Assembly (NCBI GenBank): GCA_010093995.1
Contig: ML992514.1
Coordinates: 1-64,000, forward strand
DNA: 64,000 nt
Origin: Elsinoe ampelina
Lineage: Eukaryota
Direction of reading: 5' to 3'
Part shown: in pieces, positions 1 to 64,000 of the stretch
Position numbering within the stretch: the stretch's first letter is position 1
How the letters are laid out: every line of letters starts with the position of its first letter
The notes under the pieces: generated by a model
The model's database searches: none
What the model saw: the letters and a program-made list of their open reading frames with translations, nothing else
Told to the model about the DNA's origin: nothing
Program-made: the position numbers and the translations under genes

Positions 1-354
1 AGGCGTTCCTAAGTGATCGAGCTGAAAGAGGTAACTAACGAGCGTCTCTTCTTCGGCCGGAGATAGTAACTGCTTCGGTAGATTACGTGTAGTACGTGAT
101 TGTCGGCCGTGAAGCCTATCTCGAAGCGTAGAAGGCGGAATCTTAAACGCGTCGGCAGCTTGTCGAATCGAGTCGTAAGTATCGTTCCGATAGCCTCAGA
201 GAGCAGCTTCAATATCTGCTTCAGAATACATATAAAACAGCTCGAAGAATGATGTTTGTCACGTAGGAAGAAGGAATAGTCACGAAGATTACGCGTTATA
301 TATATAGGGGCGTGCGCGAATTGTGGGGGTGCGCGACTCGTGGGTGGGTCACGT
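1..354 (-). mobile_element. 5' end of a Fot1/pogo-like (Tc1/mariner superfamily) DNA transposon, truncated by the window edge; transposase has an in-frame stop
   Basis: Minus-strand frame from ATG at 231 reads MYSEADIEAAL*GYRNDTYDSIRQAADAFKIPPSTLRDRLHGRQSRTTRNLPKQLLSPAEEETLVSYLFQLDHLGTP, the HTH-psq/CENP-B N-terminus of Fot1-type transposases. TGA at 196-198. Terminus ACGTGACCCACCCACGAGTCGCGCACC starts at 354, flanked by TA (355-356). Confidence 0.85.
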
Positions 355-503
355 TACATCAAGAAGAACAGTCGCCTTCGCCTAGCCACAAGATATGTTG
401 CCAAACTCCGCGCATCGACAAAAGACGTTCAAGCCAAGTTCGACCACCCTCTCGAAGCCTCGCTGCCGTTCGTCCTCACCGAAATTGGATTCACTAGAAG
501 GCC

Positions 504-1112
504 ATGGGCTCGACGATAAGTTACGAACACAAGAACCATCAAGAAGACTCCAACTTCCTCATGAACCTCTTCGAAGCTGCCTTCCTCGCTAGGTACCCAC
601 GCGCAGGCTATCGCGTTCGCTACCAGACGGTCTATGAGATCACCGACCCCTCTCATTCACGGCTAGCCGAACACATCTTCACCACCCTCGCCGGTGCCTA
701 TACCGAGCATGGCGGTTTCAACAACTTCTGGGCAGGGTGGTCAAACAAGCTCACCGAAAGAGCTTCTGCTGCATCCTACCAAGCAGCATACGAGCGTTAC
801 GGCAGATCCGGTCTGGTGGACAGAAACATGCACGACGAAGAACAGTGCACACAGCAATTGTACGAGCGAGCTCTGAATGCTCTGAAGATCTCCCACAAGC
901 GCAAAATCGTCGACGCTTACAACGATCTTCTGCTCGCAAGGTTCAGGCAGGTGCAGGACAAGCAGAATGAGCTGCATATCGCCAACAGGGAAGATGAGGC
1001 AGACCTGCGGCAGCTACCAAGGTCTTTCAGGCAGAAGCTGGCGAGGCTGGAAGCTGCCAGAGAGAAGGAAGACAAGCTGAGGACGAGCCTTGTTGCTCTT
1101 GCCAATCTGTAG
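504..1112 (+). CDS. Hypothetical 202-aa protein with helical/coiled-coil C-terminus and possible N-myristoylation motif (MGSTIS)
   Basis: Intact single-exon ORF with gene-like codon usage; no family recognised. Confidence 0.6.
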   Translation: MGSTISYEHKNHQEDSNFLMNLFEAAFLARYPRAGYRVRYQTVYEITDPSHSRLAEHIFTTLAGAYTEHGGFNNFWAGWSNKLTERASAASYQAAYERYGRSGLVDRNMHDEEQCTQQLYERALNALKISHKRKIVDAYNDLLLARFRQVQDKQNELHIANREDEADLRQLPRSFRQKLARLEAAREKEDKLRTSLVALANL

Positions 1113-3934
1113 GATAAAAGAAATGCTGATAGTGAGGCAATTGAATGTTCTTATCTGACTGCCACGACCCACAAATATTTGTGTGGCAGCCTTGCGGACG
1201 CGCTTGCCAGGCTGACGCGCCCGTCCAGGCTGACGCGACGCAAGTAGGAACGCGGCGCGGTAGAATTCTCTGCCACTTCACTGCCAACGAAGGAATGCCA
1301 CACACTCGCTCGGGATTGGAGGGAAATACTCAGCACATCTCAATTCGTCGAAATCACGATTTTTTTTTTCGAGCACTTTTTGTCCGATGACATGGGAGAA
1401 TGCTGGCACAGGGACGGAAAGCAGTCAGAGGACGAAGCGACGAAGTCGAGGGGCGCGGGCTTGCAGTAAGACTCCCAATGAACGCCATGAGAAATTGGCA
1501 GAAACCGAGAATAGATGATATTTGGCGTACCGTATGAAGTGACGGAATGGCGAATGGGAAGCTTGATCGAGTCCGGAATGTGGAGAGCTATAGCTTGAGC
1601 TCTGATCAGTTGTGGGTTGGGACGCCAGATGGGACACCAACACGGTCCGGCGGAGATGTGGTGCACTGTGCTTTTGGTTATTACTGGTCGGTTGTGAAAA
1701 GTCTTGCGGTTAGGAAACGAGCGGGCGTATCATCCCATGATTGTTTCAGAAGTTACGTCTGCTGGATTGAAGTCGAGGTCTGGCAGTGGGACCGACGAGC
1801 GTCAAGGGATTTTGGGGCACGACGAAGACAAACCTGAGAGGCAGCCGCGCTTGCTCAATTTCGAGGCAGTCACACCTGCAGGATAACTTGTTCCACAGAA
1901 GGCTGCTCTGCAAAGTCACTGTTTTGGACTCAACAGCATTATCCCGGAGCACATGTAGGTTGATGGAAGAGCTTTGACCAAGAATGATGAATATCCTTGG
2001 GCGAAGCGGCCGTCGATCAAAAATCTTTTTCAATAACTTATTTTGTGGTGAAGGTCGCGAAAAAATGCTGTTAAGTTGGACCATGGTATGCTTGGACAAC
2101 GGTAGGTGACTTGTCTGCCAAGCAGATTTTTCAAGCGGACGCTGGCAGCACAAAGTCAATAACGAGGGCCGGCGATGAGCTCTGCGCTCATCAGTAACTC
2201 CTGCGAGAGTGCCGGCCGAGAAGGACGCTTCCAGTGCATCCAGGAATGAGACGAATCATTGTGTTTCGAGGTGCTCACAATCAACACGAGCGCCAGCAAT
2301 GTGTCTGACGGAACGAGCTGGCGCCGACCACTTCTCGAGACTCACCCGAGGGCGCCGACGAGCGGATCCCGACTTTCACGGCCGCTCTGATGATTCACAG
2401 CCATAAGACCTCGATGAACATCCGCTTGACTGATCTTACGAATCAGAAAGCTGGCCTGTAATCTACGAAACAATGGAGAACCGGGCGGTCAAATTTCCTC
2501 GACAGGACGACTGGTCGCCAAAGCCGTGACCTTGGACCCGCTCAGCAGCACTGAATCGACCAGCCCCCGGCCGTTTTTTTTTTTCTCAACATGATCTTTG
2601 GCGGGCAGACATGCGCTCGATTCCTCTCATTCAGCTGCTTGAAATTTCACACGCTGCAGAGGTCATGCTTTGGCACAACAATCCAGACATGCGAAAGCGC
2701 CGGAGCACCACGGCCTCGTCAAAGGAGCGGCAACGATCGCGCTCTGTGAGACCACGCCGCCCTCCAACCCAACACGAACCACATATTTCGAGTTCCTGAA
2801 CTCGCAAGCACCCATTTTGATTTCCGCGCTCACTGCGTATGCATGAGTAATTCTTCCACGCGCAGATGAGGAGCTCGCTCTCAATTGAAAAGACAACATT
2901 CCTGCGAACTTTACCCCTTCGAAGCTCCACCTTTGACTCGCCAGCTTCCCGTCGCCAACTTCCCACCTTGGAAGTCCCCGCCGCCGGCTTCGCCAAGCAA
3001 TTGCTCTCCTCAGCCCACCAGCTCCTCCAGCCGTCACCCGTATAGCTCCTCGCTGCTGTTCCTCCATCGTCTCGCCGTGAATCATTCGCCCTCATTGCAC
3101 TGCATCGGTCCCGCTGCCCCTTTCGAGCTCTTCATTCACTCCTCGAGGGCCGTACAAGGGCAACGCCTATGATGCTACAATTGACAACGCAAGACTGCTC
3201 AACGCTTTTTCGAGATCAGCATTTCTGGGTGATCAATTCTGTGTATTTGACATTCTATATCTTGCACGGGGGCTCTGTAGCGTAAGAAACGCGTGAAAAC
3301 GCGTTCAAATGAGCTGCATCCTTCGATTCGTGGTCTTCTCGTTGCCTGGCGTGAAAAATTGGACCAGTTGGCATCCTCCGGCGAATTGATCTGATAACGG
3401 GATCTCGGTCCGTGATCCGGGCTTTGCCGTGCGGAGAAAAGACAGCGGGCATGTCCGATTGGCTGGGGTCGCCAAGCATCCACACCTCGTTCAACCAGCC
3501 TCGAAGCTGAATTTTTGCTCACTTGAGAGCACCGTCACGACGCACTCGACTGATCGACTCTACCGTCAAAGCTATCGATTCTATTCGACCATGACACTTG
3601 CACCGAATCTGGTCACGGGAAACACGAGATGGAAGCAAAACACGATTGCTTCGGGTCTATCAAGAGTACCGTAAGAGCTGGGACGGAGGACCCGACCTCC
3701 GGAACTGTCTCATAACTACACTACCACGACTCCTGGTCTGAGCCAAAAGCACTCTGAATCGAAAACCTGAGCCGTCAGGGACTCCGACCGCCATCTGGGT
3801 AATACCAGAAGCAGCAGCCTGGGTGCTGCTGTTCCAACTGTGCTGGTTTCTCAGTCGACATTCCCAGCCATCTGCTTATCTTCATTCCTGGAGCCCCTCA
3901 AGTCCCGACCTGTTGATCACTACCAGCGATAGCT

Positions 3935-6277
3935 TCAATCGAGATCCTGGGCTCCGTCAAACCCCATCTGCAGATCGCCATCTCTCTCGTCGGTTCCCTC
4001 GAAGCCCATGTGCATATCCTCATCTCCCTCCTGGGTTCCGTCGAAGCCCATGTGCGTATCTTCATCTCTATCCTGGGCTCCGTCGCGGTTCTGCTGGGTA
4101 CGAGCAAGGTCATCAGCCTGAGAAGCAGCCTGCGCACCACCACTAGCAGCCCGAGTACTACCAAAAGCGTCAGTGCTGGCAAGGCCGAAAGGGTTGGCGA
4201 AGGCAGTCGACGGCAAACCGGGGTCGCTCATGTTGATCTCGATGTTTCCGGCGGCGAGCCAAGCGTCACGTCTAGCATTGATCTGATCCTGACGGGCCCT
4301 CTCCTCTGGATAAGCATTGTTCCAGATCACAATCTTCTCATCCGTATTGCCTCGCACACACATCGAGGTCAACGAGCCCTGGTGATGCTCGCACACATGC
4401 CCGGCGTCTCCCGCTGCCTTGGTCCAGTTATGCTGACGCTCTTTGAACTTGGTGATGCACGAACAGTGCTCCGGAGTGTTGAGAGAAGCGAGGCTACGGC
4501 TGAGGCCGTTGCCTGTGGATCTATCAGTAAAGTCACGATACTGCCTGATGTGCCTCTTGACAGTCTCATCCAGAATACTGTCCTTCAACCAACGCTCGGC
4601 AATCGGGACAACGAGAGCAGGCATCTGGGGAAGCCTGGCGCGAGACATCGCATTATCCTGACCGAGTCCTGCGCGAGAGCCGCCTCGTGCTCCCCCACGA
4701 GCGCGCTTGGGTGGGCGGCCACGAGAACGTCCGGTGCTGGCATGTCTCGTCACACCGGGCACGACTGCTCCCCCGGAATCCGACGAATTGAGCAACGACG
4801 ACGGATTGTCTGTTTCAGTGGTCGGTTTCGCAGCTAATTTCTTACGACTGGCTGACGAGTCCTCTGGCTGCGAGGAAACCTGCATTGTATTGCTCTCTCG
4901 CGGCGCCATGAATCCCTGGAGTGCGCGTGAGGCTTCTTCCGCAACTTGACGATAGGCATCTTCTTGGGTTCGACGATGAGCATCTTCTCGGGATTGGCGT
5001 TCGACTTCCTGCTGGGCTTGAAGACGTGCTGCCGCTTCAGCTTGAAGACGTGCTGCCTCTTGGGCTTGAAGACGTGCTGCCTCTTGGGCTTGAAGACGTG
5101 CTGCCTCTTGGACTTGAAGATGTGCTTCTTCTTGGGGAGGACGAGGGACCTCCTCTAGGGGTCCGGCTGGGATCCTTTTTACCAGCTCCTCCACAATTGA
5201 TGCTGAGGCTCCTCCATGCGCATGGCCAATGGCAGCTCCGTGTGGTAGTGGTTGTGGGTCGTTCAGGGGCATTTCCTCGAGGTCATCCTCAACAAGTGGT
5301 GGGCTATCTTCTGGACCACGGCCTGATCCTCCCACGAGTTCTGACGGAAGGTAATCGCTCTTATCCTGGATGTCTTCGTCCCTGTCGGTCTGGCGGCCGG
5401 TGAACAGACCACTCCAAAACCCAGAGTTCTTAGGCTGGCGCGCTTGGTCGAGCTCCCTACGCAGTGTGCGCACAAGCTCTTCTGCAGCCATTGTGCGCCT
5501 CTGCATATTCATCAGAAGGGCCGTGTAGTCCGTGCTGGGCTGTTGCATTTTGTCCACAGTACCCTGCAGGTTGGCGACGCGTTCTTGTAGCCCAAACAGC
5601 GCCTCCGCTGTGAGTTTCTCCGCTTCCTCGCGGCTCTGATGAACTCCTTCTCCTTCGCCAACACAAGGGCAGGGGTTGACGATCTGGCTGGACTGGATTA
5701 GATCACGCAGCTTCTTAGGATCCAGAGCGCGTCCCACATCATCGAAGACATTCTCGAAGATCGCTTTGGTAAAGTCGCGAATCTCTCCATGGACGACTTC
5801 CTTTGCACGAACGTCATCAAACTTCTCAAGACTGATGGCGACCTCCTTCGTGGCTTTGTCGATTACGGCGCGAACCTTGTCATCTTGAGCATAGTCTTGG
5901 AGATTGGGCGCGATGCTGTCAGGCAGTACTTCGGCGACAGCGTCGTACACAGCATCTGCCAGGGTAGACTGAAGGGTGATGGTGACCTGCTGTCGGATTT
6001 GGCGCATCAGATTCTCGTCGACGTGAGTGATCAGTGAGTCTACAAAAGACCTAGTCGGCATCTCCGTCATCAGTCCATCGGCTAGATCGATCCAGAGCTG
6101 GTTGATGTTTTGATTGTCGCGGATCACGCCAGCGAGTCTTTCGAGGAGATCCTCTAGATCCTCACGACCTTGCTGCGACTGGACAGAAGGTATGCGCTGG
6201 GCCAGTCGCTCGTGTAGAGTGTCGTTCAAGGCGAGGAGTGTGCCAAGATTGGTGCGAAACCCTGCTGTATCCGCCAT
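3935..6277 (-). CDS. Hypothetical 780-aa protein: coiled coils, QAQEAARL repeats, AT-hook-like GRSRGRPPK, Cys/His cluster, acidic C-terminal repeats
   Basis: Long uninterrupted ORF; motifs read directly from the translation. Confidence 0.75.
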   Translation of the reverse strand: MADTAGFRTNLGTLLALNDTLHERLAQRIPSVQSQQGREDLEDLLERLAGVIRDNQNINQLWIDLADGLMTEMPTRSFVDSLITHVDENLMRQIRQQVTITLQSTLADAVYDAVAEVLPDSIAPNLQDYAQDDKVRAVIDKATKEVAISLEKFDDVRAKEVVHGEIRDFTKAIFENVFDDVGRALDPKKLRDLIQSSQIVNPCPCVGEGEGVHQSREEAEKLTAEALFGLQERVANLQGTVDKMQQPSTDYTALLMNMQRRTMAAEELVRTLRRELDQARQPKNSGFWSGLFTGRQTDRDEDIQDKSDYLPSELVGGSGRGPEDSPPLVEDDLEEMPLNDPQPLPHGAAIGHAHGGASASIVEELVKRIPAGPLEEVPRPPQEEAHLQVQEAARLQAQEAARLQAQEAARLQAEAAARLQAQQEVERQSREDAHRRTQEDAYRQVAEEASRALQGFMAPRESNTMQVSSQPEDSSASRKKLAAKPTTETDNPSSLLNSSDSGGAVVPGVTRHASTGRSRGRPPKRARGGARGGSRAGLGQDNAMSRARLPQMPALVVPIAERWLKDSILDETVKRHIRQYRDFTDRSTGNGLSRSLASLNTPEHCSCITKFKERQHNWTKAAGDAGHVCEHHQGSLTSMCVRGNTDEKIVIWNNAYPEERARQDQINARRDAWLAAGNIEINMSDPGLPSTAFANPFGLASTDAFGSTRAASGGAQAASQADDLARTQQNRDGAQDRDEDTHMGFDGTQEGDEDMHMGFEGTDERDGDLQMGFDGAQDLD
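3944..4085. repeat. 42-bp coding tandem repeat, about 3.4 copies (14-aa unit resembling DEDMHMGFEGTxEx)
   Basis: ATCCTGGGCTCCGTC occurs at 3944 and 4070 (3 x 42 bp apart) with aligned intermediate units. Confidence 0.85.
5014..5133. repeat. 24-bp coding tandem repeat, 5 copies (QAQEAARL-type unit)
   Basis: GGGCTTGAAGACGTGCTGCCTCTT repeated with few substitutions. Confidence 0.9.
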
Positions 6278-6687
6278 GGCTGTGGCGAGCTATCTCGACG
6301 GACTACCAGGTCGCTTGTATGGGGAGAGGAATATCAGTATGGCAAGAGTAGGATCGCGCCGGTGTGACTTAACGTCGTGCGAATGTGGTAAGTATCACAG
6401 TCGTGAGTTCTCTGCCAAATAATTTTCAACCTCGTTTTTGCTAAGACTGGGCCCTACTCGTCCCGTTTCACCGCCGAAACAGCAGCGACACCATTGACTT
6501 CTTGACTCCTCACAAAAATCATCCGGCAATTCACCACGAAAGCAGCGCAACGCACTGTGAATTCACAATCCCATACCAGCAGCGGAGGCGAGATTGACGA
6601 GTTCGAAGAGTACGAAGAGTACGAAGATGGCGAACAGCGGTCCGGGGGTGAGGTACCTGGGCAAGAAGACGATGTGTATCTTCGTAG

Positions 6688-7756
6688 ATGGAGGGACGAG
6701 CAGCAGAAATTTGCATGGAGGATGAAGGTTGCCCATCGTCAAAGGTGAGTGGCCACAGCCTCAAACGATGGTTGAGCTCAGTGCTGATTAGACCTCAGTC
6801 ACGATCCCTCCTAGGAGGTTCTCGGTAAATACTCTCAAGAAGATCTCGCCTCTTTCGCCGACCAGCAGATGCCACCTCGCGACTTTGAGGGGCGCGGCGC
6901 AGACCTTGCCGACCTTGAGCAGCGTGTGGACAAGGCTGCAGAAAAGCGAAACGTTCGCCGAGCCTATATCGACGGGGGTGAAATACCGGGTTCGCTACCG
7001 TGGCATGGTACCAGAATGAGTCAATGACTGATATAACTACCAGAAGACGGCATCACAGCCAGTGAAGCACGCTACGACACAATGAGGGCTGGCCTCCTTA
7101 CCCAGCTTGGTCTACCTACCACAATCGAATCCGACCTTGCGACCAGCAACGCCTCTGTCGACGCACTTCAGCAGCAAAAGGAGGCCTTAGAGGAGGAAAG
7201 AAACAATGCGTTGACCGAGATCAAGCGGCTACTCAAAGTCGAGCGTGAATTGAAAGAAGGTGTCAAAACAGCCAAGAACGCCGCTGGTCAAGCTGAAGCG
7301 AACATGAAGGAGGCCAACAAATACCGTATGCAGACCGAACAAAGCGTGGAAAAGCTGACCAAAGAGAGGGACGATGCTATCAATGCGAAAGATGCAGCTT
7401 TGGACCAGGTGAGGGACCTAAGAAGAGAAAAGGACGAGCTTTCGGGCAAACTGAGCCAACGCCAAAGCGAACTCAACAGAGCGCTGAACCATCGCCCTCT
7501 ATCGGACCCTCAACCCTACCAGAGTCCTCCCGGTGTACTCGCCATGAGGCGAGAGCGTGTGAGCGACGCGCCAAGACCAGTCCACTCGCAGATCGCAGAT
7601 CTCCGTCGCAAGCTCGACGCTCGGAGAGCGGACACTGCCGCGGCGGGTACAGGTGGCGGAGGTGGGGGCGGAGCTGCTGGTGGAGTTGCCGGTGGAGTTG
7701 CTAGCGCAGTTGCTGGTGGAGTTGCCGGCGGGGCTACTGGCAGAGCTACTAGCTGA
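6688..7756 (+). CDS. Hypothetical coiled-coil protein with Gly/Ala-rich tail; possibly pseudogenised; start uncertain
   Basis: ORF 7082-7756 extends upstream through putative introns 6745-6814 and 6990-7043. The Gly/Ala codon repeat continues in frame past the TGA at 7754-7756. Confidence 0.45.
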
Positions 7757-8200
7757 GCTGCTAGTGGAGCTGCTGGCGGAGGTGTTGGTGGAGGTGTTGG
7801 CGCAGGCGCTGGTAGGATCGCTGGCGAAAGGACTGGGGGAGATACGGCAAGACATGTCGCAGATGCAGCAGAGCCTCGTGCTGGATGGGGTAATGAGCAC
7901 CAAGCTAGCGATTGGCGTGGGCTGGATGCTGGCAAGAGGGTGGGCGAAAGGCATGACTGAGTCAGGAGGGTCAATGCAGGCGCAATTTTGTACGGAGGGA
8001 AGGGTAGACGTGGTGGGGACAAGCTGGTAGACGTAGTGGGAAAGGAGCTAGGGAGCACACTGGCGTAGATGATGGTCTTGGTGCTGTAATCGTTTCTCCG
8101 CTACTTGCAGGAGGTTCAACATTTTGCTCTACCCGATGACTAGTATGGTGTCCTTCACGGTGGTCGTGTTGTTAATCCTCGCGTATGTGAGCCCGGGACC

Positions 8201-8435
8201 AAGCGTGCAGCGTTCGCTGGTAGTATTTGTGACAGCTCTAGCACCGGAAGGGCAATTCGTTAGGGCAAAAAGGTGAGTGTCTGAGTAAGGCCGTCTAGGA
8301 GTAAGTGCGTAGCGTTTGCTGGTAGTATCTGTGACAGTCCCAGCACCGATGTGGCAAGGCGGCAAGAAAGGTGGATGTCTAGGTAGGATCGTGTAGGAAT
8401 AAGTGCGTGGCGTTTGCAGCACTAGAAGGGCAAGG
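8201..8435. repeat. Degenerate direct repeats with about 100-bp period
   Basis: AAGCGTGCAGCGTTCGCTGGTAGTATTTGTGACAGCTCTAGCACCG (8201), AAGTGCGTAGCGTTTGCTGGTAGTATCTGTGACAGTCCCAGCACCG (8303) and a partial copy at 8401. Confidence 0.7.
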
Positions 8436-8762
8436 TGTTTGGGCAAGAGAGAAATCCGGTGTCCAAATCATGATCCATGGGACTGTTGTTCAAGCATCAC
8501 CGCACTTTGAGCTCGAATCCCAGCTTACCAAGTACCCTGTACGCACATAATGCAGCGATTGAGAAATGCAGTCCAGAGGTCGAATGCTTTTTGAAAGGCA
8601 GCTGCTGACAAGAAGAGCCTCCCACGTCACCTTAGTGTAGATTTATCTGCAACCGTTATGTCCGTAGAGATCACGTCGACGACTTCTACAAAAAGGTAGA
8701 CGAATTCGGCTCCATAGACATAGGAGAGACCAGGGTAGAGCCTCCAACAACACTAGACGAGC

Positions 8763-8767
8763 AAAAA
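8763..8767 (-). terminator. RNA polymerase III terminator (T5) of the tRNA gene
   Basis: TTTGCTTTTT immediately 3' of the tRNA on the minus strand. Confidence 0.8.
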
Positions 8768-8772
8768 GCAAA

Positions 8773-8911
8773 TTCCGATGCGGGGAATTGAACCCCGGCC
8801 TTGTCGGTGCTTTCTCATGTGAGAATTGAGAGCGACAAACTTTGAACAGTTAGAGAGTGCTTCAATCAGCGTCAAGGGTTAACCTACTCCTAGCCACTAG
8901 ACCACATCGGA
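8773..8911 (-). tRNA. tRNA-Glu(CTC) with a canonical intron (8808-8826) and a 48-nt GT-AG insert (8840-8887)
   Basis: Spliced sequence TCCGATGTGGTCTAGTGGCTAGGA|TTTGTCGCTCTCA|CCGACAAGGCCGGGGTTCAATTCCCCGCATCGGAA. Acceptor stem TCCGATG/CATCGGA, D stem GTCT/GGAT, anticodon stem TGTCG/CGACA, T stem CGGGG/CCCCG; intact A and B boxes. Confidence 0.93.
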
Positions 8912-9959
8912 CAATGTTTGAGTTCAACACATGCAAGAGAAATATATATAGCAGCACGTTGATAGTTCCGAGAATCTTGGGCCTGGTGGGACTATCCATC
9001 CCGGGCCGCGGGTATGAGGGATCACTCCTAGCAGAGGACCTCGCAGCGTGCTTATCCTCTTTCTATGACAGAATCTCAGATCCCCAGGATGTCGAGCATA
9101 CCGGTGGAGTGGATGGTGTCGAGTATTGTTCCACATGCGGTATGGCAAATTCGCGGTCCAGGTGTTTCATTGTACAGGGGAACATGTGCAGGGCACCAAT
9201 GCCCCTCGGAGCGAGAACAAGGATAAGTTACGAGAGAGACTTACTGCAATACTGGTTACCAGTCAAGATGGCGCAGAGACGAAGGCAGCATGAAAGCTGG
9301 TGCGAGGTGAGGTCGTGGACCAGTCTTGGCGCACATTCTCCATTTCATTGGGGCCGTCTTCCTCTTCAGACCTTTACCACATTGCCCTAATTCTGCCTAG
9401 AGATCATCGCAGATTTTACTAGAATGGATGTCTATTGCTGCATATATCTCGCACATGACAGGCGCAATCTTGCTCGAAGGCCACGTCGAACCGTCATGCT
9501 CTACATTTATACTATCATGTCCATCTGGTAGCGGACTCACTCCAACACGTCGACACGTCGGGCCTCAGGGCATATTAGCAGCGACTCTGACACGATGCCT
9601 CTGGACGCTCGTACTGTATGCCTTACAGTAGCAGGCCATCTTGACCAACCGCGCTAGGCATCTCCGGTGACAGGTCGATCATGACGGCACAGCAATCTCG
9701 GAGTTCTACGAGATGCAATTCCACAGCCGTGGCGCGGTAGGTGAAGCGTGAACCATTGGGGAAGGAATTTTCTACAGAGCCATTTCGGGAGGTGCACTGA
9801 CTGCTGAGGCTCTAATGGTGCGACGCCACCAAATTGCACCCGCAGCTTACCGCGAAACACGAGCTCGGCTATAACCTATAACAAAGGGCATATTTCTAAA
9901 CAAAACTACAGACACATCCTACAGAGAAGAAACTCGCATTCTATCACAATAACGCCAAC

Positions 9960-10796
9960 ATGTCTAGCACACGTATGTCATTACCAACCGAGAACTGCTT
10001 CGACAAGCTCTTCCCATGCAGCACTCTACTATCATCCATACCGACTCCAACGGCCACGGCAGCATGCAACGTCCCGAACCCAATCCTGAAGCCATTCAAT
10101 GGTGAACTACCAGGCTACCAATGGCCCATCGCCAAATCAATCAAAGGCTTCGTCTGCATCACACCTCCCAGAGGCGACTACTCCTCTTCATCGCGACTGA
10201 AGAACTGCTGTTCCAAACCGCTCATTAGTGTCACCAACACTACAAAGCCTGACGACATCAGCTACCCAGCAACCTGCGTCAGCTGGTGTCTCGTCAACGC
10301 CACCTCTGCTCTGCCCCCGGTACCCAAAGACAACGAGTTCCCTGCCGACGACCTCTTCAAATGTATGAACCCGGACCCAGCAGACTGGAAGATGGAGAAC
10401 GGCTATGTCTATTCGGACCAGGACTCGGAGCTGCTTTGCGACTGGGTAAATGATCCCAAGGGCAAGGAGGAATGGCAGTCCAAGTACGACGAACGACTCG
10501 ACCTTCTCCGGCAAGCGGACGAGACGATGAGCGGCAAGTGGATCAAACCGACCGACGCCTCGAGTTTGACAAACTCATCTTCTTCCGACAACAGTACAAC
10601 ATCAACGACAGAAACATGGAGCTCAAGACTGCCCTTTGCAACGGCGCCGCTGGACGCGACCGGGTCTGTATTTGCGAGCACCACGAGAACGGCGGCGGCT
10701 GGAAGCCCGACAGGCGCAGCGAGCAGGTCTGTGAGTGCAGGCGCATTAATGGTCGTGCTTCCACTGGTGTTCTCGGCCATGGTGTTGTCATTATAA
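9960..10796 (+). CDS. Cys-rich, Ser/Thr-rich protein with C-terminal GPI-anchor-like signal
   Basis: 278-aa ORF with several Cys, an S/T stalk and hydrophobic tail GAASRSVSAGALMVVLPLVFSAMVLSL. No clear N-terminal signal peptide. Confidence 0.75.
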   Translation: MSSTRMSLPTENCFDKLFPCSTLLSSIPTPTATAACNVPNPILKPFNGELPGYQWPIAKSIKGFVCITPPRGDYSSSSRLKNCCSKPLISVTNTTKPDDISYPATCVSWCLVNATSALPPVPKDNEFPADDLFKCMNPDPADWKMENGYVYSDQDSELLCDWVNDPKGKEEWQSKYDERLDLLRQADETMSGKWIKPTDASSLTNSSSSDNSTTSTTETWSSRLPFATAPLDATGSVFASTTRTAAAGSPTGAASRSVSAGALMVVLPLVFSAMVLSL

Positions 10797-10967
10797 AGCC
10801 ACGATATTCTGGCGATCATTCAAAAGCGATATCATGTATTTATGAGTACACAAAAATGTATAATATCAACAGACTCCGCCTTGGAATCAACGCCATACCG
10901 TCCGATAGCAATGATACCACGACCACGGAGCTCAACGCCACTACAAGCTCCCCAAGCACTCCAGCCC

Positions 10968-11460
10968 TTAGTTCTTGCAATACCCCTTCAGCTTAGCCTT
11001 CGTGCTCTCCCCACGGCACTGCGCATTCCACGAATCCCCATCAATCCCCATCGACGCCGAGTGGCACGGATCGCCTTTGACGCCCGGCCAATCCGGGGCT
11101 TTGTTGCCGTCAACAGCACCTGTAGACGTCAGTCAGGAATATTCCCTCCTTATATCCCAGGGTATCCTCACAGTCTTTGCACGGCCTGCTGGTCTTGTAC
11201 TTATCACACGCCCTCTTGGTGGCTTCGGGCCAGATGGTCCAGTCGTAGGTACCCTCCTGAGGATCATTAGTGGCTGGGGAAGCCGGTAGGGAAGGGCAGC
11301 ATACCTCGTACTCGGCGACTGCACACCAACAGTGGCCGTGATGAGCGGCTGTGACCATGCCGAGGCGTCCGAATCACGGTGAGTATGCTGGATGATGGAC
11401 GGTTGGGGGGGGCAAGGGACACGGCATGAGGGCAGCGAAGAGGGTGGTGGACAACTTCAT
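10968..11460 (-). CDS. Small secreted Cys-rich effector candidate (KP6/AvrLm6-like motif pattern), 4 exons; first intron lacks canonical splice sites
   Basis: MKLSTTLFAAL..GMVTAAHHGHCWCAVAEYE|EGTYDWTIWPEATKRACDKYKTSRPCKD|CAVDGNKAPDWPGVKGDPCHSASMGIDGDSWNAQCRGESTKAKLKGYCKN*. Introns 2 (GTATGC..CTAAT..CAG) and 3 (GTGAGG..CTGAC..CAG) are canonical. Confidence 0.7.
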
Positions 11461-11821
11461 TTTGGCGGTGATGAGTGGTTCGAGACGATCTGTGATGAAA
11501 CAAGTAGACCTGATGTGTTTGAGGCGATTGGTGGTGGTCATTTTCGAGAGGATACTCACGTCTACTTACAGCTTTGCTCGCCTCATTTGTCTCCATCTGG
11601 ACAATGGCACGTATTTCTAAGTCAAATTCCAGAATGAGGGCAGCAACAAGAATTGATGCTGTATAGTTGGTAGGGCATAAACTTCGAGACGCAGAGCCGC
11701 AGATTTGACCATCCCGTCCCTGGTTCACTGTGCTATATAAAGCACGTTCCCCATGTCTCACGACGGGTCGGACATTTTACACCCTCTTCGACCCAGACTG
11801 CTGTCTCTACCGATGGAACTA

Positions 11822-12141
11822 CAGTCAAAGTTGACTATAGTGATATACTGTACAGTGATATGCTGGCTGTAGTGATAAAAATCTCTAGACAGTCCGGATT
11901 TTGGTGCTTATAGTGATAAAGCTAGCTGTAATAATAGTGATACGTGTTTAGCTTTCTAGTATAGAGGCCTAGGCGTTTCTTGCCAAGATCGCTGTCAAAA
12001 CCTTATTTTGCCATTAGACTAAGCCTAAAACGGCAATTTAGGGCTCACGAAAGCCGCCAAGGCTCCTAGATATAGTGATAATCTGGTTATAGTGATAAAA
12101 AGGTGTCAGACAAAAGGCATCACTATAGCCAGCTTTGACTG
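11822..12141. mobile_element. 320-bp MITE of Tc1/mariner type
   Basis: TIRs CAGTCAAAGTTGACTATAGTGAT / ATCACTATAGCCAGCTTTGACTG (2 transition mismatches). TA target duplication at 11820-11821 and 12142-12143. Repeated internal TAGTGATA motif; no ORF. Confidence 0.92.
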
Positions 12142-12335
12142 TATTTCTCTCAAGCGTTCGTGACTCCAGATCGACTAACGGGAAACAATCCCCAAATCAT
12201 CACTGGGTGACATATTCCACTTGCGGTCTCGGTTCGAACGTGACACTGGTGGAGGCTCCTGGGACATCAGCCCTTGCGCGCCAAGGACAGGTTCCACTGC
12301 CCGCTTGCACGGACAAGACACATTTCAATCCCCCC

Positions 12336-14455
12336 TCACAACGACAAAGGCTGCTGCCCGGCCCTCGACAAGCCCTCGTACCCAGCCTCCCCCTTGCCTT
12401 GTCCCTCCCTCCCAACAACCACCCAATCCTCCACCACCGCCGTCCCATCCCTGATCCACCCCTTCTCCTCCTCCGAACAACCCCCCGGCGCAAGCACATA
12501 ACAAATCCCCTCCGGACTCGGCAGAACATCACTCTTCATCCACCACGCACTATCCGGCCCCTTGGTCGCATACGCCTTCTCCCTCGCCGTATCCACCTTA
12601 CCCGTCGCGATATCCCGATTCGTCAATCCCCGCATGAACATCTTCCACGCGGCTTCAGGCTGGTAGCTCGGCACCAGATGACCAGCCTGGTAGACGCGGG
12701 TGAAGCTGAAGTTGCCAAACTGCCTCGTCTGGCCGTGGGATTGGGTGTAGGGAGCGCCGGTGACGACGAGAGGGGCGTACCCCGCGGCTTGGAAGTCGGC
12801 TTGGTGTTTCCAGGGGATTTTGAGCGACGAGGCTTCCCCGCCGAGCCAGTTGCAGGCGAAGTCGCGGTCGCCGTAGAGGAGGTGGACTTTGACGCCGTGG
12901 TCGAGCACGAAGGCGATGTCTTCGAGTTGGTGTCCGCGGGCGTGGTCGCCGGTCGAGTGGAATGCTTCCCAGACTTTTTCGGAGAATGCGGAGTGGTTGA
13001 CTGGGACGCCGAGGGCGGATTGGACCCAGGCTTGGTTGAGGAAGCCGTTGAGGTAGGGTGGTGGGAAGGAGTCGGCGTACAGGTGGGTGATGTCGAAGCG
13101 GCTGTGTTTGCCGCTTTCGGAGTAGGTGTTGTCGGTCATGTTACTGACGTAGTTGGAGGCGGTGCGGCAGATGGCGTTGACACGGGCGGTGCCTTCGTAG
13201 TCGTCCGGCGAGGTCTCACGGTCGAGACGTTGGCATTCCTTGAGTTGATCGACCATGCCGCCTTCTTTGTAGTAGTGATATTGAGCTCGGTAGTACTGTT
13301 CATCAGTGTATGCTTTGATGCCGTAAGTGTCATTCCATGGGAAGTCGATGTAGGAACGTGTCTGCTCTAGCTCGTCGATACAGCCTAAAGAGGTCAGCTA
13401 CATCCCTGCGCCCGCGGGGTATGAATACCGTTGATGATTCCGAGTGTGTCAAGATGCAAGTTGAAGCCATCAAGCTCTCCCTTGGCGATCTTCTCGTTTT
13501 GCTCGAGGAAAGTCCTGGCAAAGACTGGTCCATATCTGCCACCATAGCTGCGGACCAGTCAGCGAAGTCAACGGGATGTGGATGAGGGATCACACCTTTC
13601 TGTATACAGCGAGATCCGATCGTCATTGGGCTTGTAGCTTGGGAATCTAGAAAGGTCAGTGGATGCAGCTCTGGAGACAAATCTCACTCACTCTTGGAAC
13701 CACGTCTGAGCAAAGTGCCAGAAGGCGTGTGACGCATGCCTGGTGCTGTTCGCAGTGTAGCCTGACTGTTGACTACCAGTCGTGCCGACAAGGAAAGTGT
13801 TGTTCTGCTCGGGGATAGCCTCGCCATCTTCAAGCAGGGTAATCTTCTCCTCGAATGGACCAGTATCAGCCAGATCCTTCGTGACATTCGTGGCGGTGTC
13901 GTACTATCACTGTCAGCACGGAGATGCTTCATTGAGCAAGCGGCTTACTGAGTAGCCAACTTGGACAGGCTGATCGATGAACAGCAAATTTACTTCATTG
14001 TTCCACGACCACGGGTTCAGATACGTGCTGTTTGAATCGTTGCCAACAAAGCAGGGTCCATTTTCAGTGAGAGCGCCCATCAAGGACGAACCACCAGGTC
14101 CGCCATTGAGCCAGATAGACAACGGCGCATTGGCCGGATCCTTTCGAGACTCGAAGAACCAGAAGAAGGTATTGATGGGATAACTTTGGTTCTCATGCTT
14201 CTCATTCAGCGAATGTGGTGGCAGATGAACGTAACCGCTGTAAGACTTGACGCCTTTCGTGGTCTCACAGACATTGGACTGATACTTATTAGCAATGTAT
14301 CAAGCATCACTGCCGCCTAGACTTACCTCTTTGTACGAGATCTTGACACCAGCATGGTACTTCGACTCGACCTCCTTGACACCAGTTCGAGGTGGCGGGA
14401 ATTGTGCCGAGGCCAGCAATGGCAACAACGACACCAATAAAGATAGAACACCCAT
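12336..14455 (-). CDS. Secreted serine carboxypeptidase (peptidase S10), 6 exons
   Basis: Signal peptide [45 protein letters not shown] across an intron; [21 protein letters not shown]. Confidence 0.93.
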
Positions 14456-14700
14456 GATGGCAGCACGTGAACGAACAAGCTTCGTGTGTGAACAAGGACG
14501 ACAAGCACTCCAGCCAAAGCAGAACCCCCACTGTCGCTTCTCATAATCACGACTTCAAACCTCTCCCCGCTATCGTGCCGACTCCCGGATATGGGTGCGC
14601 TTAAGCCAGCGCTAGCCGGGAGGGAGGCCTGGCTCACCAACATGTCGATCACAAAAGAGAGGAAGGTCACAAATTCATAGGTAATCATGTCTCATATCCA

Positions 14701-17700
14701 CTACCTCCGTCGCTCATAAAACACGATATATGCCATCTCGTTTCCCAGCCCGGCTCTGTCCCCAATGCGCTCGGGATCAAAATCCTGAGTCAACGTATCG
14801 TTGTACTGTCGCCAACATCTTCTCGCCCTGTCCCTTGCGAGACATGTATAATGTCCACTACTCATCGTCGTTCCGATATGTCGCATGACAGCGTACGCAT
14901 CGTATAGGTAAGGCGGGGTCATCGTGGCGTCCGTCTTGAGCTCTGCAGGCCCAAAGTCGCGGACGATGATATCCCGCTCCACGCTCTGTGGTTGGGGCAG
15001 CATGTATGGCTCGAGATCGAGGTTCTCGAGAGGGAAGTCGATCGGAGTGCGGACCTTCTTTGCTGAGCCTTCTTTGCCTGCCGCGAAGCGCTTGAAGTGT
15101 ACAACCAGGTATTGAGGGGCACGGGTAATGGTGATCTGCTTGGAAGCTTCGCGTTGTTTCTTACAGCGTGGGCATTTCCACATCTCGTCGGAAGATAGCA
15201 TCTCCTCCGCACAGTATGATTTGAGACATTCTTGGATAGTGCTCTTCCCGGATCGAGGAATTTCGACTGATATACTGTAAAAAGCTTCGTAGGTGGTCGA
15301 GGTAAAGTGGCACTTTGTGCATTTCAGCCGGGAGGCATGCTGACCTGCAAATAGATTGGTGAGGTAAGATTGCTCGCGGTGAGTGTAGCGAGACCATTCT
15401 GTCTTGCTGACGACGAGCTTGGGCTGTTTCTCCCGCTCAATCTCTTGTTCTTCCGTCAGAGCTCGGAGTGGCGTCCGCGACCAATTTGCGTTGAGATCTT
15501 CATGAAGGCAGTCGAGAAGGAAGTCGAGGAACTCCTTGGCGTCTTGCTGTCTATCGATCCCCCATTCCCGATTCAGGCGGGCGCAGAATGCGCGAAGAGT
15601 AGAAGGACGGATCGCCTCAACGTCTCCTTTCCAGATGCTGCGGGTAAGATTGGCAAATAGATCGGGAAGTACACCTTTGCTTCCCTTCCAGTTGTCTCGT
15701 TGCACAAACGCTTTGTACTTGTCGTCGAGAAAGAAGGAAGACAGAGGTAATGTCGCTGACAGTGCCTGTATCGTCGAGTTCATGTAGCAAGTGACTCCAA
15801 AGTTGACCAAACCTGTCCGCGGTAGCCGCAAATTTGATGGTTGGAGATGATGTGGTACATAGGCTGGCAGCTCAGCTGATTTGGTCATGGAGACCGACCT
15901 TTCGTTAACGCCACTGTACGACATCCGTGGAGCTGCTGGAGCTGGCCGTTTCGGGACAGTCGGTAGAGGTGGTACAGGTGGTGCTTGTTGCATAGGTGGA
16001 GATGACCGCGAAGGTGGCGGCGGAGCAGGATATTCGGGTATCTTTGGTGGTCGGGCAGGTTTTCGTGCTTCTTGATATTCAGACACCACAGGTTGGCCCA
16101 GAGTTGCAGCATCCGGGAAGCGACGATTAAACTCATCGATGATCTCCTCATCCACAGGTCCTTCTTCTTCTTGAATGCTCGGTCGTGCTTCCACCACCAC
16201 ACTTTCTTTCCTAGCCCGTTCCCTCCACTTCTGCTCTTCTTCTGCATCCAATGGGTTATAGTCTCGTAATCGCCGTTTGTAATTCTGTATCCGTTGGCTG
16301 GCGTCTGGTACTGTCGACCGCCTCATAGGCCTAGCATTCCGCATCATCTCCGCGGTATTCGACGTCTTCAACGCTTGATTGCCCACAAGATCGCTCCAGG
16401 CATCCACGCCACCCATCAGTAGAATCGGTGGTCGCTGCAATGGCTTCTCGCTGTACTCGAACAAGGCTTCGTGCAAATACCGGAGGCTGTAATCCTCGTG
16501 CGTTTGTGGATTCCTAAGATACTGATCCGATGAAGTCGAAGCATCATAGTACACCACGAGGTCGAATTTGTCCCTCAGCGCGAACAATTCCTGCTCGTTG
16601 TCGGGCGACAGAACCAACGAGTCCTGTAATTGCTCGGCCGACATATCCTTCCGAAGGGCGGTCGGCTCTACACAAATGATCGACGCAGCATAGATGTGAC
16701 CATTGTCAAACTCCTCTCTGCTCCGACAATCGATCAAGAGGACGCTGTGCATTTTGAGATAGTCGTACAGCTTCTCGGCTCCAACGCGAGTCTCCTTTGG
16801 AAGATAGACCGACTTTCGCCGCGGCATGTGCCCATTTGCGGATGGTCTTGTAAAATATCCAGAGTCATCCCCACCCGGCGGGTGATTTATTGAGACAGAT
16901 GATGCGACCGAGTTCGATCTTCCGCCAGTACCGACCATACTCCTTGCGCTACTTCGAGGGAGGTCGATATCTCCAGAGATTTGCATATTTCGTGCTGGGG
17001 AGTACGCAGGTGTCGGCGGTTGTGGCATCGCTGCCGCGACTTGGGCGTCCAGTGATAATACTCCATTCATCTGCTTGTATCCTCCTCCATTCATGGCTCT
17101 CGGTCCGTTCGGTTTCGTGGGACTACGCATATCGTAGTTGCGGAAATCGACTGGTGACTGCACGCGACTCGACGGAGACATCTGAGACTCCCTAGACTGC
17201 GTTCTTGCCAGATTCGTATCAATCGTAGGAGCCATTCGCAGCTTTGCGAAACGCTCGCTCAATGCATCACTTGGTCCATTCGATCCATTTATTTCACCGC
17301 TCAAGGGTCTCGACCTCAGTTCGGCAGGCTTATCTGACACAGGAGGTTTCGGCGGTCTAATCGGAAGCCCTTGTATATCTCCGTTGCCATTGATTGGAGA
17401 ACCCACGATCTCGAAGGTCGCTCCTTGTGGCATGGGCGGACTGGTTGGCTTCGGACCCGGCGTGAGGGAAGGAGGTAGTCTCGGAAGTGTGTTATTCCGT
17501 CTATTATCATTCTCGATTATTTCCTTGACATTCGTGAATTGCTCTTCCCGGCTTGTCAATCGCTACGTGACATTAGCGAACGTCCTCCAAATTCGCGATC
17601 CTGCTTACCTTGATGAGATGATTGTACCTCGAGAACATGGGTCCTTTGCTATTCTTGAAAGTCGGAAACCCAGGATTCTGGTATATGTAATTGACCAATA

Positions 17701-17992
17701 TCTCGTAACATCGCAAGTACTCCAGATATGCCAGGTCCGGTCGCCGGTATTCGAGCAAGGTAACAGCCTGTCGTAACGAGTTCTCCGCCGCGGTAACCAT
17801 GTGCGATATTGACTGGTTCTTGTCCAACCCCTCAAGCGCCCTCTCTTGAAGATCTTGGATATGCGCTAGCGGTTGATTCGACTTGCTCGAACTGGCACTT
17901 GTCGTGCTGCCATTGCTAAGACGAGCGCTGTTGCGTTCGCTACCCGGCTGCAGGTGATGTGGGCCCCCGGATGGAGGTGAAGGCAGGCTCAT
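14701..17992 (-). CDS. DOA4: Doa4/USP8-like ubiquitin-specific protease (N-terminal helical domain, rhodanese, USP domain), one intron near 17565-17609
   Basis: GLVNFGVTCYMNS Cys box, QQDAKEFL, HIGTTMSSGHY His box, rhodanese-like LLIDCRSREEFDNGHI. Confidence 0.9.
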
Positions 17993-18549
17993 CTTTGCGG
18001 ATGAGTATGGTGAGATGACTTCCTCATGTCTGATTTATCGCTCGCCTTATCCAGAGGCGGTTGATCGTAGTCTCTTGCGAGTGTTTGTTCAAGATGATCT
18101 GACTCGTGACGAAGATCTCAGGGGTCAGATTGTGTCAGATGTTTCCGATAGTGCAGTATCCTGACAAGTCCGTGGTATAGATCGTTAGGTTTTGAACCAG
18201 GTAGTCGGCCAAATCGTATACTAGGCGCTCGCATTCGAGATGTGCTCAGCCAAGATTGAAGCTGCGGCTCCAGTTTGTTCGGGCGTCGGCCATCAAATGA
18301 CGTTGGCCGTGGCGCTGCGGCTCGACAGAGACATGATCAGCCACGTGTGAGAAAGGGCAAGAAATAGGGTCACCAGCATGTGGATGCAGTTCAAGATTTG
18401 GCATGAAGTATCGTGACCGGACAATACTTATGCGAGCAATATCATTCTGTTATTAATTTACATGTTCTTCAATTTGAACAATAAATGTTGACCAGCAGGC
18501 ATCGGGGCAAGACTACACGACATCCGACCATTTTCTCGTGTTGCCGCGG

Positions 18550-18567
18550 GACGCGCTTTGTCGCGTC
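18550..18567. promoter_or_regulatory. MCB-like CGCG elements upstream of ECO1
   Basis: GACGCG and TCGCGTC 70-90 bp upstream of the ATG. Confidence 0.45.
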
Positions 18568-18636
18568 TCCCATCACTTTTTTGCTACTGTCCTGCACTTC
18601 AAATTCGACAACCTGTCGCAATTGCACCATGGAATC

Positions 18637-19794
18637 ATGGCCGACTTGCCAAAGAAGTCGCGTGTGCTCAAGACATATTCACGAGCACACAAGCGACAAA
18701 CACTGGACGAGAGAGAAGCCGGTATCACGAAGAGAAGACGAGTCGAAGACGAGGTGCCAGTAGCGAAACCAAAACCACGTCCATTTTCGACTGTCGATGC
18801 ATGGCTGCGCAGCTCGCGACCTGCTACACCTATCACACAATTGTCATCTAGTGGAGATGATGTATTCTCGGACTCCCCGCTGGATGCGACCGTAGCTACC
18901 CCTCCATCCTCTCCACCACCATTTCTCCCCGAGTCGACACGCGAGCAAGAGCAGGGTGAAAGCGGATGGCTGAAGACCACGTCCATATTGACACCGCTGA
19001 GCAACAATATCCAGCGCGCTTCCGTCGTATCTACCAAGAGTAAACCTCTTGAGACACCGCTGGTCCAGATGCAGATCAACCTCGGTTCAAACCTACAAAA
19101 GACATGCAAGGACTGCGGCATGACTTTCGTGCGCTCCGACCCAGGCGACGTAGCTCTCCACAACAAGTACCACACAAGGAACATGGACGGCGTGGACCTT
19201 GGAAAGGCCTTCCGAAAGTGGGCGGACACGAATGCTCTGTGGAAGGGGTCGGAAGGGCGCCTGATGGTAGTGGTAGACGGCGTGTGTAAGAGCTTCGAGA
19301 AGCGGAAGGCACGAGAGGTCCTGGACGTGGTGCAGACTGAACTTGGAGCAGTGGACATACCAGACTGTGATCTGTGGGCGGTGGAGGAGCACGGTGAGGA
19401 GGAGAAGGATGGCGGTCCTCGATATCGAGCATTGCTCTACATGGCTGGTCCAAGCTGCGTCGGACTTTGCTTGTCGAAGAGAATCGGTGAAGCTAGGGAG
19501 GTGATGTGTACGATAACAGAGGACGGGATCGAGGATCGACGACATGAGGAAGCATTGGCTGTCGCCGACGAATCCAGAACAGCTGACATCGGCATATCGA
19601 GGATTTGGACCTCCAAATCCCACCGCAAGGAGGGGATCGGCACGGCATTGCTGGACTGCGTGGCTCGATCTTTGAATGTAGATCGGTCCGTCCAGAAGGA
19701 GAAGATAGCTTTCAGCCAGCCTACCACCAGCGGAACAGCGCTGGCTCGGAAATGGTTCGGGAAACAGTACGGCTGGCTGATATACGTAGAATAA
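18637..19794 (+). CDS. ECO1: Cohesin acetyltransferase Eco1
   Basis: PIP-like QMQINLG, C2H2 finger CKDCGM..HNKYH, GISRIWT..R..GI and IAFSQPT..G acetyltransferase motifs. Confidence 0.93.
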   Translation: MADLPKKSRVLKTYSRAHKRQTLDEREAGITKRRRVEDEVPVAKPKPRPFSTVDAWLRSSRPATPITQLSSSGDDVFSDSPLDATVATPPSSPPPFLPESTREQEQGESGWLKTTSILTPLSNNIQRASVVSTKSKPLETPLVQMQINLGSNLQKTCKDCGMTFVRSDPGDVALHNKYHTRNMDGVDLGKAFRKWADTNALWKGSEGRLMVVVDGVCKSFEKRKAREVLDVVQTELGAVDIPDCDLWAVEEHGEEEKDGGPRYRALLYMAGPSCVGLCLSKRIGEAREVMCTITEDGIEDRRHEEALAVADESRTADIGISRIWTSKSHRKEGIGTALLDCVARSLNVDRSVQKEKIAFSQPTTSGTALARKWFGKQYGWLIYVE

Positions 19795-19817
19795 TGAGCC
19801 CACGAAATGATACCCAC

Positions 19818-20597
19818 TCAATCTTTCCGCTCGAGCTTCCAGTCCTTGCAGTCAAAGTTGGCATAGCATCTGAACTCGTTACTGAGTCCTTTGGAATGCT
19901 CTGGCAAGAACGTGGTCGTCTTGAGTCCAGTCTTGCCATACAGCTGATGAATTAAAGTCTCCATCCTCTCCCCAGTGCAGACAATGGCCTTCACGTCAGT
20001 CCAGGATTTGGCCATCCATCTCGCGGTCAGGGCCGTCTTTGCCTGGCAATCCTCGGACAGGAAAGGAGGATCGCATATGATCCGGTCGAATTTGCCCTTC
20101 AACGTTGAATCAAGCTTGAGTGGCTCTTGGAAGTCGTATCTTGCAAAATCAGCCTTGAAAACAGCAAACCGTTCATCAAACTCGAGCAATTTGATCTGTG
20201 GTCTTGACGGATATCGTCCATGGTCCTGTAGGAGCTTTCTCATGGCGACATAGACACTGGGCGCAGACACCACAGCGATTTGGGTCTCCTCTGTTGCACC
20301 CTCCAGGAGTTGTTCAGCCAAAGTGTTGGCCGTGGACTCGGTATACCAGAACTGTGATGCATTCCAGTCTTCACCAAACATGTCCATTGATACATCGGCA
20401 TTTTGGGAGAAGCCTTCTTCAGCGGCGGTTTTCAGGTCCTCGAATTGTTTCTGGCGAGCATCTCTCTCGCCGTAAAAATCTTGCAAGGCGGCTAGAGTCG
20501 ATGGATCGAGACGACTTGTTGATGTTAAAATCGTATTTCTTGCATCAATCACGATGAATACGTACGGGATTTCATCTTCATCATCTTCCATTGCCAT
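19818..20597 (-). CDS. EFM5: eEF1A lysine methyltransferase Efm5/N6AMT2, one intron near the 5' end
   Basis: EDWNASQFWY, VSAPSVY, LLEFDERF, DPPFLSEDC, GLSNEFRCYANF. Confidence 0.92.
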   Translation of the reverse strand: MAMEDDEDEIPYVFIVIDARNTILTSTSRLDPSTLAALQDFYGERDARQKQFEDLKTAAEEGFSQNADVSMDMFGEDWNASQFWYTESTANTLAEQLLEGATEETQIAVVSAPSVYVAMRKLLQDHGRYPSRPQIKLLEFDERFAVFKADFARYDFQEPLKLDSTLKGKFDRIICDPPFLSEDCQAKTALTARWMAKSWTDVKAIVCTGERMETLIHQLYGKTGLKTTTFLPEHSKGLSNEFRCYANFDCKDWKLERKD

Positions 20598-20915
20598 GAT
20601 TATGCTCAGTACTGCAGTAGTGGAATGGTCGGAAAAGTTGTACAGCTTCATCCACGATCGTCTCACACGGAATAGCCGAGGTACAGTACTATGTCGCAAT
20701 AGTCATCAGAGGAGCAACCAGCTTATTCTTTTCTATCTCTACATTGATTGTATATAACTGATAAGATTAAGAGACATCAATTCGCGGTAGTAGTTCCTCA
20801 TCCAATTCCTTGCACTTCGTTCCTAGCGTCACTTCATACCCAAGAATTGATTACTTGGGCAGGCGACAAAGACAGTGGCCAGTGAGTCAAGTACAAGTTC
20901 TGCATGTTCAAGAGA

Positions 20916-21845
20916 ATGGCATCAACACTTGTAAGCTTGCCGGATGTTGAGAGGCTGAGCCCTCGAGTAATTCGCATACTGGGTGGCAACCCTGGCAAGG
21001 TAAGCCCACCACTCTACGGTAATACGATAAAGCTAATACTCCAAGTACACATTACAAGGTACCACGACCCAAGTGCATCTTAGTCCCCGTCTGACACCCC
21101 AGGCACAAATACCTACCTAGTCGGCACCGGTCCCTCCCGTCTCCTCATCGACACAGCAGAAGGCAAACCCGCCTGGCTCACCTCTCTCAAACAAGTCCTC
21201 TCCTCGGAAAACGCCACCATCTCCCAAACCCTCATCACCCACTGGCACCCGGACCACGTAGGCGGCATCCCCGACGTCCTATCCCTGTTCCCCTCCTGCC
21301 CCATCCACAAACACCAACCCCGCGTCGGCGAGCTCAACATTGCCCACAACCAAACCTTCACCACACCCGGCGCCACCCTCCGCGCCTTCCACTCCCCAGG
21401 CCACACAGTCGACCACATGGCGCTGATCCTCGAGGAAGAAGACGCCATGTTCACCGGCGACAACGTGTTGGGCCAAGGCACGGCTGTCTTCAAGGACCTG
21501 AAGACGTACATGGATAGTCTGGAGAAGATGGGCGGGGCGTTTGGCGGACGGGCGTATCCGGGGCATGGGCCGGTGTTGGAGGATGGGAAGGGGAAGGTGA
21601 GGGAGTATATCCGGCACAGGAGGGAGAGGGAGGAACAGATCGTGGGGGTCATGAAGGGGGGGAGTGAGGGGAAGGAGGGCTGGGGGAGTATGGAGTTGGT
21701 GAAGGTGGTGTATAAGGATTACCCGGAGCATTTGCATGCGCCGGCGGAGGGGAGTGTGGTGCAGGTTTTGAAGAAGTTGGAGGTGGAGGGGAGGGCGAGG
21801 GTGGTGGATGGAGTGTGGAGTTTGGTTGATAGGGAGAAGCTATAG
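20916..21845 (+). CDS. LACTB2-type metallo-beta-lactamase; introns 21000-21045 and 21059-21102 flank a 13-nt micro-exon
   Basis: RVIRILGGNPGK|YTLQ|GTNTYLVG, THWHPDHVGG, PGHTVDH, FTGDNVLG, YPGHG. Confidence 0.92.
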
Positions 21846-22387
21846 AGGCTTCGTTGATATGGAGAGGTCGGTGTTACATGATGAATGTTGGCAAGTCTCG
21901 TATTATTGCAGCAATGGATAATCTCGATCCTGCAGCTCTACCTTTTACTAATATCGTACTGGAGGTGTGAAATCGTGCACGCAGGTTGACCTTGGTGCCA
22001 CATATTTTGGAGTCCCGCACTTGCCGACGGTTGCTAGCTATCAATATGGATGGTGTTGAGGAAGCAGTAGCATTCACAAGAGGATAAGCAATCGACGTTA
22101 CGCCTAGATCATCTGGAATACATGATCGAAAAGTACTCATCGGACATGCGTTGTGTTGAGAAAGGTTCGGGGGACGATCTTTTATCACGGAGTTGTTGAA
22201 TCTCCGGGGTGGAGGAACTCGTCAACCGCCTGCGCTGCATCCTCCGAGCATGGTGATGTCAACTCTTCCCTAGGTACCTTATCGCGCAACTCCAGAATAT
22301 ATCAAAAAGCTGCATTCTCCTTCAGATCAGACCATTCGCCCGCCTGAGGACCACGATCTCCAGCTAAGATCCAACCGCAAGATCAAC

Positions 22388-23185
22388 ATGGCAGACTCCA
22401 CTACCATCGCTCTCCTGGGAGCAACAGGCGCCACAGGCCGCATCGTCCTTCGCAGACTTCTTGACATGCCCAACATTGATGTCAAGATCTATGTCCGCTC
22501 AAAATCAAAGCTGCTCTCACAGCATTCCAACCTTCACAGGAATGGTCGTGTCACAATTTACGAAGGCGTGGTATCAGACGTCTCCACCTTCACCTCATGC
22601 CTTGAAGGCGCAGGCACAATCATTTGCACCCTCGGCGGTAACGACAACCGCCCAGCACGAGGCCTCAGAGACGGAGCCAGCTCTATCGTCTCTGCTTTGA
22701 CATCACTCCGGTCAGAATCGAAAAGATCCTACCAACCACCTCATGTTCTCCTTCTCTCTTCCATGACCTGGAATGAGACCATGCAGAAGCAGAAGCCGTG
22801 GGTATTACAGACCTTGATCGAACAATCATTCTGGTACTGCTATGAGGACCTTCTTTGCGCCCACAAGATCCTAGGCGACGCGAACGAATTGCTGAGACTC
22901 CAGCTGATTCAGCCGACAGCCATTGTGGATGATCGCCCATCGGGACCTTTACTCAGCAGCGACTACGCCAAAATGGTCGTGACATATGAAGACCTCGCTG
23001 AGGCGTTTGTGACCTGTGCAACGGAAAGCCAGTGGCAGCAGATCGACAAGGTAGTGGTGTCGAGCAAGGATGGCGATGCTTCTGGCCGAGGCTATGGACT
23101 AGAGCTCGCGAAGAGAGTCGTGATCGGGCTGAGTGGGAGCTACATTCCTGGTTTCTGGAAAGTCCATGATTATGTCTTTGGTTAG
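22388..23185 (+). CDS. NAD(P)-binding oxidoreductase, AvfA/OrdB(AflX)/MdpK-like
   Basis: LLGATGATG Rossmann motif, YVRSKSKL, TLGGNDN, LLLSS..N, YEDL; 265 aa. Subfamily call is by motif recall. Confidence 0.75.
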   Translation: MADSTTIALLGATGATGRIVLRRLLDMPNIDVKIYVRSKSKLLSQHSNLHRNGRVTIYEGVVSDVSTFTSCLEGAGTIICTLGGNDNRPARGLRDGASSIVSALTSLRSESKRSYQPPHVLLLSSMTWNETMQKQKPWVLQTLIEQSFWYCYEDLLCAHKILGDANELLRLQLIQPTAIVDDRPSGPLLSSDYAKMVVTYEDLAEAFVTCATESQWQQIDKVVVSSKDGDASGRGYGLELAKRVVIGLSGSYIPGFWKVHDYVFG

Positions 23186-23552
23186 GTCGAAGTCTGGCGG
23201 CACTTAAGGGGTGGAGGTCGTCGAGTAGTCGATTGCGTATTTCGTAGCTGCTTGACACTGACCTGATCCCCAATTCGAAAGGCGTCATGGCATGAGTGTC
23301 CTCTAGGAGATTTGCTTCAAGATAGGACTGCAGATCCTGACTCAATATACCATAGTGTGATCAAAGTGACTGCCGCGAAGTGCATGTTCCTCAAGGGGCT
23401 TCCGCAACGATTCCTGAATCGTGGTGAGGTCCAAAGCCGATACGTGTTCTGGACACCCGTGAAGCGCTTGGAACGTTCTCTGAACTACGCTGGGAAACAT
23501 CGTCGTTGGGACCGCAGGTCCGACGAGATGCATTATTTATTAGAAGACGTTA

Positions 23553-26266
23553 CCGAGGTTTTCAGATTCAGCGTCACCCCTCCGGCCTGTCTAAATTTGT
23601 TAGCTGTTACCACCAAAATAAAGACTTACTATAAAATCGTCCTATTACTGCTTTTAATCAATCCGTGAGGCTTAAAAAAGGTGTAACAAAATGCTAAGAC
23701 GCTCTAATCGAGTAATAAGGCCGTTAACGCGTGTAGCTAGTTCACCCTTGCTGCCGCTAGCGCTACTGTTGTCCTCTAAGCGCTTAAGGCCTCGTCTAAG
23801 CTCTTTATAACAACGTAAGCAACGTAAGACTGCTCTAGCTACTCCTCCTCCTTCTTCTCCTTTATAAAGGCTACTATTATCCCTACTAGAGGTAGAGACG
23901 TAGCTCTTACTAAACACTCTACTAGCGACGTAGCTAGCGCCTCCCTCGTCCCCTCTACTACTAAGTCGATCTCGGCGTAGCACTAAGAGCTTAGAGCATA
24001 AGTTCTTAGCTAAGCTAGTGTTAGATTAGACTTTATAATAGATAGTAAAGCTTAGCTTAAGAGTGCTATATAGTAATACTATTAAGGTAGTAGATCGGAC
24101 AGTAGAGGACTATTAGCAAGGGGTATACGAGCCTTTAGCGAGAGCATTACTTTACTAGAGAGGCGTTACTCGATTTAAACTTATAACCTTTAAGGTAGTA
24201 GCGAAGAATAGCTAGTATAGTATATAGAAGGTAGATTACACACGAGCTAACATTAACTAGTCTCCGCTAGATAGAGTACTAAGGCTATAGAGCTTAAGGT
24301 ATCTAACTAAAAGGAAGACTACTAAGATATTATTACTCTATAATATAGTAGAATTGTTACGCGCTAGCTCTTACTCTTCTACTACTATCGGTATACTATA
24401 GGATTTATAATCTTAGTTAGAGGATAATTAAAGCCTATATTCTACTAATTATACTTACCTAATTAACTAGTAGAGGTGCTCTAGCAATTGTAGCCTTAGT
24501 CCTAAGTTATACTACTACTATATCGATAAGTACTAGTACTACTATAAGATCTTATATACCTATTAGTAGGAGTAGGCCTAGGCAATATCGAGGCAAGAAG
24601 CGACAATCGATAAGCCTCTAGAGGTACTAAAGATAAAGCTATTAGACGACGAGAGGCACTACTCCTTAAAGAGTAGCTAAGTACCGGTAAACGTAGTAGT
24701 AAATCTCGATAGCTAGAAGCTAGTATAAGGCTAAAATCTAGCACCTCTAGCTAGTACAATTATCGAGCCTTATAGTTCACCTTTAAACATAGAATTAATA
24801 AGAGATTAAGCTCTTTAATTATATATTAACTAGTAAAAAGATTAAGTAGTAAAGGCTAGTTAGAAGGACTACCTAGAGAAGGCTTTTAAGTTACTTAATA
24901 ACTAGTATATAGACCTTAAAACCTTAAAGATAAAGACTCTAGAGTAGCTTACTTCTTAAGGGATTATTTAAAGTATTACTAAAAGAGTAGTTTATAATAT
25001 TAAGAGGTAGAAAAGGTATATAAATAATAAAGTTTAAGGGGGGTAAAGAAGGAGTTAAAGGCAGAGGTAGAGTTAGATATTTACACTTTCTAATTAGGAA
25101 ATTATATAACTTTAGTCGCACTTAATATAGTAATCTCTAAAGTAACCTCTTACCGTATTACTATTACCTCTAGCTATCCTTACATAATCCGCTATAAAGG
25201 CCTTAAAGTCGATATAATTACCTTCTTCCTATAGTACCTAATACTATTTAACTATCCCTTTAAGCTATAAGAAGAAGAACTTAATAGAATTAAAATCTAG
25301 TAAGTAAGGGGGAAGGTATATAAGCTTTATACTAGCTTATTTACACGCTCGAGAGATTCTCTTAGAGTAGTAAAATAAGGCGTTATCTATAATAAGAATC
25401 GAACGAGGCTATAGATAGAGCTAATAAAGAGGTAGTACCTTCTCCGATAGCTAGTTAAAGAAGCGCTTCTTATTAGTATAGCTAGTAAACACCTTAGTAG
25501 TTATTACGCTATTAATAGTGTAAGCTAGTAAGACGTAAACTTACTTACCTCGCTCCGTACTAACAATCTACTTAGGAGTTACTCCCTTAGGAGACTAGCT
25601 AAATTTACATATACTAACTTGTTTATTATAGCTAGATTCATTAATATAGACCAACTAAAAAGGCTTAAAGCTACTTATTATTGCTATATAAGTATTACGA
25701 AGAGCTTAGCACCGCTACACTATAACCTTTTAAGAAGCCTTTTAATTCTAGCCTACTAACTTAAGAGCTTAGTAGATAGTTATAATTAAGGCCTTAATTC
25801 TATATTAATTAAAGAGGAAGACTACTATCTTATCTAGGTATATATAAGGCTTATAGATAAGCGCTGCTAGCAATTCTCTAAGGGCCTAAGGATTAATTAT
25901 CTATAGCTAGCTATACACTGTATAAGGCGCTTCTACCGAGCTAAAGAGATAGAGATTTACTCTATACTACTAAATAGAGCGCTTAGAGATATTATAAGCC
26001 CTCTCAATTTAAGTATTTGTAAAGAGGTTAGTAAGAATAAGCTCGACTACGTAGCGCCTCTAATCTAGAGTAGTATAACAAGCTATAATCACTACAACTG
26101 TTAGAATTGCTATTACACCTTCTCTAGAGCGCTATTCACAAATTATACTAAGTTTTATAGCTTTAATTGCGGTAGTAGTAGAGAAATTAGATAAGTCTTT
26201 ATTTTGGTAGTGGCAGCTAACAAATTTGGACAGCCGGAGGGGTGACGCTGAATCTGAAAACCTCGG
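23553..26266 (-). mobile_element. RIP-inactivated 2.7-kb IS630-Tc1-mariner element (Ant1-like, DD34E)
   Basis: About 76-bp TIRs CCGAGGTTTTCAGATTCAGCGTCACCCCTCCGG... at 23553-23628 and 26192-26266, with TA on both sides. TpA-rich interior. Minus-strand relics LVYINESS (~25631-25654) and PRSILIIDNALFYYS...LIYLPPYLLDFNSIK (~25280-25410) can be back-mutated to LVYIDESG and MDNASFH...YLPPYSPDFNPIE. Confidence 0.9.
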
Positions 26267-27253
26267 TATAGAGATTAAAGGGAAAATGAAGAGCGGCTGT
26301 CCGAACCGACCAAAAGGCTGAGTCAGCACAGGCCTTGGGACACTCTGTGATTGCCTGCCTCTTCAATCACTGTCAATACTTCAGTCAACAAAAGATGTCA
26401 TTATTGAACCACTTGCTCAATCTCTGCCAGCATCCGGAAGCTCGAAGCCCTGTGGTGTATGCACACTCAGAGCGGCCAAGAGCGAGCTCGCAACTTCAGC
26501 AGGCGGCATCTAGGTTTCCATCTTATTTACGACTCGCAAGGCTCTTGTCAACGTCAGCGCATGGGACAATGGACGTGTACATACCGGTCGACGCATCAGC
26601 ATTGTGTACCTCACTATTCGGCAGTCCGATCTGGTTCTGACTGTTGTCAACGGTCTTTTTTTAGTCTGTGGCCTGGATCACAAGTGCCTGATTGGAACCT
26701 CCCGTCTGTGGGGCGGCTCGTCGACGATTACCTCTTTCGACATAGCTGGAGGGACGACAGGATCAAAGACCGATGTCAGTGTGTCCGGAACTACCCATGA
26801 CGCCATTTCTGTTATGCGAGATGCCGTCTTTATAGCGAGACTTGAGTGTTCATCTTCAACACGCAATCGAACTCTTGAATTGTTGCAACTTGCAATGACT
26901 CGACCTGCTCCATCACGACCGTGGGCGTCGGTTACAGTTTCGATCCCAGTGTCTGTTTCCATCCAGCCGCCTTGTCATCTGGTTGGACAACGTTCACAAC
27001 GTGGTCGGTACCTTGAAACCGTTGCAAAGCTTCGAACTCCACGTAAAGTATTCCGTACGACCGTTGCGATCGTGACAACATGGACAAGCAAACGAGGTAT
27101 ATTGAACCGTTCTACGGTCTCGGAGGAGGGTTCCTCTCCGTTCTCCACCTTCTAGGAAACCTCTCGCTACACTTGCAGCATTGCTGACAACAGCTTTCTG
27201 AAGCCATACCGGGTATGCGTGGATCTGTCTGCTTCAAGTAGAGAGCCCAAGGC

Positions 27254-28498
27254 ATGTCTTTCACATCAGAACCTTTGACGACACCATTCGAGCCACCTGG
27301 AGTGAAAGATGGTGGTCGAACCATCCTACTTGTATCATGGCCTGCCACTGCTTTGGCCATTGCGATTGCAATCCTGCGATGCATCTACGCTGGTAGCAGT
27401 AAAGGTCGGCCTCGGTGGGACTGCGTATGGGCAGTTGTAGCTGTGGTAAGTCTGATCTTGACTGATTTGTCGCAAAAGAACTGACACTCTCAGGTTGTCG
27501 GTGTTGCCTCACAAATCCTGATGACCATCGCCTGCATCTATGGAATTGGTCAGCACTTGTGGGAACTAGGGAGCTTTACTACAGCAGCGTATCCCCTTCG
27601 GATATATTGGGCATCGGCCATGGCGTTTATCTGGGCAATGGCATTTGCAAAATTAGCAATCGTATCACTCCTGTTCAGTGTCTGGTGTCCCTGGCAGACG
27701 AAACGACGATTCTTCCTACACTTCATGTGGGTCTCGACTGTCCTTGTCACGGCTGTTCAGACGGCATTATCTCTCAGCCAGTGTACACCGAGGCAAGCAA
27801 TCTTTGACTATTCCATGACGACAGCCGATTGCCGGGTCAGATTCAAGGCTCTACACTGGGGCTACTTTTCGGGAGCTTGGGGTGCCGTTACCGATATCGT
27901 GCTTGCCCTTTACTCCATCCTCATCATACAAGATATCAAAGCCAGCATGAGGACAAAGATTGGCTTCTGTCTACTCATGGGAGGTGGCTTCATGTCAGTG
28001 TTATACATTGCAACATTGTGTGACTCTATGATGGCTGACAGATGGAACAGATCCGCCATTGCTAGTGTTATTCGGACATACTACCTTTATCGAGTCTCAT
28101 TAAGCTTCGACACTACATACGAAGTCGTGGAAACAATCATATGGGGATCAATTGAGCTCTGGCTGATCTGCATACTCAGCTCTATCCCGCCGCTTAAACA
28201 CTTCTTCCTTAGGATTTTCGGCTGGCGCAGCGGTTCGAGGTCGAGCTCGAATTACCCCTCGGCAGCTACAGTACGATCAGGAGATACGAAAAAGATATTA
28301 GAACCTCTGCCAACAGCTGGCGACGGGTTGGTGACGGAAAATACTGAATATCAAGAGCAAGCCGCGGATTCACAGGAAAAGGAAACCAAGAGGAATGATT
28401 GGCTAGGTGGTATCACCATGAGAAACAGTCTCTGGGTAACTAGCAGACCAGCTACGAGACCATCGACTCGTGTAGGGCTCGGTAATGACATTGTATGA
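27254..28498 (+). CDS. PTH11-like/fungal rhodopsin-domain multi-pass membrane protein, 2 introns
   Basis: Multiple TM segments, YGIGQH, AKLAI, SQCTP, TDIVLALY, W..IELW..I..SIPPL; introns starting 27446 (GTAAGT) and about 27994 (GTCAGT). Confidence 0.85.
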
Positions 28499-28629
28499 TA
28501 AGACGGCGGCCCTCTGCTAGCTTGTAGGCTTTCAACTCTTGGATACACGGTACAAAATGGCGATTATCCGAATTAAGTATAGCTTCATGCACAATGCGGA
28601 CCGCTCCGAATGAGATGATGAACATGGGT

Positions 28630-28680
28630 TCGCGTGACGTAGAGATCGGACCCTTTGATTTTTGACGCGACCAGACGCGA
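28630..28680. promoter_or_regulatory. Three MCB-like CGCG elements upstream of UNG1
   Basis: TCGCGT, GACGCGA, GACGCGA. Confidence 0.5.
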
Positions 28681-28843
28681 CCTCGACCTGCGCCTCGAGC
28701 TTGAGCTCTATATGTTTCAACCTCTCCCGCACAAGTTTGTCTATTCTTCTCTCATATACACAAGTCTGGCTTCCAGAGCTCTGCAGACCTGTCCGCGTGC
28801 TTTCTGCCTACCAATTGCATTTCCTGCACGCCGCCTTCACATC

Positions 28844-29773
28844 ATGGCGAGTCCAACCCTCAAACGTAAAGCCGGCGACCTCGCGCCATCAGACGCAAAA
28901 AAGCCAAAGGCAAACGGCAGCATCACGTCCTTCTTCGGCCAGCCAAAGCCCACCTCCACTCCCTCCAAACCCACCACCGAACCAGCTCCTATCAAATTCG
29001 ACAAACAAGCCTGGATCGACAAACTCACCGAAGAACAACGCACCCTCCTCGACCTCGAAATCACCACGCTCGACGACTCCTGGCTCGCCGTCCTCCACAC
29101 CGAACTCACCACCCCGTCCTTCCTCTCCCTCAAACGCTTCCTCCAATCCGAAGCCAAATCCGGCACCAAAATCTTCCCCCCACAAGCCGACATCTACTCC
29201 TGGTCGCGCCACACGCCTCTCCACAGCGTCAAAGCCGTCATCCTCGGCCAAGACCCCTACCACAACCTCAACCAAGCCCACGGGCTGTGCTTCTCCGTCC
29301 GCCCGCCCACGAAAGCGCCCCCGAGCCTGAAAAACATCTACGTCGCCCTCAAAAAGGACTACCCTTCCTTCCGCCCGCCCCCGGACGGTCTCGGCCTGCT
29401 CACCCCCTGGGCCGACAGGGGCGTGCTGCTGCTCAACACCTGCCTGACCGTCACCGCGCACCTGGCGAACTCCCACGCGGGGAAAGGCTGGGAGAAGTTT
29501 ACGCAGAAGGTCATCGATGTGGTGGCGCAGAAACGGACAAAGGGGGTGGTGTTTTTGGCGTGGGGGAGTCCGGCCCAGAAGAGATGTGCGGGGGTGGACG
29601 GGACGAGGCATTTGGTGTTGAAGAGCGTGCATCCGAGTCCGTTGAGTGCGCACAAGGGGTTTTTGGATTGTGGGCATTTTAGGAAGGCGAATGAGTGGTT
29701 GGTGGAAAGGTATGGGGCCGAGGAGGGGATTGATTGGAATCTAGAGATGGAGCCGGAGGAGGCGGGGGTGTAG
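28844..29773 (+). CDS. UNG1: Uracil-DNA glycosylase (possible upstream in-frame start at 28712)
   Basis: ILGQDPYH, AHGLCFSV, PPSLKNIY, GVLLLN, HPSPLSA; PIP-like GSITSFF. Confidence 0.96.
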   Translation: MASPTLKRKAGDLAPSDAKKPKANGSITSFFGQPKPTSTPSKPTTEPAPIKFDKQAWIDKLTEEQRTLLDLEITTLDDSWLAVLHTELTTPSFLSLKRFLQSEAKSGTKIFPPQADIYSWSRHTPLHSVKAVILGQDPYHNLNQAHGLCFSVRPPTKAPPSLKNIYVALKKDYPSFRPPPDGLGLLTPWADRGVLLLNTCLTVTAHLANSHAGKGWEKFTQKVIDVVAQKRTKGVVFLAWGSPAQKRCAGVDGTRHLVLKSVHPSPLSAHKGFLDCGHFRKANEWLVERYGAEEGIDWNLEMEPEEAGV

Positions 29774-30050
29774 GGGTTGCTGTTAGGCGAGAAGGGAGGT
29801 GAGGAGGGAGTGCTGGTCACTCTAGTTGGAGGAGGAAAGAAGCGGTTGTGTGGTTTGTACAATTCTCGAGCGTCTACGGATATTGAAGCACCGGCCAAGG
29901 CAGTGAGCTCGCTACGGGCCACTCTCTTAGGTACCCTGATCCATGTATCATATGTCCATCCATGCTCTTTTGTTCCTGGTATCAACCATTGCTATGCCTA
30001 GCCCCAGAAATGCGATCATCAGTCATGTCATGTGCCTGCTCCCTCTCCTC

Positions 30051-33048
30051 TTACACAGGCGACTCGAAGTAGCTCCCGATCGCCTTGTCCAAAGCCTTCA
30101 AGCTCATCGGCTTGACGTAGAATTCGTCTGCGCCAGCTCCTACAGCGCGCTCTTTGTCTCTCGGTGAGTCCTGACCGGTGACTATGACTGGTTAGTCCCT
30201 TGCGAACATCTACTCCAGTGAATAGTACTTACTGATGAATATCACCGACCCAGGCAGCCCCTTCTCCTTCTCAATCCGTCGCATCTCTTCACACGCTTCT
30301 ATCCCGTCGCAATTCGGCATCTGCAGATCTAGAAGGATGAGTCCATAGGGCCGGTTTGTGTCCAGGGCTTTCTTGTAGGCGTCAATGGCCTGGAATCCAT
30401 CCATGGCTGTATCGTAGGGGAGGTAGCGTTTGTCGCAGTACATCTTCACTATGCGGAGATTGATCAAGTTGTCATCCACAAGTAGTACGTGAGGGATAAT
30501 CTTGCTGCGGGTCCGCCTGAAGGGTGAGGCGGGAGGATCGAGGCGGACTTCTTGAATGGAGATGGCGGCAACGGAGAGTGAGCGGGAGACATGTTCGCGG
30601 TCTGGTGTGAGAGCTGGAGTGGTGGTCTTGAGAGATCTGCGTCGTGCATAGAGGGACTCGAGGTAGTCCATGATCTCATCCATGCGTTTGGTCGTAAAGG
30701 GACCGGTAAGGAAGGAAATGTGCGGGTGATCTTGTTGGAGTTGGGTGATGTTCTCGCTTGTCGGTATTAGACAGACGGCTGTGCCAGTAAAGTTGCTGGC
30801 CGTGGTGAGATATTCTTTGAATATCTCGGAAATTGGGATGTAGCTGACAACCATCAGGTTTTCGTCTGCTGAATCGGATAGCCGCAGTCCACGACGTTGA
30901 AGAAATTCAACAAAGTGCTGGACCGTATAGGTAATCGGCTTGGCAGGAACTGTGCTGAATGCCGTGATCTTCACCCTTGCGGTGCTTGGCTTGTGATGGA
31001 CAATACCCGTCCGACATGCCACACCGGAATCTCTGAAGGTGACACGGAAGGTCGAGCCAGCGTCGGGCTCGGACTTGACTAGCTCAACAGAGCCATGCAT
31101 GGCGGATGCCATCTTTGCAGCCAGCGTGAGACCCAAACCAGCTCCTCGTCCATGAGCGTCTTCCTTCTCGTATGCTTCGAATATCTTCGCTTTATTCTCA
31201 GGACGGATACCCCGTCCGGTGTCTTTGACCTCGAAGATAAGATCGCTGCAGTCGTCAGACAACGAAGCGCTCACTATGATGCATCCCATGGAAGTGTACT
31301 GGAAAGCGTTCAGTAGGATCGAATGCAGGCACTCTTTGACGAGATTAACGTCAATCATGGCCGCATTGGCATTTTCGGGAAGCTGATTGTCGAAGAAAAC
31401 ACAAAGCCTCTCTGCCTCATTGTCCGGTAACATCCTGGTGGTCTCCTCTAAAAGCATGTCTTCGAGCTTGGAGAGATCGTTCAGGGTTGGTATATACTGT
31501 GCATCAGCCACTTCAGCCCATCGGTTGAGCTTGATCATGTTGTTCACCGTTGACATCAGTTCCCGTCCGGAGTTTTGTATAGTTCTGAGGACATCTGTCG
31601 TGTTCACAGTCCCGTGCTGTTCGCTTGCCCGCTCTGCAATGTTCTGGACCAATTCCTTAGCAGTAGCAGCCGTATCGGCTGATGTCTTGCCTTTCAGCAG
31701 GTCTCTAGCCGCCAATTCCTCCGCAAGTATGTCGACCGAGCCAAGTACACCATGAATCGGAGTTCTGAGCTGATGCGTGATGCCTCTTAAGAATTGCTCC
31801 TTGGCTTGGCGAGCTTCCTTGAGTGATCTCTCCTGAGCGATGTTGCTGAGTACAGCTGAACATCTGTCAACGAACCAGGAATCAATATCGTCGAATACCT
31901 GGGTGACTTCGTTTGTGCTGACAATCAGGACTCGCAGGACCGGTTGGGTCCAGAATCGACCAAGAACGGCTCGAATAGTGTGGTCAGTCTTGAGTTCTTC
32001 GTGATTCTTGGTGGCTATCAGGTCATCAATGAAGGCTGTGTCTTCCCAGAGTCCATGCTGTAAGGTTGATAATGATATCCGTCGTCCGTGGTCGATCGGA
32101 ATGCTCTGTGCTTGTACTTCACAGATTTTGATCTGAGCGCCAGGATATGTTTCTCCGAGAACAGCCATGATTGATTTCTCCACCAGGTTGATGTCGGTTG
32201 AGGCAGTAGCCCGCGCGACACGTTCGCTCATCCTTTGTTGAACGTCTCGACGACGTAGTCTCTGTGTGCTGACTATCTCTGACACAATCATGTCGGAGAA
32301 GCGGACCAAAGCATCGTGTTGCGATTTGGTGAAGCTCAGGTTAGGCTTTTCGGAAGCTAGACAGAGAGATCCAAGAGCCACGGCATCACCATCAGCCACC
32401 TGACAACGCAGAATCGTGCCAGCGTAGCTCCTGATACCACCATAGCAGACGTGTGGTGAGCCTTTGAAGCGCCAGTCCTCTTGCATATCCGACACGACAA
32501 AGACATTCTAGAAGTAATCAGCAAGATCCGGGGACCCACGGGGGACGACGTACGCCAGGAGTAGTGCCATGTACAATATGAGAGCAGGTACTTTCACGCC
32601 GAGGTAAGCGAGCCAACCCAATACCAGAAGTGACCACTCTACGGTAAGCATGATTTTCGAGGAGACCGAGGATAGCGATGTCCCAGCCAACAAATTCTTT
32701 GAGTAACTCGACCTTGATTTGCAACCTGGATAATAAATCCTTGTCTTCGGCGAGGTCTCGTGTGTAGTACCAGACCATGGTGAGTCGAAGATACTCGTTC
32801 CGGGTGAGGACGGGACAGAGATAGTCATCTTGTTGCAAGCTTGATGGAGTAGGGTGATGGATGTTGTCCTTTAATAATTGATACTCTGGGTAGACGTGGC
32901 TGTAGTCGTCGTTGAACCTCGCCAGTGGTTCGCTGCCAGACTTGACATCGAAGACTGGTGTGATTTCTGTTGGCAGCAAGGACTTGAGCTCATCTGATAC
33001 CGAGTCGACCGGGACGTCTGCCTTTGGAAAGTAGCTTTTGACGGCCAT
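30051..33048 (-). CDS. Hybrid sensor histidine kinase (GAF-HisKA-HATPase-receiver), 2 introns
   Basis: H-box ITHQLRTPIHG, N-box LLNAFQYT, DTGRGI, GAGLGL, receiver VDDN..LLDLQMP..DG, last exon TGQ..GADEFYVKP. Confidence 0.92.
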
Positions 33049-33604
33049 GTTGCATGGGATAAGCAATTACGGGACAATTACAGGACAGGTCTAAAGAAGT
33101 GAGAAGTCATAGCAGGAATTGTCCAGAATCATTTGTCCGTGAGTAGCTTGATCCTGCGGTCGCGAAAAGGTATGCGGGCGACACGATGAAGTTTTAGGTG
33201 AGGCGAAAGGTTCTAGACCGAGTACCGACTTGTTGCATGGCATTTTGGCGGCGAACTGTCCCTGGAAACGGCACGGCAAGGCGGGCAGCCACGAAACGGG
33301 CTAGAGTCCAGCTCGGCATGGTCAAATCAGGGTCCCGACGCTTGGGGCTCTTTTGACCGTCTGAACTACTCCTGAGGCACCATCTCATCACCTCACCTCG
33401 ATAGGTCGACTGAGCGCCCTTGGAATTCTTTCGGCTATGATTGGGGTCCCAACATCATTGACCGCAGGCTCAATGATTTGAGCAAGGATGACCGAGAGAA
33501 GTTCTGCGAGGAATGGTCAACCCAATTCAAGGTCTGGCTTGCGGCGCAGGACGAGCCGGAGGAGCCCAGTGCTTGATCGGCCCCTTCAGACAACACAGGC
33601 AGTA

Positions 33605-34677
33605 TCAGCACGATGTACTCCGTTCATAGATCCTGAGCTCTGTATACTCTCTCACCACATCACACTGCACCCTCCTCTGCTCCCTCCTCGAAGGCCCTAT
33701 ATCCGCCGCAACCCCCACCCTCACCTCCTCTCCCATCCTTTTCAGCACCTCATCCACAACTCCCACCTTCCGCTCATCATGAACCCTGTACTTGCCACCA
33801 GCCACCCACCTTCCCACCCCTCCCTTCCTCACCATCCCCCTCTCCCCTCTCCCCACCTCATCACCCACAAACCCCACAACCCTCACTCCCTCCACCCCGA
33901 TCATCTCCCTGACCACCTCCCCCTTCCCCCTCCCCTCCTCCACCACCAACCCTCTCAACCCCATAAACCCCGTCCCCTCCCTCAAAAACTCCTTGACCAT
34001 CGCCCTCCCCCTGCCCCTCCCCCTCCCGTCCTTCGTCTCCTCGAACGCACACCCAAGCCAAAGTACCCTCAAGTTCTCCATCAACCCCAATTGCATGAGC
34101 GATGTCCAGGGTAAGAGACCAGTGAGGTGGATGCTCACCACCCACCGGCTGGAAGGGGAGTGGAGGTTGGCGAGGAAGTGGAGCAGACGGGATTGGTTCT
34201 GTTCGAGGAGGGCGAGGCGGTCTTTGAGGGTTGTGGTGGTGGGAGAGGCGAGGCGGAGACGGATGGGGTGCGGGGTGGGGGTGGGGGAGACGGGGGCGAA
34301 GAGTTGGGTTGCGCGAAGGGGGAGGAGGGAGCTGAGGGTGTTAGATTGGGTTTGGTCATGTAGGGGTCGAAGAGGGTGATAGGATAGAAAATGATGAGGG
34401 AGGAACGAAGCAAGAGTAGATGAAGGCATGAGACATACCTTGAGCAGAGTGCCGAGTAGATCGCCGCTGGGATATGGGGTGGGAGGGCATCGATATGTTC
34501 CTCCTGGATGAGAGGCAGATTGCGGATCAGAGTGCGAGCGCAGAGGTTCATGAGGGTCGGAACCCTGCTCGCGGACGGGAAGACATGGAGCCTTCTACCT
34601 CGGGTCTTGTACAGCCACTGTAGCGATGCGTCATTGATTACGGGGGCATCAAAAAGCCTTTTGGTCCTCGCCGGCAT
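33605..34677 (-). CDS. Hypothetical protein with BC-box-like motif, one intron
   Basis: Exon 1 contains VPTLMNLCARTLIRNL; intron GTATGT..CTAAC..CAG joins it to the 33605-34429 frame. Confidence 0.55.
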
Positions 34678-34839
34678 AGCCTGGCCGGTATGCAGCTGTG
34701 GGAGTGACGACGCTCAGTCGACGATGGCAGCATAGCTGGTGGCGTGGCAGTGACGTGGGAAAAGCATGTTGCGTTCGATCGTGAGCGGCGACTGATTCCA
34801 ATGATACTTGGTATATAATATTTTCAGACTCTGTCGAAA

Positions 34840-34962
34840 CACGGCTGCAGTGCCTTTCTAACGCAAATTTCTCTTGCCTTTTACCAGAGGAATCCGGGAC
34901 GGCCTGCAAACCGCCAGTATTCAATATTTGGACGAAACTGAAAAGTTGTTCGCAACTTTTTT
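34840..34962 (+). ncRNA. U5 spliceosomal snRNA (ends approximate)
   Basis: Invariant loop I GCCTTTTAC (34876-34884) closed by TTTCTCT/AGAGGAA and followed by CCG. Outer stem GCAG-GCC/GGC-CTGC. Sm-like site AATATTTGG (34923-34931). 3' hairpin AAAAGTTG-TTCG-CAACTTTT. TATATAA at 34812-34818. Confidence 0.88.
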
Positions 34963-35293
34963 GCTTTTCCGCCAGCACGTGAGTTCGACCCGCGTTCGTT
35001 GCATAACACAGGTCCTGGTATGCCAGCCTTTTGGTGGCGAAGTGATGTAGTAACTGTGGGGGATTTGTCGATGAGGAAGTCGAGTAAGCTAGAGGTGAAG
35101 CACATTGATATTGGATATGGCACGTGACCTGGAAAGTCATGCAGGGTCCGAAATCAGAAGTTGCAGCCAAGCACGCAGAGAAGAAATACTGTAAGATCAG
35201 ATCCTCATGTTGAAGTGATTGTTGATTCACAACACTACATATCTCGTACTGGTTTCTCAACGATCAAATGGTATATCCGCCACATTACACAAT

Positions 35294-37174
35294 CTAAGTA
35301 GTCTTCTCCGCCTCAGCAGTAGATGGCCTGTCGACAACCTTGGCATTGGGGTTGTCGTTAACAACAACAGGGTTCTTGCCAACGTACTGAGTGGTCTGCA
35401 ACATGTTCCACTTGTCCTCCTCCTTGTCAAGGTTACGGAAGCAGATCCAGAAGAAGATACCTCCGAGACCGGCCAGGATCGAGACAACAGCGTAGTTCCA
35501 CACAAGCAAAGGATCCTCGGACAGAGCGACCAAAGCCTGAGCGATAGCGCTGGAGAAAGCGTTCATAAGGTAGTTGATGGAGAGAACGAGAGAGCGCATG
35601 TTGGTGGGAGCCTTGGAGAAAGCGTACTCGAGACCGGTGATGGAGGTGAAGATCTCGGAAATACCGATGAAGATGTACGGTAGAGCTTGGACCCAGACAT
35701 TGATGTCGGCGAACAGCACATTGTCCTCCTCATCACGGCAGGTGGCTGCCTGGTTACCGCAAGGGGAGTAGCGGTAGACGTAAACCTGAATGACGCATGC
35801 GGTGATCATGGCAATCGAGGCGAAGATGAAGCCGAAAGCCATACGCTTGATGGGAGTGAAGCGGATACCGGCCTTGCGGAGGGCTGGATAGATGACAAAG
35901 TCGAAGATGGGAATCATGATGACAATCGAGATGGGGTTCAAGTTCTGGATAATATCGTTGGGAACACCATTGAGACGCATGACACTGAACTTCGTTAGCT
36001 TCTGACATGAGCTAGAACATGGGGAAACTCACGCTGCCTGAGATGTCAAGTTTGCAGTCATCTGACCGTAAGCGAGCCAGTAAAGTGGCAAGAAAAGGAA
36101 AACCTTGCATGCCTTGAGACCGCGACGGACCTCATCGACCCAAGCGTCATCGTAAGTCATCCATGATGGGCGATCAGCCGGTGTGTGGTGAGATGGGCGT
36201 GCGACATCCCATGTGAATTCGCGCTTCATCTTTGCAAAGTTGAGCGACCACTTGCCCTTCATTGTATATTTGAACATGGTGAAGAACTTGGAAAGCACGG
36301 ATCCGGTAGGCGGGCTGAGGATGTACTTCTTCTTGCAAACAAGCAGAACAACTGGGGCGACCATGAAGAGAATGGTCGGGAGCATGAAGGACAGCCAGAA
36401 ACCAACATACTTCTCGGCGTAGACCATGCCGATTTGACCAGTCAGGGATCCGACGTTGATGCAAAGGTAGAAGTAAAGGTAGAGGCGGGACGTGGTGATC
36501 GCGGGGTCTACAAGTACACGCTCGCCGGTTTTGGTGGTCTCGATACGCATCTTGGTGTCGGTCTGTTGCTCTCCGACGAGGGGTGCAATGTTGGCCTTGA
36601 AAAAGCCCGTACCAATGCCGAAGATGATCAGGCCGAAAGCGAATACACCAATGGAAGTATTGGGCTTCGCAATGACTGAGGGGGCAGCGCAGACTGTAAG
36701 GATAACGTGACCGAGAATGGCAATACCGATAGCGATGTGGACAGTCTTGTAGCGACCAAGCTTGGCGTCCGCGATCCATGCTCCGAGAAGAGGCATAACG
36801 TATGCCCAGAACTGGTTGAAGGTGGTGAGACCGGTAGAAGCACGCTGTCCGAGACCGAGAGCACCAGGCTGTCCATCGCCAGCAGCCCCCGTCGTGGATC
36901 CCTCAGGAAGTGGCTGCTGGATGAAGTTGACGAAGACGACAGTTGTGCCGTAGTACGAGAAGCGCTCGCAAAGCTCGACAAAGGCAATGGTGTAGGCCAT
37001 CCATGTCAGCTTGCCGGAGACACGACGAAGCGTGTGGAGATCTTCCTTGGTGATGCCCTCTGTCACATCTGATTCTGTGTCCGAGACGACATCCTTCTCA
37101 GTAGCAGCAAATGGCTTCTGAGGCACTTCGGCCTGCGCGATGATCACCGCGTCTTCGTTCTGGAGGGCAGGCAT
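35294..37174 (-). CDS. PTR2: POT/PTR family di/tripeptide transporter, one intron
   Basis: ELCERFSYYG (ExxERFxYYG), GTGFFKAN, FYLCINVGS, GLEYAFSKAP. Confidence 0.95.
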
Positions 37175-38579
37175 GATTGCGTGAATTCAATCACCTGTGA
37201 TTTGAGTGGGAAGGGTAGAAAAGACCTGGGCTTTCCTTCCACGGCAGATCATGGTTTATGAGCAGACACGATCACCAACCTTGAGCATGGCAGCTCGGGC
37301 GTTCCCCCTACCACCCTGTCCTCGATACCACATTGATGGGTCGCTTAATCGGGAAGGTAGAGGGTTACATTTGATAGCGGAGCCCGCGATGCCTCGCAGT
37401 TGGCGGTGGGTGATAGACACACGCGACCAATGGAAACGGCTCATGTCGAGTGGAAACAACGGACCCTCAATCTGCGAATGCACATACGATCTTGGCGACG
37501 ATCTAGCGCATGCCAAGGCCTCGGTTGGTAGCGGTATTGCTGTTCCGCTGGCGGCGTAGGAATGATTAGCACGATGATCGATAGGGATATGATTTGAGAG
37601 TGGCAGATGCGGCGTGGAATATCACGACAAGGTCATGCCGCGACCAAAATACCGCAATACTGATCGCTTTCTCGAATGAGAGGCGGCGGGTGAGGTTTGC
37701 GGCGAGAGAAAAAAGCTGGCTCCTCCGGGAGCTTCGCCCCTTGGCAGCGGAACCCTCCCCAACTAGCTTTTCTTCGACCAATGCGTCGAGGCAAGCTTAT
37801 CCGGCATGGCGTCAAGCCCAACTTCTTTTTATGTTCAAGATGCATTTCTTGTCTCCTGCGGCTCTTGGAAGGTGAAGCTTTGGGCGCGTCTTGAAATTGC
37901 TTCGTCGCAGAGGCAAGCCATTTCGCCAAAAATCGTCTCCACAGCGGAAACGACGACCACACTTGATGCGGTGTCGGGAAAGTCAAGAATGGTCTGTTTT
38001 GAGGGCTACAATCTTCTGGAGCAACATCCAGGATTTGATGCATCGAAGACTTTACCTTTTTCCAGAAGCTTTGCTCCCTGCTCACGCGCACCAGTCTACG
38101 CCGTTTCCATGCATGACATGGTGACGGCCGAATGTCGATCATCTCTGGGCGCGCAATTATGTTACTAAAGGTTTCATTTTTGGTATCGGGCTGAATAGAC
38201 CTGTGTCAATTGGCCAAACATGATTCCGCAGAACGTTGGTGGTGATGATAGCAGAATTTGATCTTGAATTGCTGAAGGGTATTGGTGACCCTGCATTCGC
38301 CAACCCGCTTTTCGGCCGGGTCGCCATGTGGGTGGGACATATCTCAGTCTGGTGGGTCAACCTGATCGGTCGGTTGACCATCAATCGCAGCGGTACACTC
38401 CCTGCACGATGTTGCTATCCTCTCGGCCAGCTCCGAGCAGAGGCCCTAATATTGCCTGTCTGACCAGAGAATGACGGCTGTGTTCCCGTCGTCGCATCCT
38501 CGGAGCGGGAGACGGCGTAGATCAGCTTGGCAGCTGTGGGAATGCCCGTAGATGATTCTCACGGTTGAATCGATACACC

Positions 38580-39211
38580 TTAGAACCGCCTCGCCTGCAA
38601 AAAGGCCTCTATCTCTTGCTTCACGTGCCCTTTGACAATGACCTGCCGTGTCAACGAGTTGATCGTACAGTCCTCCTTCTTCAGCTTGAACTCTGATTGT
38701 ACTGCATCTCTCAGTGCTTCGAGATTGCCGTCGATCTTTCGTATCCTGGTCAACTTCTTGTTTCCTCCGGCTTTGTGGAATTGGTATACGGGTAGCTCAT
38801 TCGAAGGTGTTCGCGTGACGAAGTATGGCAATTGCGGAGCGCATTGTGTCTCCGGTAGAGGATCTGTAGGCTCTGTTCGTACATTGTTGCGTTGTGACAC
38901 CTGTTGGTCTGGGTAGTTCTTGATTCGTGTGGGTTGCGATGTTCGATGAGATGCCCGAGATTCCTTCGGACGAGGTTGTGATTTCAAGGATGGTGGAGGA
39001 TACGATTTGGGCGCCGTCCTCGAGGCAACGAGATTCGGATCTTCTGTTACTGCCCGTCATCAGCGTGTGGTCTATACTCGTCATCTCTTGGCCGCGTACC
39101 TTTAGTATGCGCTGATGTGCTTTGCAGCCGTCTGAGAAAGCTATGAACTGTGACAGGGCGTGGAGCCGGAAGTGGCATCAAGAGTGACAGTAGCGACCTT
39201 GACTGAGCCAT
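38580..39211 (-). CDS. IMG2: Mitochondrial ribosomal protein mL49 (Img2), one intron
   Basis: Presequence-like MAQSRSLLSLL..; YFVTRTPSNELPVY..GGNKKLTRIRKIDG..VIVKGH. Confidence 0.88.
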
Positions 39212-39413
39212 CGTGTAAGCTATCCCAAGAATTTGACCAGTGTTTGCGATGTGCTGTCGAGACTGTCATCAATGGGCACAGAGCCTCTGAAGAACAATTT
39301 TAGGGTTGATCCTCGGCTGAACGTTCGACGACGCCAGTCGCGAAAATCCTCAAAGTGCGAACTACACCAGATCATTCACCCCGCCAGCGTTACTACACAC
39401 AAATACCGCAGAC

Positions 39414-40829
39414 ATGGCCGACTCGAACGGCTCCCAGGACGTGTCAAAGGATCACAGCATTCTCTCCAACCTGATCCCTCACCTTGACCGACACCTGGTA
39501 TTCCCTTTGATCAACTTTCTCGAAGAAGAAGATGAAGAACCACAACCGGAATTGGCCAAGCTCAAATTTGAGTTGCTTAAATCGACAAATATGATCGACT
39601 TTGTTGGCGATCTCGACGCGCAGATTCACGGCTTGGACCAGCGACCACAGCAGTACGAGAAGAAGCGGGAGGAAGTGTTGAAGAAGAGGGACACCCTACA
39701 GGACGCCTGTGCCAATATCCAGGACTTGTTGGGCGAAGAGAGCGTGATCAACAATCTTAGGAGCGACAAGGTGGCCAACTTGAACTACTTGAAGGAGAAC
39801 CACGGAGTCACGACGGAAATGGTGGATGCGCTGTATGATTTTGGTTGGTTCCAATACAGCTGCGGAAGCTATCCCGAGGCGTCTGAACTTCTCTATCAGT
39901 TCCGTATTCTGGTGAGCTGGCAACAATGGAGAGAGGCCTGAACATCTACTAATACTGTACAGAGCACAGACAACGACAAGGTTGCTTCGGCAAACTGGGG
40001 GAAGCTGGCAGCAGACATTTTGAGCACCAACTGGGAGTCAGCGCTTGAAGAGGTGAACAAGGTTCGCGAACTCATTGATACCCGACTCTTCAACAACCCC
40101 CTTGCACAACTCGAGCAACGGACATGGCTCATCCACTGGGCTCTCTTCCCCTTCTTCAACAACGAGGCTGCTCGGGATCAATTGACCGAGCTCTTCTTCT
40201 CGCCCACCTTCATCAATACAATTCAGACATCCTGCCCATGGATTCTTCGATACCTTACAGCCGCCGTCATCACAAACCGCAACCGACCTGTTGGCCGCAA
40301 CAGCACCAGCACATATCAAAAGCAGTTGAAGGATTTGATCAGGATTGTGAGACAAGAAGGATACGAGTACAGCGACCCAGTAACAAGCTTTGTCAAAGCT
40401 CTCTATGTCGATTTCGATTTTGAGGAAGCGCAGAAGAGACTGGTAGAAGCGGACGACATCTTGCACAGCGATTTCTTCCTGTCGTCAGCCGCAGATACCT
40501 TCAAGGATGCTGCGAGGCACTTGATCTCCGAGAGCTACTGCCGGATACACCAGAGGATTGACATCAAGTGAGTTGTGATTAAGATATCATGACTACTCGA
40601 TGCTAATAATTGCAGGGATCTATCAACCCGTCTCGGCCTGTCACAAGACGAGGGTGAGAAGTGGATCGTCAATCTGATCCGAGACACTCGTGTCGATGCA
40701 AAGATCGACTACAAGGAGGGCACAGTGGTCATGAACCACCCGCCGCAATCGGTGTACCAGCAAGTGATCGAGAGGACGAAGGGCGGTTTCTTTAGGACAC
40801 AGGTGTTGAGTGCAGCTGTGGCACGGTAG
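39414..40829 (+). CDS. INT6: Translation initiation factor 3 subunit E, 2 introns
   Basis: [32 protein letters not shown]-domain end [18 protein letters not shown]. Confidence 0.95.
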
Positions 40830-41182
40830 TGGGAGCATGAGAGTGCGCATGAGAACGCACATTGGTCATAGCCAGGCGTTCAGGTGGGCAAAATGACATC
40901 GGAGATGTAGTCAAGGAGAAGCGCAAGGGCTTCATAGACAGCAGACGTAAAGTCTTTTGATGAATATCATATGATGAACTCCGTGCATTATATCTTACTT
41001 CAGCGTGTTGCCATAATCATGCAAAACCCAACGGGTCCATCATCCCATTCTGCATTTCATGTAGTGAATCATTCTTCAAGGGTTTGCCACGACCTCGAAC
41101 GCCACTCCGCAGCGACTGACTTTCATAATACCATCAACGACATTTCTGCTCTCCTCCACCTCTATCCTTGACGAAGACAATC

Positions 41183-41796
41183 ATGTCAGCATCATTAGCA
41201 CCAGAATGCAACGACGTAAAAGAGTAAGCTCGGCCACTTCCCGTATCGTTAAGTCAGAACACCATCCTCGCACACTCACCAGCCAGCGCAGGCGTCAACT
41301 CCACGTCAATACAACCCGCCTCATTCTACAATCGTAACAATTACTTTCGCCATCACTAACAACAGTCGTAGACGCTATGATTCCTGCTTCCTCAAATGGT
41401 ACAGCGAAAGTACGTACTACCCCCCTGCCTCGCCCGAGACGACAAGCTTTCTTCTCCCCCTCGTACAAACCCAAAGCAGATACTGATAGGCTTCAGAATT
41501 CCTCCGCGGCACAGCAAAAGAAGACGAATGCGAGCCTCTCTTCAAGCAGTACAAGACGTGTCTAAGCGTATGTCCAAGTTCCCACTTCCTCTCTATCAGA
41601 AAATGCCGCACCTTGACCCTTCCATCATCATCATCTGTCTGCATCTCTCTTTGCCCTTGATGTACCACATCTACCCCATCTGCATGCTGACTTGCTCAAG
41701 GCAGCTCTCAAGGAGCGAGGCATAGACAAGATGCTCGATGAAGCGCGGGCGGATAACGCGGAGAATGATGTCGAGAATATGAAGCCTCAGAGCTGA
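41183..41796 (+). CDS. MDM35: Mdm35/TRIAP1 twin CX9C protein, 4 exons
   Basis: MSASLAPECNDVKERYDSCFLKWYSE.FLRG..ECEPLFKQYKTCL..ALKERGI. Confidence 0.93.
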
Positions 41797-42410
41797 TGGA
41801 TTGGATGTGTATTGCACGGGGGTAATCTGCTGGGCTGGATCTCTCTGCTCGCTTTCCTCTTGACTAGCGAGGATTTGTATTTTATGGATGTCTCTACTCT
41901 TGAATATCGGATGGCCCTGGCCGGGACGTCAGGGAGGCGCTGAAGCGGGTGGGAAAGGGAGGAGTGGTGGCGGGAATGGAGTGGGTAAAGGAGGGTTTGC
42001 TATATGCTAGTCGCCATGGACTCGTCCGAGCAGGGTCGGGTTACGATAGGTGTGAGCATGTGCAGGGAATGGTGGCGAGTGCTAGCGATACACCTTCACC
42101 TGCTGGAGATCCGATGTACAACATGTAGCTATGATGGTCTTCAGACAGAAATGCAAGAGTTCATGCCCGTACTACACGATAATTGAGTCAAACTATTGCG
42201 CACATGCATGCTCCTCTGCATCACGCGACATGTCTTCACCAAAGTCTCTTGAATTAACCGCAAATGGGGTAGTAAAGTATACACATGTCCATTATCAATA
42301 TCCACATTTCACCCATCACCCAGCCCACTGCGCCAGGCATGATCCCCACCTCTCCCAAACCAAAGACAACCCCAACACCACGCTTGTAAAACAATTCTCC
42401 CTTCTGTACC

Positions 42411-43991
42411 TCAATCTCTATCAACATCCAAATTCCACTTACCCAAATTAACCTGGCTCTTAATGGCCACGTCCATCGCCCTCATAAACCTCTCCTCATT
42501 CACCCTGACCGGCGGTCTCCTCCAATCTCCCTCCTCATCCTCCTCCGCCTTGGTACCGTGCAGACTAAAATACCGATGTCCCATCAATTGCGCCATATTT
42601 CTGAACCCTCTGTGCCAGAAGTCTGGCGGGATGAATTCCACCACGGCCTTGCGTTTGTCCATGAACATGAGCCCGGTGAGACCGGCGCCGTGGGTACCGA
42701 CCAGCACGTCGGTTTGGCGGTAAATGGCGAGGGAGTCGGCGAAGGAAGTGGCGGCGAGGTCGAGGAGGTTGAAGTTGATGCTGGGATACTTAGCTTTGAG
42801 GAGTTCGAGAAAGTGCTCGAGGTCGGGGAGTTGGCGGGTTTTTTTACGGTCGAGGATGGTGACGGTGAGTTTGTCGGAGGGTTCGGGGGCGTCGATGTGG
42901 AGATGGCGGAAGACGCGGCGGGTGAAGGCATCGAGGAGGGTGCTGTTGGTGCAGTCGAGCGTGTGCCAGTCGCCTTCCCAGAGGGGGTTGGTGTGGCCTG
43001 GAAGGGGGATGATGACACGGTCGAAGCAAGTGGTTTCGAGGTCCAGGTCTTCTATGTGGATGCTGGGTTTGGAGGAGTAGAGGGACCAGAGATCGGCGTA
43101 GGGACCGGGTGCAACTTCATCGGTCCAGAGAACTTGGAGGTCTTTGGAGTCTTCGCGTTCGAGGAAGAAGGGTTCGTTGTCGTCGTCGCGGGAGATGGAG
43201 AGGATATCGAGGGAGAGGTAGTATGCCATAACTTCCATCAGGGAGTGCCACATGTTGGCGCCCGTGTCGCGCATGAACAATACGGCGGTGGATTTCTCGG
43301 ACCGCCGCTTGTCTTTGCTGCCGCATTGTAGTGTGTGAATCTTGCTCTTGACTGTCTCCTCAGTGCTGAATTGAACATGGTTGTCCAGAATCTTCCGTAC
43401 GCCAGTCCAGTACATGTATTCTGGAAAGCTCGCAATTTCGGCCTTTTTCTCTTCCGAAGGTTTGCATGACATTTGAAGCTTGCCCTCGGTGACTGTCACA
43501 CCTTGGGCAACGCAAAAGTAGTCAAATGGGTGTGGAGCGTACTCTCCTCTCGCGCCGTAGAAACATTGCAATGACGAGTCGCCTTCTGTGCAGTATTCTG
43601 TGTGATTCGAGGCGTATCTCTTCAAGAAGTCGACACCATATCTGTCTTCGCAAAAGTCGTTGCGGGGTGGTGGACCGTAGTCTTCAGGGAAGATGACATC
43701 GATTGTCGTGGGTGTTGGGGTGGCGGTGACGGTGACAGGCGTTGGATCTGAAGGTAATGAAGGGCCATAGTCTGATTCAGAGTCGTCAGAGGGAAGTCGT
43801 CCTTTGCCCTCTACTTCAGCATACTGAAAGCCAGGAGTTGGTTTCGACCATGTCGAGTGCAGATGCGGGCCAGCCGGTGCACCATTATGACCTGATCTTA
43901 TCTGTACATATAGGAAAAGAGCTGTACACGTAGCGGCAGTGATGACAAAGAATTTTGTGCGTTGCTTCGTAGAAGGTCGTGTAAAGAGCAT
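42411..43991 (-). CDS. Glycosyltransferase family 61 (EOGT-like/DUF563) type II membrane protein
   Basis: N-terminal TM anchor, NMWHSLME, DVLVGTHGAGLT..FM, FRNMAQLMG. Confidence 0.85.
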   Translation of the reverse strand: MLFTRPSTKQRTKFFVITAATCTALFLYVQIRSGHNGAPAGPHLHSTWSKPTPGFQYAEVEGKGRLPSDDSESDYGPSLPSDPTPVTVTATPTPTTIDVIFPEDYGPPPRNDFCEDRYGVDFLKRYASNHTEYCTEGDSSLQCFYGARGEYAPHPFDYFCVAQGVTVTEGKLQMSCKPSEEKKAEIASFPEYMYWTGVRKILDNHVQFSTEETVKSKIHTLQCGSKDKRRSEKSTAVLFMRDTGANMWHSLMEVMAYYLSLDILSISRDDDNEPFFLEREDSKDLQVLWTDEVAPGPYADLWSLYSSKPSIHIEDLDLETTCFDRVIIPLPGHTNPLWEGDWHTLDCTNSTLLDAFTRRVFRHLHIDAPEPSDKLTVTILDRKKTRQLPDLEHFLELLKAKYPSINFNLLDLAATSFADSLAIYRQTDVLVGTHGAGLTGLMFMDKRKAVVEFIPPDFWHRGFRNMAQLMGHRYFSLHGTKAEEDEEGDWRRPPVRVNEERFMRAMDVAIKSQVNLGKWNLDVDRD

Positions 43992-44320
43992 GGCGGCGTT
44001 GACGCCGTTGCATGCGATCTGACACGGCGCGGGGAGGAATGTCTTTGTCGCAATGGAGTGATGGTTTGTGGTAGCGTTGTATGGCAATTAGACCTGTACA
44101 ATGTATACGTAGGATCCGTTTAAAGAGTGGCTGTGGTGAGAAGTGAGAAGACGTGTACAATGCGTGGAGTTGTGCGCCGTGAGAAAAGGTTGAAGGAGAC
44201 GCTCAATGTCATGAGCCTCCGTAATGCAAGCATGGTCGGAAGATTCGGGGTCGGGCATTCCCATTGGACAGAGGAGAGACAAGCCTCACGCAGTCTTCTA
44301 CGTTCGCTGCGACCGGGACA

Positions 44321-45993
44321 GACCAAGGGACGAATGTGGCCAAGGCTCACTTTCAGAAATCCTGGCGCACGGGCCCGCCAAGCTGTACCGGCTTTACCAC
44401 TTTTTGTATACAGACAATACATCTTCATGGGCTGCGCTCAATTCTTATTGTATGAAGCTGTAATTAAGGTGGTGAATAGCTATACTATTGAATTGAAGGT
44501 GTAAGTGCTTAATAGTTAGTACTTTTACCGTTACGTTGCTACAGCTAGTATACTCTATCCGGCATCTCCTCTACTAGCTTATCTATCTAATCCTGCGGTA
44601 TATCCTCCTATTCTTCTTAAATGAAGCGTTTTAGCTCTTTATTAGTTGTTAGTATACGTTGCTTAATACGCTACTTAACTCTTTACTAGCAGTTCTTAAT
44701 AATAGTTATATTAGGTAATTTAGCGCAATTAGCGTAATATTAGAAGCCTAGTAGTAAGTCTTTATATAGCTTGACTAGATTGTAGGTTAATCGAGTGCCG
44801 TAAGCGCTATTATTGTCTTCTTCTAGTATAAAGGCTTTCTTCTTAAACTATGTATTATCCTAGTACTTCTTAATATAGGGGATAAAGATGCTATAAAGAT
44901 AGGTAAACTAATCGAGGTTGCTACTAATAGTAAGTACTAAGGGTTGCTTCTTATAGTAGTTGTGTTTATAACTCGTCTTATCTTTACACTAGTACTTATA
45001 GCTAGGCTATAAGTCGTTTAATAGGCGTAACTTAGCTTCCTCTGTCTTAAGAATAGCCCCTAAAGGCTAAGGGTTAATATCGATAAGGTCGGCCTCTAGT
45101 ATAGCCTTTTACTTGTTAATTATCTTTAGTAGTAGTAAATTAGAGTAGAATACAAGCTCTAACTTAAAGCTATAGCTAACTATCCTCTAGATATGTACTG
45201 TCGTCTTTATAGTCTTCTTTTTAAACTAGATCTTATTTAGGTCGTTCCTCTAGCCTTAGTAGCGATAGATTATAGTAGTAGCTCTTAAGTTACGGTGAAA
45301 ATAAGACTTATTAGTAAATCTAACACTTTTCTAGAAGTCTAAGTCTTTATAGTAGTAGATTTTAGCCTACGCTTTACAAGCTGCTATATTCTTAGCCTTT
45401 AGCTAGCCCTTCTATTTAGCCTTAAACTTAAAGATACTATAGCCTCGTATAGCTCTATATAGTGTCTAAGGGTTAATATCTAGATAGAATAAGTCTACTA
45501 GCTGCTAGTAAGTCTTTTTAGCGTTACTAAAGCTACTATCGATAAAGCGCTAGATATAATAGAGTAGATAGTTATTAATAATAGAGGTTCTTCTAGGCCG
45601 CTTAGATCTAGACCTCCGAGCTAATCTAGTAAGTATCTACTATATAGAACGCTTAGGAACCTTTATTATATATAATATCTAGCTTATAGGGAATTTAGTG
45701 CATCTAGGTGGTAGTAGTGCTACTCTAAGGGCGTAACAGCTAGCGCGGATTAGAGTAGGCCACTTGTGCCCCTTAGTATACTTCTAATTAGCCTCTAGAG
45801 TTAGCGTACGTAAATTGGAATAAGGTAATTCGGCTATGGCGAGTTCATTGGGAAAAAAATCAAAGCAATTGGAGCAAAATTGGTAGTGTTGTAAAGGTGT
45901 GCAATTTGGTGGTGGAATCTTGGTGTGCCACGACTAAAAAAATTGAGCCTTGGGCATTCTTGTGCGCCTTCTTCGCTTCCAAGTCCCTTGGTC
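44321..45993 (-). mobile_element. RIP-inactivated Tc1-like DDE transposon (RIP core about 44440-45835; termini tentative)
   Basis: TpA-rich block. Minus-strand relics VRFTNKSYF, EDNNSAYG..ANCAKLPNITIIKNC* and LVEEMPDRV..NGKSTNY* can be back-mutated to FTDESHF, EDNDSAHG..SPD..IENCW and the Tc1 C-terminal motif. Inverted GACCAAGGGAC at 44321 and 45993. Confidence 0.8.
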
Positions 45994-47012
45994 CAAACGA
46001 GCTTGGAGCCAATCCGGCATGGTGAGACAAATCCTGTGCATCCATGCATTGGCTGCTATGACCGTCGGTACAGACATTATCTTCGCTGACTCTGCATTGT
46101 CGCAGGTGAGCAATCACTCTCAATCGTGCCCAGCAGAGACATTCTGTTGCTTGCTAGGCCAGCTACTCCACCCTTGCACACTGCTCTCCCGCCATGGATC
46201 AGCCTTGTCACCCTGCTGCAGGACCTTATGTTAACGCTGTCTTCCGGATCTCACCCCGTGCCGGACCCACCGAGTCGTCACGAGTGGACTCGACTTGACG
46301 CGACGTCAAATCTCCACATGTCTCTTTACAGCGTGTCCTCTCTCATGAGTAAAATACTCCTTCTCAATTTGCGACCCGTAGACATGTTCGACGATGATAC
46401 GGGTCCTGATCAAGACGTCAGGCCCTTCACGACATCCTAGACCGTGGACGCTTGATCCTACTAGTATGACCGGCAGGATCATTTTTCAAGACTCTGTATT
46501 GAGCGACATGCTCTCACCATCTCTAGATCTATGCCGACCACCAGAATGGCCTGTCTCCCACGCGAAGCAGGTCGATATGATTTCTTTATTTCAGGCAATG
46601 ATTTCGAGACACTGCAAATGCATCACATGTGCCTGTTTGACAAGCTTTGCCCAACTTGGACGACATTTCAGCCGCACCGGTCAAGAAGGGCTTCTTTCAC
46701 AGCTCGGCGCTACCTCTCGCGCGATCAGTCTGAATTGAAGATACTTCTCACACGGCGTTCGTGACACCTCGAAAGTACTCGTGATGAATAGCTCAGCTTG
46801 TGCAAACTAGTCCAGAACAGGCTCGAGCTGCTCTACAACCACGACGAATAGATTGGAAGCAATCTATTTCGTCTAGGCTGTGTAGGTTGGTACATCTCCA
46901 TGCATCTCTTCAATTTCTTCATCGGTCCTCGCTGTTTTTCTTGAACAAAGTGACTCGAATCAACCAATCCCAGGCAGTATTCAACAAGCGCGCCGCCCCG
47001 CTGCACACCAAG

Positions 47013-48781
47013 ATGCGCAGCATAGTCCTTTCAAGCATTGCGTTGCTTAGAACCACCTATGCCCAAGGTATCCGACAGTGACCATGTCACAACTAGGCAC
47101 AGCTCACAAGTCTATAGGACTAGCTCCAAATTCCTCAACGACCAATGGCCTGCCCGTCAACTCTGCATCACCTACTACATGTAACGAACAATGCTACTAC
47201 TTCTCGTACTATCCCAATTACATGACATGGTCCAAGATGGAAGTGACCGAGACCATCACAGCCGCCACTGTCTACAACATCTTTGATGAGTATTCGAATA
47301 GGACGACTCAGACCACCGAATATGCAGTCTTATCACCAGATATGACGCTACCACCAACCGCTGCAGATGGCCGACAGATCTATACGATACCTTACAGGTC
47401 CGTAGTCAATGGCTCCCTCGTTGTGACAACCAGCGTAAAAACCCTCACGTATCCAAATCCATATTTAAGATACGCAACTTCTGTCGATTACATGGGAGAC
47501 ATACCAACTACAGACTCGACCGGACAACCTACCTGTATCGTTGAAGATGGGTCATATCTGACTCTCCAAACTACCTCAACCCGCGCCATTCAAGTCCCGC
47601 AAATGACACTAGACCCCGACGATCCCCAGGGATATCTGTACGCCATAGTACAAGCGACTGATCGCATCGGAGACGTTGATGTGACGGACTTTTCCAGCTT
47701 CGTGTGGCCAGAGGAAAATGTCTTCAAAACCTGCATCCCGATAGAGTATCCCCATCAGCCACAGTTGCTCTCCACCGCATTGTCCTTGACGGTCACTTCT
47801 GATAAAAGGATTCCATTCATGACGATCCCTGCTCAAGCTGAACCGTCCCGTCCTCCTGGCAAATCCATGGAAGACCCACCTCCATCTCCGACGCCTGATC
47901 CAATTAAGGCCATACCTGCACCAGGAATTTCCCAAGGTGCGGTACGAAATGCAATTGCCATTGGCGATGCCACCTTCATGCCCATTGGATTGAGCGCCGT
48001 CCGCGGTCCTGCTGGCCAGACAATGCACGCTGGAGACGCATTGACTGTTGGTCCCGTCACGCAGCCTACCACCATCGTACTGAGCACAAATGAGGTTGGC
48101 AGCGCTGTCCTTGTGGTTGGAGGATCAAGGACGGTCGATGTCCCAGCTCTGGTACCTAGTAGCCGGATTGTCGCTGGTGGTCACACATTCACACCAACCA
48201 CTGGTCCCCTCCTCGTAGCTGCTGATGGCCACGTTTTGGAGATGGGTTCGACACTTAATTCAGGCGAACTCTCCATGCTTCTGACGACAAACGCTGCCGG
48301 GTCATCGGTCCTCATCTTTAGAGGTTCTGCCACACTCGAGATCCCTGCAAGTCCAACTGGACAGATCGTCTTTGCTGGTCAAACTTTCACAGCAAAGCAG
48401 GGAATGAACTTGGTCGCCGAAGATGGCCAGGTCCTTCAATTGGGTGGCACAGCATATCCTGGACCGGGAACATCAGGAATAGTCCTGACCACCAATGCTG
48501 GCGGGGAAACTGTGCTTATCCATGGAGGGCAGAGCACATTCACAATCCCTCCACAAATTTCGCACAATGTCGCGAGTGCAATCATGAAGGGCATAGGTGG
48601 TGCGATCAGAGCCAATGGCGCGGTCGAGGGATCTACCCAGAACGAACGGACTGGCAAGCCATCAGGAACAGCGACCAGACCACTCGCTTTCACTGGCGCC
48701 GGCAGCTCTTCCCACAGCGTAGCAGTCTGGACGAGCATGATCTGCCTTACTTCTCTGCTGGTCACCGTCGTCATGTTATAG
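47013..48781 (+). CDS. Secreted, putatively GPI-anchored Thr/Pro-rich surface protein (paralogue 1), one intron after the signal peptide
   Basis: MRSIVLSSIALLRTTYAQG|LAPN..; TETITAATVYN; LTTNAxG repeats; FTGAG plus hydrophobic tail. Confidence 0.82.
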
Positions 48782-49168
48782 ATTTCGGTCTCTTCGCAGC
48801 ATGACTCGACAAGCGTAACACGTGACCTACTCAAGCGTCCGCCAAGCCACACTAGTGTCTATCATGTTCAGCTTTAATCTATTTCGTCTCTGGGCCTGCC
48901 TAAGTAAAGTAGCGGCCCAGATACCACCAATCAGGTGCCACGACCCGAACGGCGCAGCAATGCTCCATCTAATATCCAGAAAATCGCAATCACTCTTACG
49001 AGCGGAGCTTTTCTGGCCTTCCTTGGACGCACCTTAAGTATGGTTGCGAAGGCAGAGCAATATCTACCACTGCTTCAAGGCGTAAATGTGCCATGATGTC
49101 TCTCTCGCATCATCCATCCCCATTCCATACCTCGCATCTCGGACGAGGAAGGTGGAGACATTCAGACT

Positions 49169-50983
49169 ATGCTCGTCCAATGGAGCCTCCTGCTGCCGTT
49201 CGCGTATGCTCAAGTACCGAGCGCCACAGATCTTGGTGATGGTCCACCGTCGATGTCGAATATATCGACGAGCTCGGTGTCAAACAGTGTGAACAATACG
49301 TCACTCCAGGAGGACGTCTCACCTATATGCTATTGCCACCACGACTGGATGCCGCAAATACTGGCATGGGACCGTCCGGAGACAGATACCTTTACGGCAG
49401 CTACCGTCACCAACGTCTACAACGAGGCGGGCGTTCAGATCTGGCACACACTTTCGCTCGTCGAACCCTTCTGGTCGGGCTACGACACATACCTCAACGA
49501 AACAGACACGGTCACAACCCCGATCACCACCGCCAGCGATGGCCGAAAGATAGCCGAGTACAGTCATCAAGGTACGATCGTGACTTTGACTTTCCCGGAG
49601 GAGCGCTACTTCTCCTCGACAGCATTTCAGTATCAGAAGGTTACTACCATCTGGAGCGGGAACGTCCCATCCTGCTCTTGGTATCAGGCTATGACACTAA
49701 CTCTTCCCTCGACTCCTTCTCGAACACTTTCCACCCCGTACGCTTACATTCGACCGGAGTACAATGACCCTCTCGGCCACGAATACAATCTAGTCATGAG
49801 GCCTTGGGGAGGGACCGATGAAGTGAACAACCCACCTCGCTTCCTTTGGCCAGACAATGAGGTGTTCTCTTCTTGTGAATGGTATCCAGTCGGCGATGAT
49901 CGGCCGCCTACCGACACTGTCGGAGGACCTCAGACGCTGACCACCGCGAGATTGCTGACGGTGACATCCAATTTCATCGCAAAGGGCTCCCTGACGATCC
50001 CAGTGCTTGATCCAGATCCTACCATCTTTGATCTCGCGCTGGGACCCGTACCATCCGGCCCACGTCCGTCCGACACGGGCATACAAGCAAGACCTGGGCC
50101 GGCGATAGTCACGGGTCCGACTCGGACAGCACTACCAGTGGGAGGAACTGCAGATGCTCTTGTGTCGTCGTCCACACATGTCGGTGGTGGCAAGATCCCG
50201 CCAACTTTCACAGAGAACGATGGACTGTCAATCGGTTCTGCGCTAGGGGACATACATGATGACACACAACCCATTTCACCAAGCCACATAACCGGTGCGA
50301 AGGCAGACTCAGACCTCAACGCGTCCCCTAGTCGAAGCCTACCTCAATCGCTTGTCATTGGATCTGCAACGTACAGCGTCAGTGTCGTCGACCAAGTACT
50401 TGGACCGAGAGGGACACCCATGACCATTGGAAAGACTGTTTACGTCGGTACTGGTGATCATGTCACTAGCGTGATCCTCACCACAAATGCAATCGGCGCC
50501 AAGGTCTTGATCGCAGACGGTACTAGCACGGCTGTATTGCCTACTTCCACAGAAATGATCTCCTTTGGTGGAGAGACGTACAGTATGAAATCAAGTCCGA
50601 TATTGATTGGTCCAAATGGACAAGTCCTCAAAATGGGAGAGACGTTATATGCTGGTTCTGGTGCGGGTCGGACAACCATGGTGCTCACTTCGGATGTGCT
50701 GGGGCAGGCAGTCGTCGTGGTCAAGGATATCAGGGGCACGAGCACGGTGAGACTGGCATCACCGACCCTTTCAGGTGTTACTGGCGCCATCGTGAGAGGA
50801 ATCGATGGGGTTCTGGAAGGGGCTACAGGCACGAGAATCAGCTCTGGCCTCAAGAGCAAAGCAAGTGCGACTGAAAACAGGCCAGCGCCATTCATTGGTG
50901 ATGGCGTTAGAGCGATTCGATTTGGCATGAGTATCAACGCTCTGTGCGTTGCAGGCTTGATTATTGTACTAATAGCTCTATAA
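49169..50983 (+). CDS. Secreted, putatively GPI-anchored surface protein (paralogue 2)
   Basis: Signal peptide MLVQWSLLLPFAYA; TDTFTAATVTNVY; DPLG..WP..VF.SC; LTTNAIG; FIGDG plus hydrophobic tail. Confidence 0.85.
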   Translation: MLVQWSLLLPFAYAQVPSATDLGDGPPSMSNISTSSVSNSVNNTSLQEDVSPICYCHHDWMPQILAWDRPETDTFTAATVTNVYNEAGVQIWHTLSLVEPFWSGYDTYLNETDTVTTPITTASDGRKIAEYSHQGTIVTLTFPEERYFSSTAFQYQKVTTIWSGNVPSCSWYQAMTLTLPSTPSRTLSTPYAYIRPEYNDPLGHEYNLVMRPWGGTDEVNNPPRFLWPDNEVFSSCEWYPVGDDRPPTDTVGGPQTLTTARLLTVTSNFIAKGSLTIPVLDPDPTIFDLALGPVPSGPRPSDTGIQARPGPAIVTGPTRTALPVGGTADALVSSSTHVGGGKIPPTFTENDGLSIGSALGDIHDDTQPISPSHITGAKADSDLNASPSRSLPQSLVIGSATYSVSVVDQVLGPRGTPMTIGKTVYVGTGDHVTSVILTTNAIGAKVLIADGTSTAVLPTSTEMISFGGETYSMKSSPILIGPNGQVLKMGETLYAGSGAGRTTMVLTSDVLGQAVVVVKDIRGTSTVRLASPTLSGVTGAIVRGIDGVLEGATGTRISSGLKSKASATENRPAPFIGDGVRAIRFGMSINALCVAGLIIVLIAL

Positions 50984-51677
50984 GAATGATGACGAGCAGC
51001 ACGTAGCTGCGATACCAATGTATTACACATCTAACTCCTACGAGACAGTCCTATGGCGCATGAGATGCATGATCGAAGGGGCTGCGTAGCTTGAGGAAAC
51101 ATCTGCAACGGGCCCCAAGGCCTAGGTATCAACTGCCGCAGATGCACTCGCTTGGTCTGTCAAATAGCAGCGTTGATGGAGCTTCGGACACGTCTCTGTC
51201 CTACCAGACTTCTTCCCAGTATTCTGTGGTCAGGGTCTGTGTCACCGCACCTGCGGTCTCAGGTTCCAGCTAAGTCGTCTACCTTATACCCGAAGTAGAC
51301 ACTTTGTCCTGTGCCAAGATAAGAGATTTTGATTGGAAGTAACGTATCAGCTATGATATAGAGCATCGCCTGTAGGACTGGCGTGCAAATGATCCAGATC
51401 TATGTGTCGTCGGATCTTTACTTATAGGGTGCAGTGTGTGACTGCTAGGCCAATCATGCTGTGTCCGGAACTAGGTATTGGATGACAGAATATGCAGCCA
51501 CATTCGGCCATCCCTATTGCCGAGACATCCTTCAGCTCAGCTGAAATACGACACGAGATCTCTCAAGCTGTTCTTGACGCCCTAGGTCTCAAGTTTGCGA
51601 ACGGACACCAACGTCGACCTCCGTTCTACGATATATCGTGCAAGAGATCATTTTAAACAGACCTGCTCCCTTCTTTA

Positions 51678-53371
51678 ATGTTTGCAACGGCCCTTTTTCT
51701 ACTCGTCGACCTATGCGTTCGAGGTATGCAGTCTACTCAACTCATCGAGATTGCGGCTGAACATGATATAGGTACGAGAGCGGCATCGAGCTCTAAACTT
51801 CCACCACCAGAGTGCAACGCAAGCTGCACCTTCGAGGTACCTCATGTGCAATCCTACTATTGGGCACATGCTGCTGTGACGGAGACCATTACTGCTGCCA
51901 CCATTGTCAATGTGTACGATGAGAATACTAACCTGACCAGCATAACCACGCTTCTAGCAGAGCTGCCATCCGGGCTGAAACCAACCAAGACAGCGCCAGA
52001 TGGCCATCAGATCGCGGTGGTTAGCAATACGACTGTTACATACCCCACTGGATGGTTCCGAGCAGAAACTATATACACCTTCAGTGGCCGTCTACCGACA
52101 CTGGATGCCTTTGGTCAACCTGCTTGCTGGTCGGTCAACAGTCGGACAGTCGCAACCCTGCAGACGACATCGACAGTACCTTACAACGTGAGTGGTCCCC
52201 GCGTGGACCCCAATGACCCACTCGACCACGGTCACGTCCTATACAGTACACTCTTCGACGGGTTATATGAGGCGGAGGTATGGCCAGATGAAGCAGTCTT
52301 CCAGTCTTGCAATATCACCCGCACTGCTTGGGGGCCGGCGATACTGACGATTGCGAAATTCCTCACGATAACGACGGACTCGGTCATAAAGAAATCGCTC
52401 ACGATCGCTGGAGCGATGATCACGGCAGAGGCGATGTCTACTTCTCAAAGCATGACGCCACGGCCAGCCTACCGGTCATGTATATGCCGGTGCAGACTCC
52501 TGGGCCAGGATCTGTGGTCTCCCCACCGGTGAGTAGGCGTCCGGATGATTCGTCCGAGCGCTCGAACATCCACCCAGCAGCAATGCCAGCGGGACCCGCC
52601 CCAGCAGAGAACCCCACTCAAGGGAACATCAAATATCCCCATGCCCCAGCATCTAGTGAGGCTGAAGGTACCAACTTTCTCCATCTCCCTATCCTGCCGC
52701 AGCAGGTCAAAGGGCGATTCTCTCTTGGTGGCTACACCCTCACCAGAACCAGTGGTACGTTGCTTCTTGCAAGCGATGGCAGCGAGATACAGCCTGGCAA
52801 GACTTTTTTTCTGCCCTTGGGAACCACCAGTAGCCCGGGTGTCTTGACGACGAATGCTGCTGGCTCCTACGCCATCGTTGTTGCCGGAACCACTGCCGCG
52901 CTTCCGATCTCGACGACAGGAGCGATCATGATTGCTAAGCAGACCTTTCTACAATATCATGGAGACTACATTATTGGTCCTGATGGTCGTCCCTATGGTG
53001 TGGATAGCACTGTCAAGGGTGAGACTGGCGAAGGAGGGAACAGAATAGTGGTGTTTTTGACCACAAACGCTGTCGGTGCCACAGTCTTACTCGCTGAAGG
53101 CATGAGGGAGGCTACACTGCCCAGCCCGACTGGTTTCAACATTGCGAATGCGATCATAGAGGGTATTGGTGGAGTAGCTGTTGGGGTTTCCACGGTTGGA
53201 CGAGTGCCTCATGGAGATCTGACGGGGATCTCTCGCACTGGCAGAGCCCATGTCAGCTCGCCTTTTCCTTTCACCGGAGGTAGCAGTAGATCTACGAGAC
53301 TGGCTGTGAGCATGAAAGCAATATTGACCGTCGTTGGAGTAGTTGTGGTCGCGTCATTTCAGCTATTCTGA
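51678..53371 (+). pseudogene. Paralogue 3 of the surface-protein family, split by an apparent 1-nt frameshift near 52450
   Basis: N-terminal domain lies in ORF 51678-52532; LTTNAxG repeats and GPI tail lie in ORF 52307-53371 (different frame). No frame-restoring intron found. Confidence 0.65.
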
Positions 53372-53860
53372 GGGATGCGGTCGCTGTGCCTGAAGGGTAA
53401 CTTGTGGCGCAACAACTGCGCCCAAGGACTAGTGTACTACCAGTCTTTTTGGCGTGTCGATATGAGTAGCTGTATAACTGAGGTCGATACATGATCATGT
53501 AGGCATCTTGTGAGACTGTCATGCCTTGTGCGGACATCAGGAAACCGGCAAAGCACAAGCCACACAAGCAAGCCCAGCCACAAACATGACGTAGCCTGGT
53601 TTTAGCGCCGCGTGGGCTTGCAGGAAGCGAAACTGAGGTGGAACTTCTCATTGAGAGCTTCATTCTTGGTCACAGCAGCCCTTTCTGAGCTTCTGACCTC
53701 TTCAAATACCATTGTTACTTCACACACTCTCATACGCCTCACATTGTACTCGACAGCTACTACATCACTCGCATGATCTGCTAAGGAGACCCTTTATCAC
53801 ATCACCCTCTCCCACCGACCTCTGCTTGACCGCTTCCAATCCTCTCCAACCGCGACTGTC

Positions 53861-54714
53861 ATGTCGCGAAGAACCAACGCCATGGCGAACGGGGTCAAGA
53901 ACGATGCTCCGGCCAATTCACCCTGTCAGTATTTACCTACCTGTCAATCCTCGCAGAGTCTAACAACCTTTCAGCAGAGGACAAGCAGAAACGCATCCTC
54001 CAATCCACAAACACCGGCCACTTCTCGATGATCCGTGCCCTCCACCTCGCAGACATAATCACTCTCGGCAATGGTAATCGCCCTTACTCCCTTCCTCCCT
54101 CAATCACTAACCCCCTCCAAGGCTTTTGCGGCGTCATGTCCATCTTCTCCTCCCTCCGCTACTGCATCGACACCCCCACCTCCGGCGTCCTCTCCACCCT
54201 CTCTCCACCTGCCAAAACCAACCTCTGGCTCGCCCTCTCCTTCATGCCCTTTGGTCTGTTCTTCGACTTTCTCGACGGTCGCGTCGCCCGTTGGCGCCGT
54301 AAGACTTCTCTCATGGGCGCCCAGCTGGACTCGCTCGCCGATCTGATTAGCTTTGGTGTCTCCCCCGCCGTCGCGGCCTTCGCGCTCGGTATTCGTAGCC
54401 CAGTCGACCATTTCCTGTTGACGTTCTTCGTGCTTTGTGGACTGTCGAGGCTGGCGAGGTTCAATGTCACGAGCGAGGATGTGCCGCATGATGAGTCGGG
54501 CAAGGCAAAGTACTTTGAGGGAACGCCGATTCCGAGCTCTTTGGGGATCGCAGCTTGGATGGCGGTCTGGGTGTCGAAAGGTTGGTTGGGAGACAATGTG
54601 CCATTTGGTGTGGCTGGAAAAGGACAGACCTGGGAGTTTCATCCTGTGGTTCTGGCGTTTGTGCTTCATGGATGTGCGATGGTCAGCAAGACGCTGCATG
54701 TGCCGAAGCCGTAG
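53861..54714 (+). CDS. CHO1: CDP-diacylglycerol-serine O-phosphatidyltransferase, 2 introns
   Basis: HFSMIRALHLADIITL; DFLDGRVAR..GAQLDSLADLISFG; RLARFN; YFEGTPIP. Confidence 0.95.
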
Positions 54715-54908
54715 ATGCTTGGGCGGGAATTAACAGCGTGTGAGGCAAGCGAGAAGCAACAAAGTGCTGTATCTCCTCATAGTCAAGAGGACAAGCGAGC
54801 GAGTGCTCGGAATGAATCAGGATCAATCATGCTTTCATTTCCCATCATACTTTTGTTCTTCCATGCGTCTAGCCTATCCCATACATGCATATGCTGAACC
54901 ACCCATCC

Positions 54909-57900
54909 CTACTCCAAACCAGCCCCTTCCAACCCCTCCCTCAATGCCTCCCACCCCTTTTTGCTCCACGGCGCAAGCATCACCCCCTTCATCGCCTCCC
55001 CCACCCTCCCCGTCCCACTGAACGCCCCCGCCAACTCCTCCGCCCCCACCTCCCCCAAAGGCGGCACAGACCTCTGCGCCACCAACAGTGCCATATCAGC
55101 CGCGTATCCATCCCCCTCCATCTCACTCAACAATTTCCACCTCACCACCTCCTCCGGCCCCAGCAACAAAGCGCGCTGCACCTCCTCCCTCGTCGCCCGA
55201 TCCCTCTCCGCCCCCTCCAACCCCACACCAGCAAGCGCGACCATCACCCTCGCCACCCTCTCCTTCTCCCGGGCAGAAACGGTGTCCAGCCCCTGCAAAC
55301 GGACCAGATCCTCCCTCACGGCCTCCACCGTCTCCGCGTCGCCGTCCATCCCCGCCATCGCGCCAAGCAACACCCAAGCGTCCACGTGATCTGGCTCCGT
55401 CTCCACAAGCCCGAGAAGTTGTTCGCGCGCCACCTCCCTCTCGTTGTCGCCGGCGTGCGCCCAGAGGACGCGGGAGAGGAGGCAGATGACGCCGGGGTCG
55501 GAGGCGGATTCCTCGAGCGCGGCGCGGAAGGCCGGGATGGATTCCTCGAGGGAGGAAGCGTAGAAGTGGGCGAGGCCGAGGACGAGGTGGGATGAGAGTC
55601 GGATTTTTTGGACCGAGATGGAGGATCGGGGAGGGGCCGAGAGGTCTTCGGTCAGGGAGAGGGCGGTTTCGGCGCGTTCGATGGCTTGGGGGAAGGAGGA
55701 TGTGGCGAGGTGGAGGCGGGCGAGGTCGGAAGTGGCGTGGGCGAAGTGCAGGAGGGTGAGGGGGGATTCGGTTTCTTCGTAGGATTGTTCGAGGTGGGAC
55801 GTGAGGGATATGAGGGTGGTGATGGCGGAGGGGTAGGAACCGACGCGTTCTGAGAGGAGGGCGGAGAGGTGTTGGAAGGTGAGGGAGGAGGGGAGTTGAG
55901 AGTGGAGTTGATGCAGGGCGAAGAGAGGTTGGATGAGTTGTGTGAGGGTTGGGGAGAGGGTTTTGGTGGAGACGAGGGTGTCGAAGAGGGAGATGGAGAA
56001 GGCCTTCTTAGCGATGAGGGAGGAGGAGTCGGAGATTTCGAAGGCGTGTGTGAAGTGGGAGAGGGCCTCGGATTGTGCGCCGATGGAGAGTGCGATGAGA
56101 CCTTCGCCTATCCAGGCGTGTGCATAGTCTGGATCTGTGGATTGAGCACGGCCAAAAGCCTGATGGGCGAGCTCGTGGTCGTTATTATTGAGGTACAAGA
56201 CGCCTAGGTTGGTCCAGGTCTGAGCACTTCGTTCGTTCAGATATAGAGAACGCACAAAGGCGTGCTGTGCAACCCGCACATTCAGGTTGGATGTCACCAC
56301 ACCAAGAGCGTTCCAGAATTCCGAGTTGCCAGCTTCCAGCTCGATAGCTCGCTTGAAGCATTTGACTGCTGCGAGCGAGAACTTCTTGGCTGAGCTTCCT
56401 GTCAAGTCAGTATAGACTCTGTACTCCGCCCAGCCCAGATTGTACCACGCCACGGCTTGTGCATGAATGTCGTGAGCGCAGCAGTGAATGGCTCGCTTGT
56501 AGGCAAGAAGTGCGGTCTCGAGATACTCGGTCGGCGATGTCTTGTTCTCATCTTTGTCGGTGCCTTTGATCGTCCCGTTGGTTGTGCCATTCGTTTTACC
56601 ATTCAACAGCTCCGAGGTTCCGACATGATCGACGTCAGCCAGAAGTTCAAGGACCTGCGTATCGATACCTGTGGTGACCAAGGACCGTACCTGCTCACCG
56701 GGGAACATTCCAGCATTTTCCTGTGTCCAGTGAAATACCGAGCAGGCATCCCCAACAGCCTTCCACAGATTGAAAGCTTCCGGTCTCGACTTGGCAATTT
56801 CCCCAGCGAGGTCAAGCGCATCTTTGCCACTGTCTGCAGCCTTGCCGAAGAAGCCACTGTCGATTTGCTTCCAGGCTCTCTCAACATAAGTTTGCAAGAG
56901 GGCTATGAGGACTCCAAATTCTTCAGACCTCTCCTTCAGCACTGCCTTGAGACGATCAATGGCTTCGTCATAGTCTCCAAGTTCTCTATGCACGTTGGCA
57001 AGCATGTATTCTGTGAACCACCGCTCGCCGCTGACCTGCATCTTGACACCATCGTGGGGCTCCTCGGCATAGTGGAAGGTTCGACTAGCGGAATTGTATC
57101 GTCCAGAGTTATGGTAGCTCTCACCCAGCCCGACGTAGGAATGATAGTCGTTCGGCGAGATGCGTAGGGCTGACAAAAAGGAAGTGATCGACTTGGTGTA
57201 CTCTTGTCTCATCATTTGTACCACTCCGAGAGCCGAGTAAGGCCAGCTGATCCCATGCTTCTTAGTTCCGGGAGGCGGCCGTGTCTTGCCAGAATCTACC
57301 ACACGTTGTGATACCAACTCCACAACGTCCCACTCTCCCTGATCGGCAAAAGCTCTCGCAAGACGCTCTGCAGCCTCAACTTCTGATGATGATAGCTCAA
57401 AAGCCTTCTGAAAGCATTGCCTGGCTCGCTTCTTGTCCCGAGCATAATCTGCATAGTAGAAACCAAGGCTGGTGTAAGCCGCTGCAAAGTTCGGGTCTAT
57501 TTTGATGGTGGTAAGGAAATGCGAGTATGCCCCGTTGCGATCTTTTCGTGCCGCCTTGGACGAATCGATTTCCCATATACATTTCCCGATCCTGTATTTT
57601 GTGAGTGCCCTGAGGGCTCGCGATTTCGGGTCTTCGTCTTTCTTCCTAATTTCGTCTAGATGCTCGATACATTCTTCAAGCTCATCAAGCGCTTCTTGGT
57701 GGTGGCCAGAAAGTGCGTTGCACCAGGCAGCCTCCACTCTGACCTTTGTATTGTGTGGTTCGAGTTTCAGCGCTTGTGAAAGCAAGTCTCTGGCTTTGGG
57801 ATATTCTTCCTGCTCTTCGAAGACGAGACCGAGACCAACAAGCGCGGATACCGACTCTGGCGTTCGTTCGAGGATGTCCTGTAAAAGTTCCCTAGCTTCA

Positions 57901-59168
57901 GGATGATTTTTGGGTGACTGATAGTGCACAAGCGAAGTTGCCAAAATTGCGTTGAAAGCGTCTCGAGCTTCCTGTAATACAATGCCGGCCTTCTTTTCTT
58001 CTACAAGCAAGAGCTTCAATCCGTTGCGAGTCGTATCAATCGCGCTTTCATACTCGTCGAGGTGAAGATAGTACTCCGCCGTCATGCGATGTGCGAGTGG
58101 CGAGCCTTTTCCATCGCCTAGACCTTCCGCCATGAGAAGTAATCGGTCCTCCGATGTAAGCTCTTCGGCGGTCTCTGAATCGTCGTCTTCGTTCGGAGGT
58201 GGCAGAGAGAAAGGTGAAATATCACACCGAAGAAAAGCGCGGAGGACTTTTGTGAGACCAGAGTCGGGAAAAAATTGGACGTATTCCAGGAGTGTGTTCA
58301 CATCAAGCTCGGCAATGTTTGCTGTATCCCGCCACTCCAGATCAACATCCCACGCTAGTCTGAAAGGGTGCTTGACAATTACCATCCCTCGTGCTGTTTC
58401 TATTACTTGCTGTCGTTTGATGTGTTTTAGCTCTTTTGGTATGACCGTCAGGATGTCATAAGCTCTTTGGAAGAGCTTCTCTTCGTAGCCTCTTCGGGTG
58501 ACATCGTCCTCGGTCCAGTCAATTGCTCCTCTATACAGAGCCTCGATATCACTCTGCTCATAGACTTCCTGCTTCACCTCCTCCGTAACTTTCGTTAGCC
58601 TTGCTCCAATCCTCGTCCGTCTCTCTGCGATCTCCTTGTTGATCCTGGTTTCTTCGTCTCTCTCGGTGATGTCTATGAGTCGCTTGAACGTCAGACTTGG
58701 ATGTGCTATTCGTCCCTCCAGAACATCCCACACAGGACTTCCGGGCAATAAGACTTGTAGAGCTCGCTTGTATTGACTAGTCGTGCCATGCTTTTTGACG
58801 TAGCCTGTGAGTTTGTCTATGATTGATTGCGACCTGTGCAAATCGCCTGATTGACCGAATAAGACAGCTAGACGCACAGCCACCTCTCCATACTCATCAA
58901 GGTACTTTGCTCCTTGCGATTCGTATAAAGAACATAGACCTTGCCACGCTTGCTTGTCGTCTGGCTTCAGATCCGCCGCTTCATGATAGACTTTGGCGGC
59001 CTTCTCAGTATCCCCTTTCTTCTCATAGGCTCGACCAAGGAAGAGCTTCGCGAAATGGTTCTTGTTGTCCGCAGCAATTACAACTTCAGATTGCGTGATT
59101 GCCTCATCCCAGTCCGAGTTGTCGATTGCCGCCTTTGCGGCCTTCAGAGCAGCTTTGGTACCAGACAT
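54909..59168 (-). CDS. SKI3: Superkiller complex TPR protein Ski3
   Basis: 1419-aa TPR-rich ORF; KAALKAAK N-terminus; RARQCFQKAFEL; AQHAFVRSL..N; C-terminal APW...W. Confidence 0.92.
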   Translation of the reverse strand: MSGTKAALKAAKAAIDNSDWDEAITQSEVVIAADNKNHFAKLFLGRAYEKKGDTEKAAKVYHEAADLKPDDKQAWQGLCSLYESQGAKYLDEYGEVAVRLAVLFGQSGDLHRSQSIIDKLTGYVKKHGTTSQYKRALQVLLPGSPVWDVLEGRIAHPSLTFKRLIDITERDEETRINKEIAERRTRIGARLTKVTEEVKQEVYEQSDIEALYRGAIDWTEDDVTRRGYEEKLFQRAYDILTVIPKELKHIKRQQVIETARGMVIVKHPFRLAWDVDLEWRDTANIAELDVNTLLEYVQFFPDSGLTKVLRAFLRCDISPFSLPPPNEDDDSETAEELTSEDRLLLMAEGLGDGKGSPLAHRMTAEYYLHLDEYESAIDTTRNGLKLLLVEEKKAGIVLQEARDAFNAILATSLVHYQSPKNHPEARELLQDILERTPESVSALVGLGLVFEEQEEYPKARDLLSQALKLEPHNTKVRVEAAWCNALSGHHQEALDELEECIEHLDEIRKKDEDPKSRALRALTKYRIGKCIWEIDSSKAARKDRNGAYSHFLTTIKIDPNFAAAYTSLGFYYADYARDKKRARQCFQKAFELSSSEVEAAERLARAFADQGEWDVVELVSQRVVDSGKTRPPPGTKKHGISWPYSALGVVQMMRQEYTKSITSFLSALRISPNDYHSYVGLGESYHNSGRYNSASRTFHYAEEPHDGVKMQVSGERWFTEYMLANVHRELGDYDEAIDRLKAVLKERSEEFGVLIALLQTYVERAWKQIDSGFFGKAADSGKDALDLAGEIAKSRPEAFNLWKAVGDACSVFHWTQENAGMFPGEQVRSLVTTGIDTQVLELLADVDHVGTSELLNGKTNGTTNGTIKGTDKDENKTSPTEYLETALLAYKRAIHCCAHDIHAQAVAWYNLGWAEYRVYTDLTGSSAKKFSLAAVKCFKRAIELEAGNSEFWNALGVVTSNLNVRVAQHAFVRSLYLNERSAQTWTNLGVLYLNNNDHELAHQAFGRAQSTDPDYAHAWIGEGLIALSIGAQSEALSHFTHAFEISDSSSLIAKKAFSISLFDTLVSTKTLSPTLTQLIQPLFALHQLHSQLPSSLTFQHLSALLSERVGSYPSAITTLISLTSHLEQSYEETESPLTLLHFAHATSDLARLHLATSSFPQAIERAETALSLTEDLSAPPRSSISVQKIRLSSHLVLGLAHFYASSLEESIPAFRAALEESASDPGVICLLSRVLWAHAGDNEREVAREQLLGLVETEPDHVDAWVLLGAMAGMDGDAETVEAVREDLVRLQGLDTVSAREKERVARVMVALAGVGLEGAERDRATREEVQRALLLGPEEVVRWKLLSEMEGDGYAADMALLVAQRSVPPLGEVGAEELAGAFSGTGRVGEAMKGVMLAPWSKKGWEALREGLEGAGLE

Positions 59169-59392
59169 TTCAAGGACCAGATCACGGAAACTTTGATTCG
59201 ATCATCGAAATAAGCACACCCGCAGTGCTAACAAGACCTCCGAAGCAAATTCATGCGATACATGTTGATCCAAGTCCCATCGAGCATGTGAAGTTTGAAA
59301 GTACGGTGACCTAAATATGCAGAAATGTAGCCTTCCTACGTCACTATCAGCATATTAACTCTTTTGACCCACTTGTTCCTGCAAGCACTGCA

Positions 59393-59416
59393 ACGCGTAC
59401 ACGACACGATCGCGTC
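59393..59416. promoter_or_regulatory. MCB elements in the divergent SKI3/DNA ligase promoter
   Basis: ACGCGT at 59393-59398 and TCGCGTC at about 59410. Confidence 0.5.
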
Positions 59417-59483
59417 TTGGATTGAACATTAGAGACATGGAGATACGCTCCCGCCGAACGCTCGTCTCTCTGAAGTATCCGTC

Positions 59484-62237
59484 ATGAGCACCCCAAACAA
59501 GCGACGGAAGAAGAATGATTATGCGGCATCGACTCAGCCAGTCAAGAGCTTGGATTTCTTCTTTGGCAAGCAAAAGGACTCCAAAGTAGCAGGACCTACA
59601 ACTCAAGGACGAGTGCTGGAAGAGACACCACACGTACCCCTCTCGGATGAAGACTATGCCAGGAAGCTCCAAGCAGAGTGGGCCGAGGAGGATAGACAGC
59701 AAGCCAATGGCTCTCTCAATGGGCCTGAAAGTGTGGGACAAGAAGTACAAGACGAGGCCGACGAACTGTACACAAGATCTTTCCGAACCAACGTGAAACT
59801 GGAAAGAGACCAGAATGATCACGCCCAGCAAGACAATACAGAGGCGAAAGAGGCCGACTCTCCAGATGTAAAGCCAGAGCCAGCACCACCTCCCGCGAGG
59901 AATGCTTTCGCGAGTTTGGGCAAGAACACTCTTTCGCTGCAGTCAGCGACGGCTGAGGATGATGAGATCTCCAACACGGTACCTTTCGACCAATCGCCCT
60001 TCACGTTCGAGCCTCAGGACTACATCCAAGATCTCACGAAGGAATGGACCAAGGAAGGAGGCAATGTAACGTACTCGCTGCTGACTAGGTGTTTTGTGTT
60101 GATCAACTCTGCTCAATCGCGTATTAAGATTGTTGACACTCTCGTGAATCTTCTTCGAACAATCATTGAAGGAGACCCCGCATCTCTGCTTCCAGCAGTG
60201 TGGCTTGCGACGAACAGCATATCGCCTCCGTATATTGATATCGAGCTTGGTCTCGGAGGAAGTGCGATCTCCAAAGCCTTGAAGAAGGTCTGTGGCTTGG
60301 ATAATGCAGGACTAAAGACACTATACAACAAGTATGGCGATGCTGGTGACGTTGCGTTCGAGGCAAAGAAGCGACAGTCGCTCACACTGAAGAAGCCCAA
60401 ACCACTTACGATCAAAAGCGTCTTCGAATCGCTGCACAAGATTGCCAATGCCAAGGGGACTGGATGTCAAGAGATCAAACAGAAGATAGTCGAACGTCTC
60501 GTGCAAGATGCAAGAGGCGCGGAAGAATCTCGTTACATAGTCCGCACGCTTGTGCAGCACCTCAGGATAGGAGCAGTCAAGACGACGATGCTTATTGCTC
60601 TGTCCCGAGCATTCATGCTATCTAGGCCACCCGGAGCCGAATTCGACATCAAAGACAAGACTCAGCTGGCCAAGCTAAGCAAGCAGGATCTCGCGGAAGT
60701 CTGGTCGAAAGGGGAAGAACTGGTCAAAGCATGCTTCGCTCGCAGACCCAACTACAACGACCTTGTGCCTACCCTGCTCGAAGTAGGGAGCACATCGAAC
60801 GAATTGCTTTTGCGATGTGGTCTCTCAATGCACATTCCCTTGAGACCTATGTTGGGTGGCATCACGCGAGACATGGGAGAGATGCTTACCAAGCTCCAAG
60901 GCCGAGACTTCAGCTGCGAGTACAAGTATGATGGACAACGAGCACAGGTGCACTGCGATGCAAAGGGTAAAGTCACAATATTTTCAAGGCATCTAGAGGT
61001 CATGACAGATAAGTACCCGGATCTTGTTGCCTTGGTTCCGAAGATTCGTAGTGAAGGTGTCAGCAGCTTCATCATGGAAGGAGAAGTCGTTGCTGTGGAC
61101 AGAGAGAGTGGTGAGCTCAAACCATTCCAAATCCTCGCAAATCGAGCAAGGAAGGATGTCGTGGTGCAGTCCGTCAAGGTCGATGTCTGTCTTTTCTCAT
61201 TCGACCTCATGTACCTGAATGGCGAAGAGCTTCTGGACCGACCCTTCCGCGAGCGGCGTTCACTCCTGCGTAGCATGTTTGTGGAGATACCCAATCATTT
61301 CACATGGGTCAAGAGCTTGGATGCTACCTCAGCAGATGTCGAAGTTGTGTCAGACTTCTTCAAATCGGCCCTTGACATCAAATGCGAAGGCATCATGGTC
61401 AAGGTTTTGGACAATTTGCCCAACCCCGATCTCCTCGCCACTCTGGACGACGACGCAGCAGCTGCCATACCTGCAGCTGCACCTAGTGTCGATCCAAGTC
61501 GCACGACTCCACCTCCCACCACGACCGACTCACCCATCACTCCTTCCAAGCGATCAGCCTCCTCTGTCCCTCCCACTCCTTCCAAGAAGAAGACCAAGAA
61601 ACCCACCAAACCCCCCACCGACCCCGACGCCCCCGACGAGAAAAAAGGCGGCAGCCGCCGCAAAGCCCTCCTCTCCACCTACGAACCCGACAAACGCCTC
61701 GACTCCTGGCTCAAAGTCAAAAAAGACTACTCCACCACATCCGACACCATCGACCTCATCCCAATCGGCGGCTGGCACGGCCAAGGGCGCAAATCCGCGT
61801 GGTGGTCGCCCATCCTCATGGCCGCGCGCGACCCAGAAACCGGCTCCCTCTCCGCCGTGACGAAATGCATGTCCGGCTTCACCGACGCTTTCTACAAGGC
61901 CAACAAGGAGAAATACGCCCCGGACGGCGACAATACGCTCGGCGAGAGGCCGAGTTATGTCGAGTATGTGGGTCGGCCGGATGTTTGGTTCGAGCCGCAG
62001 GAGGTGTGGGAGATGGCGTTTGCGGATGTGACGGTCAGTCCGACGTATACGGCTGCGATTGGGCTGGTGAATGAGGATAAGGGGTTGAGTTTGAGGTTTC
62101 CGAGGTTTTTGAGGGTGCGGGAGGATAAGGGGGTTGAGGAGGCGAGCACGGTGGATTTTTTGGCGGGGTTGTACAGGAAGCAGGAGGCGAGGGGGCCGGA
62201 GAGGAAGGTGGGAGTGGAGGAGGGGGAGGAGGAGTGA
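59484..62237 (+). CDS. ATP-dependent DNA ligase I family protein, probably the second fungal paralogue (S. pombe Adl1-type)
   Basis: EYKYDGQRAQVH adenylation motif, EGEVVA, FDLMYLNG, EGIMVK, WLKVKKDY, SLRFPRFLRVREDK. Confidence 0.92.
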   Translation: MSTPNKRRKKNDYAASTQPVKSLDFFFGKQKDSKVAGPTTQGRVLEETPHVPLSDEDYARKLQAEWAEEDRQQANGSLNGPESVGQEVQDEADELYTRSFRTNVKLERDQNDHAQQDNTEAKEADSPDVKPEPAPPPARNAFASLGKNTLSLQSATAEDDEISNTVPFDQSPFTFEPQDYIQDLTKEWTKEGGNVTYSLLTRCFVLINSAQSRIKIVDTLVNLLRTIIEGDPASLLPAVWLATNSISPPYIDIELGLGGSAISKALKKVCGLDNAGLKTLYNKYGDAGDVAFEAKKRQSLTLKKPKPLTIKSVFESLHKIANAKGTGCQEIKQKIVERLVQDARGAEESRYIVRTLVQHLRIGAVKTTMLIALSRAFMLSRPPGAEFDIKDKTQLAKLSKQDLAEVWSKGEELVKACFARRPNYNDLVPTLLEVGSTSNELLLRCGLSMHIPLRPMLGGITRDMGEMLTKLQGRDFSCEYKYDGQRAQVHCDAKGKVTIFSRHLEVMTDKYPDLVALVPKIRSEGVSSFIMEGEVVAVDRESGELKPFQILANRARKDVVVQSVKVDVCLFSFDLMYLNGEELLDRPFRERRSLLRSMFVEIPNHFTWVKSLDATSADVEVVSDFFKSALDIKCEGIMVKVLDNLPNPDLLATLDDDAAAAIPAAAPSVDPSRTTPPPTTTDSPITPSKRSASSVPPTPSKKKTKKPTKPPTDPDAPDEKKGGSRRKALLSTYEPDKRLDSWLKVKKDYSTTSDTIDLIPIGGWHGQGRKSAWWSPILMAARDPETGSLSAVTKCMSGFTDAFYKANKEKYAPDGDNTLGERPSYVEYVGRPDVWFEPQEVWEMAFADVTVSPTYTAAIGLVNEDKGLSLRFPRFLRVREDKGVEEASTVDFLAGLYRKQEARGPERKVGVEEGEEE

Positions 62238-62363
62238 GATACCCTTGGTGCTATGACTTGGATGAGGATTTCTGCCGATTGGCGTGCATTCAGCTACAAT
62301 ACGTTTTCGACGTCACCTGTTGGAGGCCAGGGCCGCTCTCTTCCTTCCGTGCTCCGTGAAGCC

Positions 62364-64000
62364 TTAAATCCTGCTCTCCAAAGCCCTTCCATCCCTCAAC
62401 GCCACCAACTTGTCCACCGCCTCCTTCAAGGGCACCAATTCCCCCATCTTTTGTGTCTCGGGAAGATCTCTGTTCCTGATGTTTACCGTCCTCGTCTCTG
62501 ACTCCTTTGCTCCAAGCACGAAAATGAAGTTATACTGCGCCAATTGACCCGTGCGAATCTTCTTCTGCATTGTGTTGCCCGTGATATCCACGTCTGCGTG
62601 AAGCCCCTGCTCACGCAGGAGACCCTGAACCTCGAGCACGTAGGGGTTGACGGCCGGCATGACCGGTACGATGAGGACTTGGCGAGGAGAGAGCCAGAAG
62701 GGCCATTTGCCGGCGAAGTGCTCTGTAAGGATGGCGATGAAGCGTTCAAAGGAGCCGTAAATGGCACGATGAATCATGACCGGGCGAGCGCAGCCAGGGG
62801 TGAGGGCGCGACGGTAGTGGGTGTTATCTTTGAGCTCTTTAGGGTCTTTCGATTCCTCGGGAGCGGCGGCCGCGTCTGGTGCAATGGTAGAGGCAGCGGG
62901 ATCTTTCTTCTCGACGGCAGGGGATGTAGACATGACTTGTGCGCTGCCTTCTCGACCTTCGACACCTGACTCTGCTGCTCGGTATTCGAGGTTGAATTGT
63001 TGTGGTAGTTGGAAATCGAGCTGGATTGTGGCGCATTGAAACTCTCGCTTGAGAGCGTCCGAGATGGTGATGTCGATCTTTGGGCCGTAGAAGGCGCCGT
63101 CGCCTGGATTAAGCTCCCATTTGGAGCCACCCTCTGACGTGAACTGGTCGAGAGCTTTGGTGAGCTGAGCTTCTGCTTTGTCCCACGTGGCAATGTCACC
63201 AAGATGTCCCTCTGGTCGCGTGGAAAGCTTCATCTTGAAGGTGAAACCGAAACGACCATACACGGCACGAAGGAAGTCGAAGAGACCGAGGATTTCTTGT
63301 TCGACCTGGAGAATGTTAGATCATGGACGTGACTGGACGATCAGCCATTCACCGACCTGCTCTTCCGTGCAGAAGATATGCGTGTCGTCTTGCTGAAATC
63401 TTCGTACTCTCGTCAATCCCGTCAGAGCGCCTGATGCTTCGTTTCTGTGCAGTACGCCAAAGTCCGCGATGCGCATTGGTAGCTCACGGTAACTCCTCTC
63501 TCTGTGAGCGAAGAGAAGACAATGGCCAGGACAATTCATAGGTTTGAGCGCCCATTGGTCCTTCTCCACCTCGAAAGTAAACATATCATCCTTGTAATGT
63601 TGCCAGTGACCAGATTGTTTCCAGAGCGCAGAGTTGTACATGTTTGGTGACATGACTTCTTGGTACCCACGTCTCCAGTACTCGCCTCTCAAGAAGGCTT
63701 GCAGGGCATTGTAGATAATCATACCATGAGGAAGGAAGAAACTTGATCCAGGCGACATTTGATGAAAGAAAAACAGCTCTTGCTCTTGACCAATCTTGCG
63801 GTGATCTCTCTTCGCTGCCTCCTCGAGGTAGACCTTGTGCTCCTCCATCTGCTTCTTGTCTGGGAACGAAACACCGTAGATGCGCTGAAGAGAGTCGTTG
63901 GCAGCATCGCCCAGAAAGTAGGATGAAGAATTCTTCATAACCGCGAAGGCCTTGATTCGTCCAGTATGTGGCACATGTGGTCCTCTGCAGAGATCAATGA
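62364..64000 (-). CDS. THS1: Threonyl-tRNA synthetase (5' part outside window); intron 63306-63356
   Basis: [72 protein letters not shown]. Confidence 0.97.

What the first reader, a model, noticed from the sequence alone, without database searches (positions are those of the whole stretch)
8840..8887. Apparent spliceosomal (GT-AG) intron inside a tRNA-Glu gene
Seen: on the minus strand a 48-nt insert, GTAGGTTAACCCTTGACGCTGATTGAAGCACTCTCTAACTGTTCAAAG, sits between tRNA positions 24 and 25 (3' strand of the D stem). It has a fungal 5' splice site (GTAGGT), a branch motif (TCTAAC) ending 9 nt before the 3' end, and an AAG acceptor. Its size matches mRNA introns in this window (44-55 nt). The same TCTAAC branch occurs in the ThrRS intron, and AAG acceptors occur in the LACTB2, EFM5 and MDM35 introns. 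Exact GT..AG removal restores a fully paired cloverleaf. There is no target-site duplication and no T4 run that would stop Pol III. A box, B box, all stems and the terminator are intact, which argues against a pseudogene. Established: eukaryotic tRNA introns are normally cut by the TSEN/Sen endonuclease at 37/38. Spliceosomal introns are known in some fungal non-mRNA genes (U6 snRNA of S. pombe and Rhodotorula, rRNA of lichen ascomycetes). I know of no described case in tRNA but cannot search the literature. Inference: the spliceosome processes a pre-tRNA here.
Basis: partly seen in the sequence, partly recalled or inferred. Interest (0 to 1): 0.93.

Follow-up and report, generated by a model that had tools for sequence, protein, structure and literature searches.

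The report
Spliceosome-type intron inside a tRNA gene
A glutamate tRNA gene of an Elsinoe-like fungus carries, besides its normal tRNA intron, a 48-base insert with every hallmark of a messenger-RNA intron; I found no description of this for tRNA genes, but it is not yet shown that the cell splices it out.

Summary
On the minus strand, 8911..8773 is a nuclear tRNA-Glu(CUC) gene with a normal 19-nt intron at 37/38. It also has a 48-nt insert (8887..8840) exactly between positions 24 and 25. Removing the insert in silico gives a perfect 72-nt cloverleaf, identical to the tRNA encoded by 8 of 23 environmental fungal loci.

The insert has unambiguous GT..AG ends, a GTAGGT donor and a CTAAC branch whose A lies 10 nt from the 3' end. 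That is the modal distance in this genome (9-11 nt in 14 of 15 curated introns). The first AG after the branch is the acceptor. Random 48-mers meet these criteria about 3-5 times in 100,000. There is no convincing bulge-helix-bulge, no target-site duplication and no second copy in the window.

A second, unrelated 48-nt GT..AG insert sits in the T arm of another fungal tRNA-Glu(CUC) gene (metagenome locus L001). The phenomenon therefore recurs.

Splicing itself is not shown. The one RNA-run contig that crosses the site retains the insert, and no spliced joint was seen. Best reading: a spliceosomal-type intron transposed into a Pol III gene. Odds are roughly even between at least partial spliceosomal removal and a freshly disabled gene copy. 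No paper describing this was found.

The parts
8773..8911 (-). Whole tRNA-Glu(CUC) gene, 139 nt (72 nt of exon + 48-nt insert + 19-nt canonical intron)
   Evidence: Rfam RF00005 31.5 bits, full model; ARAGORN after removal of the insert
8888..8911 (-). Exon part 1, tRNA positions 1-24 (acceptor 5' strand, D stem 5' strand, D loop, most of D stem 3' strand). The A box lies at about 8893-8904.
   Evidence: The same 24-mer occurs in 23 metagenome tRNA-Glu loci. A-box placement rests on the recalled consensus.
8840..8887 (-). 48-nt spliceosomal-type insert between tRNA positions 24 and 25
   Evidence: Retained with 0 differences in contigs of X1 and X3.
8882..8887 (-). Donor site GTAGGT
   Evidence: Direct reading. 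Fits GTNNGY, as do 13 of 15 curated introns.
8849..8853 (-). Branch motif CTAAC. The branch A is at 8850, 10 nt from the 3' end of the insert.
   Evidence: the A lies 9-11 nt from the end in 14 of 15 curated introns
8840..8842 (-). Acceptor AAG, the first AG downstream of the branch
   Evidence: Direct reading. An AAG acceptor is also seen in candidate introns 21000-21045(+) and 12002-12048(-).
8827..8839 (-). Exon part 2, tRNA positions 25-37 (last D-stem base, anticodon stem 5' strand, anticodon CTC)
   Evidence: ARAGORN cloverleaf
8808..8826 (-). Canonical 19-nt tRNA intron at 37/38, with a stretch complementary to the anticodon region
   Evidence: ARAGORN; direct reading
8773..8807 (-). 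3' exon, positions 38-73. The B box lies at about 8784-8794.
   Evidence: Exons are identical to those of 8 of 23 metagenome loci. B-box placement rests on the recalled consensus.
8763..8767 (-). T5 run, 6 nt after the gene: a Pol III terminator-like site
8942..8950 (-). TATATATAT element 31-39 nt upstream of the tRNA start

Best explanation
The 48 nt are a U2-type (GT-AG) spliceosomal intron that was transposed into one copy of the nuclear tRNA-Glu(CUC) gene.

Origin (inferred). The likeliest route is spliceosome-mediated intron transposition. An excised intron is reverse-spliced into the abundant pre-tRNA and copied back into DNA, or it is reverse-spliced into the single-stranded DNA of an R-loop at this heavily transcribed gene. 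This places the intron in sense orientation and leaves no target-site duplication.

The gene (shown by sequence). It keeps its A box, B box, upstream TATA-like element and T5 terminator, so Pol III should still transcribe it.

Processing (inferred). The primary transcript cannot fold a D arm. Short fungal introns are recognised across the intron itself. The spliceosome would therefore cut out the 48 nt from this Pol III transcript, as it does for the intron of the fission-yeast U6 gene. That would leave an ordinary pre-tRNA. The tRNA endonuclease would then remove its 19-nt intron, and the ends would be trimmed.

Shown: the anatomy, the statistical intron-likeness, the exact restoration of a conserved tRNA, and recurrence in a second fungus.
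Inferred: the origin, Pol III transcription, and above all the splicing step itself. I put splicing at about even odds and, if it happens, expect it to be partial rather than efficient.
For: (1) Exact removal gives a perfect tRNA-Glu(ctc) with a canonical intron. Its 72-nt exons are identical to those of 8 of 23 environmental loci.
(2) The ends are unambiguously GT..AG. The donor is GTAGGT. The CTAAC branch A is 10 nt from the end, against 9-11 nt in 14 of 15 curated introns. The length of 48 nt falls within 42-51 nt. The first AG after the branch is the acceptor.
(3) Random expectation is 4 of 127,904 shuffled 48-mers. Only 45 segments in the whole window (both strands) meet the stricter scan, and these include 12 of my 15 curated introns.
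(4) Recurrence. 1 of 23 loci that share the 5' exon (L001) has another 48-nt GT..AG insert, with a GTTAGT donor, a CTGAC branch A 11 nt from the end and a TAG acceptor. It lies at T-arm position 53/54. ARAGORN finds 0 genes with the insert and tRNA-Glu(ctc) plus a 19-nt intron without it.
(5) No Watson-Crick bulge-helix-bulge can be drawn.
(6) Precedent. The sole U6 gene of S. pombe, a Pol III gene, has an intron removed by the spliceosome. Other fungal U6 genes carry up to four introns that are unrelated in sequence (PMC5855946, section 14).
(7) Reverse splicing into R-loop DNA has been proposed for short fungal and algal introners (PMC11146597, passage).
(8) The insert is present in two samples from two studies.
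Against: - The only contig of an RNA-containing run that bridges the site (X3, 8446-8902, depth 6) retains both the 48-nt insert and the 19-nt intron. In the same run, five mRNA introns of the neighbouring carboxypeptidase gene appear only in spliced form.
- No joint at 8839/8888 appeared in any of the 4 laid runs. The weight of these two points is limited. Contigs carry no strand, they drop minor forms, X3 is labelled RNA only by guess and may hold DNA, and short pre-tRNAs are lost from ordinary libraries.
- AAG is an uncommon acceptor here: 0 of 15 curated introns have it.
- tRNA-Glu is a multi-copy family, so nothing forces this copy to work.
- 0 of 23 metagenome loci carry an insert at 24/25, and no orthologous locus could be examined, so conservation is untested.
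- In animal cells Pol III transcripts are not spliced (recalled, not checked here).
Confidence: 0.45

Rival explanations
1. Same insert and same origin, but it is never productively removed. The transposed intron has disabled this gene copy. The result is a young pseudogene whose transcripts are misfolded and degraded, and other tRNA-Glu(CUC) copies supply the cell.
For: - The bridging X3 contig retains the insert, and no spliced joint appeared in 4 of 4 runs.
- The family is multi-copy. 23 metagenome loci share the same 5' exon, and 8 of 23 encode the identical tRNA.
- Intact exons and signals are what a recent event would look like.
- The L001 insert splits the B box region (direct reading). 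That looks more like damage than design.
- 0 of 23 loci share the 24/25 insert.
Against: - Short fungal introns are defined across the intron, and a Pol III transcript (S. pombe U6) is known to be spliced. Complete failure to splice a consensus intron would itself need explaining.
- There is no substitution in 72 nt of exon, in the splice signals or in the terminator.
- Two independent cases both have complete signals.
Confidence: 0.42
2. A non-canonical tRNA intron removed by the tRNA splicing endonuclease through a bulge-helix-bulge-like fold, as in Archaea or the red alga Cyanidioschyzon merolae.
For: Ectopic and multiple tRNA introns exist in a eukaryotic nucleus (C. merolae; PMC3728597, abstract start in the listing).
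Against: - Around the two cut sites only 4-bp helices made mostly of G-U pairs can be drawn, with bulges of 0-1 nt.
- The minimum-energy fold of the 139-nt precursor shows no such motif, and its energy is unremarkable (z -1.43).
- Fungal endonuclease measures from the mature domain to 37/38 (established knowledge, recalled).
- The full set of spliceosomal signals would be an unexplained coincidence.
Confidence: 0.03
3. An unrelated insertion (filler DNA from break repair, a transposon footprint or a small duplication) that only mimics an intron by chance.
For: - There is no second copy of the insert in the window.
- It shows no similarity to L001's insert beyond what introns share: 10 of 105 intron pairs score at least as high.
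Against: - The chance of the full signal set is about 3e-5 per 48-mer (4 of 127,904 shuffled), and it occurred twice independently.
- There is no target-site duplication and there are no inverted ends (direct reading).
Confidence: 0.05
4. The GT..AG intron belongs to an overlapping Pol II transcript (a UTR or non-coding RNA) that happens to run through the tRNA gene.
For: The X3 contig 8446-8902 extends 330 nt beyond the Pol III terminator-like T5 run, so some longer RNA, or DNA, covers the gene.
Against: - That contig is unspliced at the insert.
- An intron of another transcript would have no reason to restore a perfect cloverleaf to the base.
Confidence: 0.04

Closest known systems
mRNA-type introns in fungal U6 snRNA genes (S. 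pombe, Rhodotorula and many other fungi; PMC5855946 section 14, read)
   Same: - A Pol III-transcribed, structured non-coding RNA gene is interrupted by a short intron with canonical donor, branch and acceptor and no other conserved sequence.
- Many of these insertions are lineage-specific.
- Origin by reverse splicing plus reverse transcription has been proposed.
- In S. pombe the intron is removed by the spliceosome.
   Different: - U6 sits in the catalytic centre of the spliceosome, which explains both how it gets hit and how it gets spliced. A tRNA has no known contact with the spliceosome.
- The host here already carries an intron of a different, protein-spliced kind.
- The review's list of hosts (U6, U2, U5, U1, rRNA) does not include tRNA.
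Spliceosomal introns in rDNA of ascomycetes (Bhattacharya et al. 2000; seen only as cited in PMC5855946)
   Same: Spliceosomal-type introns lie in genes not transcribed by Pol II, in ascomycete fungi.
   Different: - The genes are Pol I genes.
- The paper itself was not read here.
Introner-like elements of Dothideomycetes (PMC3609843 and PMC4457414; abstract starts in the listing)
   Same: - They occur in the same fungal class as the window's closest named relatives (Elsinoe).
- They are mobile spliceosomal introns that create new intron positions.
- They degrade until they look like regular introns.
   Different: - Those elements are described as multi-copy, longer than regular introns and stably folded.
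- This insert is 48 nt and has no second copy in the 64-kb window.
- It folds more weakly than its shuffles (-4.2 against a mean of -7.1 kcal/mol).
- Family membership cannot be tested without the genome.
Ectopic and multiple tRNA introns of Cyanidioschyzon merolae and Archaea (PMC3728597, PMC4033280, PMC4090602; abstract starts in the listings)
   Same: A tRNA gene has more than one intron, one of them in the D arm region, outside 37/38.
   Different: - Those introns are cut by the tRNA endonuclease at bulge-helix-bulge motifs.
- This one lacks the motif and carries spliceosomal signals instead.
Canonical eukaryotic tRNA intron at 37/38
   Same: The same gene has one (8808-8826). It is 19 nt long and has a stretch complementary to the anticodon region.
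   Different: The 48-nt insert is at 24/25. tRNAscan-SE 2.0 states that eukaryotic tRNA genes are limited to one intron, and it searches for non-canonical introns only in archaeal mode (PMC8450103, passages).

Membership tests
U2-type (GT-AG) spliceosomal intron | GT at the 5' end and AG at the 3' end, with a donor hexamer fitting the organism's own introns | tested here: met
   GTAGGT ... AAG with unambiguous boundaries. GTNNGY occurs in 13 of 15 curated introns.
U2-type (GT-AG) spliceosomal intron | Branch motif CTRAY at the organism's usual distance from the acceptor, with the first AG downstream used | tested here: met
   The CTAAC branch A is 10 nt from the end, against 9-11 nt in 14 of 15 curated introns. 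The first AG after it is the boundary.
U2-type (GT-AG) spliceosomal intron | Length within the organism's intron size range | tested here: met
   48 nt, against 42-51 nt in 15 curated introns, of which 5 are confirmed by joints in RNA contigs
U2-type (GT-AG) spliceosomal intron | Excised from RNA by the spliceosome through a lariat | tested here: inconclusive
   There is no joint at 8839/8888 in 4 of 4 runs. The one bridging contig of the RNA-containing run X3 retains the insert. Contigs cannot show minor forms, strand or lariats.
U2-type (GT-AG) spliceosomal intron | Host transcript made by Pol II | tested here: not met
   The host is a tRNA gene with A and B boxes and a T5 terminator. The U6 gene of S. 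pombe shows that this feature is not absolute.
tRNA intron cut by the tRNA splicing endonuclease | Position 37/38 (eukaryotes), or a bulge-helix-bulge at the exon-intron borders (Archaea, C. merolae) | tested here: not met
   The position is 24/25. Only G-U-rich 4-bp helices with bulges of 0-1 nt can be drawn.
Introner-like element | Many near-identical copies in the genome | tested here: inconclusive
   There is no other copy in the 64-kb window: the best other match is 11 nt. No genome is held.
Introner-like element | Longer than regular introns, with a stable predicted fold | tested here: not met
   48 nt. The minimum free energy is -4.2 kcal/mol, against a shuffle mean of -7.1 (sd 2.5).
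tRNA pseudogene | The gene as it stands in DNA cannot give a cloverleaf | tested here: met
   Default ARAGORN finds 0 genes. With introns allowed it mis-calls a tRNA-Leu(aag) with a 68-nt intron.
tRNA pseudogene | Decay of exons, internal promoter or terminator | tested here: not met
   The exons are identical to those of 8 of 23 environmental loci. A T5 run lies 6 nt after the gene.

The most novel reading that the evidence does not exclude
In some filamentous ascomycetes, nuclear tRNA genes are recurrent landing sites for mobile spliceosomal introns. At least two independent hits are seen here, at D-arm 24/25 and T-arm 53/54 of tRNA-Glu(CUC). The spliceosome really does excise these introns from Pol III pre-tRNAs. 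Such genes would then need two unrelated splicing machineries in series, and standard tRNA finders would systematically miss them.
Probability: 0.3. Interest if true: 0.92.

Novelty: new variant of a known kind. Interest (0 to 1): 0.8.

Why it matters
Textbook and software both assume that a eukaryotic nuclear tRNA gene has at most one intron, at 37/38, removed by a protein endonuclease.

If the intron is spliced, the reach of the spliceosome extends to the most abundant class of Pol III transcripts. Maturation of one RNA would then depend on two unrelated splicing systems.

If it is not spliced, the finding still matters for the old question of how new spliceosomal introns arise. A complete, sense-oriented intron with no target-site duplication, sitting in a gene where selection did not need it to be spliced, and seen twice at different sites, looks like a natural footprint of spliceosome-mediated intron transposition. 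Intron transposition into abundant or R-loop-prone transcripts would then be directly testable.

There is also a practical point. Such genes are invisible to, or mis-called by, ARAGORN and filtered Rfam scans. tRNA gene counts in fungal genomes may therefore be slightly wrong.

Tried and rejected
Sources that were not available:
- No whole genome is held for the window. The records behind the metagenome loci are not searchable. Paralogues, donor introns and orthologous loci could therefore not be examined.

Sequencing runs: no RNA holder listed. The kinds of X3 and X5 are guesses.

Laid reads:
- There is no joint at the insert in any of the 4 runs.
- X4 and X5 have no cover over the tRNA.
- By arithmetic on the depth table, X3 seems to have no cover at 8903-9376 and 11583-11805, and about 3-fold cover at 8115-8445. 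I do not use missing cover as evidence.
- Two readings of the cover ending at 8902 are speculation: a Pol III start, or a roadblock to a plus-strand transcript.

Collection scans:
- A metagenome scan for any tRNA-Glu with GT..AG at 24/25 found 0 loci.
- A scan of the prokaryote genome collection with the 24-mer found 0.
- None of the 23 metagenome loci is orthologous to the window locus. Only the tRNA parts align.

Common origin of the two inserts is rejected. 10 of 105 intron-intron pairs score at least as high as the pair. Only 23 of 2000 interior shuffles do, so the likeness is what introns share.

Bulge-helix-bulge is rejected. The precursor fold is unremarkable.

Earlier findings: look-ups by place, by sequence and by the first word set gave nothing.

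Scripts and scans that fell short:
- My first two intron-finding scripts were far too permissive (8325 and 4435 raw candidates, 180 after weak filters). I replaced them with 15 hand-picked introns. 5 are confirmed by RNA joints. The other 10 were picked by eye from the candidates for open reading frames on both sides, most of them in genes with Pfam hits. All other candidates were dropped.
- The header parsing failed and was redone.
- The sensitive whole-window Rfam scan lists 2 matches and not the tRNA.

Not in print, as far as searched. Searches found no paper on spliceosomal introns in tRNA genes. Subscription journals are not covered.

Full report
WHAT IS THERE.
On the minus strand, 8911..8773 reads as a tRNA gene broken in two places.
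- Default ARAGORN sees nothing in the whole window (0 genes).
- Rfam at gathering thresholds reports only a U5 snRNA gene (1 match).
- A sensitive Rfam scan of 8600-9100 matches the tRNA model RF00005 over its full length. The score is 31.5 bits against a gathering score of 29, E 9.6e-05. Unaligned blocks of 51 nt (D region) and 24 nt (anticodon loop) are left out.
- With introns allowed, ARAGORN mis-calls the locus as tRNA-Leu(aag) with a 68-nt intron.
- After removal of 8840-8887 by coordinates, ARAGORN returns a 72-nt tRNA-Glu(ctc) with all four stems paired and a 19-nt intron at 37/38.

The parts on the minus strand are:
- exon positions 1-24: 8911-8888
- insert: 8887-8840
- exon positions 25-37: 8839-8827
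- canonical intron: 8826-8808
- exon positions 38-73: 8807-8773

A TATATATAT element lies 31-39 nt upstream, and a T5 run begins 6 nt after the gene. The insert boundaries cannot be shifted by even one base without changing the tRNA, so GT...AG is forced and not chosen.

IS IT REAL DNA?
The source-like DNA run X1 covers the whole laid stretch in one contig. A contig of run X3, from another sample and study, covers 8446-8902 with 0 differences and no gap. The insert is not an assembly accident.

WHICH ORGANISM?
The Pfam content is fungal (for example the fungal rhodopsin domain). The window's DNA ligase is 94% and 93% identical to proteins named Elsinoe batatas and E. ampelina. Other Dothideomycetes follow at about 70-86%. 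The window is therefore from an Elsinoe-like Dothideomycete. No whole genome is held.

IS THE INSERT INTRON-LIKE BEYOND CHANCE?
I assembled 15 reference introns from the window.
- Five are confirmed by joints in RNA contigs of X3 and X5 in the carboxypeptidase gene at 12.3-14.3 kb.
- I picked the other ten by eye from the candidates, for open reading frames on both sides, most of them in genes with Pfam hits. All other candidates from two over-permissive scripts were dropped.

The 15 introns have these properties:
- They are 42-51 nt long.
- 13 of 15 begin GTNNGY.
- In 14 of 15 the A of a CTRAY motif lies 9-11 nt from the 3' end.

The insert is 48 nt and begins GTAGGT. Its CTAAC branch A is 10 nt from the end. 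It ends AAG, which is the first AG after the branch.

Only 7 of 127,904 48-mers of the window pass a looser form of this test. By the near-identical scan, these are the insert, 4 of the curated introns and 2 further intron candidates. In a shuffled window 4 of 127,904 pass. Over lengths 40-65, only 45 segments in the window qualify, and these include 12 of my 15 curated introns.

AAG acceptors are rare (0 of 15 curated) but occur in candidate introns such as 21000-21045(+), just upstream of the LACTB2-like ORF. The ThrRS intron 63306-63356(-) shares the TCTAAC branch.

WHAT IT IS NOT.
- Around the two cut sites only 4-bp helices built mostly of G-U pairs, with bulges of 0-1 nt, can be drawn. 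No Watson-Crick bulge-helix-bulge exists.
- The 139-nt precursor folds no better than shuffles (z -1.43).
- There is no target-site duplication and there are no inverted ends.
- There is no second copy in the window; the best other match is 11 nt.
- There is no stable internal fold: -4.2 kcal/mol against a shuffle mean of -7.1. It therefore does not look like the long, structured, multi-copy introner-like elements described for Dothideomycetes (abstract starts). A degenerate member cannot be excluded without the genome.

RELATED SEQUENCES.
A metagenome scan for any tRNA-Glu with a GT..AG insert at 24/25 found nothing. A second scan with the exact 24-nt 5' exon found 23 loci.
- None of the 23 loci has an insert at 24/25.
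- 22 of 23 are ordinary tRNA-Glu genes, with no intron or with one at 37/38.
- 8 of 23 encode exactly the 72-nt tRNA that the window gene would give. The window exons therefore carry no change relative to a conserved, evidently functional tRNA.
- None of the 23 loci is orthologous to the window locus; only the tRNA parts align.

The surprise is L001. This is a tRNA-Glu(CUC) gene with a 19-nt canonical intron and a second 48-nt insert after T-stem position 53, with a one-base placement ambiguity.
- It has a GTTAGT donor, a CTGAC branch A 11 nt from the end, and a TAG acceptor that is again the first AG.
- ARAGORN finds 0 genes with the insert and tRNA-Glu(ctc) plus a 19-nt intron without it.
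- The two inserts are no more alike than introns of this window are to each other. 10 of 105 intron pairs score at least as high. Against interior shuffles, 23 of 2000 do. They are independent events, not copies of one element.
- L001 is 100% identical to L013, an insert-free locus on a 250-kb contig of a sister assembly, through 400 nt of upstream flank and the 5' exon. The two then diverge inside the canonical intron and in the 3' flank. L001 is therefore either a paralogue with a duplicated upstream region or a chimeric short contig. Either way, its 3' half with the insert comes from some tRNA-Glu gene of that fungus.

RNA EVIDENCE.
No listed run is on record as RNA. However, contigs of X3 and X5 skip five GT-AG introns of the carboxypeptidase gene, so both contain spliced RNA. 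Over the tRNA, only X3 has cover. One 457-nt contig (8446-8902, depth 6) retains both the insert and the 19-nt intron and runs 330 nt past the T5 run. No run shows a joint at the insert.

This counts against efficient splicing of whatever molecule that contig represents. Its weight is limited for these reasons:
- Its strand is unknown.
- It may be antisense RNA, read-through RNA or contaminating DNA.
- Contigs drop minor isoforms.
- Ordinary libraries lose 100-170-nt pre-tRNAs.

HOW IT MOST LIKELY WORKS.
Shown: the anatomy, the statistics, the exact restoration of a conserved tRNA, and recurrence.

Inferred: a spliceosomal intron was transposed into this gene. Candidate routes are reverse splicing into the RNA followed by reverse transcription, as proposed for U6 (PMC5855946 section 14). 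The other candidate is reverse splicing into the single-stranded DNA of an R-loop, as favoured for short fungal and algal introners (PMC11146597, passage). That tRNA genes are R-loop hot spots is my recollection, not a result here. Both routes explain the sense orientation of both inserts and the lack of a target-site duplication.

The internal promoter survives, since the insert lies after the A box, so Pol III should still transcribe the gene. Tolerance of a longer distance between A and B boxes is recalled from yeast work and was not tested here. The only route from that transcript to tRNA-Glu is spliceosomal removal of the 48 nt first, which restores the D arm. Endonuclease removal of the 19 nt would follow.

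Fungal short introns are recognised across the intron, and the sole U6 gene of S. pombe (Pol III) is spliced by the spliceosome, so this route is mechanistically credible. My odds are:
- about 0.45 that at least partial splicing happens
- about 0.42 that the copy is simply a fresh casualty of intron mobility
- the small remainder for endonuclease removal, chance mimicry or an overlapping Pol II transcript

COMPARISON WITH WHAT IS KNOWN.
- The closest system is the mRNA-type intron of fungal U6 genes. It shares the polymerase, the kind of signals and the lineage-specific, sequence-unrelated insertions. U6, however, lives in the spliceosome's active site, and a tRNA does not.
- The 2018 U6 review lists U6, U2, U5, U1 and rRNA as non-coding hosts of spliceosomal introns, not tRNA. 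It calls the determinants of such insertions unclear.
- tRNAscan-SE 2.0 states that eukaryotic tRNA genes are limited to one intron and looks for non-canonical ones only in Archaea (PMC8450103, passages).
- Eight full-text searches found no report of spliceosomal introns in tRNA genes. The library lacks most subscription journals.
- An earlier, unchecked note of this scan (e1-4091646) describes an mRNA-type intron in a tRNA-Ala gene of an Ostreococcus-like alga. If sound, the phenomenon is wider than fungi.

VERDICT.
I class it as a new variant of a known kind, namely spliceosomal introns in non-mRNA genes. Interest is 0.8.

Noticed in passing
L001:133-180 (minus strand of the locus; contig JAABUK010133371.1): A second, independent 48-nt GT..AG insert (GTTAGT donor, CTGAC branch A 11 nt from the end, TAG acceptor). 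It lies in the T arm (53/54) of another fungal tRNA-Glu(CUC) gene that also has a 19-nt canonical intron. It splits the B-box region.
   Followed up: partly
L001 versus L013 (contig JAABUL010000021.1, 250 kb): The two loci are 100% identical over 400 nt upstream and the 5' exon. They then differ inside the canonical intron and completely in the 3' flank. L001 is either a paralogue with a duplicated upstream region or a chimeric short contig.
   Followed up: partly
window 34840-34950 (+): A U5 spliceosomal snRNA gene (Rfam RF00020, 56.6 bits, full length) with no intron-sized insertion in the alignment.
   Followed up: no
window 7668-7703 (+), inside ORF 7037-7756: Contigs of X4 and X5 lack 36 nt here. 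The ends are GC..TA, the gap is in frame, and it is not an intron. X1 and X3 keep the 36 nt. This looks like a repeat-length polymorphism in a coiled-coil-like gene.
   Followed up: no
window 8446-8902: A low-depth contig of the RNA-containing run X3 begins or ends 9 nt inside the tRNA 5' end and runs 330 nt beyond the T5 run. Its strand is unknown. It could be Pol III read-through, an antisense transcript stopped at the tRNA gene, or DNA.
   Followed up: partly
window 8773-8911: Standard tools miss or mis-call this gene. Default ARAGORN finds nothing. Whole-window Rfam scans at gathering threshold and at E<=0.05 do not list it, although it scores 31.5 bits in a local scan.
   Followed up: yes
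window 11464-11515 (+): A weak C/D-box snoRNA-like match (Rfam sR28, 25.1 bits, below the gathering score of 39, E 0.019), within the stretch 9377-11582 covered by an X3 contig downstream of ORF 9900-10796. It is probably chance.
   Followed up: no
L005, L007, L010, L014, L015, L018, L023, L012: The eight environmental loci with exons identical to the window tRNA have canonical introns of 19-28 nt. These share their first bases and their last three bases with each other but not with the window's 19-nt intron.
   Followed up: no

Follow-up and report, generated by a model that had tools for sequence, protein, structure and literature searches.

The minus strand of the window (the whole stretch of DNA analysed, 64 kb in length) carries, from position 8911 to 8773, an authentic nuclear gene for tRNA-Glu(CUC), from an ascomycete and of Pol III-type layout, which is interrupted twice, by a 48-nt GT-AG insert of spliceosomal appearance within the D stem and by a canonical tRNA intron of 19 nt. 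This anatomy, with two intron types in a single tRNA-Glu(CTC) gene, is real and lies far beyond chance. Its interpretation as a gene served by two splicing systems is reasonable but unproven. We give close to even odds to an active gene whose RNA depends on the spliceosome first and on TSEN afterwards, and that it is a natural working tRNA gene whose precursor passes through both nuclear splicing systems, probably as a Pol III transcript, is put forward tentatively, as rather less than an even bet.

With both interruptions removed in silico, the script-joined sequence gives a flawless 72-nt cloverleaf that ARAGORN names tRNA-Glu(ctc), and with the 48-nt insert alone removed the program reports tRNA-Glu(ctc) with a 19-nt intron at 37-38 (again on script-joined sequence). 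A good cloverleaf of tRNA-Glu(CTC) is seen by ARAGORN only once both inserts are gone, and the exons are without any defect. The continuous sequence 8911..8773 is recognized by the Rfam tRNA model with two large insertions, scoring 31.5 bits at a gathering score of 29 (E 9.6e-05 in a 501-nt search), and Rfam gives no family other than tRNA above chance at this locus. The locus was not picked up by Rfam scans of the whole window, neither at gathering thresholds nor in permissive mode. Default ARAGORN reports 0 tRNAs in the whole window, and ARAGORN allowing introns forces one 68-nt intron onto the locus and miscalls it as tRNA-Leu. An earlier note on this DNA had described a tRNA-Glu with two interruptions; this description was correct and every sequence item listed there is present, on the minus strand, its sequences having been written in tRNA sense. 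The features are collected in Table 1.

Table 1. Features of the doubly interrupted tRNA-Glu(CTC) gene and its immediate surroundings (positions in the window).
Feature	Position	Strand	Remarks
Whole interrupted tRNA-Glu(CTC) gene	8773..8911	-	139 nt; Rfam RF00005 and ARAGORN on script-joined forms
Exon 1, tRNA nt 1-24	8888..8911	-	24 nt; acceptor 5' strand, D stem, D loop
48-nt insert, GT...AG, between tRNA nt 24 and 25	8840..8887	-	
5' splice site GTAGGT	8887-8882	-	GTRNGT type
CTAAC branch site	8853-8849	-	branch A at 8850, 10 nt from insert end
Terminal AG of insert	8841-8840	-	
Exon 2, tRNA nt 25-37	8827..8839	-	13 nt; anticodon stem 5' strand and loop to A37
Anticodon CTC	8828-8830	-	inside exon 2
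Canonical tRNA intron, position 37/38	8808..8826	-	19 nt; ARAGORN
Exon 3, tRNA nt 38-72	8773..8807	-	35 nt; discriminator A at 8773
A-box-like TGGTCTAGTGG	8904-8894	-	in exon 1
B box GGTTCAATTCC	8794-8784	-	in exon 3
Run of five T (T5), likely Pol III terminator	8763..8767	-	5 nt past tRNA 3' end
TATATATA, possible upstream promoter element, Pol III or Pol II	8943..8950	-	-39 to -32 from tRNA 5' end
X3 contig over locus	8446..8902	.	457 nt, depth 6.01, 0 other letters, colinear, both inserts kept

The shorter interruption obeys the positional and pairing rules of ordinary eukaryotic tRNA introns, which are removed by TSEN and the Trl1 ligase. As set out in PMC10275265, these rules comprise the position 37/38, the pairing of C32 or U32 with an antepenultimate A or G, and a complementarity to the anticodon loop. 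That the 19-nt intron is canonical had already been claimed, rightly: ARAGORN places it at 37/38, its antepenultimate base is a G opposite C32, making the anticodon-intron pair possible, and it contains TGAGA, which is complementary to loop positions 33-37. In the bulge-helix-bulge (BHB) register its central helix is paired at 3/4 positions including C32:G, the outer helix at 4/4 and the inner helix at 3/4. Ordinary eukaryotic tRNA genes are described in the tRNAscan-SE 2.0 paper (PMC8450103) as limited to one intron, whereas the gene presented here has a second interruption of another kind.

The internal promoter elements, which we take to be an A box and a B box from their consensus sequences, are separated by 99 nt, or by 32 nt without the two inserts; the earlier claim of a spacing enlarged by 67 nt agrees with the measured gap. 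Such spacings between A and B box are tolerated by TFIIIC. No run of at least four T occurs within the gene, and A box, B box and the T5 run without an internal T4 are, as far as motifs tell, what a Pol III gene would need. For TATATATA a promoter function for Pol III or Pol II is possible, judged from its sequence and position. Upstream TATA elements are used by the Pol III genes of fission yeast. A scan for bacterial-type promoters and terminators revealed nothing relevant to the locus, and Pfam gave no informative match for the five neighbouring ORFs. A neighbouring carboxypeptidase fragment assigns the window to Ascomycota. The tRNA gene is flanked by the gene for a coiled-coil protein at about 6.8-8.1 kb and by another gene at 9.9-10.8 kb. 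Elsewhere in the window a U5 spliceosomal snRNA gene is found at 34840-34950 (+), uninterrupted and over the full model length (RF00020, 56.6 bits); it is the only match of Rfam at gathering thresholds in the whole window. A weak match to the C/D-box snoRNA sR28 at 11464-11515 (+) reaches 25.1 bits where the gathering score is 39 (E 0.019), and is maybe due to chance.

The longer interruption lies in the 3' strand of the D stem, at tRNA nt 24|25. The GT-AG insert claimed for this site indeed has the signals of an ascomycetous spliceosomal intron, i.e. a 5' splice site, a branch site and a terminal AG. Only one AG follows the branch A, namely the terminal one, and it stands exactly where removal restores the tRNA. 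GTAGGT starts 2 of the 23 pattern-defined candidate short introns in the window. The junction GGA|T is unlike the usual exon context of splice sites.

The significance of these signals was assessed with the boundaries of the insert held fixed, on 48-mers from 40 shuffles of the window (2,558,120) and from the real window (127,906). The intron criteria, CTRAY 9-25 nt from the end and a 3' site HAG, follow work on Neurospora (PMC4408805). An initial GT together with this branch pattern and HAG was found in 458 of 2,558,120 shuffled and 25 of 127,906 real 48-mers; GTRNGT with CTRAY occurred in 16 and 5 of them, respectively. The strictest combination, GTRNGT with CTAAC and HAG, was present in 6 of the 2,558,120 shuffled and in 2 of the 127,906 real 48-mers, and the insert is one of those two. 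In the tRNA alignment its boundary can be moved by one base, which would make position 25 a G, create a G10-G25 mismatch and yield ends that are not GT-AG; these chance figures are therefore to be multiplied by about 2. Chance is excluded as an explanation of the intron-like look of the insert.

The remaining dimensions of the insert are those of fungal introns as well. Its length of 48 nt lies within the range of Fusarium introns, given in PMC5677156 as 42-529 nt with a median of 57, and the putative intron of a neighbouring gene in the window has 54 nt. The distance of 10 nt between branch and 3' site falls inside the 9-25 nt window known from Neurospora. The 3' site of the insert reads AAG and not YAG. 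According to PMC4408805 YAG is found at 90% of the 3' sites of Neurospora, and AAG in several hundred introns; since that many introns use it, AAG can be considered as a minority form that does not exclude the insert from being an intron.

Several other descriptions of the insert were considered. A BHB motif, with its two 3-nt bulges on either side of a 4-bp helix, was not found at its junctions, where the central helix is paired at 2/4 positions (one of them G-U) and the inner helix at 2/4. Folded alone, the insert reaches only -4.2 kcal/mol; a cloverleaf-constrained fold of the full precursor was uninformative, as RNAfold fails to give the D arm even with the mature sequence. An internal duplication of the gene was rejected, since 284 of 500 shuffles reach the alignment score of the insert against the remainder of the gene. 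A repeat family was not seen within the 64-kb window: it contains no second copy, and the best other match covers 11 nt. Flanking target-site duplications or terminal inverted repeats, as expected of introner-like or transposon-derived introns, were not seen when the sequence was read by eye. An 8-nt palindrome, GGTTAACC, lies inside the insert just past the 5' splice site (window 8877-8884). An assembly artefact was rejected because the X3 contig, which comes from a different sample and a different study, matches 8446-8902 with 0 differences.

X3 is a second sample, from a study different from that of the probable source, and no run is recorded as RNA; that X3 to X6 are RNA is a guess. One of its contigs bears on this point. 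Over the neighbouring gene for a coiled-coil protein, 54 nt of the genome are missing from an X3 contig; its loose end maps to 6954-6983 and its aligned part starts from 7038, i.e. 6983 is joined to 7038. This is most simply explained by the removal of a 54-nt GT-AG intron at 6990-7043 (+). This putative intron has the 5' site GTTCGC and the branch sequence CTGAT, and the join leaves the reading frame open. Read directly, the joint 6983/7038 is not GT-AG; the intron reading requires the single mismatch of the record to fall at 7042. Since the 54-nt stretch reads as a removed GT-AG intron, run X3 is probably RNA. If this is the case, the tRNA locus is transcribed, and the assembled molecule is a precursor with both inserts that extends past the T5 run.

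A joint at 8888|8839 or at the 19-nt intron is present in none of the contigs of X1, X3, X4 and X5, a result to be read with the limit that contigs cannot show absence. The contigs of X4 and X5 do not cover the locus, and those of X3 do not cover 8903-9376. Mature tRNA, moreover, is lost from such libraries. A contig of X4 skips 36 nt with the ends GC..TA at 7668-7703 (+), in frame, within a Gly/Ala/Val-rich repeat of the coiled-coil gene; this is probably a strain difference in repeat length or an assembly collapse and not an intron.

Relatives with a similar interruption were searched for among metagenome contigs by a pattern of D arm, 40-70 nt, anticodon loop, 13-43 nt and T loop. Five loci were found and 0 of them are related; all are tRNA-Glu with the anticodon TTC and a duplicated 5' part. 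The exact exon 1 had 0 matches in genome and viral contigs, which says little as these represent prokaryotes and viruses, and the exact exon 3 stretch had 0 matches in the genome contigs, which, being prokaryotic, say as little. In the metagenome loci L001 (391-577), L003 (identical sequence) and L004 (391-576) a complete tRNA-Glu(ttc), located by ARAGORN at 453-524 in L001 and at 448-521 in L004, stands between the 5' half and the 3' half of a second tRNA-Glu. Both spacers can pair with one another, with 13 perfect pairs in L004, and in L004 the acceptor stems of outer and inner tRNA-Glu differ. One tRNA gene appears to sit, complete, within the intron in the anticodon loop of another. In L002 and L005, at about 391-520, a tRNA-Glu 5' fragment of ~26 nt lies ~25 nt upstream of a complete tRNA-Glu(ttc), and a 3' copy is absent; the arrangement resembles the scar of an integration.

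The earlier note had stated that this pre-tRNA apparently needs two different splicing machineries. Both types of interruption are confirmed, and as the insert looks spliceosomal and is without a BHB motif, two machineries are the simplest reading if the gene is used; the claim is borne out in part. Should the gene be in use, no known machine other than the spliceosome would suit the insert, and none other than TSEN the 19-nt intron. The anatomy, the statistical match to splice signals, the lack of a BHB motif and the recurrence of the sequence in a second sample are observed; the polymerase, the splicing itself, the order of the steps and the use of the product are inferred. A short intron of spliceosomal type would have been gained between nt 24 and 25 of the D stem, likely when an intron transposed or was reverse-spliced into the gene, which is how fungal U6 genes have been proposed to come by their mRNA-type introns. 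After transcription of the tRNA-Glu(CUC) gene, the nuclear spliceosome would excise the 48-nt intron in lariat form, with A8850 as the branch point, which would restore the D stem and the L-shaped body. The resulting 91-nt intermediate would be end-processed and exported, and the 19-nt intron would finally be removed by TSEN and the Trl1 ligase. Against this pathway stands that, U6 excepted, the spliceosome as a rule handles Pol III transcripts poorly.

That the spliceosome would act before TSEN is plausible and even likely, given what is described for the endonuclease. Its subunit Sen54 contacts the D arm, and in Cyanidioschyzon merolae the 37/38 intron is always removed last (PMC3728597); in budding and fission yeast the tRNA endonuclease resides on the cytoplasmic face of mitochondria, as stated in PMC10275265. 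A spliceosome-first order is likely by analogy, because Sen54 reads the D arm and the tRNA body, and because with a cytoplasmic endonuclease, as in yeast, only nuclear events can precede it. The further suggestion of a link between Glu(GAG) decoding and the activity of the spliceosome is unsupported and unlikely a priori; it would require the insert in all or most tRNA-Glu(CUC) copies.

Fungal tRNA families usually are multi-copy, and the locus could be a recently disabled copy of such a tRNA-Glu(CUC) family, which received the same intron-type insertion but never or hardly ever has it removed. It would then give rise to dead-end precursors and drift as a pseudogene, with GAG being read by the other copies and by wobble of tRNA-Glu(UUC). 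We regard this as quite possible, if doubtful. It would fit that the sole contig over the locus is unspliced and that no relative with the same insert is known from the collections searched (0/5 metagenome loci and 0 matches in the prokaryote genome and viral collections). It has to face the fact that the exons are intact, as are both promoter boxes (A and B), the terminator, the canonical intron including the A-I pair, and the three splice signals, but 72 nt of exon would survive long by chance and a recent loss also leaves exons intact. An artificial yeast pre-tRNA bearing an mRNA intron was, as reportedly published in 1990, spliced by the mRNA pathway, which speaks against an insert that stays in place. 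The same holds for the promiscuity of fungal spliceosomes, by which, according to PMC4408805, even introns that arise by chance are efficiently spliced, at any rate from Pol II transcripts.

In another proposal the tRNA is part of a capped Pol II non-coding RNA that starts from the TATA at -39 to -32; the insert would be removed co-transcriptionally and the tRNA excised by RNase P and RNase Z, like tRNA-like elements of the mascRNA type. Spliceosomal introns are most at home in Pol II transcripts, TATATATA lies upstream of the gene, and the X3 contig continues unbroken for 327 nt beyond the T5 run, to 8446. We nevertheless consider it unlikely. What a Pol III gene needs is present here, both boxes intact and a T5 run right behind the 3' end, an upstream TATA also serves Pol III genes in fission yeast, the X3 contig gives no strand, and a good intron would be expected to be mostly spliced, yet this contig is unspliced. 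Very unlikely is an insert that is not derived from an intron at all and represents filler or repair DNA resembling an intron by chance. Under relaxed criteria there is, in the Neurospora work, more than one potential intron per kb of random sequence (PMC4408805), and nowhere else in the 64 kb of the window does the insert recur; its boundaries, however, are set by the tRNA and not chosen, and with them even the relaxed pattern is found in 458 and the strict one in 6 of 2,558,120 shuffled 48-mers. Still less credible appears an ectopic tRNA intron cut by the tRNA endonuclease, as in C. merolae or archaea. Nuclear tRNA genes of C. merolae do have ectopic introns, one of them in the D stem (PMC3728597), but the insert pairs at only 2/4 positions in both the central and the inner helix, compared with 3/4, 3/4 and an outer 4/4 for the 19-nt intron of the same gene, and fungal TSEN, as described in PMC10275265, measures from the mature body and is known to cut only at 37/38.

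In the textbook view the three nuclear intron classes are separate worlds, and eukaryotic tRNA genes are described as having no more than one intron, at 37/38. If the reading of an active gene that uses the spliceosome and then TSEN is true, this would be the first known case of a tRNA that depends on the spliceosome, and spliceosomal introns would be able to colonise tRNA genes as they do U6 genes. If the precursor is processed, a naturally occurring tRNA precursor would be shown to be a substrate of the spliceosome. The locus would represent a clean case, from nature, of an intron gained by a gene that encodes neither an mRNA nor an RNA of the spliceosome itself, and a simple system for studying what couples splicing to the transcribing polymerase. 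It would also stand for a class of genes that standard tRNA finders miss, as seen here with default ARAGORN (none), ARAGORN allowing introns (Leu) and Rfam over the whole window (none). Even as a dead copy, the locus would capture the rarely seen transposition of an intron into a tRNA gene. Both leading readings, the active gene and the disabled copy, amount to a colonisation of non-coding RNA genes by spliceosomal introns in a new form.

In the literature searched, which comprises few subscription journals and no supplements (those of surveys could hold cases), no description of a spliceosomal-type intron in a tRNA gene was found. Nearest to the present case come the mRNA-type introns in the U6 genes of fungi, described first from S. 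pombe. The sole U6 gene of S. pombe contains an intron which the spliceosome excises, and similar introns are present in fungal U2, U5 and U1 snRNA genes and in rRNA genes; for the U6 introns an origin by reverse splicing followed by reverse transcription was proposed (all in PMC5855946). U6 is, according to an abstract, a Pol III transcript. Those introns are short, have canonical 5', branch and 3' sites, are otherwise unconserved and reside in a small gene for a structured non-coding RNA, other than a Pol II mRNA gene, and the insert resembles them in this. Unlike U6, the host is a tRNA that also holds a TSEN-type intron, and splicing is known for U6 whereas here there are signals only. A tRNA has no role in the spliceosome, therefore the argument that U6 introns lie "close to the active site" is inapplicable here. 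The nuclear tRNA genes of C. merolae are similar in having two or three interruptions, one of them in the D stem (PMC3728597). In contrast with the insert described here, which has splice signals and no BHB motif, all of those introns are of BHB type and are processed by one machinery, the tRNA endonuclease. Finally, the mRNA pathway is said to splice an engineered yeast pre-tRNA, a Pol III transcript, into which an actin-type mRNA intron was built (Kohrer, Vogel and Domdey, EMBO J 1990). That construct is artificial and has its intron at the site of the tRNA intron, whereas the present gene is natural and interrupted in the D stem; splicing of the construct would show that the spliceosomal step is feasible.
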